Below are positions 1 through 47,744 of a DNA stretch of 47,744 nt, in pieces. How positions within the stretch are numbered: the stretch's first letter is position 1; every line of letters starts with the position of its first letter. The translations under genes and the position numbers were made by a program. The notes under the pieces were generated by a model, which was not told where the DNA came from, did no database searches, and saw only the letters and a program-made list of their open reading frames with translations. This stretch comes from an uncultured Methanosarcinales archaeon (GTDB lineage Archaea > Nanobdellota > Nanobdellia > Woesearchaeales > DSVV01): assembly GCA_964593285.1 (NCBI GenBank), contig CAZQHZ010000011.1:1-47744 (forward strand), read 5' to 3'.

Positions 1-24
1 GTGATAATTAAATAAAGAAATAAA

Positions 25-579
25 TTATTTTTTTTTACTTTTTGTTATTTTTGCTTTCTCTGAAACAATTGCAGAATTACCTGTTGGGTCGTCAAGGGTT
101 ATTTTAATTTCATCTTGGCCCCATAAAATTTTTTGCAATTTTTTTAAATGATTTTTTGCTTTCTTTTTTTCATCTTTATCTTCAGAGTATTCTTTTGCTG
201 TTTCAATAGCATGTTTTGCTCTTTTTAGTAATCCTTCAATATTTGTAATAAAACCAATTGATGCAACCCCTGGTTCAATGCTCATTATTCTTCCTATTTT
301 AACAGTAGCATTACTTGATTTAATTACTCTAATGTTCATATCTTGTTCTGAATTAATTGTTATTTCATATTTTGATGGTTCATTTTCTTCTGCTGTTTCA
401 AGATCTGCTTTATGATATTTACAATTAGAACATGTCATTGAAAAAAGATAAACTTTTCCAAAATATGGTATGTCTCGCTCGCTTTCAGTTAATGTTAATG
501 TATCTTTAGAACACATTGGACATTGTTGGTTTTCTAAAACGTCTGGTTGTTCTTTGTTTAAATTATCTTCTTTTTTCAT
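25..579 (-). CDS. ZPR1-related C4 zinc-finger protein
   Basis: CPMC...IPYFG...CSNC zinc ribbon, plus the IRVIKSS, EPG...GFITNIEG and LDDPTGNS motifs of archaeal ZPR1. Confidence 0.9.
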   Translation of the reverse strand: MKKEDNLNKEQPDVLENQQCPMCSKDTLTLTESERDIPYFGKVYLFSMTCSNCKYHKADLETAEENEPSKYEITINSEQDMNIRVIKSSNATVKIGRIMSIEPGVASIGFITNIEGLLKRAKHAIETAKEYSEDKDEKKKAKNHLKKLQKILWGQDEIKITLDDPTGNSAIVSEKAKITKSKKK

Positions 580-684
580 TTCAAAAAATAATTATATAAT
601 AATTTATATAATTTTCGATTGTTTAGTATATTATTTTTTAAAATTTTCGAAGATAATAAATAATCTAAAGTTTTTTTTAAAAAT

Positions 685-1908
685 ATGAATGAAAATTTGA
701 AAAAAAAGAATGTTGGTATTGAAATATTAGCTCCTGCTGGAAATTATGAAATGCTTCATACTGCTATTAATAGTGGCTGTGATTCTATTTATTTTGGAAT
801 AGCAGGGTTTAATTTGAGGGCAAATGCTAAAAATTTTTCAATTGATGAAATTTCTAAAGTAATTAAAATTTGTCATCAAAAATCTATTAAAGCTTATGCA
901 TGTTTAAATATTGTAATTTTTGAAGATGAATTAGATTTTTTAAAAAAAGTTTTGGATGTATTATCTAAATGCAAAGTTGATGGTGTTATTTGCTGGGATT
1001 TTGCTGTTATTAGTATAGCTTTAAAAAAAGGATTAAATGTTCATTTATCAACACAAGCTAGTGTTTTAAACTCAATTTCTATAAAAGAATATGAAAAATT
1101 AGGTGTTTCAAGAATTATTTTAGCAAGAGAGTGTAGTTTAACTGATATAAAAAAAATACAAGAAAAAACGAATTTAGAACTTGAAATTTTTATCCATGGT
1201 GCAATGTGTGTTGCAGTTTCTGGAAGATGTTTTATTTCACAATATTTGTATGGGAAAAGTGCTAATAGGGGAGAGTGTATTCAACCTTGCAGAAGATCGT
1301 ACGATTTAATAGACCCAGAAACTAGTAAAGAATTAAATATTACTGAAAATTACGTTATGTCACCAAAGGATTTGTGTACTATTGATATTATTGATAAGTT
1401 ATTAGAATTAGATGTTAAATGTTTTAAAATTGAAGGACGAAATAGATCGCCTGAATATTTAAAAAAAACAATTGAGTGTTATAAAAAAGCAATTGAATTT
1501 TATAAAAAAGGAATATTGACTGAAAATGTTAAATTAAAGCTTAAAGAAGAATTATCTATGGTTTATAATCGAGGATTTTCTACTGGATTTTTTTTATCTA
1601 AACCAATAAATGAATGGACTGATAGTTATGGTAATAAATCAAATTATGTAAAAAAATATGTTGGAAGAATTCTTAATTATTATAAAAAAATAAATGTTGC
1701 AGAAGTTAAACTTGAAACAGAAAACTTAAATTTAAATGATAAACTAATTATTACTGGAAATAAGACTGGTTGTGTTGATTTTACTTTAAAATCTATACAA
1801 TTTAATAAAAAAGAAATAAATTGTGGGCTTAAAGGTCAAAATGTTGCAATTAAAGTTCCTTTTGTTGTTAGAAAGAATGATAAAGTATTCATTTTTACAA
1901 AAAAATAG
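685..1908 (+). CDS. U32 family protein (TrhP/RlhA-like Fe-S hydroxylase, often annotated as collagenase-like peptidase)
   Basis: EILAPAG, LSTQ, HGAMCVAVSGRC, NRGECIQPCR, SPKDLC and KIEGR motifs; C-terminal beta-barrel. Confidence 0.9.
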   Translation: MNENLKKKNVGIEILAPAGNYEMLHTAINSGCDSIYFGIAGFNLRANAKNFSIDEISKVIKICHQKSIKAYACLNIVIFEDELDFLKKVLDVLSKCKVDGVICWDFAVISIALKKGLNVHLSTQASVLNSISIKEYEKLGVSRIILARECSLTDIKKIQEKTNLELEIFIHGAMCVAVSGRCFISQYLYGKSANRGECIQPCRRSYDLIDPETSKELNITENYVMSPKDLCTIDIIDKLLELDVKCFKIEGRNRSPEYLKKTIECYKKAIEFYKKGILTENVKLKLKEELSMVYNRGFSTGFFLSKPINEWTDSYGNKSNYVKKYVGRILNYYKKINVAEVKLETENLNLNDKLIITGNKTGCVDFTLKSIQFNKKEINCGLKGQNVAIKVPFVVRKNDKVFIFTKK

Positions 1909-1910
1909 TA

Positions 1911-2126
1911 AGTATAAAGGCAGGTATAAAAAAAGGCAATATCTTCAAAACTTTCTATGATTTTATTAAAGGTTCTGCGTTCCCATATGGAGTTCTATTA
2001 CTAGCGTTCGGAAGTTTATAATCTTACGAGATTATAAACCAACCCCTCGCGAAGGAACTATATTTTTTGTTATAATAAAGTTTTGACCGTATGATATTGC
2101 CTTTTTTCAAATATAGACTTTATACT
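1911..2126 (-). ncRNA. Candidate structured non-coding RNA (long interrupted stem with multibranch apex); family unknown
   Basis: Nested inverted repeats 1911-1919/2118-2126, 1929-1943/2093-2107 and 1945-1954/2077-2086; internal 11-bp hairpin 2014-2039; GC-enriched core; GNRA-type loops on the minus strand. Confidence 0.55.
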
Positions 2127-2175
2127 GACAAAAAATAAAAAAATATTTAAATAATTAAAATAAAAAAATGTTAAA

Positions 2176-3483
2176 ATGAAATTTAAAATTATAAATTTAA
2201 TGATAGTTGTATTTATTTTAAATATTTTTATGGTTTATGCTGATTGTGTGAATCCAAAAAATTCATTAATAATTGATGAAGATATTACTTTTTGCAAAGG
2301 CACTTTTGAATTGGATTCTGGGATGGTTGTTAATTCAGATAATATTGACATTGTTTGTGATGAAACAATTATAAAAGGATTTGATAATGGTGCTTTATTT
2401 TCTATTGAAAATAAAGAAAATATTTTAATAAAAAATTGTGTTATTGATAATTTTCAGATTGGTTTTGATATAACTTCATCAAAAAATTTAGTAATTGAAA
2501 ATAATGAGATTATTAATAATCAAATAGGTATATTGTTAAATGATGTTTATGTGTCAAATTTTTCTTCAAATACTTTTGAAAACAATTTAAATTCTGCAAT
2601 TTTTATGGATTTAAATGAAATTTTAAATATTGCTGGTAATATTTTTAATAACAACATTTTTTTTGATACTGCTTTTAATTTAGTTTCATACGAAGATATG
2701 CCACATAATTCATATTTTGATAATATTTATAATGATAATTTAATTGGTCCAAATGATTATGTTACAGATTATATTTATGAATCTGAAGATTTAATTTCAT
2801 ATAGAGATGATGAAGCTGATGAAAATGAAACAACAACTGATGAAGTAAGTGATGAAGTAGATGAAAACATATTTACAGGGGTTGAAGTTTTTGAAGTTTT
2901 AGATAATCAAAACTTTGTTGATGATTCTGGTGAAATTGTTAATTCTGAAAATATTGTTAAAAAAGCTTATGAGATGAGAGGGTTTAGTGATGATGAAATT
3001 TTAGATGCAGTAAATAGAGTTTCAAAAATTGAAGAAATTGTTGATATAGACAAAAATATAATCTTTGATTATGATAATGAAGTAATAATTGTAAATATTA
3101 AAATAAATTCTTCTGAAAAATTAGAAGATGTAGAATTTTTTGAATATATTCCAAAAAGTTTTGCAAATAATTTTTTAGATATAAATTTTAATGATTCTAT
3201 TCGATTAGAAGTTATTGATGAAGACCCATTAATTGTTTGGAATTATAATAGTGTTTCAGAAGATGAAGAGGTTGAATTATCTTATTCTGTTGATAAATCA
3301 AAAGTTGATATGACTGCTTTGGCTGTAGCTTCAAATATAAATGAAGAAAGCCCTGTAACTGTTTCACTTGCTAATTGTGTTAGTTGCGATCCAAAAAGTA
3401 GTAGATATATGTTATTTGTTCCTTTATTATTAATTCCTTTAATAGTAGTTATATTTGTGTTTGTTGGAAGAAATAAAAATTAA
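2176..3483 (+). CDS. Secreted/membrane-anchored protein with right-handed parallel beta-helix (NosD/CASH-like) repeats
   Basis: N-terminal signal peptide; I.N..I.NN..GI repeats; acidic linker; C-terminal hydrophobic helix followed by a basic tail. Confidence 0.7.
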   Translation: MKFKIINLMIVVFILNIFMVYADCVNPKNSLIIDEDITFCKGTFELDSGMVVNSDNIDIVCDETIIKGFDNGALFSIENKENILIKNCVIDNFQIGFDITSSKNLVIENNEIINNQIGILLNDVYVSNFSSNTFENNLNSAIFMDLNEILNIAGNIFNNNIFFDTAFNLVSYEDMPHNSYFDNIYNDNLIGPNDYVTDYIYESEDLISYRDDEADENETTTDEVSDEVDENIFTGVEVFEVLDNQNFVDDSGEIVNSENIVKKAYEMRGFSDDEILDAVNRVSKIEEIVDIDKNIIFDYDNEVIIVNIKINSSEKLEDVEFFEYIPKSFANNFLDINFNDSIRLEVIDEDPLIVWNYNSVSEDEEVELSYSVDKSKVDMTALAVASNINEESPVTVSLANCVSCDPKSSRYMLFVPLLLIPLIVVIFVFVGRNKN

Positions 3484-3491
3484 ATAATTTT

Positions 3492-4558
3492 TTATTTTTT
3501 AAATATATTACTTATTTTTTTTAAAAAAGATTCTTTTTTTGGTTTTGTTGAACTAAATTTTTTTTCAAATTCTTCTTGATATTTTTTTTGTTCTTCATAA
3601 TTATGGTTTAAATGACTCTGTGCAGAATCTAAAAGTGTAGATATTGGGTCTTTGTTGATTGTACTATTATTATCAGTTGCAAAAATATCATTTATATCAT
3701 TATTTTTTTGTTCTCTATTTGTATTGTTATTATTTGTTGTATCTTTATTATCTGATTTTTCATTTAATAAATTATTTTGTGAAATCTTTGTTTGACTATT
3801 AGTTTCATTATTTTGATTAGTCATATTATTATTATTATTAGTTTTGAATGATTTAGGGAATATTGGTTGATTTTCTGTATTATTGGTTAAATCATCTTTA
3901 ATGTTTACATCTTGATTTTGTTTAATATTTTGTGTTGTATTTATTACATTATTAGTTTCATTATTTTGATTAGTTATATTATTATTATTATTATTAGTTT
4001 TGAATGATTTAGGGAATATTGGTTGATTTGTNNNNNNNNNNNNNNNNNNNNNNNNNNNNNNNNNNNNNNNNNNNNNNNNNNNNNNNNNNNNNNNNNNNNN
4101 NNNNNNNNNNNNNNNNNNNNNNNNNNNNNNNTTTCTGTATTATTGGTTAAATCATCTTTAATGTTTACATCTTGATTTTGTTTAATATTTTCATTTGTAT
4201 TTATTTCATTATTATCATTTTTTTTAGTATTAATTAATGATTTTATTTTATCAACAATTTCTCCCATTTTAATCCTTTTTTCTAGTTCAGTTATTCTTTT
4301 TTTAATAGTATTTATAATTTTTTTTTTGTCTTTTACATGTTTAATTTCAAATGCTAATACCTCATCTTTAATTGAATCATTAATCCAATTTGCATAGTCA
4401 TTTTTTTCTTCATTTACATGAATTTTAAATTCATTATCATCCATATTTTCAAGGGTTTTTACTAATTCTTCTAAACTTATAATTTCTTTTCCAAGTGCTG
4501 TTTTAAAAGTTTCATTTGGATGTACATTTGATAATATTTCTTTAGCTTTTTTTGGCAT
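3492..4558 (-). CDS. DUF5752-like N-terminal domain protein with an Asn-rich tandem-repeat linker; spans the assembly gap (joins track ORFs 3974-4585 and 3492-3824)
   Basis: F...G..I.SLEEL....ENMD...F..HVNEEKNDYANWI domain; the frame is open from 4031 to 3492 and the same repeat peptide (DDLTNNTE) lies on both sides of the N-gap; RBS AAGGTG before ATG at 4558. Confidence 0.6.
3798..4190. repeat. Intragenic 153-156 bp tandem repeat, interrupted by a 100-N scaffold gap (4032-4131)
   Basis: 3798.. matches 3951..; 3841.. matches 3997..; 3872-3930 matches 4132-4190. Confidence 0.85.
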
Positions 4559-4568
4559 AATTACACCT

Positions 4569-4865
4569 TTATATATTTTTAACAATGTGTTTTAGTAGTT
4601 TTAATTCAAATTCTTGTTTTTCTTTTATAGTCATTAAATTTTCTGCAAGTTTTATTTCTTTAATTACATCTTTAATCCAATTTGCAAAATCATTTTTATT
4701 TTCATTAACATGGTGATAAAAAATATTATCTTGCATATTTTCAATTTCCATTGCAAGCTCTTTTATATTAGAAATAATTTTTCCATCTGCTAAAACAAAT
4801 TTTTTATTTTGTGGAATTCTTTTTTTAATAGGATTTTTTTTATTAACTGTTTTTTTTGATTTCAT
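4569..4865 (-). CDS. Small DUF5752-like protein (paralog of the downstream gene's N-terminal domain)
   Basis: FVLADGKIISNIKELA...FYHHVNENKNDFANWI; RBS GAGGTG before ATG at 4865. Confidence 0.7.
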   Translation of the reverse strand: MKSKKTVNKKNPIKKRIPQNKKFVLADGKIISNIKELAMEIENMQDNIFYHHVNENKNDFANWIKDVIKEIKLAENLMTIKEKQEFELKLLKHIVKNI

Positions 4866-4930
4866 AAAAAACACCTCTTTTTTAGCATATTTAATAATAT
4901 AATAATATAAAAATGTTGTTATTTTTGTAA

Positions 4931-6181
4931 CTAATTAGTTACTTTTTTAAGTAAATTACTTGGATTTTCTGTAATTTTTATTTTATCAGTATTATCATCT
5001 GTTTTATTAATTCTGATTATTATATCATTTAAAATATTCATGAATGCAATGAATGATTCATATGGACTATCGTATGGATTAAAGTACTTATGAACATCTC
5101 CATCTGCAAACCATTTAGTACACATGTAATAAAAATGATCTGATGTTGTTAATTTTCTCCAATTTTTAATTAATTCTTTATCTTTTGTTTTTTTGACCAT
5201 GTTTTCAATTAAATATAATTCATTCATTGAATTATCTTGCATAGGGTTACCAAGCCATGCAGATAAATCTCTTTCAATATCAGCCCATGAAATAAAATTA
5301 TGCATATCAACTTCTCCTCTTATAGGGTATTTATCTACAACTTCAGTTGGTGTTAAAAAATTATTATCTTTGTTTTTTAATAATTCATTTGGTAAGTGTT
5401 TAATAAAATCTAAAATCCCTGTATCTTCCCATTGATGTTCTCCTAGTGTTTCATAATCCATGAATAAATTTACAACTTCACCATTTCCATTTACAGCATT
5501 AATCCACTGAGTAAATTTTTCTGTTGTAAGTGGCCATTCTTCCCAGCTCTTATTTGAAAATCTAAATGCAATATCATCACTTAGTTTATAATTTTTTAAA
5601 AGTAATTTTGTTTTATTAGTATTAATTGTTTTATAGAGAAAATTTGGTGATCTCCATCCTAAAATATGGTCTGCTCCTTCTGCAATAATTCCTTTATAAC
5701 CCATATCTTCAATGAATTTTGCAAGCTCATTATTAAAAATTAATTCAGTATTTCTAAATATTTTAGGCTCTTGATTAAATAATTGTTTTATTTTTTTTTT
5801 ATGCATTAATACTTGTTCTTTAAATTCGTCTTTTGAATAAAGATATGATAAAGAATGATAATATGTTTCTGAAATAAATTCAACACAGCCTGTTTTTGCT
5901 AATTCTTTAAAACTTTCAATTACTTCTGGGCAATATTCTTCAAATTGGTCAAGTACAGTTCCTGTAATTGAATATGCAATTTTAAATTTACCTTTATGTT
6001 GCTTAATTAAATCAAGCATTATTCTGTTAACTGGTAAATAACATTTATTTGCAACTTTAATACAAATTTCTCTATTTTTTTTATCATCAAAATAATTTTG
6101 ATTATTTCCAATATCAAAAACTTGATATTTTCTTAATCTATATGGCTGATGGACTTGAAAGTAAAAACATACACTAACCAA
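4931..6181 (-). CDS. Glycoside hydrolase family 57 (alpha-amylase-like)
   Basis: HQP, ETYYH, FRNTE (nucleophile), DYETLGEHQ, SWAD and TSDH GH57 conserved regions; probable TTG start at 6181 after a GGGGTG RBS. Confidence 0.9.
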   Translation of the reverse strand: MVSVCFYFQVHQPYRLRKYQVFDIGNNQNYFDDKKNREICIKVANKCYLPVNRIMLDLIKQHKGKFKIAYSITGTVLDQFEEYCPEVIESFKELAKTGCVEFISETYYHSLSYLYSKDEFKEQVLMHKKKIKQLFNQEPKIFRNTELIFNNELAKFIEDMGYKGIIAEGADHILGWRSPNFLYKTINTNKTKLLLKNYKLSDDIAFRFSNKSWEEWPLTTEKFTQWINAVNGNGEVVNLFMDYETLGEHQWEDTGILDFIKHLPNELLKNKDNNFLTPTEVVDKYPIRGEVDMHNFISWADIERDLSAWLGNPMQDNSMNELYLIENMVKKTKDKELIKNWRKLTTSDHFYYMCTKWFADGDVHKYFNPYDSPYESFIAFMNILNDIIIRINKTDDNTDKIKITENPSNLLKKVTN

Positions 6182-6212
6182 TAAAAACACCCCCTTTTTA
6201 TAAAAATAATTT

Positions 6213-7460
6213 TTATTTTAAATTTATTAAATTGTTATAAATATTGACACACTTATGCGCTGCAGTGTCCCAATTATGTTTGTAAATTTCTTTTTTTATA
6301 TTTTCTTTTAAGTAATTATGCATTGATTTATAATTTAAAATAGATAATATATGACTACTCATAATATCTGTATCCCAAAAATCTATTTTCAAACAATTAG
6401 TTAATACTTCAGATATTCCAGAAGTTTTTGAAATTATACACGGAGTATTATTTTTCATAGCTTCTAGTGGAGTTATTCCAAAAGGTTCTGAAACAGATGG
6501 CATGACAAATAAATCTGCAAGTTTATATGCTTTATTAATGTCATTGCCTCGCAAAAATCCTGTAAATAAAACATTTTTTGAAATACCAAGTCTTGCAGCT
6601 TCATCTATAAGGTATTTTTCCATATCTCCTCCACCTGCCATAATGAATTTAACATTTGGATCATATTCTAGTACTTTTTTTGCAGAACGAAGGAAATATT
6701 CTGGTCCTTTTTGGATAGTCATTCGTCCAAGATATAAAACTGTTTTTTCTAATTTTTTAGATTCTTCATAATTTAAATCTTCATCTTTTTCAAAATCAAC
6801 ACCATTATGTACAACTTCAACTTTTTGAGGATTTATTCCATAATGTTCTATTATTTTATTTTTTGTATAATTGCTTACTGCAATTATTTTATCAGCAACA
6901 TGCATACCTTCTCTTTCTATATCATAAACATATTGATTAGGGTGGCCACAAGTTCTGTCAAATTCTGTTGCATGTACATGTACAATTAGTGGTTTATTTG
7001 AAGTCTTTTTTGCTTTGATTCCTGCTTGATAAGTCATCCAGTCATGTGCATGTATTATATCAAAATTTTCAAATTCAGCTATTAATTCTGCTTTTTGTGA
7101 ATATCTATAAACTTCATCAAATAAGTTTTTACCATAAACATCTCCAGTGATATTGTTATTTATTTGTTCTATTTGTTTGAATTTTTTAATTTTTTCATCA
7201 TATGATTCAGAATTTACATATTCTCCAAGTAAGGAATTAATTATTCTTTTTTTAACTCCAATTTCTTTTAAATAAATATCGTTTGCAACTAAAACTTTTA
7301 CGTGGCTTGAATTTGAATTTGTATTATTTATTGTTTTTGGAAGAACAAAAATTATATCTGTATTTTGGTTTTTTAATCCTTTAGTGAGACCATAGCATGC
7401 GGTGCCAAGTCCACCTGCATTAAATGGTGGAAACTCCCATCCAAACATTAATATCCTCAT
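6213..7460 (-). CDS. GT-B glycosyltransferase family 4 (glycogen synthase-like)
   Basis: WEFPP...GGLG, HAHDW, GR....KG and EPFGITPLEAM motifs; adjacent to GH57. Confidence 0.9.
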   Translation of the reverse strand: MRILMFGWEFPPFNAGGLGTACYGLTKGLKNQNTDIIFVLPKTINNTNSNSSHVKVLVANDIYLKEIGVKKRIINSLLGEYVNSESYDEKIKKFKQIEQINNNITGDVYGKNLFDEVYRYSQKAELIAEFENFDIIHAHDWMTYQAGIKAKKTSNKPLIVHVHATEFDRTCGHPNQYVYDIEREGMHVADKIIAVSNYTKNKIIEHYGINPQKVEVVHNGVDFEKDEDLNYEESKKLEKTVLYLGRMTIQKGPEYFLRSAKKVLEYDPNVKFIMAGGGDMEKYLIDEAARLGISKNVLFTGFLRGNDINKAYKLADLFVMPSVSEPFGITPLEAMKNNTPCIISKTSGISEVLTNCLKIDFWDTDIMSSHILSILNYKSMHNYLKENIKKEIYKHNWDTAAHKCVNIYNNLINLK

Positions 7461-7830
7461 TCTATTTTATGCCCCTTTTTGAAAAATATACTGTTTTATA
7501 TATTTTATATATACATTTATATTTCTTTACATATTTAATTCTCTCACTCTTATTTAAATATTTCGTTTAGATAATCCTTCTAAAAAATTTGTGTTTTTTA
7601 AAACATTATATTGGCATGAAATTGTTTTAATTGTTATTCGTAATCCTAATTTTGGCCTCTTTTTGGTTTTATTTTTGGTTTTTAAAATTACTTTTCATTA
7701 TTTTAGACAAATGCAAAAATTTATATATTGTAATAATTTTTGTTTTTTTATTAAATTTTTTACAAATTTATGTTTATTTATTGCTTATTTAGCTTAAAAT
7801 AAGTCAATATTTATTTATTTTTGGTGTAAT

Positions 7831-8424
7831 ATGGAAAGTAGTAAAAATATTAAAAAAATAGATGAGTCTGAAATAAAAATAATAAAAGAATTAGTTATAA
7901 ATCCTAAAATAAGTGATAATCAAATTTCAAAAAATACAGGTATTCCTCTAAAAACAGTTAATAGAAAAAGAAAAAAATTAGAAGAAAAGAATTGTATTAA
8001 TTATATTTTAGACATTGATCATAGCTTTGATGGTTTAAATAATTTTAATGCTACTGCTCAGTTTATTGTTTTATTTAGGCATGGAATTACAAGAAAAATG
8101 TTTTTTGATAATTTATCTAAATTTAATTTTAATTATCATAATTTAAAGCATATAAAATCTTTAGATGTTGGTGAATTTAAAGGAAAATTAACTTTGATAT
8201 TTGTAATTGAATCAAGATTACAAGAAGATTTGCTTGAAATTTTTAACACTGAAATTTTTTATAGGTTGAATGATATTTTTGGTCATAATTGTATTGATGA
8301 TACTAAAGTGATTTATTTGAGTAAAAACATTATAAATATGCATAATTATGTTAAAGGTATTAATATTGAAAAAGGAAAAATAAAAAAAGATTGGCCAAAA
8401 GATTTAATTTTTGTTTCTGAATAA
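7831..8424 (+). CDS. Lrp/AsnC-like winged-helix transcriptional regulator
   Basis: N-terminal HTH (NPKISDNQISKNTGIPLKTVNRKRKKLE); divergent from the glycogen cluster. Confidence 0.7.
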   Translation: MESSKNIKKIDESEIKIIKELVINPKISDNQISKNTGIPLKTVNRKRKKLEEKNCINYILDIDHSFDGLNNFNATAQFIVLFRHGITRKMFFDNLSKFNFNYHNLKHIKSLDVGEFKGKLTLIFVIESRLQEDLLEIFNTEIFYRLNDIFGHNCIDDTKVIYLSKNIINMHNYVKGINIEKGKIKKDWPKDLIFVSE

Positions 8425-8654
8425 TTTTTTTATTTTAATTGTTTTTAATTAATTTTTAATTTTTTTAAATTATTTTTGTTTATTTTAATTATTATATCTT
8501 TTTAAATATAATATTATATTTGAATAAATTTAATTTTATATCTTTTTTATTTAACATATATATTTAAATACCAAAATATTTATAAAGTAAATCAATCTAT
8601 TAAATTATAACTTTATATCAATTTAGTTATAATAAGTTACAAAAAGGTATACTA

Positions 8655-9227
8655 ATGCTAAAAAAAAACATAGAAAATGAAATTATTGGACTATATACAA
8701 ATAATTTGACTAATATTTTTAGTATAAATAAAATTTCTAAATTATTAAAAAAAAAATATCCTTTTGTAAATAAGAAAGTAAGTTTTTTGATTAATAACAA
8801 AATATTAAATAAAATTGAAATTGGGAAATCTTATCTTTGTTCATTGAATCTTGATGATGATAAAACATTATTATTCTTAACATATAATGAAATATTTAAA
8901 AAAGAATTATTGAAAAATTCTGTAATTAAAAAAAAAAATATTGAAAATTTTCTTTCAAAAAAGGCGCTAGAATATAAAATTCAATCTGTTTTTTTTTCAA
9001 ATGATAAATTAATATTTATTTTAGATGATTTAAAATATAGACGAAAAATTGAAAATGAATTTTCTAATTTAATTATAATTGATAAAAATGAATTTTTGGA
9101 TTTATTACTTGAAAATCCTATTTATTTTACAGATTTTGTAGTATTTTATGGTTATGAAAAATTTTTTGAGCTTATAAAAATTAATTTTGATGAATTAAAA
9201 AATAAATATTCGCCTTTAAAATATTGA
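8655..9227 (+). CDS. Winged-helix protein with a degenerate nucleotidyltransferase-like C-terminal domain
   Basis: SINKISKLLKKKYP...IEIGKSYLCSLN wHTH; C-terminal region lacks the GS..DxD catalytic motif. Confidence 0.55.
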   Translation: MLKKNIENEIIGLYTNNLTNIFSINKISKLLKKKYPFVNKKVSFLINNKILNKIEIGKSYLCSLNLDDDKTLLFLTYNEIFKKELLKNSVIKKKNIENFLSKKALEYKIQSVFFSNDKLIFILDDLKYRRKIENEFSNLIIIDKNEFLDLLLENPIYFTDFVVFYGYEKFFELIKINFDELKNKYSPLKY

Positions 9228-11375
9228 TTGGTATTTACGATGAAACATATAAAGAAAATAAAAAAAAGTATATTTATGGTATTAATTTTATTTTCTTTTT
9301 TAATATTTTCAATGTTTTCTTTTGCTGATGATTCTTATTCTTTTGATGTTTATGTTATTGATGGATTTGACAATAAACTTGGGGATGTAACAATAAAGTT
9401 AGATAATAATGTTAAAAAAACAAATGTAAATGGTTATACTAGTTTTAAGGATGTTTTTGGTGTTTTTGAATTAGTGGCAAATAAATCAGGATTTAAATCT
9501 GTTAAAAAAACTGTTAGAATTGATGATAATAAAAATTTTACAATAATTTTAGAAAAAGAAAAGTTAGTTGGTGAAAAGTTACCTAAAATAACCATTTCAT
9601 CTTTTAAAAATAATTCTATTTTAGATAATGAAAAATTAAAAGTTAAATTTAATGTAAATTCTAATACAAATATAGATAATTGTAGATTATTAATTTCAGA
9701 AATTGATTTTTTTGGTTTTAAATATTATGATCATGTTGAAAATGTTTTAAGTGATAATTTAGAACTTAATGCAGATTTAGATAATGGTTTATATGATTTT
9801 AAGATTTCTTGTCAAAATAATTTGGGAATTAGTTTTTCAAATTTATATAGGGTAGAAGTGATTAATGTTAAAGACGACAAATTAGTGAAGAAAAATGAGA
9901 ATAATCGAAATAAGGATGATGAAAATGAAATTACTAATACTAATTCTCCAAGCTATTTAAATAAGTATAATAATGCATTAAAAAAAGTAGATGATGCTGT
10001 TTCTTTTTTTGATTCTTTGGATTCAGATGCAAAAAAAATGATTGAAAAATTAGATTATTTTAAAATACTAAAAGATAAAATGGAAGAAATTGAAAAATTA
10101 AAAGAGCAAAGAATTAATTTAGAAAATTTGAAAATTTCAGAATCCTCTTATAAATCTAGAAATGATGAGTTATTAAATTCATTAAATAAAGAATTGAATG
10201 ATTTACCTGTATCCATTGATATAAAACATAAGGATTATTTTGTTGAATCAATAAGTGAAGAGGATACTTTTAATAATGTTTTTAATTATTATGCTAGTAA
10301 ATCAGCTGATTATAGTGAAAAAAAGGTAAGTAGATTAGTTAAAAATATTAGAAAAAATCATGAAAATTTTGTTATATATACTCGTATTACTGTTTTTGAT
10401 GTTTTATTTGCATCTTCTAGTGTTGAAACAATTAATTATGTTGATAAAAGGATTGAATTGGATGAAGAATTTTTAAGTGATGGTTTTTTTGTTGAATTTT
10501 TTAATATGGATGAAAAATTAGATTCAAGTAAAATAATTTCTAATAATCAATATGAATTAGTATCTTCTAATCCATTAATAATTAAATTTTCAATTAATGA
10601 TTTAGATTATTTAGAAAAAAATAATGAAATTAATTTTTTTTATTTTATAAAAGACGATATTGATAATTTTGAATTTGAAAATTTAAATTCTATATTTATT
10701 TTAAATGAGGATAATTCTAGAAATTTAATTACTGGTTTAAATATATTTGATTCAAATATAGTTAGTTATAATAATTGGTCTTATTTTATTTTATTTTTCA
10801 TTCTTTCATCATTTATTGTAGGTTTTTTTTATTTAAAAAATACTAATCTTCAAATTAATAGTTTTAGCAAAAATTTAGTTTTTTCAAAAAATAATAATCT
10901 TGGAAATAATATGGGATGTGTTCATTTAATTGAAAAAGCAATAGATTTAATAAAAAATAATGATAGTTTTGGTGCAATAAAATTATATCCTTTAATAATT
11001 CAATCATATGAAAATTTAGGTGTTAGAAGTAAAAATGAAATTAAACCAATTATTAGTTATTTATCTGGATTAGTTGATTTAGATTATTTATCATCAAAAA
11101 TAGATGTTGCTTTAAATTTGATTAATCATGGGCAATATGATTCAAAAGATAAATTGTTTATTGAAATAGAAGATGTATATTCAACACTTCCAACTAATTT
11201 AGCATTGAAAATAAATGAAAAATATTCATATTATTTGAAAATGATTGATTTATTGAATCTTAGAAAACGAGAAGAAATGCGAAATTTAAAAGAAAGTTAT
11301 GATAATAATTTAAAATATGGTAAGAAATTACAAGATGACAATATCGCTATCAATGATTTAATTTATGGAAAATAA
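9228..11375 (+). CDS. Large membrane-anchored surface protein (N-terminal beta-sandwich/carboxypeptidase-regulatory-like domain, coiled coil, TM helix, cytoplasmic helical tail)
   Basis: Signal peptide; KTNVNGY...ANKSGF motif; single TM helix near residue 520; start may be ATG 9240. Confidence 0.6.
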   Translation: MVFTMKHIKKIKKSIFMVLILFSFLIFSMFSFADDSYSFDVYVIDGFDNKLGDVTIKLDNNVKKTNVNGYTSFKDVFGVFELVANKSGFKSVKKTVRIDDNKNFTIILEKEKLVGEKLPKITISSFKNNSILDNEKLKVKFNVNSNTNIDNCRLLISEIDFFGFKYYDHVENVLSDNLELNADLDNGLYDFKISCQNNLGISFSNLYRVEVINVKDDKLVKKNENNRNKDDENEITNTNSPSYLNKYNNALKKVDDAVSFFDSLDSDAKKMIEKLDYFKILKDKMEEIEKLKEQRINLENLKISESSYKSRNDELLNSLNKELNDLPVSIDIKHKDYFVESISEEDTFNNVFNYYASKSADYSEKKVSRLVKNIRKNHENFVIYTRITVFDVLFASSSVETINYVDKRIELDEEFLSDGFFVEFFNMDEKLDSSKIISNNQYELVSSNPLIIKFSINDLDYLEKNNEINFFYFIKDDIDNFEFENLNSIFILNEDNSRNLITGLNIFDSNIVSYNNWSYFILFFILSSFIVGFFYLKNTNLQINSFSKNLVFSKNNNLGNNMGCVHLIEKAIDLIKNNDSFGAIKLYPLIIQSYENLGVRSKNEIKPIISYLSGLVDLDYLSSKIDVALNLINHGQYDSKDKLFIEIEDVYSTLPTNLALKINEKYSYYLKMIDLLNLRKREEMRNLKESYDNNLKYGKKLQDDNIAINDLIYGK

Positions 11376-11536
11376 ATTTTGTTATAGATATCAATTAATA
11401 ATTACTTTATAATAATAAACAATTTATTTAAATATATAAATAAAATAGTTAGTATATTTTATAAATATATATTATTACATATTATTATATAGAATTATTT
11501 TTTAATTTTAAAAAATTAAGAGGAATGGATTTTTAA

Positions 11537-14224
11537 ATGAATTTTAAATTATTATGGATTTTTGTATTATCTTTTATTCTATTTAGTAATTTTTGTTTTT
11601 CAATTGAGGTTATGGGTGGTGAAATTTTCTTGATTAGGCCTAATAATAAGTTTATTGATTATGATTATATTCCATATGAATATGTTTCACTTGAAGATTT
11701 ATTTTTTTATACTTGTATTGAAGAGACAAATGTTCCTGTTAGATCTAGTGTTTTATGTTTAGATGATACAAGTTTTCATGATATTGAATTATATAAATGG
11801 GGTAATAGTGGTAATTGTTATCTTGGTGCGTTTGATTTTAATAAAAAAGAGTGTAGGAATGCTGTTATTGAAACTGAATATGTGAAAGATGATGAAGTAA
11901 TAACCATTTCAAAAGATATAAAAGTTAATCGTTTTTCATCAATATTAGAAGTAGTTTTAGATCAACAGTTTAGTGATGGTGGATGGCGTGATCCTATTGA
12001 AACGGCTTCTGGAATTTGGGTTTTGAGTAATTATAAAGATATTTTTAAGGATGAAATTTTACTTGCAAATGAATGGTTGAAATTATATAGGAATAATGAT
12101 TTAAAATGCTGGCCAGATAAGAGTTGTAGTACTCTTGATACAGCTAGAATTTTAGCATATTTAACTCTTGGAAACGTTAGTGATGAACTTCGAGTAATGC
12201 ATGATGGGAATGTTTTTTTAAAAAAAAAGCAAAGTTATTATGAAGAGGGTGAAAAGTGGAATTTAACGATTAATCCTTTTGATAGAGGAGATACAAATTG
12301 TCTTATAACTTATGATAAAAATCATTTAAATGATGAAGAATTTATAATAAATGAAAATGAAACACAAACTTATACAATCGATGCATTTCCAACAGAAAAA
12401 TTAATAGTAATTTGTGATAGAAATATAAGGGCTACACTTAAAACTTATCTTGATGAAACAACTTTTGTTTACGAAGGAGATAATCTTTCATATAGTATGC
12501 CTTATGCATGTTGGTCAGAAGATTCAAAATGGGGTCCTTGTGATTTAAAAACTACGCTATATGCATTAATGACAAATATTGATGATGAAAGAAAAGATGC
12601 GGCAATGAAATATGTTGAAAGTTTGAGAGTTAGTGGTCATGGAAGTGAATCTTTTATAAAAAGTGAAGATCATATTATTGAAACAGCACTTTATTCTTAT
12701 ATAATAGGAAAATATGAATTTAATGATTATGAAAATGAAGATTTGATTGCATGGCTTAGATTTCGACAAAATAATGATGGTAGCTGGGGCAAGGAATTAC
12801 ATGATAATGAAATTAAATCAACTGCTTTTTCAATTTTATCATTTTTAGAGAATGATTTTTCAAGAAATAATCAGGTAATTAAAGATGGTGAATATTGGGT
12901 AAATGAAGAGGAAATAAAAATTTCTCTAAATAAAACCGAAGAATATTTGGGTTGGAATTCAACAGAAAAAAATGCTTTAGCATTTACTGTTTTAAAAAAT
13001 AATGCAAGACCTCTTTTAAAATCTTCGCCTATGATTTTAATTTTGGATAAAAATGAAATAGAATTTGATATTTTTAATCCAACTGTTTTTCCATTAAATG
13101 ATGTATCTTATGAATTTTCAAGTGAATTAGAGGATTTAGTTGAACTTGTAAATTCAAAAGATCAAATACGTGCGTATTCATATGTAAAATTAAATATTAA
13201 AAGGACTAAGACAGATGCTGGAAATATTTTTGGTTTTTTTAAAATATTTAATGATGATCAAGAAATTGCAAGAATTCCTGTTTTGATGGTAAATTATCCT
13301 ACTATTGAAATTAATCAAAAACAAGATTCATTAACTATTTTTGGTACTTCTTCTAAAATTGAATTTGATGTTACTAAAACAAAACATGATTTTGATTGTA
13401 CTTTAAATTGGGATAGTGATGAAATTAAATCAAAAGATGAATTTAAAATAAATTCAAATTCTTTTTTTGTTGATATTAATTTTGATAATGCAATTAAAAG
13501 TGATGATACATATAAAGGTACTTTTGTTTGTCATGCTGAAAATGAAAAATTTACTATTCCTTTTACTATAGATATAAAAAGATATCCTGCTTTTCCATTT
13601 AGTTTATCTACTGAAAATATAATCATTAATGATTCTGTAAAAAACCCTACATTTACTATAAAAAATGAAATTGATGAAAGTATAAATGTAAATATTAAGT
13701 TTTCAAAAGATGATGATTATTTTGATTTAAGTGTTTATTCAAAAGTGATTGCTCCATATGAAGAGTTAAATGTTACAATTTTTAATAATGTTCCTTTGGA
13801 TATAAATCATACACAAACAAATACCATTATTGTTGAAGCACTTTCAGAGTCAAAAACAATTAATTTTAATACTTTTGTTACTGATTTACGTTCTAAAAAT
13901 CAAAGCAGTATTTTGTATATTATTTTGTTTTTATTAATTATTTTAATTGGTGTTTTTGCTTATTTTGCTTATTTTTATAAAGATAGATTAATTGCTTTGT
14001 TTAAAAAAGAAAAAAATGTTGATAAAATTAAAATGAGAATTAAAAAATTAGAAGAAAGAGAGAAAAAAACAGCAATTAATAATATGATTACTATAATGAG
14101 AATGTTAAATAAAGATGAAAAACAAATTAGGTCAAGATTGAGTGAAGAAGGTTTTTTAGATGAAGAAATAAATAAGGCATTTGAAACTGAAATGGAATCT
14201 GAAGATGAAGAAGAAAAAAAATAA
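11537..14224 (+). CDS. Large secreted/membrane-anchored protein with prenyltransferase/squalene-cyclase-like (QW) alpha-barrel repeats and Ig-like domains
   Basis: Signal peptide; QQFSDGGW and WLRFRQNNDGSWG repeats; C-terminal TM helix and charged tail. Confidence 0.65.
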   Translation: MNFKLLWIFVLSFILFSNFCFSIEVMGGEIFLIRPNNKFIDYDYIPYEYVSLEDLFFYTCIEETNVPVRSSVLCLDDTSFHDIELYKWGNSGNCYLGAFDFNKKECRNAVIETEYVKDDEVITISKDIKVNRFSSILEVVLDQQFSDGGWRDPIETASGIWVLSNYKDIFKDEILLANEWLKLYRNNDLKCWPDKSCSTLDTARILAYLTLGNVSDELRVMHDGNVFLKKKQSYYEEGEKWNLTINPFDRGDTNCLITYDKNHLNDEEFIINENETQTYTIDAFPTEKLIVICDRNIRATLKTYLDETTFVYEGDNLSYSMPYACWSEDSKWGPCDLKTTLYALMTNIDDERKDAAMKYVESLRVSGHGSESFIKSEDHIIETALYSYIIGKYEFNDYENEDLIAWLRFRQNNDGSWGKELHDNEIKSTAFSILSFLENDFSRNNQVIKDGEYWVNEEEIKISLNKTEEYLGWNSTEKNALAFTVLKNNARPLLKSSPMILILDKNEIEFDIFNPTVFPLNDVSYEFSSELEDLVELVNSKDQIRAYSYVKLNIKRTKTDAGNIFGFFKIFNDDQEIARIPVLMVNYPTIEINQKQDSLTIFGTSSKIEFDVTKTKHDFDCTLNWDSDEIKSKDEFKINSNSFFVDINFDNAIKSDDTYKGTFVCHAENEKFTIPFTIDIKRYPAFPFSLSTENIIINDSVKNPTFTIKNEIDESINVNIKFSKDDDYFDLSVYSKVIAPYEELNVTIFNNVPLDINHTQTNTIIVEALSESKTINFNTFVTDLRSKNQSSILYIILFLLIILIGVFAYFAYFYKDRLIALFKKEKNVDKIKMRIKKLEEREKKTAINNMITIMRMLNKDEKQIRSRLSEEGFLDEEINKAFETEMESEDEEEKK

Positions 14225-14942
14225 AAAATCACAAGTAACTTTTTTTATAATTTTAGGTATTATGATTTTATTTATTTTTGTTATTTTATTTACTTATATT
14301 TCTTCATTTTCAGATATAAACATATTTAAAAAATCACCTGTTGGTATTTATGTTGAGGAATGTTTATTCTTAACAACTTCAAGAGCTTTAACTTTGCTAG
14401 GTATTCAGGGTGGTTATATTAATCCAGATCCATATTATAATTTTTCAAACATTTCAATTGATATTGCATATCATGAAGATACTAATTCTCTTGTAAAAAT
14501 TGATGAATTTGAAGATGAATTAAAATTTTTTATTGATAATTATTTAAATGATTGTTTAAATGATTTTGATCATTTTGTAAATTTAGGCTATAATTTTGAA
14601 CTTGGTAAGCCTAATTCAAAAATTATAATTACTAATAAAAATATTATTGTAGATTTAAATTATAAAATTAGTTATTATTTAGATGATAACACAAAAAAAT
14701 ATAGGATTGAAGATTTTAGAACAACTGTTCCTATAAGGATAAATAAGATTTTAGATGCTGGAAATGAAATTATTGAAATTAATAAAAATAATAATGGATA
14801 TATAAACATGACCCATCTTACAGAGTTGGATTTTAATGTTGATGTTATCACTGAAGATAATGTTCATATATATGTAATTGAAGATGAAAAATCTATTATT
14901 TTTTTTAATCCTTATAAATTTTTTTTCGTATTTGTTAATTAG
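14205..14942 (+). CDS. Class III signal peptide (archaeal pilin-like) protein
   Basis: MKKKKNKKSQ followed by VTFFIILGIMILF; YVEECL...LGIQGGY; overlaps the stop of the upstream gene. Confidence 0.7.
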   Translation: MKKKKNKKSQVTFFIILGIMILFIFVILFTYISSFSDINIFKKSPVGIYVEECLFLTTSRALTLLGIQGGYINPDPYYNFSNISIDIAYHEDTNSLVKIDEFEDELKFFIDNYLNDCLNDFDHFVNLGYNFELGKPNSKIIITNKNIIVDLNYKISYYLDDNTKKYRIEDFRTTVPIRINKILDAGNEIIEINKNNNGYINMTHLTELDFNVDVITEDNVHIYVIEDEKSIIFFNPYKFFFVFVN

Positions 14943-15419
14943 TTAAATATACCCTTTTTTTATATATTGAATTAATGTTGTAATTAAATATCCAATTACT
15001 CCAATATATATTAAATAATTATTGTAAAATAGAATTATTCCATATAAAATTATTGTGGTTTGAATTAATATATAGCATGAATGGTATATTCCACCTAAAT
15101 TTAATTTATCTTTTTTTGGTTTAGACCAATCTAAATAATTTGCATTTATTTGGTATTTTACATAAATTAATGTAAATATTATTGATAAAAATATGCTTAT
15201 GATTAAATAGTTGTAATTTATTATATGATTTATTTTTATTATTAATTCTACAAAAATTGCATTAAATACTGGTAAAAATATTAAATCACCATATTTATCG
15301 TTTATTTGTGTTGGATATTTTTTTAAATTTGATTTTTTGTAAATAACATGTGAAAAAAACCAAAACATACCGGGTCCTAGTAAAATTGTTATAAAAAAAG
15401 TAATTATTGGATATATCAT
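14943..15419 (-). CDS. Hypothetical integral membrane protein
   Basis: About 5 hydrophobic segments. Confidence 0.6.
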   Translation of the reverse strand: MIYPIITFFITILLGPGMFWFFSHVIYKKSNLKKYPTQINDKYGDLIFLPVFNAIFVELIIKINHIINYNYLIISIFLSIIFTLIYVKYQINANYLDWSKPKKDKLNLGGIYHSCYILIQTTIILYGIILFYNNYLIYIGVIGYLITTLIQYIKKGYI

Positions 15420-15530
15420 TTATTTTATTTAAATTAATATATATAAAAAAGTTATCTTATTTATTTTTATAATTATAGTTTTTTTATTTTCCACAAGATA
15501 TAAAAAATTGAAGTATTTTTAGTTAATAAG

Positions 15531-15803
15531 ATGAAAAAGCTTACTGATTATAAAATTTTAACTATACATTGTAAATGTGGAGAAAAATTAGTGCAATATA
15601 AAAAAGGGCCTGGAAGACGTTTGCTTAAAATTCATAGAGATAGAATAACAAAAGATTTTACAGGTATTTTTTTAAATGATTATTCGTCATTAAATACAGA
15701 CATATTATGTCCTAATTGCAGAAAAAGAATTGCAACTGTTAAATGCATTAAAGGAAAATATGTAAATAAACTAAATCAAGGTCAGATTGGTGAAATTAAA
15801 TAA
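15531..15803 (+). CDS. Small basic zinc-ribbon protein
   Basis: CKCG and CPNC motifs. Confidence 0.7.
   Translation: MKKLTDYKILTIHCKCGEKLVQYKKGPGRRLLKIHRDRITKDFTGIFLNDYSSLNTDILCPNCRKRIATVKCIKGKYVNKLNQGQIGEIK
15724..15803 (+). repeat. 80-bp direct repeat, copy 1 (3' end of the zinc-ribbon gene)
   Basis: Identical to 17193-17272. Confidence 0.95.
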
Positions 15804-15827
15804 TAATGAATTTGAAAATATAATTGG

Positions 15828-16613
15828 TTAAATTATTTTTTTTAATTCTTCTTTAAATGATTTTAAATTAAAATGTCTTGCAAGTGTTTTTATGACTTCT
15901 TTGTACTCAATTTCATTAGAAAGTAATGGTAGCATATCTTCTTGCCATCTTTTATGAAGTTTTTTAGCTTTATTAAACATTTTTATAATATCAAAATCAT
16001 ATCCTGATAATTTACATTTTTCTTTTGCTAATTTTAAATCTAATTTTTGGTTTGATTTAATTATCATATATATATCAAAATGATCTCTTGGTTTATTTCG
16101 CCCTATTGTTGCAGCAAGTTTTTCTGCAAACATTTCTTTTTTTGAAAGGGTATTTACATAAAAATTGGGAATAAATTCATTATAAAAATGAGAAACATTA
16201 TGAATTTTGGGTTTTTCTAAAAGTTTTGATCTTTTATTAAGGTCTATAAATATTGTATCTTGTTTATCATCAAAATTTGTATAATGAAATATAAGTCTTA
16301 TAAAACCTTCAACATTTTTATCTTCTCTAACATGTTTAAAAAAGTTTGAGTTAAGTAATATTTTTGTAATTTCTTTTTTAAGTTCATCTATGTTTCTTGT
16401 AATAGTATAATCTATATCTTCACTTAATCTTGAATAATTAAGAAACAATTTTTGAAGTGCAGTTCCTCCTTTAAAATAAATTCCTTTAACATCTTTTAGC
16501 AGATAAAGAATTATTGTTATATAATAATCTTTAGCTAACATATTTCTATTAAATGTATATTGTGATGAGATATGAGTAAATTCGTCATTAGTTAATCTTT
16601 TGATTTTATCCAT
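15828..16613 (-). CDS. abiEii: AbiEii/AbiGii nucleotidyltransferase toxin (type IV TA)
   Basis: KDY, FKGGTAL, RLSEDIDY, AEKL and RNKPRDHFD motifs. Confidence 0.9.
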   Translation of the reverse strand: MDKIKRLTNDEFTHISSQYTFNRNMLAKDYYITIILYLLKDVKGIYFKGGTALQKLFLNYSRLSEDIDYTITRNIDELKKEITKILLNSNFFKHVREDKNVEGFIRLIFHYTNFDDKQDTIFIDLNKRSKLLEKPKIHNVSHFYNEFIPNFYVNTLSKKEMFAEKLAATIGRNKPRDHFDIYMIIKSNQKLDLKLAKEKCKLSGYDFDIIKMFNKAKKLHKRWQEDMLPLLSNEIEYKEVIKTLARHFNLKSFKEELKKII

Positions 16614-17092
16614 TTTTTTATATATTCTTTAGGAAATATCTTAAAAGAATGACCTTTTATTTTTTCAGTTATAAAATTGTTTACTTTATTTTTAGTTGAT
16701 CTATGGAATATGAATCTGTTGTTAAGAATTATAAATTTACCTTGTTTTTTTGTTGTCCATATATCTATTTGCATGGGTATTTGATTTGTAAGTTTGTAGT
16801 AATTTGCTGCAGCCCATCCACCAATAACATAGTCTTTGCTATTAAGTATTTCATCTGCAATTATGAATGGGTGTTCAGTCCATTTCCCTGATTTTGCTTT
16901 AATTGGTATTAGGTAATATTTATTTTTATTGAGCTTAATAATACGCTTTTTTTGTATAAGATTTTTTATAATGTTATATCTTTGAGTTTTATTTTCTGTA
17001 AATTTTTCAATATTTTCTGTTTTGAAAAAATAATTTTGATTAAATTCAAGACTAGATATAATTTCAATTTCTTTTTTTGAAAGTCCTTTCAT
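16592..17092 (-). CDS. abiEi: AbiEi-family antitoxin/transcriptional regulator (type IV TA)
   Basis: N-terminal wHTH; YVIGGWAAANYYKLTNQIP motif; overlaps the toxin start. Confidence 0.85.
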   Translation of the reverse strand: MKGLSKKEIEIISSLEFNQNYFFKTENIEKFTENKTQRYNIIKNLIQKKRIIKLNKNKYYLIPIKAKSGKWTEHPFIIADEILNSKDYVIGGWAAANYYKLTNQIPMQIDIWTTKKQGKFIILNNRFIFHRSTKNKVNNFITEKIKGHSFKIFPKEYIKKWIKSKD

Positions 17093-17103
17093 TTTAACAT
17101 CAG

Positions 17104-17139
17104 TTAGTAATATTGTTACTAATAAATGTTAGTAATATT
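17104..17139. promoter_or_regulatory. Probable AbiEi autoregulatory operator
   Basis: TTAGTAA-N5-TTACTAA palindrome (17104-17122) plus a third half-site GTTAGTAATATT (17128-17139) just upstream of the abiEi start. Confidence 0.55.
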
Positions 17140-17192
17140 TAAATGTTTTGTTTAGTGAATTAAATACACTTTATTATATCTTAAATACAAAG

Positions 17193-17272
17193 AAAGAATT
17201 GCAACTGTTAAATGCATTAAAGGAAAATATGTAAATAAACTAAATCAAGGTCAGATTGGTGAAATTAAATAA
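17193..17272 (+). repeat. 80-bp direct repeat, copy 2 (orphan 3' fragment of the zinc-ribbon gene)
   Basis: Identical to 15724-15803. Confidence 0.95.
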
Positions 17273-17333
17273 AATTATAAAAAATATATGTTTTTTAAAG
17301 TTAAATTATCTTCTTTAATCCTTTAAATTCTCA

Positions 17334-17398
17334 GAAAAAAAATTTGTAGCAGTGCCAAAAGTTAGGATATTTTGTTCATTGTAGTAGTTCAAAGTTAT
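17334..17398 (+). repeat. Diverged ~65-bp direct repeat, copy 1
   Basis: 53/65 identity to 18014-18077 by manual alignment. Confidence 0.75.
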
Positions 17399-17470
17399 TA
17401 TTGATTGTACATTTTTTTTTAATTTATAAATTTTAAAAAACATGTTTTAAATCGTGACAATAACAGAAAT

Positions 17471-17719
17471 TTAATATTTATGTCCAAAAACAATTTTTTC
17501 AAGGTATAATTCTTTTTTATCAGTGTCATAAGAAAAAATGATACGAAGTTTTTTTATACGAATTCTACAACTACCTGTTAAATCGTAATGAAGTTTTTTA
17601 TATCTTTCTGGATTTTTAGATACTTCTTCAATTTTTGTTTTTATACTTTTCTTAAGAGAATCTTCTAGCTTTTTAAAATCTTTAGAAAATTCTTTTGTTG
17701 GAAGAATCTTATAATTCAT
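17471..17719 (-). CDS. relE: RelE/ParE family type II toxin
   Basis: YKI..TKEF.KDFKKL...RIRIKKLRIIF...IVFGHK pattern; start at ATG 17719 overlaps the antitoxin stop. Confidence 0.85.
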   Translation of the reverse strand: MNYKILPTKEFSKDFKKLEDSLKKSIKTKIEEVSKNPERYKKLHYDLTGSCRIRIKKLRIIFSYDTDKKELYLEKIVFGHKY

Positions 17720-17885
17720 TCCAATCATCAAATTCTCGTTTTTTTATATTTTTCTTTGCATTTTTGTATGATTTCATAAATTTAGGGTCGCTCATTAATT
17801 CTAAAGATTCGACAATAGAATCAAATTCTTCTTTTACTTTTAATAAATCTATTATTGCATCCTTTCTTATTTTAATTGCTTCCAT
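17709..17885 (-). CDS. Cognate antitoxin, 58 aa (not in the ORF track)
   Basis: Translates MEAIKIRKDAIIDLLKVKEEFDSIVESLELMSDPKFMKSYKNAKKNIKKREFDDWNEL; ESLELMSDP motif typical of RelB/YefM-type C-termini; lies upstream of and overlaps relE. Confidence 0.8.
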   Translation of the reverse strand: MEAIKIRKDAIIDLLKVKEEFDSIVESLELMSDPKFMKSYKNAKKNIKKREFDDWNEL

Positions 17886-18013
17886 ATAAATAATGTAGAG
17901 TATAAATCTTAATAAATGTTTCTAAAAATAATTTAAAGATCTTGCAATGTATTAATTTTATAAGATTTAAAAATTATTTTTTAATAAATTTTAAAATTTT
18001 TAAAGGGCTTTGG

Positions 18014-18077
18014 GAAAAAAGATTTACAGGAATGTCAAAAGTTAAGATATTTTATCCTTGTAGTGGCTCAAAGTTAT
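18014..18077 (+). repeat. Diverged ~65-bp direct repeat, copy 2
   Basis: 53/65 identity to 17334-17398. Confidence 0.75.
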
Positions 18078-18197
18078 ATAGGGAAGATGTTATTTTTTGC
18101 TTTACCTATTAGTTTACCTTCAGTATTAGTAAACTAAATAAAAGTAGAATAAATATTAATTATAATCAATATACATTTATATATTTAATTATATAAA

Positions 18198-18731
18198 TCA
18201 TTTCTCAAGCAATATTTTTTTATTGCCTGAATATAGTCCCATGTGGCTCATTTGTTCATATTGATTTTCTGTTAAAGAAAGTGTAGTTAATGAAAATTTG
18301 TATTTTTCTTTAATATCTGCACATATATGTTTAATAAATCCTGGATCTAAATCTTCGCCAATTAATAAGACATTTGCTTTATCTGGATGTTCTTTTCCAT
18401 GTAGTATTACTGATTTTAAGTTTGGTAGTTCTTTTATCTGTTCAATAAAAATATCAAGGATTCTTTTGTCAACTTTAAATATGTTTGATAAAATTGCTGT
18501 TTTTTTGTTTTCAATTATATAATATAATTTAATTCTGCTTATTTTTTCAACAGTTATTAATTCTAGTTTTTCTAATTTATTTAATATTCTTAAAGTTGTA
18601 GCAATTGGAATTTTAGATAATTCTGACAATTCTTGTAAATAGTATTTTTTTGATTTTTCTCTAAATAGTATTTTTAAGATGGCAATTATTTTTTTGTCAA
18701 ATAAATCTTCAAAAATTTTTATTTCATCCAT
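18198..18731 (-). CDS. Winged-helix protein with a degenerate minimal nucleotidyltransferase-like domain
   Basis: YYLQELSELSKIPIATTLRILNKL HTH; VILHG....DKANVLLIG where MNTs have LFGS...SDID. Confidence 0.65.
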   Translation of the reverse strand: MDEIKIFEDLFDKKIIAILKILFREKSKKYYLQELSELSKIPIATTLRILNKLEKLELITVEKISRIKLYYIIENKKTAILSNIFKVDKRILDIFIEQIKELPNLKSVILHGKEHPDKANVLLIGEDLDPGFIKHICADIKEKYKFSLTTLSLTENQYEQMSHMGLYSGNKKILLEK

Positions 18732-18979
18732 ATTAAATGTTGAAATTGAACTAATATTTATAACTTTTCATTTTTGGAACTAAATTCCAAAAATAATATT
18801 CAATTTCAAAAATGATAGTAAAAAATTATTGTTGTATTTTACAGCTTATATTCGATTTTTTTATTTTTAAAAAAAATTAGAATTATATTAATAATTGTTA
18901 TGGATTTTATAATATGGTTAATTAATAGTTAGAAATTAATAAAAAAATTTAAGAAATGCTAAAAGAAAATGTTAAAAAA

Positions 18980-19081
18980 TTATTTTTTCATTCTTCTGCG
19001 CTTTTCTTTTTTCATTCTTTTTCTTTGCCATTTCCAACGCATTTGTCCTTTTTTTTTCCAGCGCCTTGAACTTCTTTTCAT
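18980..19081 (-). CDS. rpl41e: Ribosomal protein L41e (eL41/eS32), 33 aa (not in the ORF track)
   Basis: Translates MKRSSRRWKKKGQMRWKWQRKRMKKEKRRRMKK, matching the archaeal WKKKG.MRWKW pattern; GGAGG/GAGG upstream. Confidence 0.85.
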   Translation of the reverse strand: MKRSSRRWKKKGQMRWKWQRKRMKKEKRRRMKK

Positions 19082-19238
19082 TTTTGTAATTGTAGGCAAA
19101 ATAAGCCTCTAAAACCTCCAAAAGTTTTTATTTTATTATAATTAGTATTATATACTTTTTGGATAAATGATTCATTTATAAGGTTTTGGTTTTTTATATT
19201 CAAAAAATATATAAATTAGTTGATAAATAATATATACA

Positions 19239-19940
19239 ATGGATACTTTAGATTGTATATACAATAGAAGATCAATTAGAAAATTTCTAAATATACCTGT
19301 TGAATGGTTTAAAATAGGTCGTATTTTGGAAGCTGGATTAAATGCACCTTCTGCAGGTAATCTTATAGATTTTCGTTTTATGGTTATTAATGATGATGCA
19401 AAAAAAAAAGAAATTGCAAAGCATTGTATGAATCAAAATTGGATGGCTAATGCACATGTTTATATTGTGGTTACCTCAACTTATGTTAAAACTCAGAGGT
19501 TTTATGGGGTTAGAGGTGAAAAACTTTATTCTATTCAAAGCGCGGCTGCTGCTACTCAAAATATGCTTCTTGCTGCACATTCATTAGATTTAGGTGCTTG
19601 CTGGGTTGGTGCATTTGATGAAGATTTAGTAAAAGAATTATTAAAAATTCCTGATTATGCAAGGGTGCAATCTATTATACCAATAGGTTATACAGATGAA
19701 AAACCACCAAGGCCACCAAAATATTCATTAACTGATATGGTTCATTTTAATTTCTATGGGGATAATGCTGCTAAAATGAGTGATATTAGAACAGAAGTAT
19801 TAAAAGAATGGTCTCCATATACAGAAAGGGCTGTAAATAAAATTAAAGATACTATTGATAATTCTTCAACAATTGGTGAAAAGATAACTAAACATGCAAA
19901 AAACCTGCATGAAAACATTAAGAAAAAATTTAATAAATAA
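19239..19940 (+). CDS. Nitroreductase family protein
   Basis: RRSIRKF, APSAGN and QNMLLAAHSLDLGACWVG motifs. Confidence 0.9.
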   Translation: MDTLDCIYNRRSIRKFLNIPVEWFKIGRILEAGLNAPSAGNLIDFRFMVINDDAKKKEIAKHCMNQNWMANAHVYIVVTSTYVKTQRFYGVRGEKLYSIQSAAAATQNMLLAAHSLDLGACWVGAFDEDLVKELLKIPDYARVQSIIPIGYTDEKPPRPPKYSLTDMVHFNFYGDNAAKMSDIRTEVLKEWSPYTERAVNKIKDTIDNSSTIGEKITKHAKNLHENIKKKFNK

Positions 19941-20029
19941 AATAACTATTGTTTTTAATATATATTTTACAAAATAGTGTTTAAAATATAGAAATATTTA
20001 AATAAGATTATGTTCACAAAAATAGATAT

Positions 20030-20260
20030 AAATAAAGTATTTTTTTGGCGGAAAATACTTACAAGATTTGGCGTTTTAAAGTGTTTTATTGATATAAATT
20101 AGTTTTAATACCTTTTTTGGCGAAAAAGTATTATTGGCGATATATATCAAGTGTTTGTTTCTAAAAGAGAATATAGTGTAACTACTATTTAAAGTTTTCG
20201 ATAGTTTAGACTATATTCTAAAAAATGGGGTTAAAAAACCTTATAATTTAAAAAAGAAGA
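20030..20260 (+). promoter_or_regulatory. Long structured 5' leader of ftsZ with four TTGGCG motifs
   Basis: TTGGCG at 20045, 20068, 20117 and 20134; stems 20035-20043/20052-20060, 20106-20111/20128-20133, 20089-20096/20143-20150 and 20168-20177/20210-20219; TATA-like TTTAAATA near 19997. Confidence 0.55.
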
Positions 20261-20273
20261 TAGAGGGGAAAAA

Positions 20274-21341
20274 ATGGATTTTGTTGTTAAAAAAGCTATG
20301 GAACAAGCTGGGGAAATGGATAATATGGAAATAAAGCCTGCTAATATTAAAGTTATTGGTTGCGGTGGAGCTGGTAATAATATGGTTAACTGGCTATATA
20401 AAAAAGGTGTTGATGGAGCAGAAATTATTGCTACAAATACAGATCAACAGCACCTAAATATTACTGAAGCTGATAAAAAATTTTTAATTGGTAAGGATAT
20501 TACCAAAGGCCTTGGATGTGGTGGTTTTCCACAAAAAGGAGCTGAAGCTGCTCAAGAGTCTCTTACAAATATAAAAGATTCATTAAAAGGCTCTGATATG
20601 GTATTTGTATGTGCGGGAATGGGAGGTGGAACCGGAACTGGTTCAGCACCAATTGTTGCAAGTGTTGCACGTGATTCTGGTGCAATTGTTATTGGAACAG
20701 TTACTATGCCATTTAAAATAGAAAGAGCAAGAGTTGATAAAGCAGAATTTGGATTATCACAGTTAAGACAAGTATCAGATACTGTAATTGTTATTGATAA
20801 TAATAGATTAGTTCAAATTGCAGGAAATTTACCAATTCAGCAAGCTTTTGCTGTTGCTAATGAATTAATTGCAACAATGATTAAAGGAATTGTTGAAACA
20901 ATTGCTGTACCTTCATTGGTAAACTTAGATTATGCTGATGTTAAAACTATTATGACTAATGGTGGTGTTGCTGCTATTGGTGTTGGTAGTTCTGATACTA
21001 ATAATCGAGTTGAAGAAGCTGTGAAAGGAGCACTTAGTAATCCTTTATTAGATATAAATTATGAAGGTGCAACTGGTGCATTAATTCATGTTGAAGGTGG
21101 ACCCGATTTAACACTTGATGAAATAAATCAAATAGGTGAATTGGTAACTGAATCTATGGATCCTGATGCAAATTGTATCTGGGGTGCTAGAGTTAGTGAT
21201 GATATGAAAGGTAAATTAACTGTTATGACTATTATTACTGGTGTTAAATCACCTTGGATTTTAGGAAAAGTTGATTCAAAAGCTAGATCAAGTGAAATGG
21301 CTGCTATGACTGATGAGCTTGGAATAGAGATTATTAGATAA
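20274..21341 (+). CDS. ftsZ: Cell division protein FtsZ (probably archaeal FtsZ2 type)
   Basis: [17 protein letters not shown] tubulin signature and NLDYAD T7 loop. Confidence 0.97.
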
Positions 21342-21343
21342 GC

Positions 21344-21456
21344 AGAGGATTTTTTCCTCTCTTTTTATTTTACTTTATTTCTTGCCTCTTTTTTTTAACC
21401 ACCCCCAAAACGTTAAAGAAGAGGCAGACAAAGGGTGGGGGCAAAATATTTGCCCC
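21344..21456. other. GC-rich structured element downstream of ftsZ (hairpin, putative H-type pseudoknot, hairpin)
   Basis: AGAGGA/TCCTCT hairpin followed by a T-run; stem 21383-21399/21412-21426 whose loop CACCC is complementary to GGGTG 21433-21437; hairpin 21438-21456. Confidence 0.6.
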
Positions 21457-21743
21457 TATTTTTATTTATATTTTAATTATTTGTTAAGAATAATTATTAG
21501 ATTAAATTATAAAATTACTTTTTGTTTTTGTAAAATATATTATTGTTAATTAAAAAAATTTATGTTTTTTTCTTTTTTTAAAATGGTTAATTTAATTTTT
21601 GAAGTTTTAGAAGATTTTTTATTAAATTTTAGAATATTTAAAATATTAAAATCAAAATTTAAAATATTAAAACCAAAATTAATTTAAAAGAGTTAATTAT
21701 ACTTTATTTATATATAATATATATAGGGGGTTTTTTAAAAAAA

Positions 21744-21980
21744 ATGGCATTTGATAAAAGTTTAGATAAAGAATTATTTGGTGAATATGCAAATTTTGAA
21801 ACAACAAGGCTTAGAGTGAGCGTTTTTTCATATAATGATGGTGAACCAAAATTACAAATTTCAAGAGAAAATTTACGAGTTAGTGATGGTGGATATACTT
21901 TTACTAAACTTGGTAGAATGACTAAAGAAGAAGTTGTTGCAATTAAACCATTACTTGAAAAAGCAATTGAAAAGATGTAA
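21744..21980 (+). CDS. Small PC4/YdbC-like putative ssDNA/RNA-binding protein
   Basis: VSVFSYNDGEPKLQISR...KLGRMTKEE resembles PC4-fold proteins; RBS GGGGG. Confidence 0.55.
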   Translation: MAFDKSLDKELFGEYANFETTRLRVSVFSYNDGEPKLQISRENLRVSDGGYTFTKLGRMTKEEVVAIKPLLEKAIEKM

Positions 21981-22213
21981 TTTTTATTTTATTTAAATTA
22001 AATTTTTTTATTTATTATAAATTAAGCTAAATACGTGTTATTTTGAAGCAATAGTAGATATAGTTTGTATTAAATTAAGAACTATTTTAGAAAGTAGTGT
22101 AATACATTGAAGTTTTGCTATGATGGCATTTATTTAATTTCAATTATTTATTTTCTATATAGAAAAAATATTTTTTATTTACTTTAATATTAATCTAAAA
22201 AATTATTAATAAT

Positions 22214-22774
22214 TTATTTTGTTTTTAATAATTTTATAAATTCAACAACTAAGTAAACAATTGCACCAAGTAATATTAAATTTAAAATAAGATAAAGAAA
22301 TGGATAGTCATATTTTAAATCAAATGCATATTCTGCTAAAAATTCATTTAATATAATATATGCAATTATATACATTGATGATAATTTTGTTAAATTATCA
22401 AGTTTGCTATGTTTTGAAATTTTATTATATACAATTAGTGAAATTAAAATAACTGTAATTATTGCAACAACAAAACCAAAATCTGCTAATTTGAAATCAT
22501 TTTCAATTTGAAAAAAAATCATTGATATTGAAAAAACAATTGTTAATCCAAGTACTGCACCATTTCCAAATTGCTCTTTGGCATAAATTTTTAAAATACT
22601 TGCAAAAATTAGTAAATAAATTACAAAATCTATTCCAATGTAATATTTTTCATAATTATCAATAATATTAATGCTATCAATTGAACTAAATAAGAATTCA
22701 ATTGGGTCTGCTAATACGAAACTAGATAAAATTATAAAAAAATAAAATAATAAAAATATTTTAATTTGTTTCAT
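22214..22774 (-). CDS. Hypothetical multi-pass membrane protein
   Basis: Signal peptide plus about 5 TM helices. Confidence 0.65.
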   Translation of the reverse strand: MKQIKIFLLFYFFIILSSFVLADPIEFLFSSIDSINIIDNYEKYYIGIDFVIYLLIFASILKIYAKEQFGNGAVLGLTIVFSISMIFFQIENDFKLADFGFVVAIITVILISLIVYNKISKHSKLDNLTKLSSMYIIAYIILNEFLAEYAFDLKYDYPFLYLILNLILLGAIVYLVVEFIKLLKTK

Positions 22775-22841
22775 ATTTTTTTTATGAATTTTATTTATTA
22801 TAAAATTTTCTATTTAGAACAAAAAAATATTTTTAAAATAA

Positions 22842-24362
22842 TTATTTTTTTGTTTTAATCAATTTTTTTATTATTATTTCATATGCATTATTGTTTAAAT
22901 GATATTGTATGGCATATTTTAGTCTTTCTTTACTATCTGAATATATTGTAAAAAGCTTTTCTTTATTTTTTACATATTCATTTTTATTTTTATACATATA
23001 TATTCCTGCATATTTATCATGAGGGCATCCTGCAATTCTTGCTATTTTATTAATTAAGTCATTATTAATGTGTGTAATTATTCCATCTTTATCTGCAAGT
23101 ATATTTTTTTTGTATTTTGCCGATTTAATTTTATCTGGATCTGTAATTTTCGCATTTTGTGCTTTTAGTATTTCTATGAATTTTTTATAAGCATCTCCTG
23201 AATCAAATATGTCTTGTGCAAGTTTTTTACCTTTACCTTTTTTTGCTTTACCAGCCATTTCTAAAATAATTCCTGCCATTTCAATTGATTTATTTTTTAG
23301 AGGAATTGAGCCTTTTTTTGAATTCATTAATGTATATAAAACTTCTTTTGCTTCAAGTGCAGGACCTATGCCATTTCCAATAGGGTTTGAGCCATCTGTT
23401 ATTATTGCTTTTATTTTCATTCCAAGTTTTTTCCCTATTTTTTCAAATTTATTTTTAAGTAAATTTGCTCTTTTATCACAAGATGTTTTACATCCTATTC
23501 CTATTGGAATATCAATTAATACATGTGTTGCACTAACTGATTTTTTTTTAGCTAGTATGCTTGCTAGTAATTGTCCTACTGGATCTAGTGACATTGAATG
23601 TTCAACTTTTATTATTTTATCATCTGCAGGAGCTAAATTCATAGCTCCTCCCCAAACCATGCATGCGTTAGTTTTTTTGATAATTTTTTTCATTTTGTTA
23701 ATACCAAAAGAAACATCACATAAAACTTCTACTGTATCTGCTGTACCAGATGCACTAGTAATTGATCTTGAGCTAGTTTTTGGCATAATTAAACCAGCTG
23801 CTGCAATTATTGGAATTACAACCATTGTTGTTCTGTTACCTGCAACTCCACCAATGCAGTGTTTATCAACAATTATTTTAGATTTTAAATTTAAAACATT
23901 TCCAGTTTTTACGATACTATTTGTTAAAGCAATTATTTCTTTGTCTGATAATTCATGAATGTATGTTGATGCAACAAAGTAAGACATTTCTATTTCATTT
24001 AAATTTCCTTTTATTATGTCGTCAATAATTATAAAAAGTTCATCATCTTTTAATTCACATCCTTTCATTTTTTTTTTAATCAATTCAATAGATTTTGGCT
24101 TTCTTTCTATTTTAATTGAAACTTCTTCTTTATTTTTTGTTTTAATTTCACTAGAAACTTCTTTAAATAAACCAATTTCTCCTTCTTTAATTAAATCATT
24201 AGAATGCGTAATATCTAAAATACAAGTTATTTTTTTATTTTTATTTTTAACATTTATTCTATCTGCAAAATGTAAATCATAGTGTTTTGCATCATTTATA
24301 TTCATTAAAGCAATTAATGGATTTCCTGTACCTATATCTAAATTTTTAACTTTTAATTTCAT
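22842..24362 (-). CDS. deoA: AMP phosphorylase (archaeal thymidine phosphorylase family)
   Basis: N-terminal extra domain; DKHCIGGVAGN, KTSSRSITSASGTAD and GIGPALEA motifs. Confidence 0.92.
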   Translation of the reverse strand: MKLKVKNLDIGTGNPLIALMNINDAKHYDLHFADRINVKNKNKKITCILDITHSNDLIKEGEIGLFKEVSSEIKTKNKEEVSIKIERKPKSIELIKKKMKGCELKDDELFIIIDDIIKGNLNEIEMSYFVASTYIHELSDKEIIALTNSIVKTGNVLNLKSKIIVDKHCIGGVAGNRTTMVVIPIIAAAGLIMPKTSSRSITSASGTADTVEVLCDVSFGINKMKKIIKKTNACMVWGGAMNLAPADDKIIKVEHSMSLDPVGQLLASILAKKKSVSATHVLIDIPIGIGCKTSCDKRANLLKNKFEKIGKKLGMKIKAIITDGSNPIGNGIGPALEAKEVLYTLMNSKKGSIPLKNKSIEMAGIILEMAGKAKKGKGKKLAQDIFDSGDAYKKFIEILKAQNAKITDPDKIKSAKYKKNILADKDGIITHINNDLINKIARIAGCPHDKYAGIYMYKNKNEYVKNKEKLFTIYSDSKERLKYAIQYHLNNNAYEIIIKKLIKTKK

Positions 24363-24615
24363 TATTTAGTCACCTTTTTTAATTTATTACAAACGATGGT
24401 TGATATTTTCCCTAGTTTGAAGCGATAATAATTTTAGTTTGCAGTAAACCAAGATTGGCTTTGGTTGCTACTAGTTTTAGGCTCGACTGCTTATTTAATT
24501 TTAAAATTAAAAGTTTATAAATTTTGTTATTTTTAAATCTATATAGTTTGAAATTTTTATAATAAGATTTAGAAATAAAATTTTGAAATTATTAATATTT
24601 AAAAAAAATAAAAAA

Positions 24616-26058
24616 TTATTTTGAAGTAATATTGTTTGAATAACTTCTTGAGATATTACCTCTTTTGTTTTTAAACTTAACAAGTGCTGAAGGCAATTTT
24701 AATGTTCCAATTATACTTAATTTTGAAAATTGTTGGTATGAAATTATTCTTTCTTCATGTGGTTCTAAAATTGGTAATTGCCATTTTACAACAGTACCTT
24801 TATGTTCATTTTTAATTATTTTTGTTGGATGCATTGTTCCAATTGCAAAATTTTTTTCAAGCTCTAACATTTTTGGAACAACATCGATAACTGTTAAATT
24901 TTCAATTTGCTTATTTGTTCTATTTTTCACATGTAATAATATTTTGTATCTTGTTTTTTCTCCTTCATTAGTTTCTATTAATCTTGTTTCTTTTTTAATA
25001 AGTATTGGTGTTCTTTCAAAATAGTATATTAGTAATGCAATTATTAGTAATATAAAAATAATAAAAAATGGTCTATAATTTACTATAATTTCAATTTCTT
25101 TTGTTTCAAAAGGGTTTAGATTTGTTTCAAAGTAAATTATAGTATGGTCATGTATATTTTTTTTAACTTCGTATTTTGGTTCTGATTTAGTGAATATTTG
25201 TTTAAAAATAGTTGTTGGATTTTCATAAATGTAGGTATTTTCTATATTTCCATCATTATATAATGTAATTGTAGTTTTAGTTTTTAAAAATGTTTTTTTA
25301 GGTTCAATTTCTGTATTTATTTTTGAATATGAATCAATATCTAATTCTCTTTTAATATCTGTATATGTTTTATTTTTTGATGGGATACTTGTTTTGATTG
25401 TTATTATGTCTGTTTGTGGATTTGTTTTATTATCATATTTAATATTTAATTTAATTTCTTTTGTTTCTAGTGGTTTTAAATTTGTTGTAATTAATTGATT
25501 ATTTTTTGAGTCAATTAAACTATCTAATTCAATTGTGAAATCAGTAATATTTAGTCTATTTAAATTATTTAATTTTATTTTTATAGTTCCTTCTTTTCGT
25601 GGGTCGAGTTTTCTTGGGACATCTGCATCAATATTTACTATAGGTACATAATTAATTATTTGATTTGGATCTCTTAAAAATACATCAAATAATGCATCTT
25701 TTTTGATATTTGTTTTTTCTGATTCTAAAGTAATTGTAAAATCATATCTTTTTGGAAATAATCTTGTATTACTTGGCATTATTTTAACATCTGTATAGAT
25801 TGTTTCATGTGGCTTTAGTGTTCTATATTTATAAATTGGTTTGAAAATTAAACTCCATTCTACACTATCTACATAATTATATTTTATTATTTGATTTGAA
25901 TCTAATGTATTGGTTACTGCTAATCTAAAGTTTGCTTCTTCCCATGGTAAAATGTTGTTTTCATTAGAAATAACAGACACATTGAAACTTGCATTAACAA
26001 TAGCTGTACCAAAAATAATAAGTAGTAAAATATTTAGTAAAATTTTATTTTTTGACAT
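24616..26058 (-). CDS. Membrane-anchored protein with Ig-like beta-sandwich domains on both sides of a TM helix
   Basis: Signal peptide; beta-rich domains; TM helix NYRPFFIIFILL; GGAGGGG RBS before ATG at 26058. Confidence 0.65.
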   Translation of the reverse strand: MSKNKILLNILLLIIFGTAIVNASFNVSVISNENNILPWEEANFRLAVTNTLDSNQIIKYNYVDSVEWSLIFKPIYKYRTLKPHETIYTDVKIMPSNTRLFPKRYDFTITLESEKTNIKKDALFDVFLRDPNQIINYVPIVNIDADVPRKLDPRKEGTIKIKLNNLNRLNITDFTIELDSLIDSKNNQLITTNLKPLETKEIKLNIKYDNKTNPQTDIITIKTSIPSKNKTYTDIKRELDIDSYSKINTEIEPKKTFLKTKTTITLYNDGNIENTYIYENPTTIFKQIFTKSEPKYEVKKNIHDHTIIYFETNLNPFETKEIEIIVNYRPFFIIFILLIIALLIYYFERTPILIKKETRLIETNEGEKTRYKILLHVKNRTNKQIENLTVIDVVPKMLELEKNFAIGTMHPTKIIKNEHKGTVVKWQLPILEPHEERIISYQQFSKLSIIGTLKLPSALVKFKNKRGNISRSYSNNITSK

Positions 26059-26326
26059 TAAAACCCCTCCTTTATTTTTTGTGTTCATTTCTATTTATAT
26101 AATTTTCGGTTTTATGATTGCATAGTGTTATTTAATAATTATTTTACATTATTTTAAAAATTATAATTTAATTGTTATGTCATTTATATATAAAGACACT
26201 TTTTAATTTTTATTTTTCCTATATCTTTAATTGTTGTTAAGTATTTTGATTAAATTTATTTTGTATATATAATTGTATAAAAATTTATTTTTAGAATAAA
26301 ATAATAAAAAAGTAAAAAAAGAAGTA

Positions 26327-26391
26327 AAAAAACGAAACATTTAAATATGAGTTAAGTTTAACTACATTTAGTTTACTTAAAGTAAACAAAA
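26327..26391 (+). promoter_or_regulatory. BRE-TATA promoter of the heat-shock cluster with a downstream palindromic operator
   Basis: CGAAAC-ATTTAAATA, then GTTTACT-TAA-AGTAAAC (26371-26387). Confidence 0.6.
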
Positions 26392-26415
26392 ATGTAATTA
26401 ATGGAGGTGGTTTGA

Positions 26416-26898
26416 ATGTTATGGAAAAACCCATTTAATGAAATGAGAAAGATGCAAAGGGAAATGGATAGATTATTTGAATCTTTTTTTGACTACGAAC
26501 CATTAGATTATGACAGACCATTACTTGAAGATGCCACACAAAGAGGATTGACTAAAACTAATTACAGACAACCACTTGCAGATATTTATGACGATGAAAA
26601 TGAACTTAAAGCAAATATAGAATTGCCAGGAATTAATAAAGATGACATTAAAATAACTGCTCATGACAATGGTGTTTCAATAAGTGTTGAAAAAAAAGAT
26701 GAGCAAAAAACTGAAGATAAGAAAAAAGGAATTTATAGAATTGAGCGAAGATATTCAGGATATAGGCGATTTATTCCAATTGCAGGCAATTTTGATAAAA
26801 AGAATATTGATGCAAAATATAAAGATGGAATTTTAGAATTAAAAGTTCCTAAATTAGAGCCAAAGATAAGTGATGAAAATAGAATTGAAGTTAAGTAA
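26416..26898 (+). CDS. hsp20: Hsp20/alpha-crystallin small heat shock protein
   Basis: ELPGINKDDI, ERRYSGYRR and AKYKDGILELKVPK motifs. Confidence 0.93.
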   Translation: MLWKNPFNEMRKMQREMDRLFESFFDYEPLDYDRPLLEDATQRGLTKTNYRQPLADIYDDENELKANIELPGINKDDIKITAHDNGVSISVEKKDEQKTEDKKKGIYRIERRYSGYRRFIPIAGNFDKKNIDAKYKDGILELKVPKLEPKISDENRIEVK

Positions 26899-26933
26899 TT
26901 TTTTTTATTTTTTTATTTTTAGAGGTGTTTTAA

Positions 26934-27551
26934 ATGAAAGAAGAAAATTTTGAAGAATTAGATGAGCAAAAAATTAAGCAAAGTGATGTAAATGATTCCG
27001 AAAATGAATCAGTTAACACAGAAGATGATAATAAAAATAGTTGTGAAGATGAGTTAATACAAATTCCAAAATCAAAAATAAAAGAATATGAAGAAAAAAT
27101 CAAAGATAATGAATATTTGGCTAAAAGATTGAAAGCAGATTTTGAAAATTATAAAAAATGTGTTGATAGAGAAAAAGAAAAATCATATGATTTTGCTTCA
27201 TATAATTTAATTGAAAAATTATTACCTGTACTTGATACTTTTGATCAAGCCATTTTAAATACAAAAGTTGAAAGTGAAAGAAAAGGGATTGGTCTAGTTT
27301 ATTCACAATTAATTGAGGTTTTATCAAAAGTAGGGCTTCGAAAAATAGAATGTATCGGAAAAGAATTTGATCCATATTATCATGATATTATAATGACTGT
27401 TGAGTCAAATAAAGACGACAATATAATCCTTGAAGAATTTCAGACAGGTTATATGTTAAATGATAAAATATTAAGACATTCCAAAGTTAAAGTGGCTAAA
27501 AAGATACAAGATGGATGTATTAATAAAAAAGAGGACGAATTAAATGAATGA
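26934..27551 (+). CDS. grpE: Nucleotide exchange factor GrpE
   Basis: RLKADFENYKK, LLPVLD, FDPYYH and GYMLNDKILRHSKV motifs. Confidence 0.95.
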   Translation: MKEENFEELDEQKIKQSDVNDSENESVNTEDDNKNSCEDELIQIPKSKIKEYEEKIKDNEYLAKRLKADFENYKKCVDREKEKSYDFASYNLIEKLLPVLDTFDQAILNTKVESERKGIGLVYSQLIEVLSKVGLRKIECIGKEFDPYYHDIIMTVESNKDDNIILEEFQTGYMLNDKILRHSKVKVAKKIQDGCINKKEDELNE

Positions 27552-28104
27552 TCAAAAAAATAAAAATTCAACAGATTCAATTTTACTAACCAAAAAAACA
27601 CCTGTGAGTTATATTAAAAAATTATTAAATGATTGTAGTAAATGTGGTCATTGTTGTTCGTATAGCTCTGGTTTTTTTTTAGAAGATGATATAAAAAAAA
27701 TTAGTTTTAAACTTGGTATGAAAAAAGAGGATTTCATAAATGAGTTTTTAGAAGAGATTAAGATTTTTAATTCAAAAGTTTATAAATCAAAATTAAAAAA
27801 TAACAATAATAAAAAAAAACTCAATTATGGTGAATGTGTTTTTTTAAATGATAAAAAAGAATGTACAATTCATGAAATAAAACCATTTCATTGTAAAATT
27901 GCTAGTGGTTGTGAAAAAATAGGTGAGCAAATATATGTTTGGTTTATATTAAATTATTTAGTAAATCCAAATGATCCAGAATCGATAAGACAATGGGCGA
28001 CATATTTAGAAACTCATGAAACAATACCTGGGGGAAAATTAATTGATTTAGTAGGTGATAGAGAAAAACTTTCAAAAATACTTAATTATGAAATTTTAAA
28101 ATAA
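27544..28104 (+). CDS. YkgJ-family CxxCxxCC zinc/Fe-S cluster protein
   Basis: CSKCGHCC, CVFL...CTIHEIKPFHC motifs. Confidence 0.85.
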   Translation: MNDQKNKNSTDSILLTKKTPVSYIKKLLNDCSKCGHCCSYSSGFFLEDDIKKISFKLGMKKEDFINEFLEEIKIFNSKVYKSKLKNNNNKKKLNYGECVFLNDKKECTIHEIKPFHCKIASGCEKIGEQIYVWFILNYLVNPNDPESIRQWATYLETHETIPGGKLIDLVGDREKLSKILNYEILK

Positions 28105-28162
28105 TTAATTGGTATTTTGTTATTGAGTTTGAAATTTTAAAAAATAAGGGGAAATAAAAAAA

Positions 28163-28522
28163 ATGGTAGAAGAAAAAAAAATAAATTTATCAGTAAATGA
28201 AGGAGTGGATTTTTTTGCTAATGAAATTTCAGTAAATTTTAGTCCGATGCATTTTAATTTAGATTTTAAATGTATTACACCACGAGTTGATATGAGATCA
28301 AGAGACTCAACAATTCTTTCAATTAAGCATAATGTTGTTATTTTAGATCCTTATCATTTAAAAAATTTACATGAGATTTTAGGTGATGTAATGAAAAAAT
28401 ATGAAAAAAAATTTGGTAAAATAAAAAAACCAACTCAGCTTACAAAAGCTGAAAAAAATATGAAAGATAAAATAAATGAAAATGATTTAAAGACGAAAAC
28501 AGTTCCAAATTATTTGGGATAG
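28163..28522 (+). CDS. DUF3467-like protein
   Basis: FFANEISVNFSPMHFNLDF...VILDPYHLKNL....KYEKKFGKI pattern. Confidence 0.7.
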   Translation: MVEEKKINLSVNEGVDFFANEISVNFSPMHFNLDFKCITPRVDMRSRDSTILSIKHNVVILDPYHLKNLHEILGDVMKKYEKKFGKIKKPTQLTKAEKNMKDKINENDLKTKTVPNYLG

Positions 28523-28557
28523 TTTTTCTAATTTAATAAAAAAAATAAACGGAGGTT

Positions 28558-30501
28558 ATGAAAATGACAGAAAAAAATAAAACAAAATATGAAAAAATTA
28601 TAGGAATTGATCTTGGTACAAGTAATAGTGCAGCATCAGTTCTACAAGGTGGAAGCCCTGTTATGATTCCAAGTAAGGAAGGTGCATCTCAATATGGTAA
28701 GGCATTTCCTAGTATTGTTGCTTTTACTAAAGATAATCAAATTTTAGTTGGTGAGCCTGCAAGGAGACAAGCAGTTTCAAATCCAGAAAATACTATTACT
28801 GCTGCGAAGCGTAAGATGGGTGCTGCACATAAATATCAGATAAATAATAAAGAATATACACCTCAGCAAATTTCTGCTTATATTTTGCAGAAAATAAAGA
28901 CAGATGCAGAGGAATATTTAGGTGAAAAAATTGAAAAAGCAGTAGTTACTGTTCCTGCTTATTTTGATGATGATCAAAGGCAAGCAACTAAGGATGCTGG
29001 GCGAATTGCAGGTTTAGATGTTATAAGAATAATTAATGAGCCAACCGCTGCATCTCTTTCATATGGCCTTGATAAAACTGATAACGATTTGAAAATATTA
29101 GTTTATGATATGGGTGGTGGAACTTTAGATGTAACTGTAATGGAATTTGGTGATGGTGTATTTGAAGTTAAATCAACATCAGGAGATACAAATCTTGGTG
29201 GACATGATATGGACAATACTTTGGTTGATTATTTGGTTGAAGAATTCAAAAAACAGGAAGATTTTGATTTATCTAAAGATCATACAGCTATGCAAAGATT
29301 GAGAGAAGCTGCTGAAAAAGCAAAGATTGAATTATCAACTACACATGAAACTGATATAAATCTACCTTATATTACTGCAACAGATAAAGGTCCTAAGCAT
29401 TTTAATTTAAAGCTTACAAGATCTAAATTAGATGAATTGGTTTATGATATAGTTAATAAATCAAAAGCACCAACAGAGCAAGCTTTAAAAGATGCTGGAC
29501 TTAAGCCATCAGATATTAATAAAATTATTTTAGTTGGTGGGCCTACAAGAATGCCTATTGTTAAAAAATTTGTTGAAGATTTTATTGGGAAAAAGGCAGA
29601 AGGTGGAGTTGATCCGATGGAATGTGTTGCTAAAGGTGCTGCAATTCAAGCTGGAGTTTTAGCAGGAGAAGTTAAAGATGTATTATTATTGGATGTAACC
29701 CCATTGTCTTTAGGAATAGAAACTTTGGGTGGTGTTTTTACAAAATTAATTGAAAGAAATACTACTATTCCAACAAAAAAATCTCAAGTATTTTCAACAG
29801 CTGCAGACAATCAAACAGCGGTTACAATACGAGTATTTCAAGGAGAAAGACCTATGGCTAATGATAATAAATTACTTGGCCAATTTGATTTGGTAGGCAT
29901 TCCTCCAGCTCCACGAGGTGTTCCTCAAATTGAAGTATCTTTTGATATTGATGCTGACGGAATTGTTCATGTAAGTGCAAAAGATATTGGAACTGGTAAG
30001 GAGACTTCAATTAAAATAACTGCAACTCAAAAATTAAATGATGAAGAAGTTGAAAAGATGAAAAAAGAAGCAGAAGCTAATGCAGAAGAAGATAAAAAAC
30101 GAAAAGAAAAAGTTGAAGTATTAAATGAAGCTGAATCAATTGTGTTTCAATACGAAAAAACAATTAAGGATTTTAAAGATAAAGTAGATCCAAAAGAATT
30201 AGAGCCACTGCAAAAAGACATAGAAGAATTGAAAGAATTATTAAAAGATAAAGATACAAACTTTGAAAAAATAAAAACAAAAAAAGAAGAATTAACAGAA
30301 AAATTTAATAAAGTTGCAACAGAAGTTTATCAGAAAGCAGCAGCAGAACATGCAAAAACACAGGAACAAACTGCAGAAAGTACTGATAAAGCAGAAGATA
30401 AAAAATCTGATGAAACTGTTGTTGATGCTGATTACAAAGATGAAAGTAAAGACGATAGTGAAAGCAGTGAAAAAAAAGCAGATGATAAAAAAACAAAATA
30501 A
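28558..30501 (+). CDS. dnaK: Chaperone DnaK (Hsp70)
   Basis: [27 protein letters not shown] and DVTPLSLG motifs; start may be ATG 28564. Confidence 0.98.
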
Positions 30502-30548
30502 TTCTTTTTTGTTTTTTTATTTTTATTTTTTTATTTTTTTGAATTAAA

Positions 30549-31214
30549 ATGGGTGATGAAATTATTTTACCAACAATTAAAAGATGTAATTTAATTTATG
30601 AAAAATTATATACACCAAAAAATGTAATTAATCATTCAGTATTAGTTTCAAAAATTTCAGTTTTAATAGCAAAATTGATAAATAAAACAAATGACAAATT
30701 TAAAATTAATGTAGATTTGGTGAAAAAAGCTTCACTTCTTCATGATTGTTTTAAATTTTTAGAATTTAGTGAAGTAAACGATAGTACTTTAAATGAAAAT
30801 AATGATAAAAAAATAATTGTTTGGCAAAAATTTAAAAAACAATTTTCAAATTTAAATCATTGTATGGCAGGATTTGAATTTTTTAAAGATGATTATTATG
30901 AATTAGCATTAATTATTAAAAAACATGACTATAAATCAATAATATCTGATGATGAAAGTAACAGACCTATAACTATTGAGGAAAAAATTGTAAGTTATGC
31001 AGATAAAAGAGTAATGCATTCAAAAATTGTATCGCTTGAAAAAAGATTTTTAGAAGGCTTAAATCGGTGGAAATTAAAATTTAATAAAGATGTTGATTTT
31101 AATTTGATTAAACAAATTAATGAAGCTTATTTTAATTTAGAATATGAATTATTTAATTTAATTGATTTAGATAAAATAGAAATTGAAAAAAAAATTAATG
31201 CTTTAACTTTATAG
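30549..31214 (+). CDS. HD-domain metal-dependent phosphohydrolase
   Basis: NVINHS...LLHD...H..AG...KHD...EEKIVSYADKR motifs. Confidence 0.85.
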   Translation: MGDEIILPTIKRCNLIYEKLYTPKNVINHSVLVSKISVLIAKLINKTNDKFKINVDLVKKASLLHDCFKFLEFSEVNDSTLNENNDKKIIVWQKFKKQFSNLNHCMAGFEFFKDDYYELALIIKKHDYKSIISDDESNRPITIEEKIVSYADKRVMHSKIVSLEKRFLEGLNRWKLKFNKDVDFNLIKQINEAYFNLEYELFNLIDLDKIEIEKKINALTL

Positions 31215-31304
31215 TTTTTTAAAAACAATAAAAAATTTAAATAGTAACTAAAGTCAAATAAAAATTAGATATTTATTATAAATAAAAGGAAATAATTAAA
31301 AAAA

Positions 31305-32435
31305 ATGGCAAAAGATTATTATGAAATACTTGGTGTTGATAAAAGTGCATCAAAAGAAGAGATAAAGAAAGCTTATAAAAATTTAGCTAAAAAATATCAT
31401 CCTGATTTAAATAAAGATAATCCTAATGTTGCTGATAAATTTAAAGAAATAAATGAAGCAGCAGCAGTTTTAGGAGATGAAAAAAAACGTGAACATTATG
31501 ATAGATTTGGAAGTTCTGGAGAAGGATTTTCAGGTTATGAAGGATTTGATGCATCAGATTTTGATATGTCTGGTGGATTTGATTTTGAAGATATATTTGA
31601 TGCATTTTTTGGTGGCGGTGGAAGTAGTAGACGAGGCTATAAAAGAAGACGAAAGGGTTCAGATTTACGATATGAAATAAATGTTACTTTAGAAGAAGCA
31701 TTTCATGGTGCAAAGAAAAATATTTCTTTTCCAAGGTATGAAGTTTGTGATAAATGTAGTGGGAGCGGTGCACAATCTGATTCTGATATTAAAACTTGTC
31801 CAGATTGTAAAGGAAGTGGTTATGTTAAACGAACTCAAAGAACCCCTTTTGGTATTTTTTCACAAACCGCAAGTTGTAGAAAATGTGGAGGAGAAGGTAG
31901 AATTATTGAAAAACCATGTAATCAGTGTAATGGTGAAGGAAGAATTGAGCGAACAAAAAATATAGAAATTGATATTCCAAAAGGTGTTTATACTGGTGCA
32001 CAACTTAGAATTCCAGGTCAAGGTGAAGCTGGTGAAAAAGGTGCACCATCTGGTGATTTATATATTTACATAAATGTTTTAAAACATGATCTATTTGAGA
32101 GAAGAAATAATGATATTTTAACCGAAATTAAAATTAGTTTTGTGCAGGCTGTTTTTGGAGATGAAGTTGAAGTTCCAACATTAAATGGTAAAGCAAAAAT
32201 GACTATACCTCAAGGAACACAAACACATACTTTATTTAGGCTCAGAGGAAAAGGTATGCCTTCTTTGCATAATAATTATAATTATGGTGATGAATTTGTT
32301 AAAGTAAAAATTATTATTCCAAAAAAGGTTACAAAAAAACAAAAACAATTATTGATGGATTATGCAAAAGAATCAAAAGAAGAAATACAGCCAACTAAAG
32401 GCTTTTTTTCTAAATTAAAGGATGCTTTTAATTAA
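31305..32435 (+). CDS. dnaJ: Chaperone DnaJ
   Basis: J-domain HPD, G/F-rich region, four CxxCxGxG repeats. Confidence 0.98.
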
Positions 32436-32452
32436 TTTTTTATTTTATTTTT

Positions 32453-33022
32453 TTAAAATTCTTGTCTAAAATATATATCATTAACTAATCTTTTTGTTGG
32501 AAAAATAATATAATCAGAATATTTTTTACTGAATTTAAAATCAATAATATTTTGATTATTCATCTCGATAAAGTATTGTTCTAATTTGTTAGTATTTATT
32601 TTATCCTTAGTAATTTTTTCAATAATTGGACTATATAGTGGTTGTTTATATTTTGATTTTATAATTTTAGATAAATTATCATAAAATTGTTTAAATTTAG
32701 TTTTATTTTTATTACTTTTTTTAATATGAATTATTTCATCATTTATTTTTGAAATTAAATTTTTATGTGATAAACCAATCCAATCATTATTTTTTTTAGA
32801 TTCTATAATTATTCTTGCAGCAAGATCATCATATAATGGATTATAAATGATATTTTTTGCTTCTTTTAGTGGGAAAAAATATTTTTTGCAGTTAATTTTT
32901 GATGGTAAAACCATTATGTCACAAGTTAAAAAATCAGATGAATATGTATTATTTTTGTTTTTAATTAAATCGTCAATATAATTGTAAGATAGTATTTTAT
33001 TTTTTAAGTTACTTTGCTTCAT
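32453..33022 (-). CDS. Hypothetical protein
   Basis: 189-codon ORF in AT-rich DNA; no recognised motif. Confidence 0.55.
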   Translation of the reverse strand: MKQSNLKNKILSYNYIDDLIKNKNNTYSSDFLTCDIMVLPSKINCKKYFFPLKEAKNIIYNPLYDDLAARIIIESKKNNDWIGLSHKNLISKINDEIIHIKKSNKNKTKFKQFYDNLSKIIKSKYKQPLYSPIIEKITKDKINTNKLEQYFIEMNNQNIIDFKFSKKYSDYIIFPTKRLVNDIYFRQEF

Positions 33023-33076
33023 TATGAATAAAAGATTTTTATTTTGTTATTTAAACTTTTTTAAATTATTACTATT

Positions 33077-33484
33077 TTAGAATGGTTGTTTTAAAATAGA
33101 TGATTTAAAAATATGTTCTTTATATGGTTTTAGTCTAATTATTTTAATTTCTAGATTGTTTTCTTTAATTGTTTTTTCTAAGTTTAAATCATCTTGGTCA
33201 TATCCAAGGCATATAATATTTGGTAATTCATTTTTTATAATTTCAAAATATTTTTTTATATTTTTATTTCCAAAAATTACTTTTGATGCAATATTTAAAT
33301 TTTCAATTTCTTTTTTTCTTTTTTCTTGTGTATATAAAGGATTTTTATTTTTTATTTTGTATACATTTGAATCATTTGCAACTGTCACTATTAAATAATC
33401 GCCATGTTTTTTTGCTTGATTTAAAAAATTAATGTGCCCTTTGTGCAAAATATCAAATGTTCCAAAAACCATAACTTTTATCAT
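33077..33484 (-). CDS. ribL: FAD synthase / cytidylyltransferase-family nucleotidyltransferase
   Basis: GTFDILHKGH (HxGH), LGYDQ and KSS motifs; next to a flavodoxin gene. Confidence 0.8.
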   Translation of the reverse strand: MIKVMVFGTFDILHKGHINFLNQAKKHGDYLIVTVANDSNVYKIKNKNPLYTQEKRKKEIENLNIASKVIFGNKNIKKYFEIIKNELPNIICLGYDQDDLNLEKTIKENNLEIKIIRLKPYKEHIFKSSILKQPF

Positions 33485-33566
33485 TTGTTTTAAAAATTGT
33501 TTTATATTTATATTATTTATGTAAAAAATAATTAAATTTATTAATTTATTAATTATTCTTGTATAT

Positions 33567-34043
33567 ATGAAGTATTTAATTATTTATTATACACGAACAA
33601 ATACAACAAAAAAATTAGCAGAATATTTAGCTAAAAATTTAGATTGTGAGATTGAAGAATTAATTGATTTTAAAAATAGGGATGGTGGGGTTGGTTTTAT
33701 TAGTTCTGGAAAGGATGCTGTTTTTAAAAAACAAACAAAAATAAAAAAATTATCAAAAGATTTATCAAAATATAATCATATAATTATTGGAACGCCTGTA
33801 TGGGTTGGTAATATTACTCCTGCAATTAGGACATTTTTATTAGAAAATAAAGATAAAATAAAATCTTGTTCGTTTTTTTGCACTCTAAAAGGAAATGACA
33901 TTGCAAAAACATTTATTGAAATGGAATCTTTATTAGATAAAAAACCAGTAAGTACTTTAACTATAACTACCAAAGAAATTGCTAATAATAATTATAAAAA
34001 AAAAGCTGATTCTTTTTGTTTAAATTTAAAAAATATTGATTAA
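33567..34043 (+). CDS. Flavodoxin family protein
   Basis: YYTRTNTTKKLA FMN loop; GTPVW motif. Confidence 0.88.
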   Translation: MKYLIIYYTRTNTTKKLAEYLAKNLDCEIEELIDFKNRDGGVGFISSGKDAVFKKQTKIKKLSKDLSKYNHIIIGTPVWVGNITPAIRTFLLENKDKIKSCSFFCTLKGNDIAKTFIEMESLLDKKPVSTLTITTKEIANNNYKKKADSFCLNLKNID

Positions 34044-34158
34044 ATTTTGTTTTTTCTTTAAAACATTTATAAAGAAACTATATTTTTGTAATAATTTGTT
34101 ACTAAATAGTAAGAAAAAACGAAACATTTAAATATATGTACTATTATTAAGTAGTAGT

Positions 34159-35124
34159 ATGGTACAAAATACTGCTTTAAATTTAGAAAAAATAATTGAT
34201 TTTCAAGATGCATATAATAGAAAGCACACTATTTCAGATGATCAAAGACCATATCAAAAAGATAAAGAGCAATATACTCATGAAAGTCACTCTCAAATTA
34301 ATTCTGTTTTAAATGGTATGTTAGACTATCTTCCAAAAGAGCAACATAATTCTTTTATTGAAATGTATAATAAGTCTGATGAAAATCAAAAGCAATTATT
34401 AATTTCGTTATATTCAAATATGCAAAAAGATATATGTATAGACCATTTGACAAATTTACCTAATAGAAAATGTTTTGATAAAGATTTAAGTCAAAAAATT
34501 GAAAGTGTTAATCGTGATAAAAATAAACAACTAAATTTATTGACTTTAGACATTGATTATTTTAAGCAAATAAATGATACCTATGGGCATGATTTTGGTG
34601 ATTTTGTTTTAAAAAAATGTGGAGAATATCTTAAAAAAAATATTAGGGAATCAGATAATGCATATAGGCTTGGTGGAGAAGAATTTTCTTTATTATTAGA
34701 TTCTAATATAGAAAATAAAATTGATTTTAATGATTATTTTAATAATAGAATTACTGGTGTTTCAGATTATATAATAAATGAAATTAAATTAGAAAAAGGT
34801 GCTTTAAACAAAAAAATTAAGGATTTAAAAAGTTCAAATGCAGATTTATCAAATTTAAATGGTAATTTATCAAAGTTAAAAATTTTTAATAAATATTTAA
34901 TAAATTTAAAAAAATTTGAAAATAAAATTAATGAAGGTAGTTATTCAAGAATTAATAAGGATAAAAATGATCCATATATTACTTTTAGTGTTGGTTCATC
35001 TGTTTATAATAAATCTTTAAATAATGAAAATTATTCAAAAAGCCCAGGTGAATTAATTAATCGTGCAGATCAAGCTTTATATATTGCAAAAGCTAATGGA
35101 AGAAATAAAATTTGTTATAAATAA
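34159..35124 (+). CDS. GGDEF-domain protein (putative diguanylate cyclase)
   Basis: DHLTNLPNR, DIDYFKQINDTYGHDFGD, RESD-NAYRL-GGEEF, TFSVG and ADQALYIAKANGRN motifs. Confidence 0.93.
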   Translation: MVQNTALNLEKIIDFQDAYNRKHTISDDQRPYQKDKEQYTHESHSQINSVLNGMLDYLPKEQHNSFIEMYNKSDENQKQLLISLYSNMQKDICIDHLTNLPNRKCFDKDLSQKIESVNRDKNKQLNLLTLDIDYFKQINDTYGHDFGDFVLKKCGEYLKKNIRESDNAYRLGGEEFSLLLDSNIENKIDFNDYFNNRITGVSDYIINEIKLEKGALNKKIKDLKSSNADLSNLNGNLSKLKIFNKYLINLKKFENKINEGSYSRINKDKNDPYITFSVGSSVYNKSLNNENYSKSPGELINRADQALYIAKANGRNKICYK

Positions 35125-35138
35125 AAAAAATAAAAAAA

Positions 35139-35738
35139 TTATTCATCAGAAAAATCATCATGTGTATATTTAAATTCTTCTTCAGATTTAATCATACCTC
35201 GTTTTAGCATATATTCTTTTGTTAGAACATAAAATAAAACACCTAGACTTTTTTTCCCTTTATTGTTACATGGTATTACTAGATCAATATTATTACTTTG
35301 ATTATTTGTATCACATAGTGCAATAACTGGAATTCCAATTTGTAGTGCTTCATTTACTGCATTTCTATCAGGCCATGAATCTGTTGTAAATAAAACTTTA
35401 GCTTCAGTAAAATTGCTTAAATTAGGGTTAGTTAAAATTCCTGGAGGATATCTACCTGGAAATACTTTAGCACCAGTTAAATCACCAAACATTTTCATAG
35501 ACTTCCAGCCATTTTCTCTTCTACTAACCATAATTATTTCTTCTGGTGCATAGTTTGATAAAAAATTAATTAATACTCTAATTCGTTCATCAATTTTTTT
35601 TAAATTTAAGACAGATAATCCATCAGGTCTTGTTTTATAGATAAATTGTTCCATATATTTTGTTTTAAATTTTGTACCAATGTGTATACCTGATTTTAGA
35701 TATATTTTTGTTGGAACTAAAAATTCTTCTTCACTCAT
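35139..35738 (-). CDS. rps2: 30S ribosomal protein S2 (archaeal uS2)
   Basis: GIHIGT, GRYPPGILTN, IPVIALCDT and PCNNKG motifs. Confidence 0.96.
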   Translation of the reverse strand: MSEEEFLVPTKIYLKSGIHIGTKFKTKYMEQFIYKTRPDGLSVLNLKKIDERIRVLINFLSNYAPEEIIMVSRRENGWKSMKMFGDLTGAKVFPGRYPPGILTNPNLSNFTEAKVLFTTDSWPDRNAVNEALQIGIPVIALCDTNNQSNNIDLVIPCNNKGKKSLGVLFYVLTKEYMLKRGMIKSEEEFKYTHDDFSDE

Positions 35739-35987
35739 TTTAAATCCTCCAATAATTGTTTTTTAATTTGCAAGTTTAATTTATATAATTAATTATCATA
35801 TAAAATTGCAAGTCTTTTTTTTCGCCTCAGACTGCTCTATATAAATCAAAGTATGATATATATTTAGGCAATATTTTTATAGTCTTTACAAGATATTTAT
35901 AAATATTTTGTTTTTAAATTTAAAATGAAAAAATTTATAAATTATTTATATTTGGATAATGATTAGTTTTGACTTAAAGGTTTTAAA

Positions 35988-36209
35988 ATGGGATTAAAAG
36001 ATGAAATACATGATTATGTTAATAAAACATTTGGTAGTTATAGTGCTCAAAAGATAGATGATTTTGCACAACAAATAGATTCAAATATTAATAAAAAAGA
36101 ATTTTTAGATAAGTGTGTAGATTTTTTATCTACTCTTCTTGGAACACAAAAAGCAAAAGATGAAATGAAGGTTTTTTATGAAAAATATCAAGTGAGAATG
36201 GATGATTGA
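35988..36209 (+). CDS. Small helical hypothetical protein, probably co-transcribed with the CheC-like gene
   Basis: 73-aa ORF abutting the next gene. Confidence 0.65.
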   Translation: MGLKDEIHDYVNKTFGSYSAQKIDDFAQQIDSNINKKEFLDKCVDFLSTLLGTQKAKDEMKVFYEKYQVRMDD

Positions 36210-36211
36210 AA

Positions 36212-36862
36212 ATGGAAGATAAAAATTTAGCTATAGAACAAGATATTATAACTGAAGTTGGAAATATTATTTCAAATAATTGTGCTAATGCATTTTCATC
36301 TTTGATTAAAGAAGATGTAGATATAAATACAGATATTAAATTTATTTCGGTTAAAGATTTTAAAATGGAATTTATTTTAACTAAAGATTTTTCAGAAATT
36401 TTTAAAGGTGTTGCAGAAAAAGTATTTACTGGTTATTTTATTAAAACAAGTAGTGGTGCAAATGGTATTTCTGTAATTTTATTTAAACAAGAACATTTAA
36501 ATTTAATTGTTGAATCATTATCTAAAAATTTATATGCTATAGATACTGAATTAAAGGATGATGAAAAAAATGCAATTTTAAAAGAATTTTCTCAAATTAC
36601 AATGCATACATATTTGACAACTTTAAGTAAAATGATAAATACTAATATAAATTATACAGAACCAATTCCAACATCAGATATTTTAGGTTCATTATATGAT
36701 TTTAAAGAAAAATTGATTAGTAATGATGATAATAAAGCTTTGATGCTTAGAACATCTATATTGGCTGAAGGAACAGGCCTTAGTGGAAAATTAATTATAC
36801 TTTTAGAGCCAAATTCTATCAACAATATTATTTCTTATTTAAAAAATCAATCATCTAATTAA
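36212..36862 (+). CDS. cheC: CheC-like protein (CheC/CheX/FliY phosphatase family)
   Basis: D...EVGNI....ANAFS.L first site; degenerate second site LKEFSQI...YLTTLS; C-terminal GKLIILLEP. Confidence 0.75.
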   Translation: MEDKNLAIEQDIITEVGNIISNNCANAFSSLIKEDVDINTDIKFISVKDFKMEFILTKDFSEIFKGVAEKVFTGYFIKTSSGANGISVILFKQEHLNLIVESLSKNLYAIDTELKDDEKNAILKEFSQITMHTYLTTLSKMINTNINYTEPIPTSDILGSLYDFKEKLISNDDNKALMLRTSILAEGTGLSGKLIILLEPNSINNIISYLKNQSSN

Positions 36863-36906
36863 TATTAAATATTTTTTAGAAATAAATAAAAAAAATAAAA
36901 AAACCC

Positions 36907-37167
36907 TTAATATTTAGGGTTTTTACTTGCTTTGAATTTTAAACTGGTTTTAGCAGGAATTCTTATTTTTTCTCCTGTTTGTGGATTAACTCCAGCTCTT
37001 GCTTTTGATTTAACCATTTTAAAAGTTCCAAAACCAACTAATTGAACAGGTTTTTTCTTTACACTTTTTAAAACATTTTTCATAAATGCTTCTAATGCTC
37101 TTTCAGCATCTGCTTTTGTAAATCCTGTTTCTTTAACAATTGCTTCAACTAATTCTTGTTTATTCAT
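36907..37167 (-). CDS. hup: Bacterial-type HU DNA-binding protein
   Basis: MNKQELVEAI, VQLVGFGTF and ARAGVNPQTGEKIRIPA motifs. Confidence 0.95.
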   Translation of the reverse strand: MNKQELVEAIVKETGFTKADAERALEAFMKNVLKSVKKKPVQLVGFGTFKMVKSKARAGVNPQTGEKIRIPAKTSLKFKASKNPKY

Positions 37168-37462
37168 TTTTTAAATCACCTCAATATTATTAATTTTTAA
37201 AATTTAAAATATCTTACATTTAAATATTTTACTGAAAAATATGCAAAAAATAAGCGTTTTTCTTGGATTTGTTATTCCTTAGTTAAAATAAGTGGATGTT
37301 AATTTTTTAAAATTTTTTAATTTTAATTATGTTATTTTTCAAAAAATTATTTTTTCATTATAATCATTATCAAATATTTCAATTTCATGTTCATTTTCAA
37401 TAGAAGATTTATTATGAATATCACTTTTATAATTAAAAAGTAATATACTAAAGATAATAAAT

Positions 37463-37942
37463 TTAATTAGTCTCATCTTTTAATTTAACTATTCCAATTA
37501 TTCCTCCAATAATTAATAATAATATTGAAAATACCATTCCAATTCCACCTATAATAAATCCAATTACAGAAAGTATTGTAATAATTATATAGTCTTTTTT
37601 TGTTTCTTTTTTTTTAATTCTATACAATAAAAAACCAATAATAAATGAAATAATAATACCTATAACTGATGTAATAATTAAAAATAATGTTAAAATATTA
37701 AATTGTTTTTTTATGTCTTGGTTATATAAAATTTCTTCCTCTTTTTTAGTTAGATTAAGATCTTTGAAAAATATTTCTTGCATTTCTTTTTGTTCATTAT
37801 TTGCTTTTTCAAAAAATTCATCTAATTGCCCTTCATTTATTTGCTTATTGAAAATTATACCTATTGTTAAAAAAATAATCGAAATTATAAAGCAGAGAAT
37901 TATTCCAATTAATATTAATATGAATGATGATTTTGTTTTCAT
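37463..37942 (-). CDS. Hypothetical membrane protein
   Basis: About 4 hydrophobic helices. Confidence 0.6.
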   Translation of the reverse strand: MKTKSSFILILIGIILCFIISIIFLTIGIIFNKQINEGQLDEFFEKANNEQKEMQEIFFKDLNLTKKEEEILYNQDIKKQFNILTLFLIITSVIGIIISFIIGFLLYRIKKKETKKDYIIITILSVIGFIIGGIGMVFSILLLIIGGIIGIVKLKDETN

Positions 37943-38120
37943 TTATTTATTTTATAACTAAATTTTATTTAAATTTTATTAAAAATAGTAAGCTTTATAA
38001 ATAGAAACATTGGCTGAAGAAATACGACTAAAATTAATTAAACACTTTTGTTTTTCAAAAAAAGCTCATTTTGGGTTTCTTTGAAATAATTAAGGTGTTA
38101 TTAGTTGTTTAAAAGCAAAT

Positions 38121-38242
38121 GCCCTGGTAGTGTAGTTCGGCCTAGCATGAAGCCCTGTCGAGGCTTCGACCCGGGTTCAAATTCCATTATTTCAGTCTCT
38201 TTTTTTAAAAAGGGACGTGGTATGAAAGTCCCGGCCAGGGCG
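38121..38242 (+). tRNA. tRNA-Asp(GTC) with a 47-nt intron in the T-loop (38182-38228, position 59/60)
   Basis: Acceptor GCCCTGG/CCAGGGC; anticodon arm AAGCC-CTGTCGA-GGCTT; T-stem CCGGG/CCCGG split by an insert with BHB-like geometry. Confidence 0.9.
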
Positions 38243-38244
38243 TT

Positions 38245-38319
38245 GGGTCCGTAGCTTAGTCCGGTTATAGCACTCGACTTTTAATCGAGGGATCGCGAGT
38301 TCGAATCTCGCCGGACCCA
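38245..38319 (+). tRNA. tRNA-Lys(TTT)
   Basis: GGGTCCG/CGGACCC acceptor; CTCGA-CTTTTAA-TCGAG anticodon arm; GTTCGAATC T-loop. Confidence 0.95.
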
Positions 38320-38378
38320 GTTTTTTAAATCTAAAAAAAAAGCTTATTGTAAGCAAAATAAATAAAATATGGGGAAAA

Positions 38379-38627
38379 ATGGCAAAAAAATCTAATATCG
38401 ATATCTTTAAACACACACTAGTTCCAAAACATACAAAATTAACTCAAAAAGAAACAAAAGAACTTTTTGAAAAATACAACATTTCTTTTTTTAATCTACC
38501 TAAAATTTCAATAAATGATCCAGCAATACAAAATTTAAATTTAAAAGAAGAAGACATTGTAAAAATTGAAAGAAAAAGTCAAACTAAGGGTATTTCATAT
38601 TATTATAGGGGTGTTGTAAATGAATAA
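38379..38627 (+). CDS. rpoH: RNA polymerase subunit H (Rpo5)
   Basis: HTLVPKH, LPKISINDPA and YYRGVV motifs. Confidence 0.96.
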   Translation: MAKKSNIDIFKHTLVPKHTKLTQKETKELFEKYNISFFNLPKISINDPAIQNLNLKEEDIVKIERKSQTKGISYYYRGVVNE

Positions 38628-40107
38628 TTTATCTAAAATATTAATGAAAAAACATTTTGAGGAGTATTCTTTTATTTCTTCAGATATTGAATCATTTAAT
38701 AATTTTATAGACTTTGAGCTACAAAAGATTATTGAAGAAAATAAAACAATAGAACCAACAATAATTCCTCACAATATTGATGATTTTAAGATAAAATTAG
38801 ATAAAATATGGGTTGGTATGCCTGAAATTACTGAGGCTGATGGTTCAAAACGTAACATATTTCCAATTGAAGCAAGATTGAGAAAAATAACATATTCAGC
38901 TCCTGTTTATTTAGAAGCTAGTGCACATATAAATGGAATTCAAAGAGAATCATTTAGTACACAACTTGGTTCATTACCAATTATGTTAAAATCAAAATAT
39001 TGTCATATAAATAATTTAACTCCAGCACAATTAGTTGAAAAAGGAGAAGATCCAGATGATCCTGGTGGATATTTTATTATTAATGGAACAGAAAGGGTAT
39101 TAATTAAAATTGAAGATTTAGCATCTAATAAGTTTTTAGTAGAAAAAACAAAAGTTGGTGTTTCAAAATATGTTGGTAAATTATTCTCAGAATTTGGTTC
39201 TTTTAAAATACCTCATTTAGTTGAACGATTAAAAGATAATATTATTTATTTATCATTTACTAGGGTTAAAAGGATTCCTGTTGTTATTATTTTAAAAGCT
39301 CTTGGAATGCTACGTGATGAAGATATAATGAAAAGTATTTCAGATAGTGACATGCAAGATGAAGTTTATGTTAATTTGCTAGAGTTTTCAACAGTTAAAA
39401 CATCTGAGGAAGCATTAGATTATATTGCAAAAAAAATAGGAATTACTCAATCAAAGGAAATAAGAATAGAAAGAATGAAGGAATTACTTGACAAATATTT
39501 ATTACCTCATTTGGGTATTTCAGATAAAGATAGGCTTTTTAAAGCTGAAAATTTATCTAAATTAATTAGAAAATTTTTATTAGTTTCACAGGAAAAAATT
39601 GATGTGGACGATAAAGATCATTATATGAATAAGAGACTTAAAATGTCAGGAGATTTACTTGGTGATTTATTCAGGGTTAATTTAAAAGTATTAATTGGAG
39701 ACATGTTATATAATTTTCAAAGAATTGTTAAACGAGGAAAATTTCCTTCAATTAAAGTAGTAATTAGAGATAAACTGTTAACTCAACGTATGTATTCTTC
39801 TATTGCTACAGGAAACTGGGTTGGTGGAAGAAAAGGGATTAGTCAACGAATACAAAGATTTAATTTTCTTGAAACATTGAGTCATTTACAAAGAGTTGTA
39901 TCTCCATTATCTGCAACACAGGAAAATTTTGAAGCACGAGAACTTCATTGTACACATCTTGGTAGATTATGTCCTATGGAAACTCCTGAGGGAACAAACA
40001 TTGGTCTTAGAAAAAATTTAGCACTTCTTGCACAAATTTCTCAAGAAACTGATGAAAAAGAAGTTTTAAAATCACTTAAAATATGTGGTTTTAAAGGTAA
40101 TAGGTGA
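38620..40107 (+). CDS. rpoB2: RNA polymerase subunit B'' (Rpo2 N-terminal half)
   Basis: DPGGYFIINGTE, LSHLQR and CPMETPEG motifs. Confidence 0.96.
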   Translation: MNNLSKILMKKHFEEYSFISSDIESFNNFIDFELQKIIEENKTIEPTIIPHNIDDFKIKLDKIWVGMPEITEADGSKRNIFPIEARLRKITYSAPVYLEASAHINGIQRESFSTQLGSLPIMLKSKYCHINNLTPAQLVEKGEDPDDPGGYFIINGTERVLIKIEDLASNKFLVEKTKVGVSKYVGKLFSEFGSFKIPHLVERLKDNIIYLSFTRVKRIPVVIILKALGMLRDEDIMKSISDSDMQDEVYVNLLEFSTVKTSEEALDYIAKKIGITQSKEIRIERMKELLDKYLLPHLGISDKDRLFKAENLSKLIRKFLLVSQEKIDVDDKDHYMNKRLKMSGDLLGDLFRVNLKVLIGDMLYNFQRIVKRGKFPSIKVVIRDKLLTQRMYSSIATGNWVGGRKGISQRIQRFNFLETLSHLQRVVSPLSATQENFEARELHCTHLGRLCPMETPEGTNIGLRKNLALLAQISQETDEKEVLKSLKICGFKGNR

Positions 40108-40114
40108 TTTTATA

Positions 40115-41917
40115 ATGGCTGAAATATATTTAAATAGTAAATTTATAGGTAACATAGATGATGCAAAAACATTTATTGATAATTTTATATTAGAGAGAAG
40201 AAATGGAAAAATTTCAATGAACTTAAATATAAGGTACATAAATGAACATGATCAAATATTTATTGAAAGTTCTAAAGGTAGGCTTCGAAGACCTTTGATA
40301 ATTGTAAAGGAAGGAAAACCATTAATTACTGAAAAACATTTAAAACAATTAGAAAAAAATGAAATAACATGGACTGATTTATTAAAACAAGGTTTAATAG
40401 AATATTTAGATGCAACAGAAGAAGAAATGGCTTTGGTTGCTTTTTCAGAAAAAGAACTAACAATAGAACATACCCATTTAGAAATTTGTCCAATGGCTAT
40501 GTTTAGTTATTGTACTTCTCTTGTACCTTTTGGAAATCATTCTCCTCCTGCTAGAATAAATATGGGTTCTAAAAATCAAAAACAAGCAATTGGTTTTTAT
40601 GCTGCAAATTATCTTTTAAGAATGGATATCGATGTGAATTTATTAGCAACACCACAAATACCAATAGTTGGAAGTATAATGCATGAAATTTCTGAATCTG
40701 AAAAGCATCCAAGTGGACAAAATTTAGTTGTAGCTATTATGAGTTATAAAGGATATAATATGGATGACTCAATTATTTTAAATAGAGGTTCTATAGAAAG
40801 AGGATTTGGAAGATCTACTTATTATCGACCTGTTATTGTTGAAGAATTAAGATATTCTGGAGGATTAACCGATGAAATTTGTCTTCCTGACAAAGATATA
40901 AAAGGTTATAGAACAGAACATGATTATAGATTTTTAGAAGATGATGGGATTATTTATCCTGAAGCAAAAGTAAAAGAAGATGATGTTATTATTGGAAAAA
41001 CATCTCCTCCTAGATTTTTATCAGGTTTAGATGATTATAATTTATCTTCAAGTATGAAGAGAGAATCTTCATCTGCAATGCATCATGGTGAGAAAGGTAT
41101 TGTTGATTTAGTTCTTTTATCAGAAAATGAAGATGGAAATAAACTAGTTCAGGTAAGAGTAAGAGATCCAAGGATTCCTGAAATTGGTGATAAATTTACT
41201 AGTAGACTTGGTCAAAAAGGGATAGTTGGATTAATTGTTGATCATGCGGATATGCCTTTTTCAAGCTCTGGTATAATTCCTGATTTAATTTTTTCTCCAC
41301 ATTCTATTCCATCAAGGATGACTGTTTCACATTTAATAGAAATTTTAGGTGGAAAGGTTGGTTCATTATCTGGTAGAAATATTGATGGAACAACTTTTGA
41401 ATCTGAAAAAGAAGAAGATCTTAAAAAAGAATTGTTAGAACATGGATTTAAAGAAAACGGTACTGAAACATTATATGATGGTCAAACTGGTGAAATGTTT
41501 GAAGTTAAGATTTTTATTGGAAGTCAGTATTATTTAAGATTAAAACATATGGTTGCAAATAAAATACATTCAAGAGCACGAGGTCCTATACAATTATTAA
41601 CAAGACAGCCAACAGAGGGTAGAGCACTTGAAGGTGGTTTAAGACTTGGAGAGATGGAAAAAGATGCAATGGTTGCACATGGTGCATCAATGTTATTAAA
41701 AGAGAGATTTAATTCAGATGAAACTTTAGTTCCTATTTGTGAAGGCTGTGGTTTGATTGCAGTACATGATAGCTTTAAAAAAAGCATGTCTTGTCCTGTA
41801 TGTGGTGATAATTTTGATATTAATAATGTTGAGATATCTTATGCATTCAAATTATTTTTGGATGAAATAAAAAGCATGGGAATATATCCTAAGCTTTCTT
41901 TAAAGAATAAATTTTGA
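40115..41917 (+). CDS. rpoB1: RNA polymerase subunit B' (Rpo2 C-terminal half)
   Basis: GYNMDDS, GDKF.SR.GQKG, LKHMV..KIHSR and GGLRLGEME motifs; GGTGA RBS before ATG 40115. Confidence 0.96.
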   Translation: MAEIYLNSKFIGNIDDAKTFIDNFILERRNGKISMNLNIRYINEHDQIFIESSKGRLRRPLIIVKEGKPLITEKHLKQLEKNEITWTDLLKQGLIEYLDATEEEMALVAFSEKELTIEHTHLEICPMAMFSYCTSLVPFGNHSPPARINMGSKNQKQAIGFYAANYLLRMDIDVNLLATPQIPIVGSIMHEISESEKHPSGQNLVVAIMSYKGYNMDDSIILNRGSIERGFGRSTYYRPVIVEELRYSGGLTDEICLPDKDIKGYRTEHDYRFLEDDGIIYPEAKVKEDDVIIGKTSPPRFLSGLDDYNLSSSMKRESSSAMHHGEKGIVDLVLLSENEDGNKLVQVRVRDPRIPEIGDKFTSRLGQKGIVGLIVDHADMPFSSSGIIPDLIFSPHSIPSRMTVSHLIEILGGKVGSLSGRNIDGTTFESEKEEDLKKELLEHGFKENGTETLYDGQTGEMFEVKIFIGSQYYLRLKHMVANKIHSRARGPIQLLTRQPTEGRALEGGLRLGEMEKDAMVAHGASMLLKERFNSDETLVPICEGCGLIAVHDSFKKSMSCPVCGDNFDINNVEISYAFKLFLDEIKSMGIYPKLSLKNKF

Positions 41918-41930
41918 GGTTTTATAAAAA

Positions 41931-44510
41931 ATGGATGGTCAATTTGTTTCAAAAAAAGTGGATAGCATTACTTTTGGTATGTTATCACCAAAAATTATTA
42001 AAAAAATGGCTTCAGTTAAAATAGTGACCCCTGAGCTTTATGATAAGGAAGGTTACCCTGTAGATGGTGGCTTAATGGACATAAGGCTTGGAATAATTGA
42101 TCCTGGACTTAGATGTAAAACATGTGGTTCAAAAATTAAAGAATGTTTAGGTCATTTTGGTTATATTGAATTAGCAAGACCAATTATCCATATAAAATAT
42201 GTTCCAATTATTTTGGATTTATTGCGGTGTAGTTGCAGGGAATGTGGGAAGTTATTAATTCCACAAAATAAACTTGATGATTTTAATACTATTTTTAAAG
42301 AAGAAACTGAAGAAGAGAGTTCAGATCCAACTTTTTTAAAAAGGAAAAAAGTATTGGAATTAATTACAAAATTGAAAACTGCAAATAAATGTCCTCATTG
42401 TAAAAGTCGACAAAAGAAAATATCTTTAGATAAACCTAGTTCTTTTGTTGAAGATGAAAAAAGACTATCTCCAATTGAAGTTAGAGCAAGACTTGAAAAA
42501 ATACCTGATGATGATTTAGTAGCTTTTGGTTTTAATTGTAAATTAATGCGACCTGAATGGGCAGTTTTAACTTTACTTCCAATCCCTCCAGTAACCGTTA
42601 GACCTAGTATAACTTTGGAATCTGGTGAGAGAAGTGAAGATGATTTGACTCATAAATTAGGAGACATTGTTCGTATTAATCAACGTTTATTTGAAAATAT
42701 TAATGCTGGAGCTCCAGAAATTATTGTAGAAGATTTGTGGGATTTACTACAATATCATATGACAACTTATTTTGATAATGAAATTGCACAATTGCCTGTT
42801 GCAAGACATAGATCAGGTCAGCCTTTAAAAACACTTACTGCAAGAATTAAAAGTAAAGAAGGTAGAATTAGACACAATCTTGCAGGTAAACGAACTAATT
42901 TTTCTGCAAGGACTGTTATAAGCCCAGATCCAATGATTGATATCGATGAGGTTGCAATACCTTATGAAGTTGCATCAAAATTAACTGTTCCTGAAAAAAT
43001 AACATCTTGGAATATGGAATTTTTGAAAAAATTTGTTGAACGAGGACCAAAAGAATATCCTGGTTCAAATTATATAACAAGACCGGATGGTAGACGGAAA
43101 AAAATAACTGATGATACAAAAGAACAATTACTTGAAGAATTACAGCCAGGTTATTTTGTTGAAAGACATTTGATGGATGGTGATTTAGCAATGTTTAATA
43201 GACAACCATCTTTGCATAGAATGTCTATGATGTGCCATAGAATTAAGGTTCTTCCGCACAAGACTTTTAGGATAAATCCTGCTGTATGTGCACCATATAA
43301 TGCAGATTTTGATGGCGATGAGATGAATTTACATATCCCTCAAAATGAAGAAGCAATGGCTGAAGCTGAAATTTTAGCAGAAGTTCAAACTCAACTTATA
43401 AGTCCAAGGTATGGTTTAAGTATTATTGGTTGTATTCAAGATGCAGTTGCTGGAAATTATATATTAACTAACGATAGTTTAAGTATGTCTAGGAGAGAAG
43501 CAGTTGATTTACTTATTAATATTGGTATTACTGATTTTAAAAAAATACCTAATAAAGAAAAAATATCTGGAAAAGAAGTTTTTAGTTGTTTAATTCCTGA
43601 TGATTTTAATTATTATGGAAAATTAAAAGATGGAACTGAAATTGTAATAAGAAATGGAAAGTTAGAATCTGGAATTATGGATAAATCAACATTAGGAGGC
43701 GGTTCTGGATTAATGCTTAGAATGCTTCATAAAAAATATGGTCCAAGGCAAGCAATTATAATTATTGGGCAAATTTTTAAGTTAGGTATTTATACACTTT
43801 TAAAATATGGTTTTTCTGCAGCGTTATCAGATATTGAAATATCTAATGAAGCACGAGATAAAATTGATAAAATAATTAATGAACATATTAGTTTAGTTGA
43901 TAAATTAATAGAAGATTATAAAAATGGTGAATTAGAAGCATTTCCTGGAAGATCTGTTAAGGAAACATTAGAATTAAAAATTTTAGAATTGTTAAATAAA
44001 GCAAGAAATGAAACAGGAAATATTGTTTTGAATAATGTTGATAAAACTAAATCACTTGTTATTATGACTGAATCTGGAGCAAAAGGTGGACCATTAAACA
44101 TCGCTCAGATGTCTGCATGTGTTGGTCAGCAAGCTCTGCGAGGAGGAAGAATCAATAAAGGTTATAATAAGCGAACGCTTTCATGTTTTAAACGAGATGA
44201 ATTAAGCCCTGCATCACATGGTTTTATTGCAAAAGGATTTAAGGAAGGATTAAAACCTTATGAATTCTTTTTTGGAGCAATGACTGGTAGAGACAGTTTA
44301 ATGGATACTGCTCTTCGTACACCAAAATCTGGTTATTTATACAGAAGACTTGCTAATGCACTTCAAGATGTAAAAGTAAATTATGATGGAACATCAAGAG
44401 ATTCAAATAATACTGTTATTCAATTTGAGTATGGTGAAGATTTATTAGATGTTTCAAAAACAGAGAATGGAAAAATAAATGTTCAAAGAATTGTTGATGA
44501 GTTAAAATAA
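41931..44510 (+). CDS. rpoA1: RNA polymerase subunit A' (Rpo1N)
   Basis: Zinc ribbon, NRQPSLH, catalytic [15 protein letters not shown]. Confidence 0.98.
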
Positions 44511-44550
44511 ATATTTTTTAATATTTTTTTGTAAATTTAAAATAAATAAT

Positions 44551-45690
44551 ATGAGTGTGTTAAAAATGGATGAATTGTTTGATGAATATAAAGATAAATT
44601 ACCTTTAAAAATTATAGATGAAATTCGAGAATATGTACCAAAACTAACTAAAACTAAATTAAAAAAAGTTCTAGAAATGGCATGTGAAGAATATGAAGGT
44701 GCAAAAGTTGAAGCTGGTGAAGCTATTGGTTTGGTTGCTGCAGAATCTATTGGTGAGCCTGGTACTCAGATGACATTAAATACATTTCATTTTGCAGGAG
44801 TATCCGAGATGAATGTTACAATGGGTCTGCCAAGAATCATTGAAGTTTTGGATTGTTCAAAATCAATATCAACGCCAATGATGGAAATATATTTACAAAA
44901 GCCATATTCACAAGGAAAAGATATTAAAGAAATTGCATCAAAAATAAAAGAAACATTGTTAAAAGATGTAGTTAAGGAAATAAGTGTTAATATTTCAAAT
45001 TTATCAATAGAAATAATTCCTAATTTAGAAAAAATAAAAATATTTAGTTTAACTATTCAAAAAATTGGAAAAATTGTAAATGATCATACTAAGGGTTTTA
45101 GTGTTAAAACAACTAACGAGTCAATTTTAATAACTCCAAAAGGCAAAAATGAAGAATTAAATAATGTTTTCAAATTAAAAGAAAAATTAAAAGAGATATA
45201 TGTTGGTGGAATAAAGAATGTAAAGCAAGTTCTTCCAGTAAAGCGTGAAGATGAATTTGTTATTGTAACTTCTGGTACAAATTTAAAAGAAGTTATTAAA
45301 TTAGATTTTGTGGATTATACTAGAACTTTTTCAAATGATATTCATGAAATTCGGAATGTTTTAGGAATTGAAGCTGCACGAAATTCAATAATTAATGAAG
45401 TAACAAAAGTTATGAATACACAAGGTTTAAATATTGATATAAGGCATATTTTGCTTGTTTCAGATACTATGTGTTTAGATGGTACATTGAAAGGAATTAC
45501 TAGATTTGGAATTGTATCTCAAAAATCAAGTGTGTTAGCTAGGGCATCTTTTGAAACGCCTATAAAACATATAGTTACAGCATCTCTTATGGGAAGTGTT
45601 GATCCTTTAAATAGTGTTATTGAAAATGTGATGATTAATCAACCAGTACCTCTTGGAACTGGCCTTGTTAATTTGGTTGCAAAAAAATAA
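44551..45690 (+). CDS. rpoA2: RNA polymerase subunit A'' (Rpo1C)
   Basis: [15 protein letters not shown] trigger loop; ARASFE. Confidence 0.97.
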
Positions 45691-45705
45691 AAATATAAAA
45701 ATTAA

Positions 45706-46029
45706 ATGGTGTTACAAATGAACGAATTTGAAGATAATGAAATTAAGGAAAAAGAAGATACTAAAACAAGTGTATTAAAAGAAATAAAAGATGCTTTAAA
45801 AAATAATAAAGCAGTTATTGGTACAAATGAGACATTAAAATTGTTAAAACAAGGAAAGATTTTAAAAATTTTTGTTTCATACAATACATCAAATGATGTA
45901 AAAGATGACATTAATTATTATACAAAAATTTCAAATATTAATGTAATTGAACTTGACATACCAAATGAAGAATTAGGTGTTGTTTGTCAAAAACCATTTT
46001 CAATAAGTGTAATTGGAATAATTAAATAA
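45706..46029 (+). CDS. rpl30e: 50S ribosomal protein L30e
   Basis: IGTNETLK and ELGVVCQKPF motifs; conserved operon position. Confidence 0.92.
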   Translation: MVLQMNEFEDNEIKEKEDTKTSVLKEIKDALKNNKAVIGTNETLKLLKQGKILKIFVSYNTSNDVKDDINYYTKISNINVIELDIPNEELGVVCQKPFSISVIGIIK

Positions 46030-46056
46030 TGTTTAAATATTTTAAGGTGTTTTTAT

Positions 46057-46473
46057 TTGAAAATAAAATATGATAATGAAGTTATCAAAATAATGAATAT
46101 TTTTAATTATGTAACTAAAATAAATTTGAAAGATTATTTTGTTGATGATAATCAAATTTCAGTGTTTGTTGTTAAAGATTTTCATTTATCAAAAGCAGTT
46201 GGAATAAAAGGTGCAAATGTTAGATTAATAGAAAATAAAATTAATAGAAAAATTAAAATACTAGGATTTAATCCAAAGGTTTTACAATTTGTAAAAAATT
46301 TAATTTATCCATTAAAAGTAAAAGAAATTAGACAGGAAGAAAATAAAATAATAATTGAATCAAGTGATAGTAAGTCACGAGGTTTATTAATTGGAAAAAA
46401 TGCAAAAAATTTAAGAAATTTTGAAAAAATAACAAAAAGATATTTTGATATTGATGAAATAAAAATCATATGA
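46057..46473 (+). CDS. nusA: Archaeal NusA-like KH-domain protein
   Basis: Two KH GxxG-like loops (GIKG, GKNA); operon position; TTG start. Confidence 0.9.
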
Positions 46474-46483
46474 GGTTAAAAAA

Positions 46484-46921
46484 ATGGCAAAAAAATCAAG
46501 TGGAATTAATTCAGCATTAAAATTAAAGAAAAGAAGACACATATTCAGACAAAGCAAGAAAGATCTTTTTCAAAAACTTTTTAATTTAAAAAAAAAGTCA
46601 GATCCATTAGCTGGAGCTTCACAAGCAAAAGGTATTGTTTTAGAAAAATTACAACTTGAGGCAAAACAGCCAAATTCAGCTATGAGAAAATGTGTTAGAG
46701 TGCAATTAGTTAAAAATGGTAAACAAGTTACTGCATTCCTACCTGGTGATGGTGCAACTAAATTAGTTGATGAACATGATGAAGTTGTAATTGAATGCAT
46801 TGGTGGGAGAATGGGTCGAGCAAAAGGAGATATTCCTGGTGTTAGATGGTGTGTTATCAAAGTTAATGATCAATCACTTAAAGCTTTACTTAAAGGAAAA
46901 GTTGAAAAAGCTAGAAAATAA
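46484..46921 (+). CDS. rps12: 30S ribosomal protein S12 (uS12)
   Basis: [12 protein letters not shown] and GDIPGVR motifs. Confidence 0.97.
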
Positions 46922-46939
46922 TTAAAAAGATGATAAAAA

Positions 46940-47539
46940 ATGAATGAAATAAAAGTATTTAATAAATGGAGCGTTGATGGAATTGTAGTTAATGATCAAG
47001 GTTTAAAAGCCTATATAAATTTACAACCAAAGATTGTTCCAAGGACTGGTGGAAAAAATGTTAAAACAAGATTTCATAAATCAAAAAATTTTATAATTGA
47101 AAGACTTATGAATAAATTATTAGTTCCAGGCCATAAAAGTAAAAAACATTTTAAAACAAGTGGTCATTGTACTGGAAAAGGTTCAACTGCTTATAATTTG
47201 ATGGAAAAAACACTGGAAATAATTGAGCATCGAATTAAACAAAATCCTATTGCTGTTGTTGTAAAAGCAATTGAAAATGCAGCACCAAGAGAAGAAATAA
47301 CAATGATACAATATGGTGGTGCAAATTATCCAAAAGCTGTTGAAATGGCACCTCAAAGAAGAGTTGATTTTGCTTTAAGAATGTTAGTTCAAGCATCATA
47401 TCAAAAATCTTTTAATACAAGAAAAGATTTTACAGAAGTTTTTGCAAATGAGATCATTGGTGCGTATAATTTGAGTAATCAAACACAAGCAATTGCAAAA
47501 AAGAATGAGCTTGAAAGACAAGCAGATTCTTCAAGATAA
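46940..47539 (+). CDS. rps7: 30S ribosomal protein S7 (uS7)
   Basis: IIERLMN, AIENAAPREE and ELERQADSSR motifs. Confidence 0.96.
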   Translation: MNEIKVFNKWSVDGIVVNDQGLKAYINLQPKIVPRTGGKNVKTRFHKSKNFIIERLMNKLLVPGHKSKKHFKTSGHCTGKGSTAYNLMEKTLEIIEHRIKQNPIAVVVKAIENAAPREEITMIQYGGANYPKAVEMAPQRRVDFALRMLVQASYQKSFNTRKDFTEVFANEIIGAYNLSNQTQAIAKKNELERQADSSR

Positions 47540-47726
47540 TTTTTTAATTATTTATTATTTTTTTATTAGGTTCTTTTTTAAGTAATATAATATTAATTAT
47601 ATTTTTAATAAAATAATTTATATTAAAATTTTATTTTAGTTAATTAATAAATATTTTTAAGTTTTTATGTGTAAATTTTGATTAATATATTTAGAAATTA
47701 ATTTTTATTATAATATTAAATAAAAA

Positions 47727-47744
47727 AGCCTCCGACGGGAATTG
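47727..47744 (-). tRNA. 3' end of a tRNA truncated by the window edge (U discriminator: possibly Thr or Cys)
   Basis: Minus strand reads CAATT-CCCGT-CGGAGGC-T, consistent with T-loop end, T-stem and acceptor 3' strand. Confidence 0.6.

What the first reader, a model, noticed from the sequence alone, without database searches (positions are those of the whole stretch)
1911..2126. Unassigned ~215-nt rod-shaped structured RNA with a multibranch, GNRA-rich apex
Seen: this intergenic stretch is markedly more GC-rich than neighbouring spacers and folds on itself through nested complements: AGTATAAAG/CTTTATACT (1911-1919/2118-2126), AAAAAAGGCAATATC/GATATTGCCTTTTTT (1929-1943/2093-2107), TCAAAACTTT/AAAGTTTTGA (1945-1954/2077-2086) and GTTC/GAAC (1972-1975/2055-2058). 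The apex holds several hairpins. On the minus strand they read CUUC-GCGA-GGGG, an 11-bp stem (2014-2039), CUA-GUAA-UAG and UCC-AUAU-GGG. A TATA-like TTTAAATA lies about 20-25 nt upstream on the minus strand. I could not find the SRP helix-8 motif, RNase P GAGGAAAGUCC, 5S rRNA or common riboswitch cores. Inference: an independently transcribed, possibly undescribed archaeal ncRNA, or a highly divergent SRP/6S-like RNA. It lies convergent with a U32 RNA-hydroxylase-like gene.
Basis: partly seen in the sequence, partly recalled or inferred. Interest (0 to 1): 0.8.

Follow-up and report, generated by a model that had tools for sequence, protein, structure and literature searches.

The report
Miniature transposon with conserved folded cargo
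This is not a single-copy RNA gene but a small jumping DNA element; its inside is a strongly conserved folded structure, not found in the RNA family library, that related archaea carry between the ends of several unrelated transposon types, and what it does is open.

Summary
The stems are real (z = -6.3), but the unit is a 222-bp MITE (1908-2129): 14-bp GTAA-type terminal repeats, an exact 8-bp target duplication, 10 copies in the genome. Single-ORF IS66 elements of the same order have matching ends and 8-bp duplications but lack the interior. Canonical SRP and RNase P RNAs lie elsewhere; Rfam has no hit. The GNRA-rich apex is a 47-bp lineage-specific insert, and the TATA lies outside the element. 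The interesting part is a ~120-nt internal module found in 34 of 151 genomes of the order. Its helices covary (19 of 31 pairs). Its apex shows three-way T-A/T to C-G/C covariation typical of base triples. It sits between IS66-type ends (8-bp duplication), IS5-like ends (9 bp) and a third type (3 bp), switching at least 5 times on a short tree. Best reading: an ordinary transposition mechanism carrying an undescribed folded single strand, more likely DNA than RNA. Function untested; no RNA run was listed.

The parts
1908..2129 (.). 222-bp MITE (type II, IS66-type ends)
   Evidence: Boundaries from 6 aligned young copies at 92-95% identity for the four full-length siblings
1900..1907 (.). Left copy of the 8-bp target-site duplication
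   Evidence: Identical to 2130-2137
2130..2137 (.). Right copy of the 8-bp target-site duplication
1908..1921 (+). Left terminal inverted repeat, 14 bp, starts GTAA; its first G completes the U32 stop codon
   Evidence: 12 of 14 complementary here, 14 of 14 in five siblings; ORF ends at 1908
2116..2129 (-). Right terminal inverted repeat
1934..2102 (+). Conserved structured module (model R1 match, 70.5 bits)
1929..1954 (+). 5' arms of helices A and B with the 1-nt side (T1944) of the conserved 1 x 6 bulge
2077..2107 (+). 3' arms of helices B and A with the 6-nt bulge (2087-2092)
1955..1971 (+). 5' strand of the large central loop (about 17 nt, length conserved, sequence loose)
2059..2076 (+). 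3' strand of the central loop; same loose consensus as the 5' strand, read in the same direction
1972..1992 (+). Apex 5' half: helix C (1972-1975), helix D (1976-1979), 3-bp hairpin 1981-1983/1989-1991 with a 5-nt loop; this copy has lost the loop G found in most relatives
1993..2039 (+).
   Evidence: Absent from the C3 copy and old copies; joint skipping it in run X1; other inserts
2040..2058 (+). Apex 3' half: C-tract with the inferred third strand (2045-2047), 3' arms of helices D and C
   Evidence: Three-way covariation; the triple is inferred, not shown
685..1908 (+). Upstream gene, U32 family (PF01136; best NCBIfam TrhP, below cut-off); the insertion turned a TAA stop into TAG and left the protein unchanged
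2146..2153 (+). TATA-like octamer outside the element; more likely the promoter of the gene starting at 2176
   Evidence: Position; function inferred

Best explanation
The window holds a decaying copy of a non-autonomous IS66-type MITE. Shown: 14-bp terminal repeats, 8-bp target duplications, dispersed copies, and autonomous single-ORF IS66 elements with matching ends in the same order. Inferred: such a transposase, acting in trans and now missing from this assembly, made the copies. The interior is not a deleted IS66. It is a separate ~120-nt module that folds back as a single strand into three helices, a 1 x 6 bulge, a two-fold symmetric 17 x 17 loop and an apex probably locked by 2-3 pyrimidine-type base triples (covariation shown, 3-D fold inferred). 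Mechanism I commit to: the module works as folded single-stranded DNA that serves its own spread. Fold-back brings the two ends together, so an IS end captured on one arm can be copied to the other by template switching, which gives a new MITE for that transposase family. The conserved apex and loop are a binding site for a protein acting on single-stranded DNA (a priming or HUH-type factor). These last steps are inference. Odds: MITE 0.97; module under selection as a folded strand about 0.85; DNA rather than RNA about 0.55 of that.
For: Exact 8-bp duplication in 5 of 6 young copies, 1 mismatch in the sixth; background 0.067% exact among 331,883 AT-rich pairs. IS66 transposase in 50 of 401 genomes; 7 of 30 such loci are whole elements with 13-14-bp GTA ends and exact 8-bp duplications, three of these ends shared with module MITEs and L197 matching ours at 12 of 14 by eye; L197 passes the NCBIfam IS66 cut-off. 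No module in 72 transposase loci. Helices: 97.3% of cells paired, 19 of 31 pairs with two-sided change, score 0.488 against 0.147 shuffled and at most 0.083 slid. Triples in 61 unique model-found apexes: T-A/T 27 and C-G/C 23 at one site, C-G/C 50 and T-A/T 6 at the next, C-G/C 57 at the third; 15 of 17 independent pairs change together. This is mirror covariation, which copying between inverted arms cannot produce. For DNA: G-T pairs (12) are no commoner than A-C (10) among 1057 helix cells; loop G and A of a GNA motif are kept in 58 and 57 of 61 (GNA loops as stable DNA hairpins is recalled); no orientation bias to neighbouring genes (24 vs 27 read-through cases).
Against: No IS66 transposase in G000 (95.9% complete), and no empty-site allele was listed, so current mobility is not shown. 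Only 94 of 195 modules with enough flank had a scorable end plus duplication. Template switching alone can explain covariation in helices A and B and the rarity of wobble pairs. The 46 rows of A1 were chosen by a fixed pattern and a pairing-based parse, which inflates pairing. A local antiparallel pairing (60-71, 61-70, 62-69) is a weaker but open alternative to the triple: 62/69 complementary in 43 of 61 against 57 of 61 for 60/69. The second G-A of each proposed tandem is weak (12 and 9 of 46). The complement of the apical loop reads UNCG, an RNA-type loop. No partner protein was found. PMC5737381 (passages) says ssDNA and RNA motifs are hard to tell apart computationally.
Confidence: 0.5

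Rival explanations
1. Same MITE, but the module acts as RNA: read-through or internal transcription gives a rod with a triple-helix apex that stops nucleases or polymerase, is processed, or binds a host protein (6S-like bubble mimic, small ribozyme), making insertions harmless or useful.
For: Base triples, conserved bulges and two insert-tolerant sites (linker and apical loop) are typical of structured RNAs. G-T closes helix ends on the plus strand (38 G-T vs 3 A-C in the apex; the parse allowed G-T, so this is biased). In G000 the upstream gene reads into the plus strand in 8 of 11 copies. MITE transcripts with conserved folds are known (bcr1; PMC3184786, passages).
Against: No orientation bias over 63 classed loci in other genomes. 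Wobble pairs are scarce inside helices. 117 of 151 genomes of the order have no match, so it is not a core RNA. No conserved promoter was seen inside the element (alignments; not scanned separately).
Confidence: 0.3
2. The module is a REP/REPIN-like substrate of an HUH (Y1) nuclease that spreads it through single-stranded intermediates; DDE ends are later captures.
For: Copies without scorable ends or duplication exist: 8 of 9 in G146 (always behind a second rod) and 4 of 4 fetched from G030. Y1 transposases occur in 7 of 10 module-rich genomes. IS200/IS605 ends use ssDNA hairpins and base triples (PMC6006769, passages). Small hairpin motifs like the one in the insert flank some Y1 genes (by eye).
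Against: No module beside any of 13 Y1 loci; no REPtron-like arrangement. G000's only Y1 match is split in two frames.
Confidence: 0.12
3. The module is a neutral passenger; its covariation comes from copying between inverted arms and shared descent.
For: G-T and A-C mismatches are equally rare. Old copies in G000 decay freely. Trees are short and the apex could recombine as a block, overstating independence.
Against: Arm-to-arm copying would erase the bulges and cannot give mirror three-way covariation at two sites. Loop lengths and the 1 x 6 bulge persist (66 of 111 parses exactly 1 x 6).
Confidence: 0.07
4. A single-copy, independently transcribed host ncRNA or a divergent SRP/RNase P/6S RNA.
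For: Stable rod and a large central bubble, as in 6S RNA (resemblance recalled).
Against: 10 copies with target duplications; canonical SRP and RNase P RNAs elsewhere; no shared flanking gene; patchy distribution.
Confidence: 0.01

Closest known systems
Type II prokaryotic MITEs (similarity to the parent IS confined to the terminal repeats; PMC10969869, passages)
   Same: Under 500 bp, short terminal repeats, flanking direct repeats, AT-rich intergenic sites, stable fold, ends shared with an autonomous IS.
   Different: One conserved interior is shared by MITEs with unrelated end types; I found no such case in the papers searched.
IS66 family, single-ORF ISBst12 group (PMC11946415 and PMC12898284, passages)
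   Same: Ends start GTA(A), 8-bp duplication, about 14-bp repeats; partners encode one 430-460-aa transposase.
   Different: The window element encodes nothing, and the autonomous elements lack the module.
bcr1 of Bacillus cereus, and NEMIS/ERIC repeats (PMC3184786, passages)
   Same: Small mobile repeats with a stable fold; bcr1 keeps its fold by compensatory changes.
   Different: No sequence relation was tested; those are described as transcribed, with one end type each; no tertiary covariation is mentioned in the passages seen.
REP/REPIN and IS200/IS605 ends (PMC6006769, passages)
   Same: Folded single-stranded DNA with hairpins, bulges and base triples; modular pairs and tandem rods.
   Different: Most scorable copies here have DDE-type ends and duplications; no module lies beside a Y1 gene.
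6S RNA; SRP RNA
   Same: Long rod with a large central bubble (6S) or bulged helix (SRP); both resemblances recalled.
   Different: No Rfam match; multicopy and mobile; the host has its own SRP RNA.

Membership tests
MITE (type II) | Terminal inverted repeats | tested here: met
   14 of 14 in five siblings, 12 of 14 in the window copy
MITE (type II) | Target-site duplication | tested here: met
   Exact 8 bp in 5 of 6 young copies, including this one
MITE (type II) | Multiple dispersed copies, no transposase gene, under 500 bp | tested here: met
   10 copies of 175-222 bp; no ORF of 60 aa or more
MITE (type II) | Similarity to the autonomous element confined to the ends | tested here: met
   Ends match, module absent from the IS66 loci scanned
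MITE (type II) | Mobilised in trans by the cognate transposase | not testable with these tools
   No PF03050 in G000; needs a transposition assay
IS66 family ends | Ends begin GTAA and insertion duplicates 8 bp | tested here: met
   family features from PMC11946415 and PMC12898284 passages
IS66 family (autonomous) | Encodes a DDE_Tnp_IS66 transposase | tested here: not met
Archaeal SRP RNA | Scores on RF01857; single copy | tested here: not met
   No hit here; the real one is at G000:C14:6608-6880, 147.7 bits
Archaeal RNase P RNA | Scores on RF00373 | tested here: not met
   No hit here; the real one is at G000:C2:90693-91017, 108.5 bits
6S RNA | Rfam match | tested here: not met
6S RNA | Binds RNA polymerase through an open-bubble mimic | not testable with these tools
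   A 17 x 17 loop of conserved length exists; binding untested
REP/REPIN | Copies flank a TnpA-REP (Y1 HUH) gene | tested here: not met
   0 matches in 13 Y1 loci from 7 genomes
REP/REPIN | Cut as ssDNA by a Y1 nuclease | not testable with these tools
   Needs protein and assay
Functional structured nucleic acid | Covarying helices | tested here: met
   with the selection caveat given in the report
Functional structured nucleic acid | Expressed as RNA | tested here: inconclusive
   No RNA holder listed

The most novel reading that the evidence does not exclude
A new class of selfish folded element: an end-less ~120-nt single-stranded DNA or RNA structure with an intramolecular triple helix and its own activity, which repeatedly acquires the terminal repeats of unrelated transposases (IS66-type, IS5-like, and one or two more) and spreads with whichever enzyme a host has. 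It would be a transposase-independent cargo that hijacks IS ends, unlike MITEs that arise by deletion of one parent.
Probability: 0.4. Interest if true: 0.85.

Novelty: new variant of a known kind. Interest (0 to 1): 0.62.

Why it matters
The origin of type II MITE interiors is usually unexplained. Here one interior is conserved across many families of an archaeal order, carries a tertiary-structure signature, and changes transposase partner. That gives a small, synthesizable object on which to test whether MITE interiors are under selection for their own function, whether natural single-stranded DNA uses triple helices, and how new MITE families form. For annotation, it warns that such rods in these small archaea are mobile repeats, not ncRNA genes. 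The window copy itself is an ordinary, partly decayed insertion that left its neighbour gene intact.

Tried and rejected
Rfam: whole window at gathering score gave only a tRNA; the region at E up to 10 gave one 13.7-bit chance hit; 40 relative loci gave only neighbouring tRNAs and a sub-threshold miRNA hairpin. Expression: no RNA holder listed; this is no evidence either way. Empty-site allele: none listed in 4 DNA runs of contigs. Viruses: 0 matches with two patterns. A gene travelling with the module: none shared beyond host genes. IS1595 as partner of the GG-type ends: 1 of 201 genomes, no matching ends. Y1 transposase association: none. Guide-like pairing between the two loop strands: no consistent helix in a column scan; guide matches to target flanks were only looked at by eye and not seen. 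SRP helix 8, HDV-like and hammerhead ribozymes, group II intron domain 5, K-turn, box C/D and attC were compared by eye from recall and dropped because the defining bases were not conserved; none was tested by a call beyond Rfam. Earlier findings of this scan: nothing in three look-ups. The third end type (GA.., 3-bp TTA/TAA; 3 cases) and a possible fourth (TG.., 8 bp, one exact case) were not tied to a transposase.

Full report
Observation. The four nested complements and the 11-bp stem are exact at the stated coordinates. The region folds better than all 200 shuffles on each strand (z -6.34 and -5.56) and is GC-richer than its spacers (31% against 9.5% and 2%). Rfam has no match at the gathering score or at E up to 10, apart from one 13.7-bit chance hit. 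The genome is archaeal by its genes (ZPR1), 1.18 Mb and 95.9% complete. Relatives found by pattern are labelled Woesearchaeota, Nanoarchaeota or 'archaeon' in most of the 80 titles shown; 26 titles say Methanosarcinales, a label I do not trust for these records and do not use.

It is a MITE. The genome holds five full 222-bp copies, one 175-bp copy lacking 47 internal bases, and four old diverged copies; the covariance model finds the same 10, and an eleventh left end abuts an assembly gap. The ends are 14-bp inverted repeats starting GTAA. An 8-bp target duplication is exact in 5 of the 6 young copies, including the window copy (1900-1907 and 2130-2137), and has one mismatch in the sixth; cross-pairs differ at 2-7 positions and the background for an exact match is 0.067% of 331,883 AT-rich pairs. 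Of the four old copies two have one mismatch and two have none recognisable. In two DNA runs the summed contig depth over the element is several to twenty times that of the flanks (the tool warns this is no copy number). The insertion fell in the U32 gene's stop codon and turned TAA into TAG without changing the protein. SRP and RNase P RNAs are present elsewhere above their cut-offs. The TATA-like octamer is outside the element and fits the next gene.

The mover. GTAA ends with 8-bp repeats are IS66 features (PMC11946415, passages); the single-ORF ISBst12 group has similar short ends (PMC12898284, passages). G000 has no IS66 transposase, but 50 of 401 genomes of the order do. Of 30 such loci, 7 are whole 1.5-1.6-kb elements with 13-14-bp GTA ends and exact 8-bp duplications. 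Their ends match those of module-carrying MITEs, and L197 matches the window family at 12 of 14 bases by eye; its protein passes the NCBIfam IS66 cut-off. None carries the interior. So this is a type II MITE as defined in PMC10969869 (passages). Mobilisation in trans is inferred.

The interior is a conserved module. A model built from 46 non-redundant copies matched 34 of 151 genomes of the order, often at 10 to 24 or more copies. In a phylum sample, 19 of 151 matched, all in the same order; how many outside genomes were in that sample is not shown. The module is helix A, a 1 x 6 bulge, helix B, a loop of about 17 x 17 nt, helix C, and an apex. Of 31 pairs, 19 show two-sided change, 97.3% of cells pair, and the score is 0.488 against 0.147 for shuffles and at most 0.083 for slid partners. 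Caveat: these 46 rows were picked from 111 parses by a fixed core pattern and a pairing-based parse, so the 7 invariant apex pairs say nothing and the pairing is inflated. The two loop strands share one loose consensus in the same direction; a G opposite A recurs at both ends (23 and 25 of 46), but the second G-A of a tandem is weak (12 and 9 of 46).

The apex shows tertiary covariation. Of 91 modules found by the model rather than the pattern, 13 with inserts and 9 that did not parse were left out, leaving 61 unique apexes. A 3-bp hairpin covaries with a downstream pyrimidine tract in parallel register: T-A with T 27 times and C-G with C 23 times at one site (11 other), C-G with C 50 and T-A with T 6 at the next (5 other), C-G with C 57 at the third. 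On a tree built with the apex masked, 15 of 17 independent pairs that differ at the first site change together (82 apexes, short alignment, mosaic inheritance possible). These are the isosteric triples of a pyrimidine-type triple helix (recalled); the complementary strand could form the purine-type equivalent. Copying between inverted arms gives reverse complements, not mirror changes, so this points to selection on a fold. An antiparallel alternative fits less well (43 of 61 against 57 of 61) but is not excluded. Unrelated hairpin inserts fall in the linker before the third strand in six genomes, including the window's 47 bp, or in the apical loop in others (read by eye).

The module changes ends. 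Of 195 unique modules with enough flank, 46 have GT ends with 8-bp duplications, 34 have GG ends with 9 bp, 3 have GA ends with 3 bp, 11 have other calls and 101 have none scorable. Two autonomous 0.9-kb elements (L446, L453) among 30 loci have GG ends like the second class and 9-bp duplications with one mismatch; they encode DDE_Tnp_1 proteins closest to IS5 but below the NCBIfam cut-off. On a tree of 64 module interiors, end type needs 13 changes where 2 is the minimum; well-supported branches force at least 5, and none of 200 bootstrap trees allows one (only 94 columns, bootstrap not settled). Some copies lack ends altogether, and some elements hold two modules in inverted order.

DNA or RNA. 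For DNA: G-T is no commoner than A-C inside helices (12 and 10 of 1057 cells), the apical loop keeps a GNA motif, and orientation to neighbouring genes is even (16 ++, 19 --, 20 divergent, 8 convergent among 63 of 88 loci). For RNA: triples and expansion sites are RNA-like, the loop's complement reads UNCG, G-T closes helix ends on the plus strand, and 8 of 11 G000 copies lie downstream of a plus-sense gene. No RNA run was listed. PMC5737381 (passages) notes that the two are hard to separate computationally, and PMC2864571 (passages) uses wobble pairs and loop types as I did. I put DNA slightly ahead.

Literature. Eight searches listed no paper describing this module; the library lacks most subscription journals. 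PMC11602168 (passages) reports a Woesearchaea genome with 105 candidate MITEs per Mb, so these elements may be catalogued there; its supplement could not be read. PMC3184786 and PMC6006769 were read as passages only. Names of IS subgroups beyond those cited, DNA mini-hairpin stability and triple geometry are recalled. The tallies include genomes marked unpublished (G144, G393; G336; G144, G155; G155); no conclusion depends on them.

Verdict. The window feature is an IS66-type MITE, a known kind. Its interior is an apparently undescribed, widely shared, folded module with probable base triples that has moved between unrelated transposon ends. Interest 0.62.

Noticed in passing
G000:C6:21555-21678 (minus): A left end of the old subfamily runs into an assembly gap; it could hide another MITE or a full-length element.
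   Followed up: partly
L476-L483 (G146): A second, unrelated ~95-nt rod with its own inverted arms precedes every end-less module copy, once in tandem; no target duplication found.
   Followed up: partly
L215 (G419:C56:16923-17362): A ~280-bp insert of two repeated multi-hairpin units sits in the module's apical loop.
   Followed up: no
L059, L071, L083, L259, L351: About 300-bp elements with IS66-type ends; several hold two modules in inverted order.
   Followed up: partly
Left arm of GG-type MITEs (e.g. L051, L070, L229) and window 1998-2010: A small recurring hairpin motif, also seen near some Y1 transposase genes; it looks like a separate ssDNA unit.
   Followed up: partly
L485-L488 (G030): End-less, strongly diverged module copies that keep the fold; possible domestication.
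   Followed up: no
G000:C35:3836-4101: IS200-type Y1 transposase gene split between two frames.
   Followed up: no
window 38125-38197: ARAGORN calls a tRNA-Asp here that the Rfam scan at gathering score did not list.
   Followed up: no
window 15828-17092 (minus): Two-gene pair that looks like a type IV AbiE-like toxin-antitoxin system (nucleotidyltransferase plus regulator); from the translation only.
   Followed up: no
window 34159-35124 (plus): A GGDEF-like protein, unusual in archaea; from the translation only.
   Followed up: no
G000, several contigs: Many tRNA genes are called with introns (13 of 32 by ARAGORN).
   Followed up: no

Follow-up and report, generated by a model that had tools for sequence, protein, structure and literature searches.

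What controls the division gene ftsZ in those archaea from which the regulator otherwise encoded beside it is reported missing? The question is raised by the DNA analysed here, namely a window of 47,744 nucleotides, i.e., contig C11 of a genome of 1.18 Mb with a G+C content of 22.8%. The FtsZ encoded in this window (Pfam Tubulin and FtsZ_C, TIGR00065) shares 76-87% identity with its relatives, which are mostly ascribed to Ca. Woesearchaeota, Nanoarchaeota or Nanoarchaeia, some being labelled otherwise. A second FtsZ of the genome is 51% identical to it and adjoins an Spt5/NusG gene, a neighbourhood which we take to be the context of ftsZ1; on this ground, we infer that the gene of the window is ftsZ2. 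CdrS, an RHH protein encoded directly upstream of ftsZ2, has been reported from every archaeal clade but DPANN (PMC7439475; for the cdrS-ftsZ2 locus, see also PMC8406309). At the locus considered here, no ORF of at least 40 aa is found within 19940-20274, in agreement with the initial annotation of this DNA, which saw no cdrS-like ORF, and a search of the genome for the RHH family PF01402 returned as sole match a NikR-like protein on another contig and none at ftsZ. At L216 (G000:C7:22476-25583), a NikR-like RHH regulator stands among putative hydrogenase maturation genes, all these names being presumptive and given by ourselves.

A hexaloop array in the ftsZ leader

The sequence TTGGCG occurs on the plus strand at 20045, 20068, 20117 and 20134, just where it had initially been noticed. 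With 6 such sites in the window against 2.4 expected, and 89 in the whole genome, the clustering of four of them in 95 nt is far above chance (P ~7e-12, or ~7e-7 genome-wide). The gene and the elements of the array are as follows:

20035-20060, both strands: hairpin 1, with loop 20045-20050 reading UUGGCG on the plus and CGCCAA on the minus strand
20068-20073: second TTGGCG copy, without stable stem in this genome
20089-20150: long hairpin, the outer stem of which (20089-20096/20143-20150) encloses hairpin 3 and the fourth motif (20134-20139)
20106-20133: hairpin 3, with loop 20117-20122, inside the long hairpin
20263-20268, plus strand: Shine-Dalgarno-like sequence, beyond the predicted antisense RNA described below
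20274-21341, plus strand: ftsZ, 355 aa

The outer stem is present as initially described and so are the two loop-capped hairpins, with the reservation that hairpin 3 has a stem of only 4 bp on the plus strand, where it is interrupted by C20112·A20127, against 11 bp on the minus strand, where a U·G pair stands at that place. On folding, the minus strand gives this 11-bp stem with its CGCCAA hexaloop at a z-score of -3.68, equalled by 0 of 200 shuffles, versus -0.38 for the plus strand. Hairpins 1 and 3 are the only stems of at least 10 bp capped by TTGGCG among the 89 sites of the genome, and the array is therefore not a mobile repeat; the many dispersed copies and variable position of REP- or MITE-like elements were not found, both long stems lying here and their position being fixed in orthologues. 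Rfam gave no match at E up to 10 over 19930-20290, and none reaching the gathering score at five orthologous loci.

For the comparison with other genomes, 96 orthologous upstream regions were read and 91 used, four being too short and one coming from an unpublished genome; in all the conservation counts given here the loci include close kin and are not independent. The initial annotation had set in advance, as a test, whether the motifs occur in orthologous leaders: at least one TTGGCG copy is present upstream of 72 of the 91 ftsZ orthologues, and 2-4 copies at 68 of them. Summed over the 91 regions, 197 TTGGCG stand against 1 CGCCAA (shuffles: mean 5.3, maximum 10). Stems of at least 4 bp carry 133 of the 197 loops, for 20.7 with permuted flanks, and the stem positions exhibit all four types of Watson-Crick pair, i.e., the sequence of the stem varies and its complementarity is kept. 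From 1 to 5 copies of the loop motif are found per locus, on stems unrelated in sequence.

It is on these counts that a purely DNA-based explanation has to be judged, in which the motifs would be bound as duplex DNA by a transcription factor, whether E2F-like or not. As many as 64 of the 197 copies sit on stems under 4 bp, as such sites well might, but flanks that vary and nonetheless remain complementary, together with an orientation as strict as 197 to 1, make the explanation very improbable, the more so as the wobble-type strand asymmetry reported below is meaningless in duplex DNA. The transcription factor site array considered in the initial annotation is accordingly disfavoured, and the likeness to E2F sites is, as was already thought, coincidental.

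The array is tied to one kind of ftsZ gene. Among 20 upstream regions of ftsZ1 type taken as controls, the 19 that were long enough hold a single TTGGCG and no hairpin, and in the genomes with two ftsZ2-like paralogues that were read, the motif is always (10 of 10) present at one paralogue and absent from the other. The array is single-copy in this genome, and across loci it stays within the ftsZ leader while the upstream neighbour genes vary. In other orders of the class (54 loci), 9 loci have at least two TTGGCG and 12 have at least two variant loops such as TTGGGC. A search of metagenomes with the pattern of the last hairpin gave more than 120 matches, 80 of which were examined; 17 of these are immediately 5' of ftsZ, most of the others having the look of chance matches, while on viral contigs 3 matches to the pattern were found, none next to ftsZ. 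A two-loop pattern run over 251 genomes was too unspecific for mapping further copies. A literature search, with subscription journals largely outside its coverage, found no description of an ftsZ hairpin element. A deeply conserved and undescribed RNA element is present at the division gene ftsZ.

Some observations made alongside may be recorded here. The second ftsZ2-like paralogues (L198-L201, L204, L206-L208, L210) have short leaders without hairpins, several of which share a promoter-proximal AGTATAC resembling the upstream element of the promoters described below. About 4 kb ahead of the other ftsZ, at G000:C4:35285-35320 (L445), a 12-bp hairpin with TTGGCG within a 10-nt loop precedes a 75-aa ORF; at the same locus, G000:C4:36518-37024 encodes a 168-aa HTH-like protein, which one query matched in all of 24 genomes from the family and in 3 of 16 other families. 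In the window, G+C-rich hairpins stand just 3' of ftsZ amid A+T-rich DNA (21334-21471), possibly a small repeat or a terminator, with a weak Rfam L20_leader score of 28.9 bits for a cut-off of 58.7. On the other side of ftsZ, a nitroreductase-family gene (19239-19940, plus strand) has counterparts within 1.5 kb of ftsZ, up- or downstream, in 37 of 84 loci, and two toxin-antitoxin-like pairs are found on the minus strand at 15828-17092 and 17471-17885, the one made up of an AbiEii-family nucleotidyltransferase and the gene that overlaps it on its upstream side, the other of a ParE-like gene and its partner of 58 aa.

Two facing promoter-like sites

Promoters were searched for with a BRE model built from 26 tRNA upstream regions of this genome together with the TATA consensus. 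Among the tRNA genes, one at G000:C5:58687 (minus strand) is a tRNA-Ile with anticodon UAU according to ARAGORN, a kind rare in archaea. Around the array, the search gave the following predicted features:

19960-19984, plus strand: upstream element of P1, common to P2, candidate transcription factor site
19990-19996 (BRE) and 19997-20004 (TATA), plus strand: P1, predicted ftsZ2 promoter, with predicted start at ~20028
20028-20273, plus strand: predicted ftsZ2 mRNA 5' leader, 246 nt, from the position of P1 plus 31 nt
20200-20194 (BRE) and 20193-20186 (TATA), minus strand: P2, predicted antisense promoter, with AGAA at 20162
20206-20230, minus strand: upstream element of P2, including the 3' arm of a 10-bp inverted repeat
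20020-20162, minus strand: predicted small antisense RNA, ~130-140 nt, starting with AGAA at ~20162, its 3' end nominal

The sense start, on the place of which the initial annotation had made its RNA model depend, is predicted upstream of all four motifs, and over 60 loci the median length of the predicted leader is 238 nt. The best promoter site upstream of the array is on the plus strand in 66 of 71 loci, and the best one downstream of it is on the minus strand in 57 of 71, AGAA being found 30-32 nt past the minus-strand TATA in 52 of 71 (31 nt here). The P2 (AGAA) rule holds at 62 of the 72 loci with the motif and at 5 of the 19 without, among which L016, L025 and L046 carry variant loops; this rule was devised on the same loci, and it also fires on the opposite strand at 20 of 91 and on shuffles at 3.75 of 91. 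It holds at none of 19 ftsZ1-type controls. Of the 17 independent metagenome loci, 13 have their better site on the minus strand, and in 11 the minus-strand site is 48-54 nt away from the loop. Taken together with the structural evidence of the next section, antisense transcription from P2 appears likely.

P1 and P2 are 70% inverted copies of each other over 54 nt, and the likeness extends to their upstream elements. With a model of this element trained on P1 alone, 51 of 60 P2 sites exceed the 95th percentile set by 303 other promoter-like sites; with a model trained on P2 alone, 46 of 60 P1 sites do so, the P1 of this genome ranking first, whereas ~9% of shuffles do so in this cross-test. 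Ranked among the 305 promoter-like sites of this genome, P2 is 1 and P1 is 3; outside these two promoters, the element is rare in the genome. Since the upstream element is common to P1 and P2, one factor might serve for both RNAs. A wider regulon was looked for, and no division gene appears in the top 30 sites, the ftsZ1-type promoter being 177 of 305. The further 10-bp stem of the initial annotation is present as sequence, i.e., as an inverted repeat at 20168-20177/20210-20219, but is neither conserved nor covarying as an RNA stem, at least 7 bp being kept in 8 of 60 orthologues for 3.3 with permuted partners; as a conserved stem it was rejected, and the repeat mostly corresponds to the shared upstream DNA elements of the two promoters.

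The two promoters face each other ~120-230 nt apart and commonly share the upstream element, an arrangement from which it could be argued that convergent transcription is itself the regulator, P2 interfering with P1, and that the role of the hairpins is confined to stabilising or terminating the antisense RNA. The other orders lend this some colour, as the P2 rule holds there at 24 of the 54 loci for only the 9 with at least two TTGGCG already mentioned. Interference of this kind would leave unexplained why an invariant hexaloop, in up to five copies, recurs across many families, and as a full account it seems quite unlikely.

The probable structured strand and possible readers of the loops

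Where the plus strand shows an A·C mismatch, the minus strand has a G·U pair, and the mismatches inside the stems can thereby tell which strand is kept folded. In 187 distinct hairpins, 59 internal mismatches were counted on the sense strand, A·C amounting to 29 and G·U to 8; in a held-out set of 146 unseen loops, 108 of them with stems, the figures were 22 and 5, respectively (pair counts were taken from scripts, the alignment having served for viewing only). Because sense A·C mismatches are antisense G·U pairs, the structured molecule is probably an antisense RNA of ~130 nt with CGCCAA loops. Selection on the minus-strand fold would explain this asymmetry, as would a mutation bias resulting from heavy minus-strand transcription. 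Loop centres are predicted unpaired at 0.92 on the minus versus 0.72 on the plus strand; by folding z-score the minus strand comes out ahead at 55 of 60 loci, a comparison biased by base composition and given little weight. U-tract terminators were looked for, and none that is strong or conserved was found on either strand. U·G closing pairs on the sense strand, considered as a sign of selection on both strands, numbered 13 in the first set and 1 in the held-out set, and they were dropped as such; the case for selection of the sense hairpins in their own right is weak.

Across loci, the predicted antisense RNA has a median length of 117 nt (range 49-188), and its start precedes the ATG by 79-215 nt; therefore it would not cover the ribosome site, the Shine-Dalgarno-like motif being present at 60 of 60 loci.

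These results bear directly on the model of the initial annotation, i.e., a sense leader with UUGGCG loops bound by protein and with no antisense RNA at all. The loops do lie within the predicted leader, in 42 of 60 loci the first of them follows the predicted sense start by 10-21 nt, and the P2 rule does not hold at 10 of the 72 array loci. Against this, the BRE and the AGAA start that go with the TATA downstream of the array are those of the minus strand, A·C is in both sets more frequent than G·U, and hairpin 3 is here unbroken only on the minus strand, which makes a sense-only element decidedly unlikely. What stands of that proposal is a cis-regulatory RNA with repeated loops that is undescribed, conserved and linked to ftsZ; what it missed is the antisense promoter-like site and the signs that the stems are maintained on the minus strand.

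Who or what reads the loops is best approached through their variants. In several lineages all loops have changed together: they read GCCCAA in L113, L118, L122, L124, L166, L174 and L176, AGCCAA four times in L046, TTCCAA three times in L025 and TACCAA three times in L213. Most variants retain, on the sense strand, the pattern pyrimidine-U-N-purine, which is the U-turn pattern of antisense loops; two types (L159, L164) are devoid of it. Among the variants, TTGAGC and TTGACG lose the GG. This last point weighs on a T-box-like explanation. In the T-box riboswitch, the leader of an amino-acid gene, with its specifier stem and UGGN antiterminator bulge, binds uncharged tRNA by the free 3' end; the UGGC of the sense loop is, by sequence logic, complementary to a G-CCA end and might in this way couple division to amino-acid supply. 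With loops that can do without GG, selection acting on the other strand and no T-box match in Rfam, this is the least probable of the explanations considered, and hardly a credible one.

The concerted switches are of more consequence for the choice between two readings that both start from the antisense RNA. On the one hand, the CGCCAA loops may be binding sites for a protein, the RNA titrating or recruiting a division regulator in the manner of CsrB, possibly the very factor acting upstream of both promoters. One loop on unrelated stems in 1-5 copies, stems selected on the minus strand only and loop centres open on that strand all fit such a role, and all loops switching together within genomes points to a common reader in trans, which is the strongest objection to loop-loop kissing, as pairing in cis and in register does not require it. 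On the other hand, a purely trans-acting sponge need not stay in the ftsZ leader across a class, and no candidate protein tracks the array. Binding of protein is, on balance, somewhat unlikely but a serious contender; the CsrA-like logic suggested initially thus survives as the main rival, with the antisense CGCCAA loops as the likelier ligand in place of the sense loops.

Two candidate readers encoded nearby were considered and set aside. The PC4-like protein (78 aa, 21744-21980, plus strand), which has PC4-like Atlas features, close structural neighbours in Woesearchaeota and no Pfam match, had been proposed as a partner, an idea contradicted by synteny, since of 84 loci the present one alone has the gene at a distance of at most 1.5 kb from ftsZ. 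The winged-helix (wHTH) protein (177 aa, 18198-18731, minus strand), the C-terminal part of which resembles a nucleotidyltransferase fold according to Atlas, was matched over its full length in 19 genomes, and in 15 of these an ftsZ2-like gene is no more than ~4 kb away. As loop reader it was rejected, since a full-length match was found in 6 of the 23 genomes with the array and in all 8 of those free of TTGGCG (a hand tally from one query, where a non-match does not mean absence); it may instead be a candidate for an alternative, protein-based control of ftsZ2 in DPANN.

Known systems and a proposed countertranscript

In countertranscript control, such as that of plasmid R1 by CopA/CopT, an antisense RNA acts against a leader. 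The plasmids of the I-complex come closest to the present case: the target loop of ColIb-P9 is named as 5'-rUUGGCG-3' in the title of Asano et al. (1998), kissing of RNAI with SLI is described for IncB/O and IncK, and the IncK RNAI primers show CGCCAA (PMC10724649). As far as these sources describe them, the systems (ColIb-P9 Inc RNA/repZ; IncB/O and IncK RNAI/SLI) share with the ftsZ locus the UUGGCG/CGCCAA hexaloop pair and, as far as it is predicted there, a small RNA antisense to a leader. Countertranscripts are made from an opposite-strand promoter and are complementary to the leader over their full length; promoter-like anatomy of this kind is seen in the sequence here. The differences are as plain, namely (i) a chromosomal ftsZ target and not a plasmid replication initiator, (ii) archaeal promoters, (iii) 1-5 loops versus one, and (iv) no leader peptide and no partner for an activator pseudoknot, neither having been found at the loci compared (upstream ORFs are not conserved, and CGCC is absent from all 60 leaders). 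As such, the ftsZ element resembles plasmid countertranscript control in its working but is not a member of it, and because target, promoters and multi-loop build differ and Rfam gives no match, the likeness of the loops is probably convergent.

Other systems are more distant. In Escherichia coli, StfZ is a cis-antisense RNA to the ftsZ mRNA, 366-552 nt long, which tunes the FtsZ level (PMC9628754); it sets an example of ftsZ being under antisense control, but is bacterial, with no repeated loops described in the abstract, whereas the RNA predicted here is of ~120 nt, built of hairpins, and would not reach the ribosome site. The cdrS-ftsZ2 locus, as reported, also places a dedicated element directly before ftsZ2, which is here non-coding and without RHH ORF. 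The sponges CsrB and RsmZ repeat a short GGA motif in hairpin loops in variable copy number. Several copies of one loop motif are also seen here (2-4 at the 68 loci noted above), but the motif is CGCCAA/UUGGCG and not GGA, and the predicted RNA is antisense to an mRNA leader.

Considering that the array never leaves the ftsZ leader, that the plasmid loop pair is identical and that most variants keep the U-turn pattern, the reading preferred is that of a cis-acting countertranscript pairing with the ftsZ2 leader by loop-loop kissing through an I-complex-like hexaloop, to which we give about an even chance. Under the preferred reading, P1 would give an ftsZ2 mRNA bearing 1-5 UUGGCG loops at its 5' end and P2 an RNA of ~50-190 nt with CGCCAA loops. 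Pairing would start by kissing of the loops, as in I-complex plasmid control, the duplex then extending. Attenuation, decay and polymerase collision are listed among the modes of cis-antisense RNAs in a review (PMC4374534), and these are the likely ones here because leader peptide, pseudoknot partner and overlap with the ribosome site are all lacking. The leader would thus be terminated early or degraded, aided by collision of polymerases, and the output of FtsZ lowered; translation would not be blocked directly, since the antisense RNA ends ~80-200 nt short of the ribosome site. One factor bound upstream of both promoters would have mRNA and inhibitor made together, their ratio setting a threshold for the division protein.

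As regards the organisms, the element occupies the genomic slot of CdrS, the regulator reported missing from DPANN (PMC7439475). The whole may be put together, tentatively and with rather less confidence than its central part, as follows: DPANN of Nanoarchaeia type, being without CdrS, might time division by a kissing-loop countertranscript encoded in the ftsZ2 leader, where a single factor would act on two promoters that mirror each other and an antisense RNA with several loops would set the FtsZ2 threshold; the loop would have been reached independently of the enterobacterial plasmids. Two promoters, two RNAs and one loop make a fully specified system, which can be tested in vitro without culture. 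If the countertranscript reading is true, a chromosomal and class-wide archaeal antisense switch would be at hand; if, more precisely, kissing is true, archaea would have an essential chromosomal gene under structured cis-antisense control, and the plasmid hexaloop would have been arrived at by convergence. Should the loops be read by a protein, the RNA would serve as bait for a new archaeal RNA-binding regulator of division.
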